Part shown: positions 1 through 36,232 of the stretch, one piece after another | Numbering within the stretch: position 1 is the stretch's first letter | How the letters are laid out: every line of letters begins with the position of its first letter | Assembly (NCBI GenBank): GCA_023435855.1 | Contig: JAEZLG010000094.1 | Location: forward strand, 1 to 36,232 | DNA: 36,232 nucleotides | Origin: Bacillota bacterium | GTDB taxonomy: Bacteria; Bacillota; Clostridia; Christensenellales; CAG-138 | Reading direction: 5' to 3' | Notes under the pieces: model-generated | The model's input: the letters and a program-made list of their open reading frames with translations, nothing else | The model's database searches: none | What the model was told of the DNA's origin: nothing | Translations under genes and position numbers: made by a program

Positions 1-1398
1 ACAAGGCGTACACTGTACGATCTTGAGCGTGCCAAGGAGCGTCTGCAAATCCTGGAAGGCCTTCGTATAGCGCTTGACAACATCGACGAGGTCATAGAGC
101 TTATCAAAACCTCCCCGAATGCCGCCGTCGCCAAAGAACGCCTCAACGCGCGCTTTGCATTGAGCGATAAGCAATCGCAGGCCATCCTCGATATGCGCTT
201 GCAGCGCTTGACAGGCCTCGAGCGCGACAAGATTGAAGAGGAATATAACGAGCTTTTGAAAACCGTGGCATATTATGAGAGCATACTCGCAGACGAGAAG
301 ATACTTTTGGGCATTATCCGCGATGAGGTATTGGAAATCCGCCGTAAGTTTGCGGACGAGCGCCGCACGAGCATTGAGCTTGCGAGCGACGATATAGACC
401 TTGATGACGTGATACAGCCCGAGGACATGGTGATAACTCTTACGCAGTTTGGCTATATAAAGCGCATGGAGATGGACAACTACCGCGCGCAGCGGCGCGG
501 CGGGCGCGGTATCATGGCACAGACTACGCGTGAGGAAGATTTCGTTCGCGATATATTCATCGCCAACACGCATGACCAGATCTTGTTCTTCACGAATATG
601 GGCAGGGCATTTCGCATTAAGTGCTACTTAATTCCCGAAGCGGGGCGTACGGCAAAGGGCACGCCCATCGTGAACCTTCTCCAGCTTCGCGACGGCGAAA
701 AGGTGACCACGATGCTTCGCGTCACAAAAGAGGTAGAGGCAAAATACCTCGTGCTTGCGACGCGCGAGGGACTCATTAAAAAGACTTGCGTGAGCGAGTT
801 TGAAAACATCCGCAAGGGCGGCTTAATCGCGCAAAACCTCAATGAAGGCGACGAGATGATCGGCGTGCTTCTGACCGAAGGAGACGATGAGATACTCGTA
901 GGCACGCGTCAGGGTAAGTGTATTCGCTTCAGCGAAGACGATATGCGTCCCATGGGCCGCACGGCGGCCGGCGTAAGGAGCATTGCGCTTGACGACGGCG
1001 ACAGCGTTGTAGATGTTGAGAGGGTGCAAAAAGGCGCACATGTTCTTTGCGTAACGGAGCGAGGCCTTGGCAAACGCACGCCGGAAGAAGAATATCCCCT
1101 GCAGGGCAGGTACGGTAAAGGTGTTATCACCATTAAAGTTACGGAACGCACGGGAGAGCTCATCTGCCTCAAAATGACCGACGGCGATGAGGATATGATG
1201 ATTATTCGCGACGACGGCACTGCCATCCGCATGAACGTGAACGATGTGAGCATATTCGGGCGCAACACCCAGGGCGTAAAGCTTATGCGCGTAGACGAAG
1301 GCACCCGCGTGGTGGGCGTAACGCTCGTACCGAGTGCAGAGGAAGAGGAAGAAGAAGAAACGTCCGAGGGAAATACACCGATAGGTATAGAGGAATAA
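1..1398 (+). CDS. gyrA: DNA gyrase subunit A, C-terminal part (5' end lies outside the window)
   Basis: Frame 1 is open from nt 1 (TRRTLYDLERAKERLQILEGL...SDKQSQAILDMRLQRLTGLE). It continues through GyrA C-terminal beta-pinwheel-type repeats to an acidic EEEEEEE tail, with TAA at 1396-1398. The ORF-track Met at 160 is internal. Confidence 0.95.
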   Translation, partial: TRRTLYDLERAKERLQILEGLRIALDNIDEVIELIKTSPNAAVAKERLNARFALSDKQSQAILDMRLQRLTGLERDKIEEEYNELLKTVAYYESILADEKILLGIIRDEVLEIRRKFADERRTSIELASDDIDLDDVIQPEDMVITLTQFGYIKRMEMDNYRAQRRGGRGIMAQTTREEDFVRDIFIANTHDQILFFTNMGRAFRIKCYLIPEAGRTAKGTPIVNLLQLRDGEKVTTMLRVTKEVEAKYLVLATREGLIKKTCVSEFENIRKGGLIAQNLNEGDEMIGVLLTEGDDEILVGTRQGKCIRFSEDDMRPMGRTAAGVRSIALDDGDSVVDVERVQKGAHVLCVTERGLGKRTPEEEYPLQGRYGKGVITIKVTERTGELICLKMTDGDEDMMIIRDDGTAIRMNVNDVSIFGRNTQGVKLMRVDEGTRVVGVTLVPSAEEEEEEETSEGNTPIGIEE

Positions 1399-1401
1399 AA
1401 T

Positions 1402-1426
1402 GTAGGGGCGGATACTATCCGCCCGC
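1402..1426. repeat. REP-like GC-rich palindromic unit GTAGGGGCGGATACTATCCGCCCGC
   Basis: Stem GGGCGGA/TCCGCCC lies directly after the gyrA stop, with no U-tract. A near-identical 25-mer occurs at 5105-5129 and differs only at the loop apex (C vs G). A related unit lies at 5159-5183. Confidence 0.6.
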
Positions 1427-1494
1427 AATACAGCCGAACATCCCCTATAGTCCCCTGCTTCTTTTCTTTCACGAAAAGATGACTGCGAGGAAAA

Positions 1495-2898
1495 ATGCCG
1501 ACCATTCCCATTTCAAAACCCTTAAAGCGATTAGCAGCCCTCTTTTTGCAGGAGGGCTTTTCGCTCTATGCGGTGGGCGGCATGGTACGAAACCCGCTTT
1601 TAGGCTTTCCTGTGAGCGATACGGATATCGCAAGCGCTATGGAGCCCGAGTGCCTTATGGAGCTTTGTGAACGCCACGGCATTCGTCAGATACCCAAAGG
1701 ACTTTCCTACGGTACGCTGGAGCTTCATGTCGATGGTGAAAGCTATGAGCACACCACATTCCGCGCTGATACCTACGGCACGGGAGGCGCTCACAGGCCG
1801 GAAGCGGTTGCGTTTTCAAAGACGCCTGAGGAGGATGCATTCCGCCGCGATTTTACGGTAAATGCACTCTACTATGATATTTCTGCCGAAAAACTGATAG
1901 ACCCTACGGGGGGGATAAGCGACCTTCATGACCGTGTGATACGTGCTACGAGCAAGGACCCGGCTGTCATTTTACGCGACGATGGGCTTCGTATTTTGCG
2001 CATGTTGCGTTTTATGGGTGAGCTTGGGTTTCACATTGAGGAAGACACACTCCGTGCAGCCAAAGAGAATGTAGAAGGCTTAAAGGATATCTCCCCCGAG
2101 CGCGTGCGTGACGAGCTTACTAAAATACTACTTTGCGATGCACGTTATGCCGTGTGGCATTACGACAGTGATACGAATTCTGCAGGGGACGGAAGCCCTG
2201 TCTTAAAGGCACTGCAAACGATGGAAGAAATAGGCGCATTAAAAGCGGTATTCCCTGAGTTGAGCATGATGCGCGGTGTGCAGCAAAAAACCTCCCACCA
2301 TCGCTTCGACGTACTCGACCACAGCTTTCACGCCTGTGCGTGCGTTGTGCCGGAACTATCCTTGCGTTTAAGTGCGCTTTTGCATGACACGGGTAAGCCC
2401 GAAAGCGTAAGGCTAAACGGCAATATGCATGGGCATGAGGTCAGAAGCGAATTAATTTCCCGGGAAATTCTGACACGATTGCGTTACCCAACAGCGTTGG
2501 TTGACAAAGTGTGCATTCTTGTGAAAAACCATATGTACGATCTCAACGGCGATGCGCGAGAGTTTAAGCTCCGGCTCCGTTTTACCTCTATGGGTAAAGA
2601 GAATGCAAAAAAACTTGTGCACTTGCGTGAGGCGGATGTACATGGCTCGGGTGTACTTTCAGGTCCGGTCAAAACCGCGGAAAAATGGAAAAAGATCCTT
2701 GACAGAATGGAAAAAGAAAATGTGCCATGGAGCTTAGATGAGCTTGCCTGCACAGGTACGGACATTATGACATGGCTTAACATAGGCCCGTCGCCTCGTG
2801 TGGGAGAGGTGAAACAACGTCTTTATGAGCACTGCGTTCGCTACCCCAAGGATAATAACAAAAACATACTTCAAAAAATAGTTGGAGGAATGAACTGA
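1495..2898 (+). CDS. cca: CCA-adding tRNA nucleotidyltransferase (poly(A) polymerase family head plus HD domain)
   Basis: 467 aa. N-terminus has YAVGGMVRN...DTDIA (GG/DxD nucleotidyltransferase motif) and RADTYGTGGAHRPE...RRDFTVNALY. C-terminal HD region has HHRFDVLDHS...LLHDTGK. Confidence 0.9.
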   Translation: MPTIPISKPLKRLAALFLQEGFSLYAVGGMVRNPLLGFPVSDTDIASAMEPECLMELCERHGIRQIPKGLSYGTLELHVDGESYEHTTFRADTYGTGGAHRPEAVAFSKTPEEDAFRRDFTVNALYYDISAEKLIDPTGGISDLHDRVIRATSKDPAVILRDDGLRILRMLRFMGELGFHIEEDTLRAAKENVEGLKDISPERVRDELTKILLCDARYAVWHYDSDTNSAGDGSPVLKALQTMEEIGALKAVFPELSMMRGVQQKTSHHRFDVLDHSFHACACVVPELSLRLSALLHDTGKPESVRLNGNMHGHEVRSELISREILTRLRYPTALVDKVCILVKNHMYDLNGDAREFKLRLRFTSMGKENAKKLVHLREADVHGSGVLSGPVKTAEKWKKILDRMEKENVPWSLDELACTGTDIMTWLNIGPSPRVGEVKQRLYEHCVRYPKDNNKNILQKIVGGMN

Positions 2899-2899
2899 C

Positions 2900-3553
2900 A
2901 TGAAGCGACCCATCATCGGCATAAGCCCGTCGTTTGAGGAAGACAAGTATTATAAGCTTTACAAAAACTATTGCTCGCTCATCAACGAAGCAGGCGGCGA
3001 GGCAATTATCCTTCCCTTTCAATTCGAAACGTTTTCCGCTTTGGACGGCGTGATCTTATCGGGCGGCGGCGATGTGGACGGACAGTTGGGCGGTTATGAG
3101 AACACAGAAATTGTTGATCGTGTAGCGCATGAGAGAGACGCGTTTGAAGTTAGGCTTTTTGAAGCGGCGTTTCGGCGTAGCGCACCCATTTTGGGTATAT
3201 GCCGCGGGCACCAGATCATAAACGTTGCGTTAAAAGGCACGCTGCATCGCGATATTCCTGAGGCAGGCTTTACTGAGAATCATCAGCTTCACGGCGAAAG
3301 CGAGCACCCCATTCGCACCCTGGCGCCTTCGCGCGTGAGAGAGATGTTTGGCGAAACGGCAATGGTTTGGAGCACGCATCACCAGGCGGTAAAAGACCTC
3401 GGAAAAGGGCTTACGGCAACTGCTTGGTCACCGGAGGGCATCATAGAAGCTATAGAGCATGAAAACGGACGTGTAATCGGGCTTCAAACGCATCCGGAGC
3501 GCATGGGCTTTCTGCCACCGTTTTTATGGCTCGTGGAGAACTGCGGCAAATAA
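2900..3553 (+). CDS. Gamma-glutamyl-gamma-aminobutyrate hydrolase family protein (class-I glutamine amidotransferase-like, peptidase C26)
   Basis: 217 aa. Nucleophile elbow GICRGHQ and distal QTHPE His/Glu. GGAGGA SD sits inside the end of cca, and the ATG is 1 nt after the cca stop. Confidence 0.85.
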   Translation: MKRPIIGISPSFEEDKYYKLYKNYCSLINEAGGEAIILPFQFETFSALDGVILSGGGDVDGQLGGYENTEIVDRVAHERDAFEVRLFEAAFRRSAPILGICRGHQIINVALKGTLHRDIPEAGFTENHQLHGESEHPIRTLAPSRVREMFGETAMVWSTHHQAVKDLGKGLTATAWSPEGIIEAIEHENGRVIGLQTHPERMGFLPPFLWLVENCGK

Positions 3554-3627
3554 ACGCGAAGCATGTAAAACGGTGTAAACATTTTATGACAAAACACTAA
3601 AGCGGTGCGCAAACGGCCACTGTTTGC

Positions 3628-3656
3628 TTGCAAATGCGCCAAAAAGCATGTAGAAT
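3628..3656 (+). promoter_or_regulatory. Sigma-A-type promoter for the hydrolase gene
   Basis: TTGCAA (3628-3633), 17-nt spacer, TAGAAT (3651-3656). Followed by a roughly 110-nt leader containing the GGGCAT..ATGCCC and AAGGCGT..ACGCCTT hairpins. Confidence 0.5.
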
Positions 3657-3768
3657 AACATGACTATATAGCGTGTAATTGCGCTGGGCATAGCGGATAC
3701 AGCATGCCCTTAAGGCGTGTTACCATTTTTAAAAACGCCTTTTAGGCGGGGATACCGGGAGGTCACAC

Positions 3769-4785
3769 GTGAGCTTATCCCTTGAGGTTAAAAAATTTAT
3801 CAACTCCGAACATATCGGGGACTATGTAGAATTCACCCTGCCCGCACCGGACTATCCGGAGCGCGGCAGCCGTAAAAAGCCCGTTAAGGAGCAAAAGCCC
3901 GAAGCTGCAGAAGCAATCGCTGCGGAAGCGACCGAAGGTGATGTGAAGGCGGAGGAACCAACTCCTGTAACGGTGGAAGTCCCAACCGGCGAAAAGGTAC
4001 GCATGCACTATCTTGAGGCGGGCGTAGGTGAACCTCTTATTTTGGTTCATACAATCGCACAGTCCATCTACACCTGGCGAAGTGCATTTAACCGTTTGAG
4101 TGAATACTACCGCGTGATTGCTGTTGACCTATTAGGCCATGGCTATTCAGACAGGCCGGAGACATTCGGCTATACCATTGAGGAACATGCAGAGAGCCTT
4201 CGGCTGTTTATGGACGCTATAGGCATTAAATCCGCGCACTTCATGGGTTTCTCTATGGGCTGTGCATACGTATCGCAGCTTGCGGTTTCAGCACCCGAGC
4301 GCATGGGCAGGATTATCCTCCTTGCCCCCGGTGGTATATCGCCTGAAATGCCGCTTCCCATCCGCATGATTGACAGCACGGTATTTGGCCCAATCGCCTC
4401 CATGCTCTTTGGGCTGCGCACTGTGGAGAATGTGCTGTCCGAATGCTTCTTTGACCTCACCTGCCTCACTAGTGACGTTATAACAGAATACTACCGCACC
4501 ATTTCCGATCCTTCCGGCAGGCGCGCTGTTCGCCACTCACTCCATTATTTTGACGATACCGTTATCAACACGCGCTTGCGTGAGATGGAACAGGATATTT
4601 TGATTTTACAGGGCGGCGAGGATAAATGGCGCTCCCAGACGCAGGCTGAGTTCTACCACGCAGCCTATAAAAACGCCTGCTTTGCGGTGGTGCGAAACGC
4701 CGGCCACCTTTTACAAGAGGAAAAGCCCGATAAGCTCTTAGCAGCTACGCTCGAATTCATACCTGTGGCGATGCCGGGGGAATAA
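3769..4785 (+). CDS. Alpha/beta-fold hydrolase with an ~80-aa low-complexity Lys/Glu/Ala/Pro-rich N-terminal extension
   Basis: 338 aa. GTG start 6 nt after GGGAGG. Has HYLEAGVGEPLILVHT, a GFSMG nucleophile motif (G-x-S-x-G) and a C-terminal NAGHLLQEEKP. Confidence 0.85.
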   Translation: MSLSLEVKKFINSEHIGDYVEFTLPAPDYPERGSRKKPVKEQKPEAAEAIAAEATEGDVKAEEPTPVTVEVPTGEKVRMHYLEAGVGEPLILVHTIAQSIYTWRSAFNRLSEYYRVIAVDLLGHGYSDRPETFGYTIEEHAESLRLFMDAIGIKSAHFMGFSMGCAYVSQLAVSAPERMGRIILLAPGGISPEMPLPIRMIDSTVFGPIASMLFGLRTVENVLSECFFDLTCLTSDVITEYYRTISDPSGRRAVRHSLHYFDDTVINTRLREMEQDILILQGGEDKWRSQTQAEFYHAAYKNACFAVVRNAGHLLQEEKPDKLLAATLEFIPVAMPGE

Positions 4786-5069
4786 AGCGCTTGCGCGCTT
4801 TCGCGTGCATGTCTTGTGAGCCATGCACGCGAGTAAGGGTCTTGCACATCCGCCTCTCGCGCTTTGGCGCTCCCACCCTTCGGGTACTACTGATGTCGCC
4901 TATGGCGACAATTAAGGTTGCGGGCGGCGGATGTGAAAGGAACGAAAGGCTACGCCTTTCATCCGTTTCGGCGCACGCAAGGCCGTAGGCCTTGGCCCAA
5001 AGGGCTCCGGCTATGCCGGACGCACATGTCGCCGAAGCCGGAAGGAAGTCAAGGGGTTCGCCCCTTGAC
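4786..5069 (+). repeat. Structured intergenic repeat element, copy A (candidate ncRNA or REP/MITE-like element)
   Basis: Homologous to 21085-21320. The 95-nt core 4842-4936 is 89/95 identical to 21143-21237. A 10-bp closing helix (4845-4854/4926-4935) encloses three mini-hairpins. Flanking hairpins are conserved through compensatory changes. See findings. Confidence 0.7.
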
Positions 5070-5104
5070 AATCCCGGAGTTATCGGGGTTATGCCCAGAA
5101 CCCC

Positions 5105-5129
5105 GTAGGGGCGGATAGTATCCGCCCGC
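5105..5129. repeat. REP-like palindromic unit GTAGGGGCGGATAGTATCCGCCCGC (second copy)
   Basis: 24/25 identical to 1402-1426. The single difference is at the loop apex. Confidence 0.6.
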
Positions 5130-5158
5130 GTGTTCATGCAAAGGATTGAATTTCTCAT

Positions 5159-5189
5159 GTAGGGCGGGATGATTTCATCCCGCTGTTTT
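5159..5189 (+). terminator. Intrinsic terminator / third REP-related hairpin
   Basis: GTAGGGCGGGATGAtttCATCCCGC: an 8-9-bp GC stem (5164-5183) followed by TGTTTT and an A-run. Probable 3' end of the hydrolase / element-A transcript. Confidence 0.6.
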
Positions 5190-5212
5190 AAAAAAAATAT
5201 TTACTTTACCTA

Positions 5213-5243
5213 TTGACCCTGACGTTGCGTTAGGGTTTATTGT
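5213..5243 (+). promoter_or_regulatory. MerR-type promoter with a 19-bp spacer containing a palindromic operator
   Basis: TTGACC (5213-5218), 19-nt spacer, TATTGT (5238-5243). The spacer carries the imperfect dyad ACCCTgACG-n5-CGTtAGGGT (5216-5236). GGGAGG SD and ATG at 5268 follow. Confidence 0.65.
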
Positions 5244-5267
5244 ATTTGTAAAGGGAGGCGAAACGGG

Positions 5268-6005
5268 ATGATGACCGTGCACGAGGTGGCAAAGCTCGCG
5301 GGAATCAGCGTACGCACGCTGCATTATTACGATGAAATCGGGCTACTCCGTCCGGACGGAGCGAGCTACGCGGGATACCGGCTTTATGGGGATAGTTCCA
5401 TAGAGCGGCTTCAGCAGATTTTGTTTTTCCGCGAGCTTGGGTTTCCCCTAGGGGAAATCGCGGCCATACTTAATGCGCCAAACTATGATAAATCACAGGC
5501 GCTTTTAAACCACAGGCGGCTTCTTACGCTCAAACGCGAGCGGCTAAACGGGCTTATCGCCCTTGTGGATCAAGCGCTCAAAGGAGAGGATTCTATGAGC
5601 ATAAAGGAATTTGATATGAAAAAGATTGATGAAGCACGCGAACAGTATGCCGCAGAGGCAAAGTCGCGATGGGGTGAAACGAACGCGTATAAGGAAAGTG
5701 AAAAACGCACCGCCAAATACACCAAAGAGGATTGGGCGCGAATGAGCACTAAATCGGAGGCGATTTTCAAGGGCTTTGCCGAATTGCGAAATTTGGACCC
5801 CGCATCCGATGCAGTGCAGTCGCTTGTGCGGCAATGGAAGGCGTTCATAAGCGAGAGCTATTATGACTGCACGGACGAGATACTTTCAGGTTTGGGTGAA
5901 ATGTATGTGGATGATGCGCGGTTCACAAAAAATATCGACGCTTATGGAGAGGGTACCGCAATGTTTATGCGTGACGCCATACGGGCGAATGTGAAAGGAA
6001 AGTAA
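5268..6005 (+). CDS. MerR-family transcriptional regulator with a TipAS-like effector domain
   Basis: 245 aa. N-terminal HTH MTVHEVAKLAGISVRTLHYYDEIGLL, a coiled-coil linker, and a C-terminal region (WGETNAYKESEKRTAKYTKEDW...) typical of TipAS/Mta-type regulators. Confidence 0.9.
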   Translation: MMTVHEVAKLAGISVRTLHYYDEIGLLRPDGASYAGYRLYGDSSIERLQQILFFRELGFPLGEIAAILNAPNYDKSQALLNHRRLLTLKRERLNGLIALVDQALKGEDSMSIKEFDMKKIDEAREQYAAEAKSRWGETNAYKESEKRTAKYTKEDWARMSTKSEAIFKGFAELRNLDPASDAVQSLVRQWKAFISESYYDCTDEILSGLGEMYVDDARFTKNIDAYGEGTAMFMRDAIRANVKGK

Positions 6006-6012
6006 CAAAAAG

Positions 6013-6043
6013 GCCGTTTCGGGAACTTTGCCGGAACGGCTTT
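6013..6043 (+). terminator. Intrinsic terminator after the MerR gene
   Basis: 10-bp stem GCCGTTTCGG/CCGGAACGGC (one G-U pair) with an 8-nt loop, followed by TTTAT. Confidence 0.55.
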
Positions 6044-6100
6044 ATACTATGCCGAAAAGGGCAATGTTCAAACATCGTTTACAGGGAGATTGGGGCCTAT

Positions 6101-6712
6101 ATGGTAAAATCGGTAAAAGAATTTTACCCCGTCATCAAGATATGCGGAGGTTGTATGCTTTTAGGATACGTTGTGAGGGTTCTTCCCGTTATCGCGCTTT
6201 TTAGCCTCCTAATCTATTTACCGGTGTATTTTGCGCATAAACATCGCTTTGGAAAAAGACCATTTGTCAGACATGTTGTGATCTACGCCTTTATCGGGTG
6301 CTGTTTGTCGCTTCTCTACTTGACGATTCTATGGTACTACCCCGATATTACGTTTCACCCGGGTTATTACATGCTGAATTTGGAGCCCTTCGTCTGGACG
6401 CGGGAAGTTTACAGCATGGGTGCGGTAAAGATGTTCAAGCAGCTTGCCGTCAACATTGTTATGTTTATCCCTTACGGAATGCTACTCCCCATGACATTTG
6501 AGAAAATGAATAGACTGTGGAAAACAGCGCTTTGCGTGCTGTTTACCACCATTTCGATAGAAACGCTGCAATTCTTCATGGGGCGAAGCGCCGATGTTGA
6601 CGACGTTATTATGAAATTTATAGGCGGGATTGTAGGGTATCTATTGTTTTTGCTATTGCAGTCGGCTTACGGAAATAAAAAGGGCTGGCAGCGTGCCTTG
6701 CATCGGACATAA
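6101..6712 (+). CDS. VanZ-family membrane protein
   Basis: 203 aa, multi-TM. Has PFVWTRE...NIVMFIPYG...RSADVDDVIMKFIGGIVGY, characteristic of VanZ-like proteins. An alternative start at Met 6155 (MLLGYVV) is preceded by GGAGG. Confidence 0.8.
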   Translation: MVKSVKEFYPVIKICGGCMLLGYVVRVLPVIALFSLLIYLPVYFAHKHRFGKRPFVRHVVIYAFIGCCLSLLYLTILWYYPDITFHPGYYMLNLEPFVWTREVYSMGAVKMFKQLAVNIVMFIPYGMLLPMTFEKMNRLWKTALCVLFTTISIETLQFFMGRSADVDDVIMKFIGGIVGYLLFLLLQSAYGNKKGWQRALHRT

Positions 6713-6730
6713 AGTATTCCGGAAGGAAAA

Positions 6731-6757
6731 GCCGCGGTGTTTCTTAGCACCGCGGCT
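6731..6757. terminator. Bidirectional hairpin between convergent genes
   Basis: GCCGCGGTG-tttctta-GCACCGCGGC. A-rich on the 5' side and T-rich on the 3' side. Abuts the ATPase stop codon at 6762. Confidence 0.6.
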
Positions 6758-6761
6758 TCGT

Positions 6762-7784
6762 TTAATTTTCTGTTCTCCAACTCCTGTACAGCCCCGCTAT
6801 AACCGCCTCAAGCGGTTCTGCGGCAAGTTCTACATCGGATACATCGGGTATTTCCGAAAGCTCGCGCAGCACTTCCTGCACGGGTGTTTTTTGGGGCTCG
6901 AAGGCATAGGTATGCATCGAGTCTATGCTTTCCACAAGTAAAGCGGAAATTAGTTTCGGTGGTACGGGCGAGCTTGTTTGGATGCGTACGAGCCTGTTAA
7001 AACTGTTATTTTGTCTTAGCGCTTCAAACGTACCGTCAAACGCAATGCGCCCGTTTGATAGGAGCACTACGCGATGTGCCATTTCGGCAAGATCGTCCAT
7101 GTCATGCGAGGTTACAAGTACCGTTGTGCCGTAGAGAGAGCCGAGTGTGCGTAAAAACTCGATCATCTGCCGTTTGGCAAGTACGTCAAGCCCCAGCGTT
7201 GGTTCATCGAGCAATATGAGCTTGGGGTTATGAAGGAGCATCAGTGCAAGCTCGCAGCGCATTCTTTGCCCGAGGCTAAGTTCACGTGCAAAGGTATGCA
7301 GCAAATCGCCTATGTCGAGCCGCTCCGTTACGTCATGGAGCATGCGCGTATAGGTGGTATCGGGAATATTCCACACCTCGCGCTTCCATTCAAAGCTCGA
7401 TAAAATGGGATGGTCCCACCAAAGCTCCATGCGGTTGCCGAAGAGTATACCGACATTTTGCATGAGCTCAACGCGGTTCTTCATGGGTGAAAGACCCATA
7501 ACGTTTACCTCCCCAATGTCCGGCACGAGCATGCCGCAAAGGAGTTTTATGGTGGTGCTTTTTCCGGCACCGTTGGGGCCTGCATAGGCCACAAATTCGC
7601 CCTTATTTACTTTAAGGTTCACGCTGTCAAGTGCGCACACCTCTTTTACCTCGGGATGCAGGAGGTTTTTGAGCGCGTTTATAACCGTGCCTGCACGCTG
7701 CTGTTGGTAAAAAGTCTTTTTAACATTTGTAAGTTCAACCGCGGTGTCCCATGCTGCGGTAGCGCGAACTGCCGACTTTGGCAT
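6762..7784 (-). CDS. ABC transporter ATP-binding protein (ABC-2-type system with two dedicated permeases)
   Basis: 340 aa. Walker A GPNGAGKST, signature LSLGQRMR, Walker B LILLDEPTLGLD, H-loop TSHD, plus a ~90-aa C-terminal extension. The only in-frame start overlaps the upstream permease by 50 nt. Confidence 0.9.
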   Translation of the reverse strand: MPKSAVRATAAWDTAVELTNVKKTFYQQQRAGTVINALKNLLHPEVKEVCALDSVNLKVNKGEFVAYAGPNGAGKSTTIKLLCGMLVPDIGEVNVMGLSPMKNRVELMQNVGILFGNRMELWWDHPILSSFEWKREVWNIPDTTYTRMLHDVTERLDIGDLLHTFARELSLGQRMRCELALMLLHNPKLILLDEPTLGLDVLAKRQMIEFLRTLGSLYGTTVLVTSHDMDDLAEMAHRVVLLSNGRIAFDGTFEALRQNNSFNRLVRIQTSSPVPPKLISALLVESIDSMHTYAFEPQKTPVQEVLRELSEIPDVSDVELAAEPLEAVIAGLYRSWRTEN

Positions 7785-8583
7785 AATACTTCAGTCCTTT
7801 CGAGAAAAAAATGTAGGCTAGGCCGCATAGTGTCACGGCCACGAGTGCAGGAAGGAGGAGCAGTATTCCGCCCTCCGTTTTTTTAAGGAGTATGCAGGTT
7901 GGCAGCCAAGCCAATGCCCCTGCCGGCAGCACCGTCAAAAGCGCATAGCGCACGGCGGAGGGCAGCCCGAAAAGCGGGTAGATGGATAGCGAAAACATCG
8001 CATCAAGAACCACGGAGGAGAGCTCCTCCCCCGCCTTTGGCCTGTAAAATGCTGCGCTGCCCGCGAGGAAGGAATAGCCAAGCACCATGCTTACACCGCA
8101 TATAAGGTAAAAAATAAGTAGGAGCAGCCAGCCGAAGCTTGCGGCGATTTTAAGCCGTATGGCAGCAAAAACCACCACAGCGACGCCGCATAGGAAAGTG
8201 CTGCTGCCGGAAACCGGCAAAAACCCTTCCGTTAAAAGCTGAGCGGGAAGCGATAAAGGCTGTATCAACATATGATCCAGCTGCCCTCGGCCAACGCGGC
8301 GGGAGATGTAGCCCGCGTTGCCGCCCCCAAAGAAAAGTTGGAAAAGCCCTGATACGACGGTTGAATAACCGAGCATCAAAAGCACCTCATCGCTTGAGAA
8401 CGTACCGACGCCCGCAAAGCGTTCGGATAATAAAAACACCGAGGAAACGCTTGCGATTGCGGAAACAAGATCACTCAAAATGGCCAAAACGCAGTTTCTC
8501 GTATCGCGCAACAGCCACGCAGCATCCATACGTGCGTAAAGTTTTAAAAGCCGCAAAGCGCGGTGCAGTTTTTTAGCCGCCAT
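7735..8583 (-). CDS. ABC-2-family transporter permease
   Basis: 282 aa, about 6 hydrophobic segments. Overlaps its neighbours on both sides (operon). Confidence 0.8.
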   Translation of the reverse strand: MAAKKLHRALRLLKLYARMDAAWLLRDTRNCVLAILSDLVSAIASVSSVFLLSERFAGVGTFSSDEVLLMLGYSTVVSGLFQLFFGGGNAGYISRRVGRGQLDHMLIQPLSLPAQLLTEGFLPVSGSSTFLCGVAVVVFAAIRLKIAASFGWLLLLIFYLICGVSMVLGYSFLAGSAAFYRPKAGEELSSVVLDAMFSLSIYPLFGLPSAVRYALLTVLPAGALAWLPTCILLKKTEGGILLLLPALVAVTLCGLAYIFFSKGLKYYAKVGSSRYRSMGHRG

Positions 8584-9355
8584 GGGAAACCATCCTTTCT
8601 CGACTCTTGCGAAACACCAAAAGTGTGACAGGCCACAACAAAAGGTTCCAGAATACTTGGAGTGGAATTACATCTATTACGCCTGCAAGTCCTGTGAACA
8701 ACGAAAGCGGCGCACCCGCTTGGCTCGCAAACGGTGAAAGTGCCAGTATCTTGCCTATACCCCACGGCAAAAGCGCAAAGGGGATTACTGCACCCGATAA
8801 CAGAGCTGTAATCGCACGGCGGATTACTTCCACGAGCCATGCGGTATTTTGCATGCGAATCACAAGGCATGCAAACAAAAAGTCGATGGCAAAGCCGAGC
8901 GATACAGAAAGCGCAAGGCTTATAAAAAACCAAGGGCTTTGCGGTAAAACGTTAATATTTAGGGCGGATGAGATCAACAGCACCGGCAGCGAAAAAAGCA
9001 GAAACGGCGTGATCCAACCACCCACCGTATGCGCGGCAAGCTGTGGGAAAATACCCATCGGGCGCATGTACTGGCTTAATATACTCCCTTCGTGCATCCA
9101 CGACGAGGCAGGTGTGCGCACATCAATCAGGTCGCTGAGCGCAACACTCACGACGGTATAGCTTAAAAGCATTGGGAGTGTCATCCCCTCGGTCTTAGCG
9201 CCTTGTGAGAAGAGCGCTGTCCAAAGCGAAATGAGCGCGATTAGCCTAAGAATGCGTATTGCGTAACCGCCAATCGCCTCGCCGAGGCCGAAATAGTTTT
9301 GTTCGAGCGCGCTCATGCGCGCGGTGGCTATATAGGGTCGTAAACGGTGTACCAT
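8573..9355 (-). CDS. ABC-2-family transporter permease
   Basis: Start moved to ATG 9355 (MVHRLRPY...), which lies 7 nt after AGGAGA. The ORF-track start at 9376 lacks an SD. Multi-TM protein. Confidence 0.8.
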   Translation of the reverse strand: MVHRLRPYIATARMSALEQNYFGLGEAIGGYAIRILRLIALISLWTALFSQGAKTEGMTLPMLLSYTVVSVALSDLIDVRTPASSWMHEGSILSQYMRPMGIFPQLAAHTVGGWITPFLLFSLPVLLISSALNINVLPQSPWFFISLALSVSLGFAIDFLFACLVIRMQNTAWLVEVIRRAITALLSGAVIPFALLPWGIGKILALSPFASQAGAPLSLFTGLAGVIDVIPLQVFWNLLLWPVTLLVFRKSRERMVSHGG

Positions 9356-9376
9356 ATTGAATTCTCCTAAAAGCAT

Positions 9377-9407
9377 AAAAAAACGGAGGGCCGTTTAGGC
9401 TCTCCGG
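9377..9407 (-). terminator. Intrinsic terminator (possible attenuator) 22 nt upstream of the ABC-2 operon start codon
   Basis: Minus strand: CCGGAGAGCC-taaac-GGCCCTCCG (8 of 9 positions paired), followed by TTTTTTT (plus-strand A-run 9377-9383). Confidence 0.6.
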
Positions 9408-9440
9408 TGCAGGTAAAGGCACTTCCGTGCTTTGCAAAAA

Positions 9441-9584
9441 TTAAGCGAAAGCGCGGTTGAGAGGCTCTTTTGCGGCATTTTTGGGTAGACTTCTCCCTTG
9501 GAGTGCCAAAATGGACGAATTGCCCTTTATGTTTTCCGCATAGACCGTCATCAGACCGCCAAAGAAAAGCATGCGTGAAACCAA
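9441..9584 (-). CDS. Small ORF, 47 aa (MVSRMLFFGGLMTVYAENIKGNSSILALQGRSLPKNAAKEPLNRAFA): candidate leader peptide or small protein
   Basis: TTG start 8 nt after AAGGAGG (an in-frame ATG at 9572 is 20 nt away). Own TTGACA-17-TATTCT promoter. Followed by the terminator at 9377-9407. I recognise no homology. Confidence 0.35.
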   Translation of the reverse strand: MVSRMLFFGGLMTVYAENIKGNSSILALQGRSLPKNAAKEPLNRAFA

Positions 9585-9618
9585 ACCTCTCACCTCCTTA
9601 CATAGTATTCCGCAAAAA

Positions 9619-9647
9619 AGAATAACGGTTTTACCTGCTTTTGTCAA
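9619..9647 (-). promoter_or_regulatory. Sigma-A-type promoter driving the small ORF / ABC-2 operon
   Basis: Minus strand: TTGACA (9647-9642), 17-nt spacer, TATTCT (9624-9619). Confidence 0.55.
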
Positions 9648-9697
9648 CAAGTAATTCGTGTAAGGGTTCGGCTCCCCTCCCCTTAGGCCGCAGGCGG

Positions 9698-9727
9698 TTG
9701 ACAAGCAGGAACGCATACGATTAGAAT
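9698..9727 (+). promoter_or_regulatory. Sigma-A-type promoter placed for a leaderless transcript
   Basis: TTGACA (9698-9703), 18-nt spacer, TAGAAT (9722-9727). The ATG of the next gene begins at 9734, 7 nt after the -10, and there is no SD. Confidence 0.5.
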
Positions 9728-9733
9728 TACCGC

Positions 9734-10861
9734 ATGGGTAAGAATAAGACAACAAGACGTTTTTTCAACCGCACACTGTATGTCACAGCAGCCTCGATGG
9801 TTCTTCTGCTTTTCGTATGGCTCGCGTATTCGAGTTGTCGTGCAGCACAACCTTCGCCTGATCTCCATATAACGCCGAAGCCTTCGCTTTCCATAACGCC
9901 TCTTGCTGCGAACACCCCCTCACCCACCCTTGAGAACTCGCCGACACCTATACCCACACCCGATGGCCTTACGGCGAAGAGCGGTACATCTACCGTGGCG
10001 TGGATTTCCGATACGCAGCATTATCACGTTAAAGCACCGGAAGTGTTTCAGCAAATGACACGCTTTTTACGCGATGAACAAGCGCGTATGAATCTTACCT
10101 ACATTGTTCATACAGGCGACATAGTAGACGAACGCAGCGACGAGTCACAATGGGAAAATGCTATAGCGGCGATGGAAACACTAAAAAACATTCCCTATGG
10201 TGTGCTGGCGGGCAACCACGATGCAGGGAGAGATTCGGATTTTAGCCTATTCTCGAAATATTTCGGTGAGGATGCTATGCTAAAAAGGCCTGAAAACACA
10301 TATTACGGAGGTTCCTACAAAAACAACCGCGGTCATTATGACCTTATGGATATCGGCGAAAACCGTTTCGTATTTGCGTACATGAGCTATGCGCCTGACG
10401 AAGACGGCATACGATGGCTCAACGATGTTTTTAAAGAATACCGTGACCGTGTGGGTGTGCTTTGCTTGCATCAATATTTTAATACCGATATGAGCTACAG
10501 CTCGCCCGGTGAGACATTGTTCAAAAAAGTGGTTAAAAAGAACCCGAACGTATATCTTGTTTTATGCGGGCACCGCTATTCCGTGGGCCATAAGGCGCTC
10601 GATCTTGATGACGACAGCGACGGGAAGACGGATCGACGTGTGTATGAGCTCATGCAAAACTATCAGGCTGCGGGCCAAATAGGAGGCAGCGGCTACATGC
10701 AGTTATTGCAGTTTGACGATACAAGAAAAGAAGTGCGCGTAATCAGCTACTCACCCTATACGGATGACAGACGCTACTACGATACCCCCGGGACAGAGCT
10801 TGAAGAATTCCCGGTGGACCCGGAACAAGAGGAATATACATTTTCGTATCCGTGGAAGTAA
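9734..10861 (+). CDS. Secreted or membrane-anchored metallophosphoesterase (calcineurin-like)
   Basis: 375 aa. N-terminal basic stretch plus a hydrophobic signal/anchor, then a Pro/Ser/Thr linker. Motifs: ISDTQH, HTGDIVDE, GNHD, CLHQY, CGHRY. Confidence 0.85.
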   Translation: MGKNKTTRRFFNRTLYVTAASMVLLLFVWLAYSSCRAAQPSPDLHITPKPSLSITPLAANTPSPTLENSPTPIPTPDGLTAKSGTSTVAWISDTQHYHVKAPEVFQQMTRFLRDEQARMNLTYIVHTGDIVDERSDESQWENAIAAMETLKNIPYGVLAGNHDAGRDSDFSLFSKYFGEDAMLKRPENTYYGGSYKNNRGHYDLMDIGENRFVFAYMSYAPDEDGIRWLNDVFKEYRDRVGVLCLHQYFNTDMSYSSPGETLFKKVVKKNPNVYLVLCGHRYSVGHKALDLDDDSDGKTDRRVYELMQNYQAAGQIGGSGYMQLLQFDDTRKEVRVISYSPYTDDRRYYDTPGTELEEFPVDPEQEEYTFSYPWK

Positions 10862-10911
10862 AGGACTTCGGAAGCACTCACAACCTAGTTAAAAAACCAT
10901 GGTATTGTAAA

Positions 10912-10933
10912 GGGCGCACCTATAGGTACGCCC
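10912..10933. terminator. Hairpin between convergent genes
   Basis: GGGCGcACCTatAGGTaCGCCC, flanked by A/T-rich sequence. Confidence 0.45.
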
Positions 10934-10940
10934 TATATAG

Positions 10941-11438
10941 TTACATAGCCATTATTGTTCCGCAGGCTATTTTTTTGCCGGAATTACCCGAGGGCTGCGA
11001 GGTAAAATCGTCCACGCCCGCGTGGATAATCACCGACCTGCCTATCACTTCGCTGACTTGAAACCGGTCCGTGATGAACGTAAGGAATGCGCTGCCGCTG
11101 TTTTCAAACAAGGGCGGCATATCGCCCGCATGGTAGGGATGGGGGCATTTTTTGGGGTTGTAATGACCGCCCGCACCGGCGTACCGGTCCTGCCTGTCGC
11201 CTAAACAGCCGCCTCCCTCGTGTATATGAAACGCGAAAACGCCGTTCATGCAGGGGCCACTCAAATGCGGCAGACCGCTCACTTCAGCAGCGATTATCAC
11301 GTCGCCACGCGTTTGAAAAAAATAGACCGTGCCGCGCACGGCGGAATAAGGCGCGCTTCCGCGTATGGCTGCGTAAGCCGTCGGGCGCTCAAGAAGCACA
11401 CGCGCGACGCGCCGCGTAATATCCTGCGCCTCAAACAT
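10941..11438 (-). CDS. Cu/Zn superoxide dismutase-family protein, no signal peptide
   Basis: Start moved to ATG 11438 (MFEAQDI...), 6 nt after AAGGGGGA. Has FHIHEGGGC...GGHYNP...HAGDMP...SVIIHAGVDD, matching the SodC copper/zinc ligand regions. Confidence 0.8.
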   Translation of the reverse strand: MFEAQDITRRVARVLLERPTAYAAIRGSAPYSAVRGTVYFFQTRGDVIIAAEVSGLPHLSGPCMNGVFAFHIHEGGGCLGDRQDRYAGAGGHYNPKKCPHPYHAGDMPPLFENSGSAFLTFITDRFQVSEVIGRSVIIHAGVDDFTSQPSGNSGKKIACGTIMAM

Positions 11439-11602
11439 GGGAATATCCCCCTTTAAAGTATCCTGTGAGTCGTACATAAACTACAATAACCCCCTTTGTT
11501 CATCATATGCGAATAAGGGCATAAAAGCGCGGTGTGTTTTGAAGCTTCCCTTTATCCGTTAAGAAGGTGTATCATGTTCTGGAGTATAAGAAGGAGATAA
11601 CT

Positions 11603-12571
11603 ATGCAAGCTTATAAAATTGCCGATATGCATTGCGATACCATTGTATGCCGCGTGTCGCGAGGAAACGGAAATGTCCGTTTGCGCCAAAACGACGGGCA
11701 GCTCGATTTGCTGCGCTTAAAAAACGCAGGGGTAGTTGCACAGTGCTTTGCTTTGTTTATCCCAAGCGGCGAGGATGAAAAGGCGCTTCAAGGTCTTTCT
11801 CCCTACGGCTTTTTTGAAATGGCTTACGGATGTTATAAGGAGCAGATTGAGCAAAACGCCGACTTAGTGCGGCCGGCGTTCAACTATTTTGACGTAGAAA
11901 CAAACATGGCCGAAGGGCGGATTTCCTCCATCCTCACCATCGAAGACGGCCTGCTTCTTGAAGGCAAGATCGAGCGCGTGGACGAGTTGTATGAAAAAGG
12001 CGTAAGGCTTATCACATTAACGTCGAACACGGAAAACTCGCTCGGCTACCCCAATTATAACGACGGACCGGATACCGCTCACGGGCTTAAGGAGTTTGGG
12101 TTTTTGGCAATGGAGCGGATGAATGAACTTGGCATCATCGTGGATGTTTAGCATCTTTCGGATGCGGGTTTTTACGATGTGGCAAAGCACTGCAAAAAGC
12201 CGTTTGTCGCTTCACATTCCAACGCCCGCGCTATATGGAACGATAGAAGAAACCTCACGGACGATATGCTTAAAACGCTTGCGGAAAAAGGCGGTATGAC
12301 AGGTCTCAACTTTGCCTCGTATTTTTTAAGCGAGGATAAGGTATCCACCGCTTCGGCGCTTCTAAGACACGCAAAGCATATCGTAAATGTAGCAGGCGAA
12401 GATGCGCTCGGCTTCGGTTCCGATTTTGACGGCATCAGCTGCGAGCTCGAATTTGGCGGCTGTGAGGGGTATGGAATAATTTTGGAGCTTTTCGAAAAGC
12501 ATTTTACCCCCAGGCAGATGGAAAAGCTTACATATTTAAACTTTCTTCGCATACTGAAGGAATGCTGCTGA
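11603..12571 (+). pseudogene. Membrane dipeptidase (peptidase M19) interrupted by a single in-frame TAG at 12149-12151
   Basis: ORFs 11567-12151 and 12179-12571 are in the same frame. The translation reads ...GIIVDV*HLSDAGFYDVAKHCKKPFVASHSNARA..., so the stop replaces the Ser of the conserved DxSH(L)S motif. N-terminus has ADMHCDT. ATG 11603 follows AAGGAG. Confidence 0.8.
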
Positions 12572-12634
12572 GTTGTAAGAAATGAACCGAGGATGATATA
12601 CTAATACAAACTACAAAAGTCGGAGGTACACCGC

Positions 12635-13549
12635 ATGGCAAAGCCGGTATTGGCGATCTTGGCGGCTGGCATGGGGAGCCGCTACGGCGGTCTCAAGCAG
12701 ATTGACCCCATGGATGCGCATGGTAACATCATCATTGATTTTGATATTTACGACGCGAAAAAAGCGGGCTTTGAGGATCTCGTTTTCATTATCAAGAAGG
12801 AAATTGAGGCGGATTTTAAAAATAATATAGGCTTGCGCATGGAAAAACGCATGAACGTATCCTATGCCTATCAGGAGCTCGATAAGCTGCCTGCAGGCTT
12901 TTCCGTGCCCGAGGGCCGCGTGAAGCCTTGGGGCACTACCCATGCTGTGCTTTGCGCACGCGAAGTGATCGGCAATCGGCCCTTTGCCATCATCAACGCG
13001 GACGATTACTACGGTCCCCGCGCATTTCAAGAGCTGTACAATTTTCTTTCCCGCGGAACCGATATAAATGCGCACGCCATGGTAGGCTATAACATCGAAA
13101 ACACGCTTACGGAATATGGGTCCGTGGCACGCGGTATTTGCATGGTAAATGAAAAAGCCTATCTTACCGATATCGTTGAGCGCACCAAGGTGGTAAAAAC
13201 CGAAAATTGCGCCGCTTTCACCTTGGATGGTGAGCATTATACGGATATTCCCAAGGGAACCGTGGTTTCTATGAACTGCTGGGGTTTCATGGAGGGAATC
13301 TTTGATCGGCTGCAGGCAAACTTTAACGGCAATTTTGAAGCCGGTGTACGGTCCAATCCGCTCAAGTACGAAGATCTTTTACCCAATGCCGTGCGGTATG
13401 CCATCGGCGACGGCAAAACAAGTGTGAAGGTGCTTCCGACCCCCGATCGCTGGTTTGGCGTCACTTACAAAGAGGACAAAGAGAGCACGATTGAAGCATT
13501 GAAAGCATTAAAAGCAAAGGGATTGTACAGCGAGAAGCTTTGGGAGTAA
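12635..13549 (+). CDS. Sugar-phosphate nucleotidyltransferase-family protein
   Basis: 304 aa. N-terminal LAAGMGSRYGGLKQ (G-x-G-t-R-x-x-x-x-x-K pyrophosphorylase loop) and INADDYYG. GGAGG SD. Confidence 0.75.
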   Translation: MAKPVLAILAAGMGSRYGGLKQIDPMDAHGNIIIDFDIYDAKKAGFEDLVFIIKKEIEADFKNNIGLRMEKRMNVSYAYQELDKLPAGFSVPEGRVKPWGTTHAVLCAREVIGNRPFAIINADDYYGPRAFQELYNFLSRGTDINAHAMVGYNIENTLTEYGSVARGICMVNEKAYLTDIVERTKVVKTENCAAFTLDGEHYTDIPKGTVVSMNCWGFMEGIFDRLQANFNGNFEAGVRSNPLKYEDLLPNAVRYAIGDGKTSVKVLPTPDRWFGVTYKEDKESTIEALKALKAKGLYSEKLWE

Positions 13550-13602
13550 TTTTAAAAAGCTGCCTACTCCCTTTGTTTTAACAATCCTAGGCTTAACGAT
13601 CG

Positions 13603-13634
13603 GTTTAGTAAAGAAGTGCTGTATCCTTATGGAA
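13603..13634. terminator. Bidirectional hairpin between convergent genes
   Basis: 10-bp perfect stem GAAGTGCTGT/ACAGCACTTC with a 12-nt loop. Confidence 0.5.
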
Positions 13635-13664
13635 ACAGCACTTCATGTAATTTAACCGGTTAAA

Positions 13665-15263
13665 TTATTCAATGGGTGGGCGCTTATGAACCTGTGTGTT
13701 GGTTATATCGCCTGCTGTAAATCCCGTGCTCGCTTGCTGCTCGCGCAAAAGTCTTTCGCGCCTGCGTTTGGCGCGCGCGATGCGCTCGCGCTCTTTACGC
13801 TCCAAAACCGTTAACACGATAAGCGCGATACCCGCCACCAATGTGAGTATACCGAGAACCAATAGCGCCGTCTTAAGCGCAGTACGCACGGAGCTTCCGA
13901 CACCCAAACCCAGCGCGTCTGAGGCGGGCTCTTCAATAGGTTCCGGTGTCGCGGCAGTCGCCAGGAAGCCGTCGCCCAGATAAGATGCTTTTATATTGGC
14001 GGTATAGGAGTAAGGTGTTCCGGCGGGGTCAGCTAGGTTCAATGTGAAAACGAGGTCGCGCGGTTCGCCAACGTAAATGGTTTGCTCGGTGGACTGCTCG
14101 CCTGCGGGCAGCTCCGACAGCCTATATAGCTCCTGCGCGGTCTGCTCGCTTAAAACAAGATCCTTCATCACGAGCGAACCCGTGTTGACAAACGTGAATT
14201 TTACCTTGATACTGCCTGCTGAATTTAGGGTCTCCAGCACTTCGGCCTTAAAATCGACGCCCAAAAGAGACGGGTCGATGAACTTACGTACAACATAGCT
14301 CTTGGTGGTGTTTTCATAGACTTGGCCGGAATCGGTCGCTGCGCTCACGCTGAAGGCAACGTAGCGTTCCTCCTCGGTCTGCACTTTATAGGTAAGCCTT
14401 GTTCCCTCGCCTACAGCCAAGGAAATGTTTTCCTCCGTTACGGAGTTGCCGAGCTCGTCCTTAACGGTGATGCGGCGAAGCTTCTGGTTTCCGGTGTTGG
14501 TTAGAAGAATCGAGAACGTAACGCCTTCGGCGGTGCTTTTGCCTTGCTCCACCTCGATGGAAAGCTTGGTGTTGACCATGCCGATTCGGACTTCGGTAAT
14601 CGGAGCGGAGGTTTGCGGTTTGCTCTCCCCTTCCGGTGTATAAGTCACGACAGGCGCGCTGCTTACAGTTTCATAGCCCATTTCGAACTCGTAAGGGAAC
14701 TCGTAGGTTTCGCCTGCCGCAATGATAACATCTTTAAAAATAGGGGTCTTCCCCGCGATACCGCTGTCGGTAAGAGATACCTTTTTTAGAGCCACAATAC
14801 CCGTGTTTGTCACTTTATACGTCAAAGTTACCTTCTCGCCCGGAGAGGCGTTGGTGCTTGACGCGGAACGGGTCACTGTAACGCCGCTTTTGCTGCCGCG
14901 GGCAATGACGACGGATGTGGAGCCGCTTTTCTGCTCGCCGTTTTCCGTCCAGGAAAGGTCAAAAGTAAGCGAAACGCCTAAAAATTGGTCGGGAATAGTT
15001 GCTGTCACGGAAAAGGTTTTGCTTTCGCCCGGGTTTATAATGACTCCTGAGGTGTCAAACAAAAGCTGATAGGGATTGGAGATGGCGATGTTCTCAATTG
15101 CCGCTTCGCCGTCATTGGTTACGGTAACGGAAATGCGCGACTCTCCTTGCACTGCGAGCATGGCGGGATCGGCGCTTGCCGTTATGGTCGCCGCGAGCGC
15201 AAACTGCGGCAAAGCGGCAATAAATAGCATAACCGTCACAAACGCATACAATCTTTTTTTCAT
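13665..15263 (-). CDS. Membrane-anchored surface protein with four CARDB/DUF11-like beta-sandwich repeats
   Basis: Start moved to ATG 15263 (MKKRLYAFVTVMLFIAALPQFALA signal peptide). Four ~100-aa repeats each carry a x-(T/V)-N-(T/D)-G motif (VTVTNDG, YKVTNTG, ILLTNTG, FTFVNTG). C-terminal TM segment (LLVLGILTLVAGIALIVLTVL) is followed by a highly basic tail, ERKERERIARAKRRRERLLREQQ. Confidence 0.8.
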   Translation of the reverse strand: MKKRLYAFVTVMLFIAALPQFALAATITASADPAMLAVQGESRISVTVTNDGEAAIENIAISNPYQLLFDTSGVIINPGESKTFSVTATIPDQFLGVSLTFDLSWTENGEQKSGSTSVVIARGSKSGVTVTRSASSTNASPGEKVTLTYKVTNTGIVALKKVSLTDSGIAGKTPIFKDVIIAAGETYEFPYEFEMGYETVSSAPVVTYTPEGESKPQTSAPITEVRIGMVNTKLSIEVEQGKSTAEGVTFSILLTNTGNQKLRRITVKDELGNSVTEENISLAVGEGTRLTYKVQTEEERYVAFSVSAATDSGQVYENTTKSYVVRKFIDPSLLGVDFKAEVLETLNSAGSIKVKFTFVNTGSLVMKDLVLSEQTAQELYRLSELPAGEQSTEQTIYVGEPRDLVFTLNLADPAGTPYSYTANIKASYLGDGFLATAATPEPIEEPASDALGLGVGSSVRTALKTALLVLGILTLVAGIALIVLTVLERKERERIARAKRRRERLLREQQASTGFTAGDITNTQVHKRPPIE

Positions 15264-15316
15264 TTGCAGTTCACTCCCCAATACAGCACAAAAGCATCGC
15301 TTTTATATTTAATCAC

Positions 15317-15389
15317 TATGATGGTACATTCGCCAATCCTTGCGTAAAGGTTTTCGCCTATGATTGGTACATTCGTACCAATCATTATA
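15317..15389 (-). promoter_or_regulatory. Promoter -10 element plus two related operator-like sites upstream of the surface-protein gene
   Basis: Perfect 11-bp inverted repeat ATGATTGGTAC-attc-GTACCAATCAT (15360-15385) abuts the minus-strand TATAAT (15389-15384). A degenerate copy, TATGATGGTACATTCGCCAATC (15317-15338), lies about 40 bp downstream in the 5' UTR. Confidence 0.55.
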
Positions 15390-15446
15390 ATCGAAAAGCC
15401 GGCTAAGTGCCACCTTTGCGTGTAAAATACGAAATTTGTTCAAAAA

Positions 15447-16082
15447 TTAGTCTGAAAGCGCAGATAGTCGTAAATACCCTTCTTCTAAAAGTGTGATTGC
15501 GGCGCGGCCGTCGGTAAGCTCGGTAATGTCTTTTTGAAAAGCACTTAACCGCTCCGTAGAAACCATTGCGGAGATTGTCACATCTTCAGCAAATGAACAT
15601 TCAACTTTGCCCGCTTGTTGTCGTACATAGCTTTCCACGGTACCGTAACGCGCATAATCGATACGTATAAAAACGTGGCGTGCAGGGCGCATGTGTACGA
15701 TGCCTGCTGCTAAAACGGCCTCCGATGCCGTACGGGAATAGGCGCGGACAAGCCCGCCTGTACCCAACAGCACACCGCCGAAATAACGCGTCGCAATCAC
15801 AAGCGCATCCGTAACGCCTTTGTTTTTTAATACCTCCATCATCGGCAAGCCCGCAGTTCCGCCCGGCTCTCCGTCGTCGGAAAAACGCGCAGTCTCAAAC
15901 GACGGCCCGAGCGCATAGGCGTAGCAGTTGTGGGTGGCATCCCAATGTTCTTTTCTTATATCCGCAAGATAGCGAAGTGCCTCCTCCTCGTTTATAAGGG
16001 GGAAGCACCTGCCTATAAACCTAGACCGGTTGACACTAAACTCGATGCGCGAGGCGAGGTTTACGGTCGTATAGGGCCGCAT
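15447..16082 (-). CDS. yigZ: YigZ/IMPACT-family protein (UPF0029)
   Basis: 211 aa. Has SRFIG...ALRYLADIRKEHWDATHNCYAY...FSDDGEPGGTAGLPMMEVL. The start codon is 1 nt from the tyrS stop. Confidence 0.85.
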   Translation of the reverse strand: MRPYTTVNLASRIEFSVNRSRFIGRCFPLINEEEALRYLADIRKEHWDATHNCYAYALGPSFETARFSDDGEPGGTAGLPMMEVLKNKGVTDALVIATRYFGGVLLGTGGLVRAYSRTASEAVLAAGIVHMRPARHVFIRIDYARYGTVESYVRQQAGKVECSFAEDVTISAMVSTERLSAFQKDITELTDGRAAITLLEEGYLRLSALSD

Positions 16083-16083
16083 G

Positions 16084-17310
16084 TTACGCCCTCATAATGC
16101 GCACGAAGCCCTTTTTGCCTTTACGCAAGATAACGCCTTGCTCAAGCGAATTTTCGCTAAGAGTAAAATAAACGTCACTCACCTTTTCTTCATCCGCAAA
16201 CACCGCGCCGCTCTCAATCATGCGTCGGGCATCGGACTTGCTCATGCAAAGCTTGCCGAGAACGAGAAGGTCCGTTACGCGAAGTCCGGTCTCCTCGACT
16301 TGGCTTTGCGTGAGTGCCACGGTAGGCATATTTTCAAGGTTGCTGCCGCCGCCGAATAATGCCTCTGCGGCGGTTTTCGCTTTCGTTGCTTCCTCCGTGC
16401 CGTGCACCTGTTCTGTAAGCGTATAAGCAAGCACGCTCTTGGCGTTGTTGAGTTTAGATCCACCTTCCTTGCAGAGCGCTTCAATCTCTTCAAGCGGCAA
16501 GAATGTCAAAAGGCATAAGCAAGTTTTCACGTCGGCGTCGTCTACGTTGCGCCAGTACTGATAAAAATCGTATACGGGCGTTTTTTCTTTATCGAGCCAG
16601 AGGGCACCCTTCTCGGTCTTACCCATCTTCTTGCCCTCACTCGTTGTCAAAAGCGCTGTGGTGAGCGCGAAAGCGGGGCGCTGCTCCTTTCGGCGTATTA
16701 AATCAGCGCCGCCTAAGATATTGCTCCACTGGTCGTCGCCGCCCATTTGAAGCACACAGTTATACTCTTGGTTGAGCACTAAAAAGTCGTAACTTTGCAT
16801 GAGCATGTAGCTCATTTCAAAGAAGGTAAGCCCTTTTTCCATGCGCTGCTTATAACATTCGGCTGAGAGCATGCGATTTACGGAGAAGTGTACGCCTATA
16901 TCCCGCATGAAATCGAGGAAGTTAAGAGAGCGTAGCCAGCGTGCATTGTTCTCTAAAATCGCCTTCCCGTCAGAAAAGTCGATAAGCTGCGCCATCTGCT
17001 TTTGAAATTGCGCGGCGTTGTTGTCGAGCTCCTCTACGGTCATCATGCGACGCATGTCAGTCTTTCCGGAGGGATCGCCGATGGCGGCGGTGCCGCCGCC
17101 TAAAAGCACGATTGGCCTATGCCCCGCTCGCTGCATATGCGCCATCGTCATAAGCGCCACATAGTGGCCTATGTGGAGGCTGTCGGCAGTTGGGTCAAAG
17201 CCGATGTAGAATGTAACCTTCTCTGTTGCAAGGAGCGCTTTTAACTCTTCCGGGTGCGAGCATTGGCGCGTAAAGCCGCGCGCTTCCAGCACATCGTATA
17301 CGTTTTGCAT
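16084..17310 (-). CDS. tyrS: Tyrosine--tRNA ligase
   Basis: 408 aa. HIGH motif (DSLHIGHYV), KMSKS-type KMGKT, and a C-terminal S4-like domain. Confidence 0.95.
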   Translation of the reverse strand: MQNVYDVLEARGFTRQCSHPEELKALLATEKVTFYIGFDPTADSLHIGHYVALMTMAHMQRAGHRPIVLLGGGTAAIGDPSGKTDMRRMMTVEELDNNAAQFQKQMAQLIDFSDGKAILENNARWLRSLNFLDFMRDIGVHFSVNRMLSAECYKQRMEKGLTFFEMSYMLMQSYDFLVLNQEYNCVLQMGGDDQWSNILGGADLIRRKEQRPAFALTTALLTTSEGKKMGKTEKGALWLDKEKTPVYDFYQYWRNVDDADVKTCLCLLTFLPLEEIEALCKEGGSKLNNAKSVLAYTLTEQVHGTEEATKAKTAAEALFGGGSNLENMPTVALTQSQVEETGLRVTDLLVLGKLCMSKSDARRMIESGAVFADEEKVSDVYFTLSENSLEQGVILRKGKKGFVRIMRA

Positions 17311-17372
17311 GTTTGTTTCTCCAAGTTATTTAGTAAAGACAGCTTAACACAAGGAAATAGGTGTTTCAATCG

Positions 17373-19151
17373 TTAAGGCTGTTCAACGATTCGTTCGTAT
17401 TCATGAAGCCATGTTTGCCCTATCATGTCCGAGGGCATGGTGAACACACTGGGGCTAATGGAAAGCAAAATACAAGGAGCCTCAGGTGCACAGTTGCGCT
17501 TGAACTGCTGGGAGAAAAAGCGCTTCAAGAATATGCCGAGTGTCTTATATACGGTCTCAGGGTCAAAGGAAAACGCGTTGCACGCGAGTGTATAAAGCTC
17601 GTGCGGGCTTTTTTTGTTGACGAGCATGTGGAAGATAAAAAAGTCGTGCAGCTCATAGGGGCCTACGATTTTTTCCGTCTGCTGCTCCTGCTTACCCTCC
17701 ACGAGCGGCCAAAGTTCAGGGCTTACGGGGGTTAATAAAATGTCTTCGAGGAGGCTTTGCACCTCGGGGAAGCGCGTTTGCGCTCTTTTAATAACAAGGC
17801 GCAGAACCGTTTTGGGGATTGATGCATTCACGTCGTACTGTGCAAGATGGTCGCCGCCGAATGTCGTCCAACCGAGCGCCGATTCCGAAAGATCCCCTGT
17901 TCCTACATCTAAAAGACCATCCATATTGGAGATCGACAAGAGTATTTTTGTGCGCTCCCGCGCCTGCACATTTTCAAAAACTGTGTTGCGCCCCGAAGCG
18001 GCACTGTAACCGATGTCTTTGAAATGCTGTTCGCAAGCAGGGCGGATATCAATCTCACGGAAACTGCAGCCGAGGCCCTCTATGAGTGCACGGGCATTGT
18101 TTTTGGTGCGCTCGGAGCTGCCAAACCCCGGCATGGATACGCCGAGCACGCTGTCGCGCTTTAATCCCATTTGATCGGCTGCGGCGCAGGCAGCCAAAAG
18201 TGCAAGCGTGCTGTCCGCACCGCCCGAAACGCCGATTACAAAGCCTTTCCCGTTTATAAAAGAAAGCCGTCTTGAAAGCGCAGTCGCTTGCAAGGATAAA
18301 ATGCGATCGAGCTCTCCGTTCGCTTCGTCGGGGTCGTTTGATAGGTAAAGCTCGCTTTTGCTTCGCTGCTCTACATAGGGTTCAAACGGGAAAAGGGCAC
18401 CGCTGTCGACATCTGCATAAAGGAATGTCTCGTCGCCGAAAGCGGCTTTTGCTTCGAGTACCTCGCCGCCTGCTGCGATGGCGCAAAACCCGTCAAACAC
18501 GAACGAACTTGTGGATTCTCCCGCGTTAGGCGAGGCATAGGCGACCGCTGAACCCGTTCGCGCGGAGTAGGCGGCAAGCTTGCGTTTAATTTCGTTAAAA
18601 CTCCCGGCCGTAGCGTTGAGTGAGGATGGCATTAATATGGTATAACCCGCGTGCGGCTTTGCGCGCAAGAACAGCTCGTTTCCGAAGCATACGGCTACGC
18701 GCGGGAACGGTGCCAATGCGATTTCCGAGCCATCATCGTAATCCACATCCGGTAAAAAGCCAAACGGTGCTTTGGCGCAGGATGAAGGCAGAATGGCGTA
18801 AACACGCGGTCCGCGAATGAGTGCTACGCAGGAGCGAACACGGCCGTTTAAAAGATACGGAAGCCCTACCGCCGTGGTGACGCGCGTAAATTTAACCGCC
18901 TCAACGATATCGCGCAGCGCCTTTTGCGCGGCATTCAAAACGATAGGCTGTCGCGTAAGCGAACCGAGTGTTGCACCCGTCAGGCAAAGCTCCGGCAGCA
19001 CGAGATAGTCTGCTGATATCTCGTCTGCCTTCAGGATGCAATCAATTATCGCCTGCGCGTTTTTTGTTACATCACTCAAGGTGAGAACCGGGGAGGCCGC
19101 GGCCAAGCGCACATGGTTGGAGGCGGCGTAAGAATGGAGTGCCTGCTGCAT
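17373..19151 (-). CDS. nadE: Glutamine-dependent NAD+ synthetase (CN-hydrolase domain plus NAD synthetase domain)
   Basis: 592 aa. N-terminal nitrilase-like domain (LVLPELCLTG). C-terminal PP-loop GVSGGADS. Confidence 0.9.
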   Translation of the reverse strand: MQQALHSYAASNHVRLAAASPVLTLSDVTKNAQAIIDCILKADEISADYLVLPELCLTGATLGSLTRQPIVLNAAQKALRDIVEAVKFTRVTTAVGLPYLLNGRVRSCVALIRGPRVYAILPSSCAKAPFGFLPDVDYDDGSEIALAPFPRVAVCFGNELFLRAKPHAGYTILMPSSLNATAGSFNEIKRKLAAYSARTGSAVAYASPNAGESTSSFVFDGFCAIAAGGEVLEAKAAFGDETFLYADVDSGALFPFEPYVEQRSKSELYLSNDPDEANGELDRILSLQATALSRRLSFINGKGFVIGVSGGADSTLALLAACAAADQMGLKRDSVLGVSMPGFGSSERTKNNARALIEGLGCSFREIDIRPACEQHFKDIGYSAASGRNTVFENVQARERTKILLSISNMDGLLDVGTGDLSESALGWTTFGGDHLAQYDVNASIPKTVLRLVIKRAQTRFPEVQSLLEDILLTPVSPELWPLVEGKQEQQTEKIVGPYELHDFFIFHMLVNKKSPHELYTLACNAFSFDPETVYKTLGIFLKRFFSQQFKRNCAPEAPCILLSISPSVFTMPSDMIGQTWLHEYERIVEQP

Positions 19152-19189
19152 ACATTCACCCTCTTATCGAATTTTTACAACTTATATTT

Positions 19190-19219
19190 ATTATACCATT
19201 TGGTACATCGACGCGCAAA
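19190..19219 (-). promoter_or_regulatory. Extended -10 promoter for nadE
   Basis: Minus strand: TTTGCG, 18-nt spacer, TGgTATAAT. AAGAGGGTG SD precedes the ATG at 19151. Confidence 0.45.
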
Positions 19220-19261
19220 CACGCCGGTTCCCCCTATTTCGCAGAGTTTCACGCCGTTTGT

Positions 19262-19294
19262 TTGACAGTTTTTTCGTACGTGATTCCCTATGAT
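19262..19294 (+). promoter_or_regulatory. Putative spoIIE promoter with a 21-bp spacer
   Basis: TTGACA (19262-19267), 21-nt spacer, TATGAT (19289-19294), 48 nt upstream of the spoIIE ATG. Confidence 0.4.
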
Positions 19295-19341
19295 GGTAAT
19301 GGACGTGCTTTTATATCTATACATACGGCAGGTGACGGCGC

Positions 19342-21084
19342 ATGCACGAGGCTGTGCTTAGGCTCAAAAGCCAACTCATCCCCTATCTTAAACGCCGCGC
19401 GTTCTCCTTTGAGCTTGCAGAGCTTGTGCTGTCGGCACTTTTGGGTTCGTCGGCTTATGGCTTAAGCGGGCTTTCCCCGCTTAGCATAGCCTGTGTCGCC
19501 GCGGTATTTTTATGCGGTGTTAACCCGTATTACGCGCTCACGGGTGCAGTCGCGGGAGCGCTTATCGGAGGAAACTATGCCTCCGCAGCCGCATGCGCGC
19601 TTTTTGCTGCTGCAAGTATAGGTATTGGGGCGTGGCGCGGGAGTCTTAAAAACCGAGAAAAGCTGGCGCTTCTTCTCGCTGCGCAACTTGTTCTTATGCC
19701 CGTGTTTTATATGCGCTCGCTTGAAAGCGCCATGATTGGGCTTTCAAACGCCATTCTTGCAATACTCGCTGCCGCAGCGCTCAAACACGCGCGCGCGGCA
19801 TTTGAGGCGACAATTAAAAAGCGGATGCTGAGTAACGCCGAGCAGGCTTCGCTTGTAGCGCTCGGGGCATTTATCGTGTTTTCGTTGCGTGATTTTTCGC
19901 TGCTTCAAGTAGGCATCGGTGCGGTGTTTGCTACGCTTTTCTCTCTCGTTTCGGCGGGTATGAAAGGGCCTGTCGCAGTTGCCGCGTCGGTGGTGTTCGG
20001 CTTAAGCTGTATGCTTGCGGGCGGGGCAAGCATGTTGTTTATGGGAACGCTTGCGGCCTGTACGTTATGCGCTTCCTTTTTAATGCGATCCGGACGATGG
20101 GGGGTTGCGGCGGGCTTTTTCGTGCCTGCAGCGCTTTTTTCGTATTTTGTCGGCGGTATAAATTCCCTTTCCGTATGGGAGGCGGGGTTTGGCTGCGGCT
20201 TTTTTGCGTTGTTACCGCAAAAAGCGTTTCGTTCCATGGCCTCCGCTGCGCTGCCTGCTGAGGATGAACGCTTTAAACGGGCACTTATCACCACGCGTGC
20301 GCGGTTGGACGATCTTTCAAGCGTCGTCGCTCGTCTAAGTACGCTTTTTGACCCGGATGATGAGGCGCAAGGCTTTCTTTATAGGCAAATGAACGGTATA
20401 TGCGGTGCGCTCCGCTCGCTTGCGGAAAACTCCTATCCCGATAAGCGGCCATACAAGCGCTATGAGATACGCGTCGGTGCGGCAGCCTGCCCTAAGGCGG
20501 GCAATGTTGAAACCGGCGACAGCATGGGCATGCGCGAGGCGGGCGGGAGCCTTCTTATGATGCTAAGCGACGGCATGGGCACGGGTGAGGCAGCGCATAA
20601 GGAAAGTGCCGCGGCAGTGGCTCTTTTGGGGGATTTATTAAGCGTAGGCTATGAGCTTGAAAACGCGCTTGAATGCGTGAACATGCTTTTGCTGCTGCGC
20701 CAAAAAAACGATATGTATGCTACGCTCGACGCGGCATGCATCGACCTTAAAACAGGTTCTGCTCAATTTGTAAAATTCGGTGCGCCGCCAAGCTATATAT
20801 TGCGCGACGGGAAGGTAATCACCGTGTATGCCGAGGCAATACCCATGGGCGTTATGAAGGAGGCGCACGCAGCTATACAAAGTGCCGCGCTCAAACATGG
20901 CGATGCACTTGTTTTGATGACTGACGGAGCGTTTGATGCTCTCGGTACAGATCTTTTTGCGTCGCTTTTGGAGCACGTGTATGCGGCTAACACCGCAGAT
21001 GATGCTGCAAATGCACTGTTAAAATGCGCGCGAGAGAAAAGCGGTGCGGATGATATGACGATATTGGTTGCACGGATCGTGTAA
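19342..21084 (+). CDS. spoIIE: Stage II sporulation protein E-type PP2C phosphatase (multi-TM N-terminal domain)
   Basis: 580 aa. About 9-10 TM segments are followed by a PP2C-like domain (GDSMGM...LMMLSDGMGTGEAAHKES...LVLMTDG...DDMTILVARI). Confidence 0.85.
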   Translation: MHEAVLRLKSQLIPYLKRRAFSFELAELVLSALLGSSAYGLSGLSPLSIACVAAVFLCGVNPYYALTGAVAGALIGGNYASAAACALFAAASIGIGAWRGSLKNREKLALLLAAQLVLMPVFYMRSLESAMIGLSNAILAILAAAALKHARAAFEATIKKRMLSNAEQASLVALGAFIVFSLRDFSLLQVGIGAVFATLFSLVSAGMKGPVAVAASVVFGLSCMLAGGASMLFMGTLAACTLCASFLMRSGRWGVAAGFFVPAALFSYFVGGINSLSVWEAGFGCGFFALLPQKAFRSMASAALPAEDERFKRALITTRARLDDLSSVVARLSTLFDPDDEAQGFLYRQMNGICGALRSLAENSYPDKRPYKRYEIRVGAAACPKAGNVETGDSMGMREAGGSLLMMLSDGMGTGEAAHKESAAAVALLGDLLSVGYELENALECVNMLLLLRQKNDMYATLDAACIDLKTGSAQFVKFGAPPSYILRDGKVITVYAEAIPMGVMKEAHAAIQSAALKHGDALVLMTDGAFDALGTDLFASLLEHVYAANTADDAANALLKCAREKSGADDMTILVARIV

Positions 21085-21320
21085 GCGCTTTGCGCTTCGC
21101 TGGCATGGCTTGCGAGCCATGCCAGCGAGGCCCTTCGGGGGGTTGCACATCCGCCTGTCGCGCTTCAGCGCTCCCACCCTACGGGTACTACTGATGTCGC
21201 CTTCGGCGACAATTAAGGTTGCGGGCGGCGGATGTGATAGGTACGAAATCCTTCGGATTTCATCCGTTTTGACGCGCGTGTCGTCAAAGCCGGAAGGAAA
21301 TTAAGAGGGGCGCCTCTTAA
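21085..21320 (+). repeat. Structured intergenic repeat element, copy B (candidate ncRNA or REP/MITE-like element)
   Basis: Starts 1 nt after the spoIIE stop, in the same orientation and with the same architecture as 4786-5069. Core 21143-21237. Hairpins at 21095-21130, 21245-21261, 21271-21285 and 21301-21320. Invariant AAGCCGGAAGGAA at 21287-21299. Confidence 0.7.
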
Positions 21321-21451
21321 TGATCTCCCAAGAGTTTGTTGCCACAGTGGATGCCCCGCTTCGGTTGGTCGTACTGGCCGGAGGCTTACTTATGCATTCG
21401 TCAGCTAGAAATTGTTTATTGAAATTTGGTCACTTTGTCACAATTCAGTTC

Positions 21452-21480
21452 TTCAAAGCGTGCGAGCCTGATGATATAAT
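21452..21480 (+). promoter_or_regulatory. Extended -10 promoter for the LOG/USP operon
   Basis: TTCAAA, 17-nt spacer, TGaTATAAT (21472-21480). Confidence 0.5.
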
Positions 21481-21509
21481 ACTGGTATCAAGAGGAAGGG
21501 CTCTCGTAC

Positions 21510-22100
21510 ATGAAGAATATCTGCGTGTTTGGCGCGTCGAGCAGCCGTATCGACCAAAAGTATATCGACTGCGCTGCCGAGCTTGGTCGTCTCTTGGCCG
21601 AAAACGGTTTTGGTCTTGTGTTTGGCGGTGGGCGCGTAGGTCTGATGGGCGCGGTCGCACAAAGCGTACATATGAACGGTGGTCATATAACCGGTGTGAT
21701 CCCCGAAAAACTTAACCAACCCGGCATTGCCTACGAGAGCTGCGATGAGCTGATTGTCACCGCCACCATGCACGAGCGAAAGGCTGCTATGGAGCGCAGG
21801 AGCGATGGCTTTGTTGTGCTGCCCGGCGGTTACGGCACGCTCGAGGAGCTTCTGGAGGTGCTCACGCTCATACAGCTTGGGTATTTAAGTGCGCCGGTCG
21901 TGCTGTTAAACCTTGACGGCTATTATGATGCGTTGATGGAACAGCTTAAGGTCTGCGTGGACGCGCGCTTCACCCACCCCGCCTACCTCGGGGTATTTTG
22001 CAGCGCCGCAACTGCGAGTGAGGCGGTCAAAAAGCTCTTAAGCTATAAGCCCCCCGACCTTCCCGACAAAATGGAGGATGCATTAAAACGACATGAATGA
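21510..22100 (+). CDS. LOG-family (TIGR00730) nucleotide phosphoribohydrolase
   Basis: 196 aa. Has GGGRVGLMG and PGGYGTLEEL (PGGxGTxxE). Confidence 0.9.
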   Translation: MKNICVFGASSSRIDQKYIDCAAELGRLLAENGFGLVFGGGRVGLMGAVAQSVHMNGGHITGVIPEKLNQPGIAYESCDELIVTATMHERKAAMERRSDGFVVLPGGYGTLEELLEVLTLIQLGYLSAPVVLLNLDGYYDALMEQLKVCVDARFTHPAYLGVFCSAATASEAVKKLLSYKPPDLPDKMEDALKRHE

Positions 22101-22494
22101 AAAAATAAATAGTTGCATTATGGTTTGCGTTACGGGGCAAAAAAGTTGCGATAGGCTTATCAACCGAGGGATCGAGCGTAGCCTTAACACGATTCCTATA
22201 CACGTTGTGCATTGCGTCGAGACCGGGCGCAATTTTTTAGGCTCTCCCTATGAGGCGGACGCAATCGAGTACCTTTTCACCGCCGCGCAGGTAGCGGGTG
22301 CTGAGCTAAACCTCCTTCGCGCGGACGACGTGGACGATGCCCTCGTAGGTTACGCCAAGGATAACGGTGTGACACTTATCGTAATGGGTGCTGCTTCCGA
22401 GCGCAAACGCAATACAGGTGACGACATCACGATGCGATTGCAAAGAAGGCTCCCGGATGTAGAATTCGATATTGTGGATGGCCCGCAGGAGTAA
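22093..22494 (+). CDS. Universal-stress-protein-like (adenine nucleotide alpha-hydrolase fold) protein
   Basis: 133 aa. IMVCVTGQKSCDRLI...VTLIVMGAA resembles USP/KdpD-type domains. The start overlaps the LOG stop (ATGAATGA). Confidence 0.55.
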   Translation: MNEKINSCIMVCVTGQKSCDRLINRGIERSLNTIPIHVVHCVETGRNFLGSPYEADAIEYLFTAAQVAGAELNLLRADDVDDALVGYAKDNGVTLIVMGAASERKRNTGDDITMRLQRRLPDVEFDIVDGPQE

Positions 22495-22520
22495 CAAAGC
22501 AATTATAACGTTCAATAATT

Positions 22521-22557
22521 GAAACAACATCGCTCAGGCGGTGTTGTTTCGCTTTTT
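22521..22557 (+). terminator. Intrinsic terminator
   Basis: GAAACAACA/TGTTGTTTC stem, followed by GCTTTTT. Confidence 0.6.
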
Positions 22558-22655
22558 CGCTTCCACGAATGTTTTTTCTTTTTGCCGCAATATGATATAA
22601 TTTAAAAAAGGCAATACTTGAGGCAAAAGGAAAATATTCCAACGGAGGTAGCGCA

Positions 22656-24434
22656 ATGGAGCTTAAGGTACGCAAGGACATGAACCCTCAATACATGTGG
22701 GATTTCTCCCATATATTCCCGAATAAGCAGGCATGGGAGACCTCCTATCAGGCCGTTTGGGCGGATATTGACACGCTCACAGCGCTTGAAGGCACGCTCG
22801 GTGAGAGTGCGCAAAGCCTTAAAAATGCGCTTGATCAGGTTTTTGCCGTGTCGGAAAAGGCGGAGCTTACGTATCTTTATGCTTCGCTTCACAAAAGCGG
22901 CGACAACGGCGATGCGGAGTACCAGGCCATGGAAGATCGCTGCATACGCCTTGTGACCAAGCTTGAAACGGCACTTGCGTTTTTAACACCGGAGCTTCTC
23001 TCTATCCCCGAGGCGACGCTTCATGCATTTATGGCCGACGAGAGCCTTAAGACCTACCGCCATTATGTGGAAGATACCACCCGTGCCCGCGCACATACGC
23101 TCGATACCGGGCGCGAAAGGATGCTCGCCATGCTGGGTGAAGCCGCGCAGGCACCTTCTAATGCATTTTCCATGCTTGAAAGTGTAGATATGACTTTCCC
23201 CGCCATTACGGACGAAAAGGGGGAAAAAGTAACGCTTACACACGGCAATTTCAGCGTGTTCCGCGAAAGCTCGGACCGCCGCGTCCGCAAGGAGGCGTTT
23301 GAGACATACTTTAATGAGTTCCGCCGCTACCTCAATACATTTACCGCCACGTATGCGGGCAGCGTGAAGTTCGACCAGTATTTTGCCGATGTAAGAAATT
23401 ACCCGAGCGCCTGCGAGGCAGCACTCTTTAAGAGCAATGTGCCTATAAGCGTGTACGACAGCCTCGTTAAAGCGGTGCATGAGAGCCTACCCACCATGCG
23501 CTCCTATCTCGATCTTCGTAAGCGGGCCTTAAAGGTAGACGAGCTCCATCTTTACGATCTTTACTGCCCGATGGTGGACGACGTGGAGTTTAAAATCCCG
23601 TTTGCTCAGAGTAAGGCCATCATCCTTGAGGCATTGGCACCGCTAGGAGCCGATTACCGTAAGCTCTTAGAAAGAGCATACGACGAAAATTGGATGGACG
23701 TATACGAGAATAAGGGCAAGACCACCGGTGCGTTTTCCTGCGGCGTGTACGGCGTACATCCCTATGTGTTGTTAAACTACACCGATACGCTCGATGACGT
23801 ATTTACCGTAGCACATGAGCTCGGCCACGCCATGCACTCGTATTACTCAAGCGATGCGCAGGATTATGCAAACCACAACTATACAATACTCGTTGCGGAG
23901 GTCGCCTCCACCGTGAACGAGGTGCTTCTGCTTAAGCATCTTTTAAAGAAGGAAACGGACAAAAAGCGCAAAGCGTACATCTTAAACCATTTTCTTGAGG
24001 GCTTCCGCACCACGGTGTTCCGCCAGGTGTTGTTTGCGGAGTTTGAGCGCCGCGCGCACGATATGGCGCAAGCGGGCGAGCCGCTCACGGGCGAAGCGCT
24101 CAACAAGCTCTACCGCGATCTTAATGACCTTTACTACGAAGGTGCCGTAAACGACGAATACGCGGATGTCGAATGGGCGCGCATCCCGCATTTCTACAAC
24201 GCCTTCTATGTGTACCAGTACGCTACGGGATTTTCGAGCGCTGTGAATATCGCAAGCCGCATTCTTGAAACGGGGGACGCAAGCGACTACCTCAAGTTCC
24301 TAACTACAGGCGGAAGCGATTATCCGCTCGAGGAGCTCAAGATTGCGGGTGTAGATCTCACCAAGCCCGATGCCGTAAAAAAGGCGATGAGCGTATTTAA
24401 GGAAACCGTTGACGAGCTTTCTAAATTACTGTAA
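22656..24434 (+). CDS. pepF: Oligoendopeptidase F (M3B family)
   Basis: 592 aa. HELGHAMH zinc motif and typical PepF length. GGAGG SD. An extended -10 (TGaTATAAT) lies upstream. Confidence 0.9.
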   Translation: MELKVRKDMNPQYMWDFSHIFPNKQAWETSYQAVWADIDTLTALEGTLGESAQSLKNALDQVFAVSEKAELTYLYASLHKSGDNGDAEYQAMEDRCIRLVTKLETALAFLTPELLSIPEATLHAFMADESLKTYRHYVEDTTRARAHTLDTGRERMLAMLGEAAQAPSNAFSMLESVDMTFPAITDEKGEKVTLTHGNFSVFRESSDRRVRKEAFETYFNEFRRYLNTFTATYAGSVKFDQYFADVRNYPSACEAALFKSNVPISVYDSLVKAVHESLPTMRSYLDLRKRALKVDELHLYDLYCPMVDDVEFKIPFAQSKAIILEALAPLGADYRKLLERAYDENWMDVYENKGKTTGAFSCGVYGVHPYVLLNYTDTLDDVFTVAHELGHAMHSYYSSDAQDYANHNYTILVAEVASTVNEVLLLKHLLKKETDKKRKAYILNHFLEGFRTTVFRQVLFAEFERRAHDMAQAGEPLTGEALNKLYRDLNDLYYEGAVNDEYADVEWARIPHFYNAFYVYQYATGFSSAVNIASRILETGDASDYLKFLTTGGSDYPLEELKIAGVDLTKPDAVKKAMSVFKETVDELSKLL

Positions 24435-24444
24435 GGAGGCATTT

Positions 24445-24756
24445 ATGCCGGATATTGATAAAAGCGCCATGCGCGCATATGTGCTCGACAAATTCATAAA
24501 AGAAGGCGATTTTGATTTCTTGAAGGCCGGCGAGCTCAATGAAATGGTGGATGCCATGATCGAGCTCGACACAGCGTATATGGACTCTCTCACGGAGGAC
24601 GCCATGTACGAAGATGACGATGCTTATGAGAAGCTCTTTACAGCCATGCAGGCTCGCTACCCGCAGTACAAGATGTACTGCATGCGCCTTGCGGAGGACT
24701 ATCTCGATTTTGCCGAGGAGTATCTTGTGAGCGTTGGCGCAATCGAATGGGAATAG
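24445..24756 (+). CDS. Hypothetical small acidic protein (103 aa)
   Basis: ATG 24445 lies 6 nt after AAGGAGG and 10 nt after the pepF stop. Asp/Glu-rich. I recognise no family. Confidence 0.6.
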   Translation: MPDIDKSAMRAYVLDKFIKEGDFDFLKAGELNEMVDAMIELDTAYMDSLTEDAMYEDDDAYEKLFTAMQARYPQYKMYCMRLAEDYLDFAEEYLVSVGAIEWE

Positions 24757-24773
24757 ATAAGAGGTATAGAAGC

Positions 24774-25007
24774 ATGCGCATTAAAAATATCACGGAACCC
24801 TCCCGCTTTTTTGATGCGGTTAATGCATGCAAGGGTTCGGTGGAGCTTTTGACAGGCGAGGGAGACAGGCTTAACTTAAAATCCACACTGTGCCGCTACA
24901 TAGCCCTCACGCAGATGTTTCGGGAGGAACGCGTGTCGGAAGTGGAGCTTTCGCTGAGCGACGAAAGGGACATGGAAACCCTGAAGGAATTCCTGGTGAC
25001 AAAGTAA
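24774..25007 (+). CDS. Hypothetical small protein (77 aa)
   Basis: ATG 24774 is preceded by AAGAGG. Ends at the strong terminator at 25031. Confidence 0.55.
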   Translation: MRIKNITEPSRFFDAVNACKGSVELLTGEGDRLNLKSTLCRYIALTQMFREERVSEVELSLSDERDMETLKEFLVTK

Positions 25008-25030
25008 ACGCATAAAATACACAAAGTAAA

Positions 25031-25071
25031 GGCTCCGCCTCAACCGAGGCGGAGCCTATATATGTTTTTTT
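25031..25071. terminator. Bidirectional intrinsic terminator
   Basis: 11-bp stem GGCTCCGCCTC-aacc-GAGGCGGAGCC followed by a T7 run, with an A-rich 5' flank. Confidence 0.75.
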
Positions 25072-25726
25072 ATTTGGCAACCGTCAGTGTTATAATCCTG
25101 TCTGAGCCGAGGCTTTCTTTGGTGAGGTGCGCTTCCGGCTGGCGAAGCCGATGGATGGAACAGTTTCGCGCGGCATTTAAAAACGGCAGAACACCTTTTA
25201 TCACTTCACCTAGGCGAAGGCTTGTGTCTTCGGTTTTATAATGCATGGGGATTACCACTTTGGGCTTTAGTAAGTTGCATAGCTCGAGCGCATCTTTGTG
25301 GTCGATGGTGTAATACCCGCCCACGGGTACGAGAAGTACGTCAATTGCACCTAGCTTTTTGAGCGTTTCCTCATCCGGCATAGTGCCTATGTCGCCTGCA
25401 TGCAACACGCGAATATCGTCAAGCTCCACTACATACAGCATGTTCGCACCACGTTTTTTACCCTGCACTTCATCGTGCCACCACGGTACGCCGATTAAGG
25501 TAACGTCATCAAGCTCATGTATACCTGCTTCGGTCACGCGGATAGGATCGCCTTGTGCGAGCGCAAAATTGCTATGGTCGCTATGGTCATGGCTTGAAAC
25601 CACAATATCTGCCTTCATGGGCAGTATGTGATAGCCGGTAGAGGCGTCGGGCGGATCCATCAAAATACGTACGCCGGAGCTGCCTGTCAGCAAAAAACAA
25701 GAGTGACCGTACCATTTGATCTCCAT
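25070..25726 (-). CDS. MBL-fold metallo-hydrolase (UPF0173-like)
   Basis: 218 aa. Has SHDHSDH (HxHxDH) and downstream His/Asp ligands. Confidence 0.85.
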   Translation of the reverse strand: MEIKWYGHSCFLLTGSSGVRILMDPPDASTGYHILPMKADIVVSSHDHSDHSNFALAQGDPIRVTEAGIHELDDVTLIGVPWWHDEVQGKKRGANMLYVVELDDIRVLHAGDIGTMPDEETLKKLGAIDVLLVPVGGYYTIDHKDALELCNLLKPKVVIPMHYKTEDTSLRLGEVIKGVLPFLNAARNCSIHRLRQPEAHLTKESLGSDRIITLTVAK

Positions 25727-25758
25727 GAATAGACCTCCTTAATAGGATAATTGCCGTA

Positions 25759-26388
25759 TCAGCCATTGAGCGCGTGAAGCCCTATAGATATGCAGCGTGC
25801 TGCGCATGCACCGGCTCCCCCGCTTTTTTGATAAAGCGCCATGCGCTCGCGAAGGGGGATATCCGCTCCGAAGCCGAGCGCGTGCTCTGCGGCAAGCATT
25901 AATCGAATTTTTAACGCCTTTTTATCGTTTAGCTTTTCCAATACCCCAAGCGCGCTCCAAACCATAGGACGTGTTTCTTTGGGACAACCGTCCCCGCTTT
26001 TTTTTGCCAGCATCAGCGTGCGAGAAAGCGCGTATTCGGCGCGGCTTTCTATACGCTCGGGCAGTATAGGAAGCGGGAGCTCTTCGTTTATTTGGCTTAC
26101 CGCAGCATCGAAAAACGCATCGGTCAGCGAAAAGCAAAGCCTGCCATCGCATTCAAAAACGCGCTCCACAAGTTTTACGCCGTAAAGCGTTTGCACGTGC
26201 TCGCGATTGAATGCCTGCAGTCGTAGGGCAAGAAATTCTGCGGGAATATGGTATGCGAGAGGGAGTGCGGTCGAAGCTTCGCTTGCGGCCGCCGCGCAGA
26301 AGATGTCTTTCGGAGCCGCCTCAAGCTGCGCGCCGTCATTTAATAACGCGCATAACGCCTCTTTCACCAAAGCGTATGTATTTTGCAA
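25759..26388 (-). CDS. Hypothetical protein resembling the N-terminal add-on and DALR anticodon-binding parts of arginyl-tRNA synthetase, without a catalytic core
   Basis: 209 aa, TTG start after AAGAGG. VERVFECDGRLCFSLTDAFF resembles the ArgRS N-domain (VEIAGPGFINFFL-type) segment. No HIGH or KMSKS motif is present. Assigned from memory only. Confidence 0.4.
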   Translation of the reverse strand: MQNTYALVKEALCALLNDGAQLEAAPKDIFCAAAASEASTALPLAYHIPAEFLALRLQAFNREHVQTLYGVKLVERVFECDGRLCFSLTDAFFDAAVSQINEELPLPILPERIESRAEYALSRTLMLAKKSGDGCPKETRPMVWSALGVLEKLNDKKALKIRLMLAAEHALGFGADIPLRERMALYQKSGGAGACAARCISIGLHALNG

Positions 26389-26494
26389 AAATATTATTCC
26401 TCTTTGCGCGGATTTACATTAGAGTAATAGGTTTTAGCTTCTTTGTCAAAGAAAATCATGATATATTCTTCACAAATACAAATGTCGACAAGCT

Positions 26495-27298
26495 TTACCA
26501 AATTTCGCGGTGTATTCGTGCCTCGTTATAGAGCGCGTTTTCTGCTTTAGCTTCTGCGCTTACACCGATGGCGATCAGCGCCATCGGGCGGATGTGCTCG
26601 GGCAAGGAAAAAGCTTCCGCAATGGCGCGATAAAAACCCGTTCCCTGTCTTACACCGCACCAGCAGCCGCCTAAATTTAGGGACGTTATGGCGATAAGCA
26701 TATTCTCAGCGGCCGCGCCGCAGTCGGCAAGAAGCCATTCGAGTATACCCTGCACCACTCTGTCACCACATATCACAACGGCGGCTGAAGCACTTTTCAG
26801 CATGTTCACATAGGGGCTATAGTCCGTGAGCCAATGCATTTTATCGCGATTGCGCAATACGACAAAGTGGAGCGGGCGTTTATTGCTCGCCGAAGGTGCA
26901 TTAAAGCCTGCATTTAAAATGGCGTTGAGCGCATCATCGTCGATTTGCTCGCCCGTAAACGTGCGTATACTGCGCCGCGCGGCAATGGTTTTAAGCGTAT
27001 CGTTTTTTATAAGCGTAGGGACGCCTTTATTCTGTGTTTCAGCCTCACGTGGTTCGATCTTTAAGGCGATATTTCGCGCTTCGCCTGTAATGCCGAGCTT
27101 TTTTAAAAGCGCGGCGTTAAAAAGTACACAAAAGCTTCCGCCGCCTCGTGCGAGAAGCTTCGTTTGAAAGCTTACTTTATTTATTTCACATTGCGCGTAA
27201 ATGCTGCCCTTGGGGATGGAAAATGCTTCGCGGGCGTTAAACGGGAGCATAGCTGTGACGACGTTACCGTCTTTTAGAATGTCAACAATGCATTCCAT
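26495..27298 (-). CDS. DUF1905-like domain fused to a nitroreductase-family domain
   Basis: 267 aa. The N-terminal ~85 aa look DUF1905-like. The C-terminus has RRSIRTFTGEQIDD...NAPSASNKRPLHFVV, typical of NAD(P)H nitroreductases. Strong AGGAGGG SD. The start is 1 nt from the HD-gene stop. Confidence 0.75.
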   Translation of the reverse strand: MECIVDILKDGNVVTAMLPFNAREAFSIPKGSIYAQCEINKVSFQTKLLARGGGSFCVLFNAALLKKLGITGEARNIALKIEPREAETQNKGVPTLIKNDTLKTIAARRSIRTFTGEQIDDDALNAILNAGFNAPSASNKRPLHFVVLRNRDKMHWLTDYSPYVNMLKSASAAVVICGDRVVQGILEWLLADCGAAAENMLIAITSLNLGGCWCGVRQGTGFYRAIAEAFSLPEHIRPMALIAIGVSAEAKAENALYNEARIHREIW

Positions 27299-27299
27299 A

Positions 27300-27878
27300 T
27301 CATCCCTCCTGAGGCTTTACGCCGATGTTAAGCTCGTCCGTAAAACGGCGCATGCCTTCAATGGTGCGCTCAATAACTTTTTCTAGCGGCAAATCAAGCA
27401 TTTCGCAGCCCTTTAAAATAAGGTCCCGGTCGCATTTGGCTGCAAAGCGCCTGTCTTTGAATTTTTTCATCACGCTTTTCACTTCAAGATCTAATATACC
27501 GTTTGGGCGCATAAGAGCCGTCGTCATAACGATACCCGTAAGCTCGTCCACCGTATAAAGGCTTTTTTCTAAGTTTGTCTGCGGCTCCACATCATTTCGT
27601 ATTTTATAGCCGTGTGCGAGAATGGCACGAATATCCTTCTCGTCTACATTTTCGCCCTCTAAAAGCTCCCGCACATGGTCGAGATGTTCTTCCGGGTATT
27701 TTTCAAAGTCCACATCGTGCAGGTAACCGATTGCCTCATAGTATTTGGCATTTTCGCCGAACTCTTCGGCCATAGCACCCATCGCTGCACTCACGGCAAG
27801 CGCATGCGTGAATAGATGCTTCTCGGTAACATGTTTTTCTAAGAGTACCTTCGCGCGCTCTAACGTCAATTCTGCCAT
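27300..27878 (-). CDS. HD-domain phosphohydrolase
   Basis: Start moved to ATG 27878 (MAELTLERAK...) after CAGGGGG. Has H..HDVD (GYLHDVDFEKY). TTGCTT-17-TATACT promoter upstream. Confidence 0.8.
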   Translation of the reverse strand: MAELTLERAKVLLEKHVTEKHLFTHALAVSAAMGAMAEEFGENAKYYEAIGYLHDVDFEKYPEEHLDHVRELLEGENVDEKDIRAILAHGYKIRNDVEPQTNLEKSLYTVDELTGIVMTTALMRPNGILDLEVKSVMKKFKDRRFAAKCDRDLILKGCEMLDLPLEKVIERTIEGMRRFTDELNIGVKPQEG

Positions 27879-28052
27879 ACTGTGCCCCCTGATTAGGATG
27901 GTATTGCGGTTTTTGTCCGCTTTTTTCAAATAGTATAGCTTTTTTACTGTACGGAAGCAATAATATGCATTTCATGTCCGGTGCAATGCGGCTAAAATCG
28001 GCTGTTTCATATGCATCGGTGTAACTTTATTCGTTTTCTGCAAAAAAAGCGC

Positions 28053-28081
28053 TTGACAGAACCGCAGTGCGTATATAATAT
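28053..28081 (+). promoter_or_regulatory. Promoter of the small hydrophobic-peptide gene
   Basis: TTGACA (28053-28058). The -10 is either TATAAT (28074-28079, 15-nt spacer) or TAATAT (28076-28081, 17-nt spacer). Confidence 0.5.
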
Positions 28082-28116
28082 ATTATTTAAATCTTGCGCG
28101 AAAGGAGCGGTGCGAA

Positions 28117-28299
28117 ATGTCGGATAAACGAATGTGTGTTCAATTAAACCATTTGTTTTTAGCCTCTGTCGCTGTGTCGGCGGTTCTTTTCGTGTCCGCG
28201 ATTTCTGCGCTTAGCATTATAAGCATTATTGGCGTACTCATTATTAGCATGCTCGTACTTGTACGCAGCAATGTTCCCGTGAGGAAACCGGTCCGATAA
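28117..28299 (+). CDS. Small hydrophobic membrane peptide (60 aa)
   Basis: AAAGGAG SD 8 nt upstream. MSDKRMCVQLNH, then a ~37-aa uninterrupted hydrophobic stretch, then a basic tail RSNVPVRKPVR. Has its own promoter and terminator (monocistronic). Confidence 0.6.
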   Translation: MSDKRMCVQLNHLFLASVAVSAVLFVSAISALSIISIIGVLIISMLVLVRSNVPVRKPVR

Positions 28300-28322
28300 A
28301 GCTTATTAACAAAGCTGACTAA

Positions 28323-28354
28323 GGGCGGTCCACGGGAACGGGGGCCGCCCTTTT
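28323..28354 (+). terminator. Intrinsic terminator
   Basis: GGGCGGTCC-acgggaacg-GGGGCCGCCC followed by TTTTG. Confidence 0.7.
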
Positions 28355-28462
28355 GTATACAGAATTATAATTATTCAAGGAGATTCAACCATGAAAAAGA
28401 AACTTGCCCTATTCCTCGCGCTTAAGGATCCATAACGCAATTCTCAAAACGTATATTATCGC

Positions 28463-28491
28463 TTGACATGCAGGGGCATGAACACTAGAGT
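28463..28491 (+). promoter_or_regulatory. Sigma-A-type promoter of the LIV-type ABC operon
   Basis: TTGACA, 17-nt spacer, TAGAGT, followed by a ~150-nt leader before the SBP start codon. Confidence 0.55.
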
Positions 28492-28642
28492 TTAGAAAAG
28501 TCTTGAGCCGATGCTTGGTTATGTGCTTTTTTAACCGGATTGTATGCTCGGATTGTTCTGTATAAATATAAGTTGTGGCGGCTTGTGCCACCAGTTAGCT
28601 TGTATGGATAATATTTTTACAAAGATAGAGGAGAATATGATT

Positions 28643-29866
28643 ATGAAAAAGTTGCTCTGTACGGTACTCGCTCTCGTTTTTGTGCTCAGCATGATCGCGG
28701 GCTGCAGCAGTGGAAATGACGCCGGTGCACCGACCGCTCCCATCGAAACCCCCGACAATGCCCCCGCCGAGCCCTCCGGTGAGGAAACGAGTGCCCCCGT
28801 CAGCGCTTTACCCTTCAAAATTGGCGGTACCGGCCCTCTGACTGGAGGCGCTGCCATCTATGGCAACGCAGCCAAGAACGGCGCACAGATTGCCGTTGAC
28901 GAGATCAACGCTCTGGGCGGCATCCAGTTCGAACTCAAGTATGAGGATGACGAGCATGACGCTGAAAAGGCGGTAAACGCCTACAACGCCCTCAAAGACT
29001 GGGGCATGCAGATTTCTCTCGGCTCCGTTACCAGCACGCCCTGCGTCGCTACGAGCGCAGAAACATATGCCGACAGGATTTTTGCCCTTACACCTTCCGC
29101 TTCCGCAACCGCGGTCATCGAAGGCAAGGACAATATGTATCAGATGTGCTTTACCGATCCCAACCAGGGCTCCGCTTCCGCCCAGTACATATTTGACAAG
29201 CAGCTTGGCACAAAGATCGCCGTCATCTACAAAAACGACGACGTGTACTCCAAGGGCATCTACAGCACATTTGAAAGCAAGGCCAATGAGCTTGGCCTGA
29301 CGATCGTTTCCACCACCACCTTTACAGAAGACAGCCAGACGGACTTCTCCGTTCAGCTGACCGACGCGAAGAACAACGGTGCGGATCTTGTGTTCCTGCC
29401 CATCTACTATACACCCGCCTCTTTGCTCCTTCAGCAGGCGAAGTCGATGGACTATGCGCCCAAATACTTTGGCGTGGACGGTATGGATGGCATCCTCACG
29501 CTCGAAGCTTTTGACGTTTCCCTGGCGGAAGGCGTCATGCTGCTCACCCCGTTCAACGCGGACTCTACCGATGAGCGCACCGTCGCCTTCGTACGTAAAT
29601 ATAACGAAGCCTTCGGCGAAAACCCCAACCAGTTCGCCGCCGATGGGTATGACTGCGTGTATGCCTACAAGGCCGCGCTTGAGGCCGCAGGCTGCACACC
29701 CGATATGAGCGCTGCCGATATCTGCGAAAAAATGGTTGCGGCATTCCCCACCATTACCTTTGACGGTCTGACCGGCGCGGGCATGACTTGGGCTGCCACC
29801 GGCGAAGTTTCCAAGAGCCCCAAGGGCATGGTCATCCAGAGCGGCACTTACGTCGGCATGGACTAA
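28643..29866 (+). CDS. Branched-chain/hydrophobic amino-acid ABC transporter substrate-binding lipoprotein (LivJ/K family)
   Basis: Start at ATG 28643 (9 nt after AGGAG; ATG 28637 is the alternative). MKKLLCTVLALVFVLSMIAGC lipobox, a Pro/Ala/Glu linker, then the periplasmic-binding-protein type-1 fold (GGTGPLTGGAAIYG...). Confidence 0.9.
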   Translation: MKKLLCTVLALVFVLSMIAGCSSGNDAGAPTAPIETPDNAPAEPSGEETSAPVSALPFKIGGTGPLTGGAAIYGNAAKNGAQIAVDEINALGGIQFELKYEDDEHDAEKAVNAYNALKDWGMQISLGSVTSTPCVATSAETYADRIFALTPSASATAVIEGKDNMYQMCFTDPNQGSASAQYIFDKQLGTKIAVIYKNDDVYSKGIYSTFESKANELGLTIVSTTTFTEDSQTDFSVQLTDAKNNGADLVFLPIYYTPASLLLQQAKSMDYAPKYFGVDGMDGILTLEAFDVSLAEGVMLLTPFNADSTDERTVAFVRKYNEAFGENPNQFAADGYDCVYAYKAALEAAGCTPDMSAADICEKMVAAFPTITFDGLTGAGMTWAATGEVSKSPKGMVIQSGTYVGMD

Positions 29867-29894
29867 ACCGTTTTGCCTTTGCACTGTTTAAAAA

Positions 29895-29928
29895 AGAGAG
29901 GGCCGCCGAGTAAGCTCGGCAGCTCTCT
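29895..29928 (+). other. Intercistronic GC-rich hairpin between the SBP and permease genes
   Basis: AGAGAGGGCCGCCGAG-taag-CTCGGCAGCTCTCT: a 6-bp perfect inner stem plus a ~7-bp outer stem with an internal bulge. No U-tract follows. Confidence 0.5.
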
Positions 29929-30012
29929 TCCTTCCATTCTACATATACAAAAGACGGGTACTTTACGGCTCCGTTTTTGGAACGCGTGAAGAGAAACGAG
30001 GGGATACCGGTT

Positions 30013-30894
30013 ATGACTTTTCTCTCCTATTTGATAAGCGGCATCAGCCTGGGAAGCGTTTATGCAATTATAGCGTTGGGCTATACGATGGTCTACGGCA
30101 TTGCAAAAATGCTCAATTTTGCCCATGGCGACGTCATTATGATCGGCGCTTATATCTGCTTCTTCGCCACCTCCCGCTGGAACCTGCCCCCCATCGTCGG
30201 GGTGCTGCTGGCGATGATCGTATGCACGGCGTTGGGCGTCGTCATAGAGCGCATGGCGTATAAGCCGCTAAGATCCGCGCCCTCACTCGCGGTGCTGATT
30301 ACCGCAATCGGCATGAGTTACTTTCTGCAAAACTCCGCGCAATTGCTGTGGACTTCCAACCCCAAAGTGTTTGCGTCTGTGGTCTCCGACGCGTCACTCA
30401 AGCTTTTTAACGGCCAGCTTTCCGTATCGTTCATTGCCATTGTTACGGTGGCCATCTGCGTTATAATTATGATTGTGCTTACATGGTTTACAAAGAAGAC
30501 AAAGATGGGCAAGGCCATGCGCGCCTGCTCTGAAGATAAGGGTGCCGCGCAACTGATGGGGATCAATGTTAATTTGACCATCTCCGTCACATTTGCCATA
30601 GGCTCGGCGCTTGCGGCGATCGCTGGCGTACTTCTCTGCTCCGCTTACCCGACGCTTATGCCCACCACCGGCTCCATGCCCGGTATCAAAGCGTTTACCG
30701 CCGCCGTATTCGGCGGTATCGGCTCCATTCCCGGCGCGATGCTCGGCGGCATACTGCTGGGTATTATTGAGATATTCGGCAAGGGCTATGTTTCCACACA
30801 GCTTTCCGACGCCATCGTGTTTGCTGTCCTCATCATCATCCTGCTGGTCAAGCCCGCCGGGCTCCTGGGCAAGCAGGTCAGCGAGAAAGTTTGA
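30013..30894 (+). CDS. livH: Branched-chain amino-acid ABC transporter permease (LivH type)
   Basis: Start at ATG 30013 after GAGGGG. Has MTFLSYLISGISLGSVYAIIALGYTMVYG..., typical of LivH. Multi-TM. Confidence 0.9.
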   Translation: MTFLSYLISGISLGSVYAIIALGYTMVYGIAKMLNFAHGDVIMIGAYICFFATSRWNLPPIVGVLLAMIVCTALGVVIERMAYKPLRSAPSLAVLITAIGMSYFLQNSAQLLWTSNPKVFASVVSDASLKLFNGQLSVSFIAIVTVAICVIIMIVLTWFTKKTKMGKAMRACSEDKGAAQLMGINVNLTISVTFAIGSALAAIAGVLLCSAYPTLMPTTGSMPGIKAFTAAVFGGIGSIPGAMLGGILLGIIEIFGKGYVSTQLSDAIVFAVLIIILLVKPAGLLGKQVSEKV

Positions 30895-30903
30895 GGTGGC
30901 GGT

Positions 30904-31974
30904 ATGATAAAAATCAGCAAAACTGCACGCACCAACATTTTGGCATATGGCTTCGTCATTGCTGCGTTCATCGTGCTTCAACTCTTTATCGGCAGCGGCA
31001 GCATCACCTCCTCGCTTCAGGGGCAGCTCGTTCCCATCTGCGCGTATGTGGTGATGGCGGTATCGCTGAACCTGACGGTCGGCGTGCTGGGCGAACTTTC
31101 CCTGGGACATGCTGGGTTTATGAGCATTGGCGCTTTTGCAGGCGCCGTAACCTGCATCGGCTTAGAGAACACCATTGCTTTAGTACCCCTGCGTCTGGGC
31201 ATTTCCATGGCCGTTGCCGCCATTTGCGCCGGAGCCGCGGGAGTACTGATCGGCATACCCGTTCTGCGATTAAGAGGAGACTATCTTGCGATCGTTACGC
31301 TGGCATTCGGCGAGATCATTAAGAATATCATCAACTGCCTTTATGTGGGGGTGGACAGCCGTGGGCTTCACATCAGCTTCCTCACGAACGCCCAGGCGCT
31401 TAACCTCCAGGAAGGCGGGCGGGTGATTATCGACGGCCCTATGGGGATTGCCGGCATTACAAAAGTATCCACATTTACCGCCGGGTTTATTCTGATACTT
31501 ATTACGCTCTTTATCGTGCTCAACCTGATCGACAGCCGTTCCGGGCGGGCAATCATGGCGCTACGGGATAACCGCATTGCGGCGGAGAGCGTGGGTACTC
31601 CGATAACGAAGTATAAGATGATGGCATTCGTCACCTCCGCGGCGCTTGCCGGTGCCGCGGGTACGCTGTATGCCATGAACTACTCCACCATCGTTGCAAG
31701 CAAGTTCAACTTCAGTACCTCAATACTTATTCTGGTATTTGTGGTATTGGGCGGGCTTGGCAATATACTTGGTTCCGTCATTGCCGCCGCCGCGCTTACC
31801 GTGCTTCCTGAGCTTTTACGTGAGTTCAACGATTATCGCATGCTGGTATACGCTATCGTGCTTATCCTGATAATGCTTGCCACCAACAGTAAGAACATCA
31901 AGGCGCTGCTTGACCGTTTCAGGAAAAGCGTAAGCTCTGCAGGCGCAATCGGGAAAGGGGGGAACGGCCAATGA
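30904..31974 (+). CDS. livM: Branched-chain amino-acid ABC transporter permease (LivM type)
   Basis: 356 aa, multi-TM. Has GELSLGHAGFMSIGAF and LRGDYLAIVTLAFGEI. Confidence 0.9.
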   Translation: MIKISKTARTNILAYGFVIAAFIVLQLFIGSGSITSSLQGQLVPICAYVVMAVSLNLTVGVLGELSLGHAGFMSIGAFAGAVTCIGLENTIALVPLRLGISMAVAAICAGAAGVLIGIPVLRLRGDYLAIVTLAFGEIIKNIINCLYVGVDSRGLHISFLTNAQALNLQEGGRVIIDGPMGIAGITKVSTFTAGFILILITLFIVLNLIDSRSGRAIMALRDNRIAAESVGTPITKYKMMAFVTSAALAGAAGTLYAMNYSTIVASKFNFSTSILILVFVVLGGLGNILGSVIAAAALTVLPELLREFNDYRMLVYAIVLILIMLATNSKNIKALLDRFRKSVSSAGAIGKGGNGQ

Positions 31975-32816
31975 ATAAGCAGCCCGAAACAAAGCTGGTA
32001 CCCGTGCCCTCTACAAACATCATTCCGGAACGCGACGCAGACAAACCGCCGATACTTGAGGCGCGTCATTTGGGCATCGATTTCGGCGGGCTTGTCGCCG
32101 TGGATGAATTCAACATAGCCATCGGCCGCACCGAAATCATGGGGCTTATCGGGCCCAACGGTGCGGGAAAAACGACGATATTCAATCTTCTTACTAAGGT
32201 GTATCAGCCCACCCGCGGCTCTATACTTCTTAACGGCCGGGATACCTATAATATGAACACCGTCCAGGCGAACAGATCCGGTATCGCCCGCACGTTCCAG
32301 AATATTCGGCTGTTTTCCAGCCTCACGGTCGAGGATAATGTAAAACTGGGCCTACATAACCATATCCATTACGGCATGTGGCGCGGCATTTTCCGTCTGC
32401 CCGGTTATTGGAAGGGCGAAAAGCAGGCGCATGATCTGGCGATGGAGCTGCTCTCCCTATTCGACCTGCAAGGTATGGCCCAATATCGAGCGGGCTCTTT
32501 GCCCTATGGCGCGCAGCGCAAGCTTGAGATCGTCCGCGCGCTTGCCACCAAACCGACGCTGCTGCTGCTAGACGAGCCCGCGGCGGGCATGAATCCTTCG
32601 GAAACAGCCGAGCTGATGGACAATATCGTAAAGCTGCGCGATACCTTTGACATCGCCATTATGCTCATCGAGCATGATATGAAACTGGTGATGGGAATTT
32701 GCGAGGGCATCTGCGTGCTCAACTTCGGTAAAATCATCGCCAAAGGCACCCCGAGCGAGATCCAGAACAACCCCGAGGTCATCGAGGCTTATCTGGGCAA
32801 GAGGAGGGAGAGCTGA
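31971..32816 (+). CDS. livG: Branched-chain amino-acid ABC transporter ATP-binding protein (LivG type)
   Basis: 281 aa. GPNGAGKTT, LPYGAQRKLE, LLLLDEPAAGMNP. ATGA overlap with livM. Confidence 0.9.
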   Translation: MNKQPETKLVPVPSTNIIPERDADKPPILEARHLGIDFGGLVAVDEFNIAIGRTEIMGLIGPNGAGKTTIFNLLTKVYQPTRGSILLNGRDTYNMNTVQANRSGIARTFQNIRLFSSLTVEDNVKLGLHNHIHYGMWRGIFRLPGYWKGEKQAHDLAMELLSLFDLQGMAQYRAGSLPYGAQRKLEIVRALATKPTLLLLDEPAAGMNPSETAELMDNIVKLRDTFDIAIMLIEHDMKLVMGICEGICVLNFGKIIAKGTPSEIQNNPEVIEAYLGKRRES

Positions 32817-32820
32817 CGCC

Positions 32821-33519
<699 letters not shown>

Positions 33520-33535
33520 AATGTAACAAAAAAAT

Positions 33536-33570
33536 GCGCATCGCAAAGAAAACTTGCGGTGTGCTTTTTT
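33536..33570 (+). terminator. Intrinsic terminator of the LIV operon
   Basis: 11-bp stem GCGCATCGCAA/TTGCGGTGTGC (two G-U pairs) followed by TTTTTT. Confidence 0.75.
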
Positions 33571-33590
33571 ATACGGAGTGCAGAGGAAGG

Positions 33591-33619
33591 TTGAAAATCG
33601 GAAGGCTTAAGGGTACTAT
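33591..33619 (+). promoter_or_regulatory. Sigma-A-type promoter of the amidohydrolase gene
   Basis: TTGAAA, 17-nt spacer, TACTAT. GGGGAGAGG SD precedes ATG 33658. Confidence 0.5.
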
Positions 33620-33657
33620 AGTGCGTGAGAGATATTATAACCGGGGAGAGGTAATGT

Positions 33658-35313
33658 ATGGCGCTTCTTATCTTTAACGCGAATATATGTACCATGGACT
33701 CTGTGAAGCCCAATGCGGACTCGGCTGTTATATTGAATAACCGTTTTGCCTATGTGGGTAACTATCAAGACACTTGCGCATACATAGACCGTTTGCCTAA
33801 GCATCTTACTGAAACCGTTGAAAAGCTTAATGCAAAGGGACGCTTTATGCTCCCCGGGTTTAACGATTCCCACATGCATTTCCTTCACTATGTAAAGTCT
33901 AAGAGCTCCGTCAATCTTTCGGGCAGTACATCGATTAATGAAATCATATCGCGGTTAAGCGCGGCGTTAATATCCACGCAGGTTTCTGAGGGAACATGGC
34001 TTCTTGGTGAAGGCTGGAACCAAAACCATTTTTCAGGCGAAGTCCGCTTCCCTACCGCAGTGGATCTCGATCGGGTCAGTAAAGATGTTCCCATCGCCAT
34101 TTGGCGTGCGTGTTATCACGCGGGAGTATTGAACAGTAAAGCCATGGAGCTGATGGGCTTACATGCACAAAGCATCAAGAAGTACGGGGAAATGGCTGCA
34201 ACTTTTGACGACGGCACGCCTACCGGTGTGTTTATGGAGCAGGCACTTGACGAGCTTAAAACCTATATGCCCTCCCCTGCGATCAAGGATGTAGTAGAGA
34301 TGATTCTTAATCATCAGGAGGATTTGTTTCAATTCGGTATCACATCGGTCCACAGTGACGATTTCAATTACGTTTCAGCCGGACAGTTTGCGGATTTGTT
34401 AATTGCACTTCGCGATGCCGGGCAAGACGGGCGTCTGAAGCTTCGTATTGCAGAGCAGGCGCTGTTTTTTAATAAAGACGATCTTGAGAGCTTTTTTAAG
34501 GACGGCTTTGGCGAGAATTTCGGCAATGAGCATTTTAAATTAGCTTCTATCAAGCTTCTCACAGACGGATCCTTGGGCGCGCGCACAGCCTATATGAACC
34601 GTCCATATATGGATGCACCAACTACAAGAGGGCTTCCGACATTCACACAAGATGAGCTTGACAGACTTGTCATGACTGCTCATAGCCGGAATATGCCCGC
34701 CGTTATGCACGCCATCGGCGATGGCGCTATCGACATGTGCCTCGCTGCAGTCAAGCATGCAAGGGAAGCGATGCCGCAGCTTCAGCCGCGTCATGGTATC
34801 ATACATTGTCAAATCACTTCGCGCGAGCAGATCACAAAATTTCGCGAGCTTGATGTAATTGCCTATACGCAGCCTGTCTTCATCAACGAGGATATGCATA
34901 TTGTCTACGACAGGGTCGGCTCGCTCGGTGATACCTCCTACGCATGGGCGGACTATCAAAATGAGGGTGTTATACAGGCTTTCGGCACGGATTGCCCCGT
35001 GGAAAATCTCAACCCATTTTGGGGTCTTTACTGTGCCAATACCCGGCTCGATCTTAAAGGAAGAGGTCCCTACCTTCCCGACCAGGAACTGTCGATGGAG
35101 GACTGCCTTAATAACTATACCGCAGCAGGTGCATACTGCAGCGGCGAGGATCACCTAAAAGGGCAAATCCGCGAAGGCCTGTTTGCCGACTTTATTTTTC
35201 TCGATCGTGATTTACTTCATGCGGACAAAGAAGCCGTCCCAAACACGCAGGTAATGGCGACCTATATCGACGGGCTCTGTGTGTGGCAACGGGAAGAAGC
35301 AGATACCGGATAA
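33658..35313 (+). CDS. Amidohydrolase-family metal-dependent hydrolase (Amidohydro_3 / YtcJ-like)
   Basis: 551 aa. N-terminal PGFNDSHMHF (HxH), mid-protein KLLTDGSLGARTA, and HAIGDGAID. Confidence 0.85.
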   Translation: MALLIFNANICTMDSVKPNADSAVILNNRFAYVGNYQDTCAYIDRLPKHLTETVEKLNAKGRFMLPGFNDSHMHFLHYVKSKSSVNLSGSTSINEIISRLSAALISTQVSEGTWLLGEGWNQNHFSGEVRFPTAVDLDRVSKDVPIAIWRACYHAGVLNSKAMELMGLHAQSIKKYGEMAATFDDGTPTGVFMEQALDELKTYMPSPAIKDVVEMILNHQEDLFQFGITSVHSDDFNYVSAGQFADLLIALRDAGQDGRLKLRIAEQALFFNKDDLESFFKDGFGENFGNEHFKLASIKLLTDGSLGARTAYMNRPYMDAPTTRGLPTFTQDELDRLVMTAHSRNMPAVMHAIGDGAIDMCLAAVKHAREAMPQLQPRHGIIHCQITSREQITKFRELDVIAYTQPVFINEDMHIVYDRVGSLGDTSYAWADYQNEGVIQAFGTDCPVENLNPFWGLYCANTRLDLKGRGPYLPDQELSMEDCLNNYTAAGAYCSGEDHLKGQIREGLFADFIFLDRDLLHADKEAVPNTQVMATYIDGLCVWQREEADTG

Positions 35314-35318
35314 AATAT

Positions 35319-35353
35319 GCGGCGGGATGAAAATTATCCCGCCGCGTTCTTTT
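35319..35353. terminator. Bidirectional intrinsic terminator between convergent genes
   Basis: 10-bp stem GCGGCGGGAT-gaaaatt-ATCCCGCCGC followed by GTTCTTTT. Confidence 0.7.
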
Positions 35354-35400
35354 GTTAAGGCGCATGTATTTTTGCGAGGATGGTCTATAGTGCTACACTA

Positions 35401-36201
35401 TCACAGCGCGAAATGGAAGAACCTAAGAACTTCGAAATAATCATCCGCTGCAAAGGTGATCGTGCGGGCATCCTTCAATGCTGCACCGGGGTAGAAGCTG
35501 TTGGATGTGGCGAGGAAATGCTCCTTATAATTGATTTCCACCTCAAAGTGCTTCGGGAGCGGGAACATGAAGTTTTCTTTCGGTTGACCGAAGCTCTCCC
35601 TTACCGCCTCGCGAATCTCGCGTACCGCAACATCGGGGTGCATGCCAAATGTGCCGCTTCCTGCTCCCTCGGATACCGCCACCGTAAATATGTTGGGGTT
35701 TACGGACTTCACCCAGTCGCAAAGCCCCTTGTCGCCGCACACGCAGTACACAGGCACACCTACATAAGCCGCCGTGAGGCTGTTGATCAGTAGCTCGCTG
35801 CAGAGTTCGCCGTTAATCTTTACGTAGTTGTTCTGCGTGGTCATGGTGTGGGACAAGGGATTGGTGCTCATCTGTGCAGCGCTGTGGTAGCCTGTGAAAA
35901 CCACGCCCGTAAAGCTCTTGTCAAGGCCGTACATCATGCAAAACGGATGCCGCGCCCAACCGCGGTATACGCTCGCCTGCTCCGGAAGTTGTGCGGGGTT
36001 GATGTTTCGCCCGCTGTCGTGTGCGTCCTTCACGAGTATTTTCTCAACACCCGCATCCAACGCACCCAGGCACGCCGCGTTCACCTCGCGGGTCATCTGT
36101 GTGGCAAAATATGCATAATCGCTTATGTTCTTTTCGGTCTCATTCCAGTGTGCAATGCCCGCGGTACCCTCGATATCCGCACTGATGAACAGCTTCTTCA
36201 T
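35401..36201 (-). CDS. M55-family metallopeptidase (DppA-type D-aminopeptidase)
   Basis: Start moved to ATG 36201 (MKKLFISADIEGTAGI...) after AAGGGGGA. The N-terminal SxDxEG motif and the length are typical of peptidase M55. Confidence 0.85.
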   Translation of the reverse strand: MKKLFISADIEGTAGIAHWNETEKNISDYAYFATQMTREVNAACLGALDAGVEKILVKDAHDSGRNINPAQLPEQASVYRGWARHPFCMMYGLDKSFTGVVFTGYHSAAQMSTNPLSHTMTTQNNYVKINGELCSELLINSLTAAYVGVPVYCVCGDKGLCDWVKSVNPNIFTVAVSEGAGSGTFGMHPDVAVREIREAVRESFGQPKENFMFPLPKHFEVEINYKEHFLATSNSFYPGAALKDARTITFAADDYFEVLRFFHFAL

Positions 36202-36232
36202 AGCGTAATCCCCCTTATGCATGAGTCTTTTT

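What the first reader, a model, noticed from the sequence alone, without database searches (positions are those of the whole stretch)
4786..5069. Two-copy multi-hairpin element whose variation is confined to loops or is compensatory (copy A, directly after the hydrolase stop codon)
The 480-nt non-coding gap after the stop at 4785 opens with an element that recurs in the same orientation directly after the spoIIE stop (21085-21320). A 95-nt core (4842-4936 vs 21143-21237) is 89/95 identical. It can fold as a 10-bp closing helix (CACATCCGCC 4845-4854 with GGCGGATGTG 4926-4935) around three short GC hairpins: GCGC-n4-GCGC at 4859-4870, ACCC-n3-GGGT at 4875-4885 and GTCGCC-n3-GGCGAC at 4895-4909. 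Five of the six substitutions fall in the loops of those hairpins, and the sixth falls in a junction. The flanking helices differ in sequence but keep their pairing. The 5' hairpin is CGCGTGCATG/CATGCACGCG (4802-4831) in A and CGCTGGCATGG/CCATGCCAGCG in B. A second is GAAAGGC-tac-GCCTTTC (4944-4960) in A and GAAATCC-ttc-GGATTTC in B. The 3' hairpin is GTCAAGGGG-ttcg-CCCCTTGAC (5048-5069) in A and TTAAGAGG-ggcg-CCTCTTAA in B. An invariant, apparently unpaired AAGCCGGAAGGAA (5035-5047) precedes the last hairpin. Copy A also has a 66-nt expansion (4969-5034; CGGCG...CGCCG closing three more mini-hairpins) where copy B has only a 15-nt hairpin. That behaviour resembles a variable arm of a structured RNA. 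As inference only: GGCGGAT could alternatively pair with the conserved downstream ATCCGTT (4961-4967), which would allow two mutually exclusive folds. I cannot assign the element to any RNA family I know. Alternatives are a REP/MITE-like DNA element or a 3'UTR-derived sRNA.
Basis: seen in the sequence. Interest (0 to 1): 0.7.

Follow-up and report, generated by a model that had tools for sequence, protein, structure and literature searches.

The report
Modular hairpin repeat after stop codons
The two look-alike stretches are real copies of a previously undescribed, highly structured non-coding repeat. It sits just after the stop codons of unrelated genes in a group of uncultured Clostridia and is built from separable hairpin modules, so it is a new family of a familiar kind of bacterial intergenic repeat rather than a single dedicated RNA gene.

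Summary
Copy A (4786-5075) and copy B (21085-21329) have the same hairpin layout, and their 95-nt core differs at six positions, five of them in loops. No Rfam family matches, and nothing matched in the plasmid, phage or viral collections.

The element is not a two-copy RNA gene. I found 13 copies with the core across the window and two relatives' genome bins, plus coreless variants in other related bins. Eleven of 12 run in the same direction as the upstream gene, and eight start 0-4 nt after its stop codon. Helices are 96% paired, and 14 of 32 pairs show compensatory changes.

Related genomes show it is modular:
- The element after the hydrolase gene is at the same position in two relatives, but both lack a discrete 47-nt unit (window 4874-4920).
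- That unit occurs alone, in tandem arrays of up to 10, in Syntrophomonadaceae.
- Mini-hairpin arms, the 5' hairpin, a nested insert and neighbouring GTAG-tagged palindromes (REPs) also come and go.
- At two other sites the window keeps only relics.

My best reading is a new mosaic repeat family resembling REP/BIME and BOX elements, co-transcribed in 3' untranslated regions. Whether it works as RNA or as single-stranded DNA is unresolved.

The parts
4786..5075 (+). Copy A, whole element. It runs from the first base after the hydrolase stop codon to the AATCCC tail.
   Evidence: The covariance model scores the core 4841-4970 at 151.6 bits.
4784..4801 (+). Copy A small 5' hairpin P(-1), AAAGCGC-TTGC-GCGCTTT. 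It includes the last two bases of the TAA stop.
   Evidence: Read. The same GCGCTTYGCGC hairpin follows the stop at copy B and in the orthologues L071, L077 and L078.
4801..4832 (+). Copy A hairpin P0, TCGCGTGCATG / CATGCACGCGA.
   Evidence: P0 differs in sequence between copies but keeps the TCGC...GCGA closure. It is collapsed in the orthologue L077.
4845..4935 (+). Copy A P1 domain. The closing helix CACATCCGCC/GGCGGATGTG encloses P2 (GCGC hairpin, 4859-4870) and the 47-nt unit.
   Evidence: In helix 1, seven of 10 pairs have changes on both sides.
4874..4920 (+). Copy A 47-nt unit, CACCCTTCGGG-TACTACTGAT-GTCGCCTATGGCGAC-AATTAAGGTTG. It holds the ACCC/GGGT and GTCGCC/GGCGAC hairpins.
   Evidence: Removing exactly these 47 nt makes copy A collinear with the orthologous element in L077. 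The same unit forms tandem arrays with a 47-nt period in Syntrophomonadaceae.
4944..4968 (+). Copy A hairpin P5 (GAAAGGC-TAC-GCCTTTC) plus the conserved ATCCGTTT.
   Evidence: Helix 5 covaries and TTTCATCCGTTT is present in nearly all copies.
4969..5034 (+). Copy A variable arm. The closing helix CGGCG/CGCCG encloses three mini-hairpins.
   Evidence: The number of mini-hairpins ranges from 0 to about 6 between copies. The arm also occurs alone elsewhere (L023, L045, L071).
5035..5075 (+). Copy A 3' end: AAGCCGGAAGGAA, hairpin GTCAAGGGG-TTCG-CCCCTTGAC and the tail AATCCC.
   Evidence: The CCCTTRAYAATCCC end is found on 11 of the family members listed.
5076..5192 (+). Downstream composite attached to copy A. 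It comprises a GGGG hairpin, a GTAG-tagged REP (5105-5129) and a second REP (5159-5183) followed by a T run, which is the likely terminator of the hydrolase transcript.
   Evidence: The same order of parts follows the orthologous element in L077 and the copy in L035.
21085..21329 (+). Copy B, whole element. It runs from the first base after the SpoIIE stop to the GATCTCCC tail.
   Evidence: The covariance model scores the core 21142-21271 at 150.7 bits.
21175..21221 (+). Copy B 47-nt unit.
21146..21236 (+). Copy B P1 domain (CACATCCGCC 21146-21155 with GGCGGATGTG 21227-21236).
10899..10946 (-). Relic of a family member. Only a hairpin plus a CCCTTTACAATACC tail remains, directly after the stop of the minus-strand Sod_Cu gene.
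   Evidence: Relatives carry a full element at this orthologous site: L010 2383-2806, L077 18530-18945, and a variant in L071/L078.
13553..13590 (+). Probable relic (AAAAAGCTGCC...CCCTTTG...ACAATCC) after the stop of ORF 12635-13549.
   Evidence: L010 5436-5806 has a full element at the orthologous site. The relic reading is my inference.

Best explanation
Copies A and B belong to an undescribed family of modular, palindrome-rich intergenic repeats in a lineage of uncultured Clostridia. The family is a mosaic element in the manner of REP/BIME and BOX.

**Layout.** A scaffold lies between the stop codon of an upstream gene and that gene's terminator, in the gene's orientation, so it is most likely transcribed as part of the 3' untranslated region. 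The scaffold consists of:
- a small hairpin at the stop codon;
- hairpin P0;
- hairpin P1;
- hairpin P5 followed by AUCCGUUU;
- an arm closed by its own helix;
- AAGCCGGAA;
- a 3' hairpin followed by AAUCCC.

**Modularity.** Smaller units are added to and lost from the scaffold. The most striking is a discrete 47-nt two-hairpin unit in the loop of P1. This unit is an independent repeat elsewhere, forming tandem arrays in Syntrophomonadaceae. Mini-hairpins, a nested insert of about 100 nt and GTAG-tagged REPs behave the same way.

**Status of each step.**
- Shown: the hairpins are kept by selection or by homogenisation between their two arms.
- Inferred: copies spread and are reshaped through single-stranded hairpin intermediates, by a transposase supplied in trans or by recombination between copies.
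- Inferred: the host-level effect is that of a stable structure starting at the stop codon. It would affect ribosome release, 3' end stability and read-through of the upstream mRNA, as reported for REPs.
For: **A family, not a gene pair**
- 13 copies with the core were found in the window and in two related genome bins, OH_SFB_220 and OH_HBB_203.
- Further variants lie in GCA_035562395.1 and GCA_021372675.1.
- Flanking genes are unrelated housekeeping genes.

**Position**
- 11 of 12 copies run in the direction of the upstream gene, and none sits between divergent genes.
- Eight of 12 start 0-4 nt after the stop codon.
- No promoter-like site lies upstream of either copy. A REP hairpin plus T run follows copy A, and the same arrangement follows its orthologue.

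**Structure**
- 96% of cells are paired, and 14 of 32 pairs have changes on both sides.
- None of 500 shuffles reaches these values, and slid controls pair at about 40%.
- Copies are only 68-91% identical to one another, so the stems are actively maintained.

**Modularity**
- There is an exact 47-nt difference between the window and the orthologous L077 element.
- Variants without the 47-nt unit exist.
- The 47-nt unit occurs 135 times in the loci held, in arrays of 1-10.
- The mini-hairpin arm occurs alone.
- A nested insert sits in the 3' hairpin loop in both orientations.
- Relics remain in the window where relatives have full copies.

**Agreement with published REP behaviour**
- REPs lie mostly between same-direction and convergent ORFs, within 20 bp of the upstream 3' end, and may supply the stop codon (PMC3733652).
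Against: - There are no terminal inverted repeats, no target duplication and no GTAG tag on the element itself.
- No transposase was found in any locus held, so the means of spread is unknown.
- No near-identical copies were seen; the highest pairwise identity is 91%. There is therefore no sign of recent transposition.
- Elements persist at orthologous sites between genomes whose flanking proteins are 79-86% identical.
- Substitutions avoid stems and junctions.
- The last three points fit a selected function as well as, or better than, selfish spread.
- No expression data could be consulted.
Confidence: 0.55

Rival explanations
1. It is a genuine functional structured RNA family acting on the plus strand. 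It could be a cis-acting 3' untranslated-region element or a small RNA processed from that region. The conserved unpaired stretches (ACUACUGAU, AAUUAAGGUUGC, AUCCGUUU, AAGCCGGAA) would bind a protein or RNA partner. The multi-copy distribution would then be secondary.
For: - Covariation is strong.
- Changes between A and B are confined to loops.
- 11 of 12 copies run with the upstream gene, including two oppositely oriented copies 2.7 kb apart in L010. This rules out a bias set by replication direction.
- Elements persist at orthologous sites across 79-86% protein identity, with a compensated P1 helix: CACATCCGCC/GGCGGATGTG versus CACGGTTTTG/CACAAAACCGTG.
- Several G-U pairs occur on the plus strand in P0 and P4.
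Against: - Stems are almost purely Watson-Crick (645 Watson-Crick, 16 G:T, 21 A:C), with no clear excess of plus-strand wobbles.
- Whole domains are dispensable, including the most conserved 47 nt.
- The 47-nt unit and the mini-hairpin arm occur in both orientations relative to genes elsewhere.
- Neighbouring genes share no function.
- There is no promoter of its own.
Confidence: 0.22
2. It is a purely selfish, non-autonomous element moved as single-stranded DNA by a tyrosine HUH transposase (IS200/IS605 TnpA or a REP-associated RAYT). The 5' and 3' hairpins would be the transposase recognition ends, and TAA would be the preferred 5' target. That preference would place surviving copies just after stop codons in the gene's orientation.
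For: - It has subterminal hairpins at both ends, no inverted terminal repeats and no target duplication.
- TAA lies immediately 5' of the element in seven of the nine copies that abut a stop codon.
- The palindromes are perfect Watson-Crick.
- GTAG-tagged REPs, the substrates of RAYTs, sit next to five copies.
- RAYT group 1 is reported in Clostridia (PMC5581495).
Against: - No transposase gene was seen in any held locus.
- Two stop-adjacent copies follow TGA and TAG, not TAA.
- There are no near-identical copies.
- Orientation follows genes rather than one replication strand in L010.
- The 'empty' sites found in the window are relics, not clean empty targets.
Confidence: 0.18
3. It is a chance similarity or a protein-coding feature, namely the minus-strand ORF 4757-5158 of 133 aa.
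For: An ORF of 133 aa overlaps copy A.
Against: - The ORF matches no Pfam family.
- No ORF of 80 aa or more overlaps copy B on the minus strand.
- Indels between copies and orthologues are about 50 and 47 nt.
- Covariance-model scores are about 150 bits.
Confidence: 0.01

Closest known systems
REP sequences and BIMEs (bacterial interspersed mosaic elements) of Enterobacteria, Pseudomonas and Stenotrophomonas
   Same: - Both are dispersed and extragenic, and rich in palindromes.
- Both lie between same-direction or convergent genes, close to the upstream stop codon (PMC3733652).
- Both are assembled into mosaics with a variable number of modules.
- Both persist for long periods in a lineage (bioRxiv 10.1101/2021.07.10.451892, abstract seen).
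- True GTAG-tagged REPs flank several copies here.
   Different: - The element is 240-500 nt with seven or more distinct hairpins in a fixed order and a fixed orientation, not a 20-40 bp palindrome or an alternating REP dimer.
- It carries no GTAG or CGTC tag.
- It shows no sequence similarity to known REPs.
BOX elements of Streptococcus pneumoniae (boxA-boxB(n)-boxC)
   Same: - Both are modular non-coding repeats in which an internal unit of about 45 nt is repeated in tandem a variable number of times.
- Both are predicted to fold into stable structures when transcribed.
- The source is PMC3049150 (title and abstract seen). The module details are from my own knowledge.
   Different: - There is no sequence relationship.
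- In the Clostridia copies here the 47-nt unit is single and sits inside a hairpin loop. Tandem amplification is seen only in Syntrophomonadaceae.
- The strict start at stop codons is not a BOX feature, to my knowledge.
Non-autonomous IS200/IS605 derivatives (palindrome-associated transposable elements)
   Same: Both have subterminal hairpins at both ends, no inverted terminal repeats, no target duplication and a possible fixed 5' target (TAA).
   Different: - No TnpA or TnpB partner was identified.
- The internal architecture is far more elaborate.
- No near-identical copies were found.
bcr repeats of the Bacillus cereus group; ERIC and Correia elements
   Same: These are structured intergenic repeats of about 100-400 nt in bacteria. 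They are co-transcribed with neighbouring genes, and their effects on mRNA depend on orientation.
   Different: Those elements have terminal inverted repeats and target duplications, which are absent here.

Membership tests
Any Rfam 15 RNA family | Covariance-model score at or above the family's gathering threshold | tested here: not met
   - There were 0 hits in the whole window.
- Only noise (E of 0.4 or higher, far below threshold) was found at both copies on both strands.
- Nothing overlapped family members in eight related loci.
MITE (miniature inverted-repeat transposable element) | Terminal inverted repeats | tested here: not met
   The 5' end (A)GCGCTT(T)GCGC and the 3' end CCCCTTGACAATCCC are not complementary.
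MITE (miniature inverted-repeat transposable element) | Target-site duplication flanking the element | tested here: not met
   The flanks are GAATAA|...|GGAGTT for copy A and GTGTAA|...|AAGAGT for copy B, with no direct repeat.
MITE (miniature inverted-repeat transposable element) | Multi-copy, non-coding, and present or absent between related genomes | tested here: met
   13 or more copies were found. Five sites differ among related genomes.
REP (RAYT-associated) | A 20-40 bp imperfect palindrome with a GTAG or CGTC tag at one end | tested here: not met
   The element is 243-290 nt here and has no such tag. The neighbouring hairpins at 1402-1426, 5105-5129 and 5159-5183 do meet the definition.
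REP (RAYT-associated) | Lies between same-direction or convergent ORFs, close to the upstream stop codon | tested here: met
   compared with PMC3733652.
REP (RAYT-associated) | A RAYT gene in the same genome | not testable with these tools
BIME/BOX-type mosaic repeat | Built from separable modules whose number and presence vary between copies | tested here: met
   The 47-nt unit, mini-hairpins, P0, the 3' hairpin and the nested insert all vary.
BIME/BOX-type mosaic repeat | Sequence homology to the E. coli or pneumococcal modules | not tested
   No direct comparison was run. Any relationship claimed here is by analogy only.
IS200/IS605-type non-autonomous element | Subterminal hairpins, no inverted repeats or duplications, and a conserved 5' target tetra- or pentanucleotide | tested here: inconclusive
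   The hairpins and the lack of repeats fit. TAA precedes seven of the nine stop-adjacent copies, but TGA and TAG also occur, and three copies are not at a stop.
Intrinsic terminator | A GC-rich hairpin directly followed by a U run | tested here: not met
   - P0 and the 3' hairpin of copies A and B lack a T run.
- Some relatives' P0 hairpins (L045, L071) do look like terminators.
- The terminator of the copy A transcript is the downstream REP plus T run at 5159-5192.
Small self-cleaving ribozymes (hammerhead, twister, pistol, hatchet) | A match to the family's core and fold | tested here: not met
   No Rfam hit at E up to 10 over either copy. CUGAUG is followed by a stem and then AAUUAAGG, not the GAAA of a hammerhead (read from the sequence).
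Small RNA derived from a 3' untranslated region | A discrete stable transcript from the 3' end of an mRNA | not testable with these tools
   No expression data are available.

The most novel reading that the evidence does not exclude
The 47-nt unit ACCCUNCGGGU-ACUACUGAU-hairpin-AAUUAAGGUUGC is a new kind of small autonomous nucleic-acid module. It could be a recognition or cleavage site for an unknown single-strand recombinase, or a small catalytic or protein-binding RNA. It would insert precisely into or beside hairpin loops and amplify in tandem. It has moved between two distant Bacillota lineages (Syntrophomonadaceae and this Clostridia group) while keeping about 21 unpaired bases nearly invariant.
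Probability: 0.2. Interest if true: 0.7.

Novelty: new variant of a known kind. Interest (0 to 1): 0.5.

Why it matters
- **New family in a little-studied group.** Structured intergenic repeats are best known from Proteobacteria and streptococci. This family extends the idea to uncultured, spore-forming Clostridia and gives concrete models for annotating them.
- **A natural test of stop-codon structure.** The family starts exactly at stop codons, keeps a fixed orientation and fixed hairpin order, and has compensated helices. That makes it a natural test bed for how a stable structure at the stop codon affects termination, ribosome release and mRNA decay in Bacillota.
- **A small, well-bounded unit for experiments.** The 47-nt unit appears as a precise insertion or deletion in one lineage and as tandem arrays in another. 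It is tractable for asking how tiny non-coding units move.
- **Practical consequence.** Repeats of this kind break metagenome assemblies and can be mistaken for RNA genes.

Tried and rejected
- **Rfam.** Gathering and permissive thresholds over both copies and related loci gave nothing.
- **Sequence collections.**
  - BLAST against plasmids and phages found nothing.
  - The viral-contig pattern scan found nothing.
  - A metagenome scan with a pattern specific to the full-length form gave 0 hits.
  - The general pattern returned only the Syntrophomonadaceae-type 47-nt units.
- **Literature.** Searching for the conserved strings found no relevant paper, and a search for Syntrophomonas repeats gave nothing useful.
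- **A recurrent neighbouring protein or transposase.** All-against-all ORF clustering plus Pfam found only housekeeping genes such as MreB, FlgG, aconitase and CoA-transferase.
- **Strand test from G:T versus A:C mismatches.**
  - The full-length copies gave 16 versus 21, with 14 of the A:C calls an artefact of over-extending P5.
  - In the 47-nt units the ACCC/GGGT hairpin leans slightly to the minus strand, 12 versus 5.
  - Both results are inconclusive.
- **A closing helix around the Syntrophomonadaceae arrays.** It is not a general feature: the mean best helix was 4.7 versus 4.6 in controls. Only a GAAATAC/GTATTTC subfamily has one.
Rejected for lack of covariation.
- **Replication-strand bias as the cause of orientation.** Rejected because L010 holds two oppositely oriented copies, each following its own gene.
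- **Clean empty sites.** The two best candidates in the window turned out to retain relics of the element's 3' end.

Full report
**1. The observation**

Copy A (4786-5075) and copy B (21085-21329) each begin at the first base after a TAA stop. Copy A follows an alpha/beta hydrolase ORF (3769-4785) and copy B follows a SpoIIE ORF (19342-21084).

The repeat finder reports a 141-nt block at 87% identity and a 55-nt block at 76%. The alignment shows six differences in the 95-nt core. Five are in the loops of the three small hairpins and one is in a junction. Loops are 10 of the 95 positions, so I estimate the chance of that distribution at about 7e-5.

The flanking hairpins differ in sequence but keep their pairing. 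Copy A has about 50 extra nt of mini-hairpins. Both strands of both copies fold much better than shuffles, with z between -6.2 and -8.3.

**2. Not a known RNA and not coding**

Rfam 15 gives no hit at gathering threshold in the window. Permissive searches of both copies return only noise. Family members in eight other loci also match nothing.

The 133-aa minus-strand ORF over copy A has no Pfam family and no counterpart at copy B. The indels seen are about 50 and 47 nt. No promoter-like site precedes either copy.

**3. Relatives**

A scan of one genome per species with TACTACTGAT-N(12-22)-AATTAAGGTTG returned 45 loci. A metagenome scan returned 24 more. They fall into two classes.

- *Full-length elements.* These have the same architecture as the window copies. 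They occur in two bins labelled 'Bacillota bacterium', OH_SFB_220 and OH_HBB_203.
- *A bare 47-nt unit.* This is CACCCTnCGGG-TACTACTGAT-hairpin-AATTAAGGTTG. It occurs singly or in head-to-tail arrays with a 47-nt period in Syntrophomonas zehnderi and other Syntrophomonadaceae. There are 135 units in the loci held, in arrays of up to 10.

A covariance model of the core domain finds 13 full-length copies at 85-152 bits.

**4. Structure**

I counted pairs on the 13 copies for five helices: P1 (the closing helix), P2, P3 (ACCC/GGGU), P4 and P5.

- 96% of cells are standard pairs, and 14 of 32 pairs show changes on both sides.
- None of 500 shuffles reaches these values, and sliding the partners drops pairing to about 40%.
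- P1 exists as CACATCCGCC/GGCGGATGTG, CACGCTTTACC/GGTAAAGCGTG and CACGGTTTGCC/GGCAAACCGTG.
- Whole copies are only 68-91% identical to each other, so the stems are being maintained.
- In the 47-nt units P4 also covaries (G-C/A-T, T-A/C-G).
- One large subfamily carries a conserved tandem T.C/C.T mismatch. On the other strand this reads as a tandem G.A/A.G.

**5. Where the copies sit**

Eleven of 12 full-length copies with a known upstream gene run in that gene's direction. None lies between divergent genes. Eight of 12 start 0-4 nt after the stop codon, and the first small hairpin often includes stop-codon bases.

Two copies 2.7 kb apart in L010 have opposite orientations, and each follows its own gene. 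The bias therefore tracks genes, not the replication strand.

Copy A is followed by a small G-rich hairpin, a GTAG-tagged REP (5105-5129) and a second REP with a T run (5159-5192). The orthologous locus in L077 has the same order. The element therefore lies between stop codon and terminator.

The bare 47-nt arrays in Syntrophomonadaceae are much less biased. Thirty run with both neighbouring genes and 18 run against both. They can sit in opposite orientations in the same intergenic region of different species.

**6. Comparison of orthologous sites**

The window is syntenic with a contig of OH_HBB_203 at 74-93% protein identity. It is also syntenic with contigs of GCA_035562395.1 (L077) and GCA_021372675.1 (L071/L078), which I reached through SpoIIE and hydrolase homologues.

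| Site | Window | OH_HBB_203 lineage | GCA_021372675.1 (L071, L078) |
|---|---|---|---|
| After the hydrolase | Full copy with the 47-nt unit | L077: orthologous element, no 47-nt unit | L078: orthologous element, no 47-nt unit |
| After the Sod_Cu gene | Relic only (10899-10946) | L010 and L077: full copies with a nested insert in the 3' hairpin loop | L071/L078: variant without the 47-nt unit |
| After the NTP-transferase gene | Probable relic | L010: full copy | L071: short intergenic gap, no model hit |
| After SpoIIE | Full copy | Not available | L071: only the small hairpin plus a terminator-like P0 |
| After the small ORF beyond pepF | Nothing | L045: a copy | L071: short intergenic gap, no model hit |

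- *L073 and L076.* Two further SpoIIE orthologue loci, at 75% and 73% identity, have no element after SpoIIE.
- *The 47-nt difference.* At the hydrolase site, deleting exactly window 4874-4920 makes copy A collinear with L077, where the loop reads ...CTCC|CGGGC....
- *Other differences in L077.* It also lacks the mini-hairpins and has a collapsed P0.
- *L078.* It has a different, fully compensated P1.
- *The mini-hairpin arm.* It also occurs alone, and in reverse orientation, elsewhere.

The family is therefore long-lived at given sites but is built from units that are gained, lost and nested.

**7. RNA or DNA?**

Orientation, position and persistence argue for a constraint linked to transcription. 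Against a classical plus-strand RNA, the stems are almost entirely Watson-Crick: 645 Watson-Crick pairs, 16 G:T and 21 A:C, with 14 of the A:C calls an artefact. In the 47-nt units the wobble pattern in P3 slightly favours the opposite strand. Both strands fold equally well. I regard the strand and the type of molecule as unresolved.

**8. Interpretation**

The best-supported reading is a new family of modular palindromic repeats of the REP/BIME/BOX kind, resident in 3' untranslated regions.

- *Shown:* multi-copy distribution, modularity, placement and maintained structure.
- *Inferred:* how it spreads, and its effect in cis on translation termination and mRNA 3' ends. Spread would be through single-stranded hairpin intermediates and a transposase in trans, or through recombination between copies.

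Published surveys describe the same placement for REPs, including REPs that supply the stop codon (PMC3733652). They also describe long vertical persistence of REPIN-RAYT systems (bioRxiv 10.1101/2021.07.10.451892, abstract seen) and report RAYT group 1 in Clostridia (PMC5581495).

**9. Membership and novelty**

The element fails the defining tests for a MITE, since it has no inverted terminal repeats and no target duplication. It also fails for a REP proper (wrong size, no GTAG tag), for an intrinsic terminator and for every Rfam family. It meets the descriptive criteria of a mosaic repeat. I therefore file it as a new variant of a known kind.

The least ordinary part is the 47-nt unit. It is a precisely bounded piece with about 21 nearly invariant unpaired bases, shared by two distant Bacillota lineages. 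It is single inside a hairpin loop in one lineage and tandemly amplified in the other.

**10. Limits**

- Only fragments of the relevant genome bins were available, so no true copy number or transposase census was possible.
- The search pattern required the 47-nt unit, so scaffold copies without it are under-sampled.
- Subfamily structure means the compensatory changes represent few independent events.
- No expression data were available.

Noticed in passing
window 1402-1426, 5105-5129, 5159-5183: There are three GTAG-tagged palindromes (GTAGGGGCGGATAsTATCCGCCCGC and GTAGGGCGGGATGATTTCATCCCGC). These are classic REP-type repeats, and they recur next to family members in L030, L035, L037, L045 and L077. 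The third is followed by a T run and probably serves as a terminator.
   Followed up: partly
L010 2397-2503, L077 18535-18640, L023 about 7075-7225, L028 about 7685-7790; a shorter form at L010 5733-5792: A further repeat of about 100 nt (…GCGAAGCCGAAGCGCCGCCTGTGGCGGAT…TATTGCGA…) is inserted in the loop of the element's 3' hairpin GTCAAGGGG/CCCCTTGAC. It occurs in both orientations, so a second element appears to target that hairpin loop.
   Followed up: partly
L071 11930-12050; L045 about 3600-3650; L023 about 5690-5760: The mini-hairpin arm (AAGGCC-nnn-GGCCTT, GGCTCCGGC-nnn-GCCGGAC) occurs on its own, sometimes reversed. In L071 it sits inside the 5' leader of the LOG-family gene. It appears to be part of a different repeat with its own ends (…CTTGCACTGACGC…CCCTCTAAAC).
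   Followed up: no
47-nt units of Syntrophomonadaceae, e.g. L012, L039, L051, L058: In 22-24 of 56 distinct units the second hairpin (GYTCCC-GTT-GGTCRC) keeps a tandem T.C/C.T mismatch. On the opposite strand this reads as a tandem G.A/A.G, a stable non-canonical motif. It hints that the other strand may be the relevant one there.
   Followed up: partly
L063 about 950-1070 and L014 about 4560-4720: In two Syntrophomonas-like contigs the 47-nt arrays lie directly after a SpoIIID-like gene (my identification from the translated sequence, not checked against Pfam) and upstream of mreB. In L063 the ORF appears to run into the first unit.
   Followed up: no
window 1-3553 compared with L077 and L078: In relatives the syntenic region just upstream holds recF, gyrB and gyrA. 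The window therefore probably lies close to the chromosomal replication origin. Its GC skew is mostly positive on the plus strand.
   Followed up: no
L053 950-1180 and 2761-2915: Rfam detects a group II intron (D1-D4 and the catalytic domain) in one Syntrophomonadaceae-type metagenome contig that also carries 47-nt units. No link between the two is evident.
   Followed up: no
L026 2424-2632: This family member lacks both strands of the P1 helix as well as P0, yet it still starts right after a stop codon (TAA|GCTGCTGCGCGCTCCTACCC…). Both halves of a helix appear to have been lost together.
   Followed up: no
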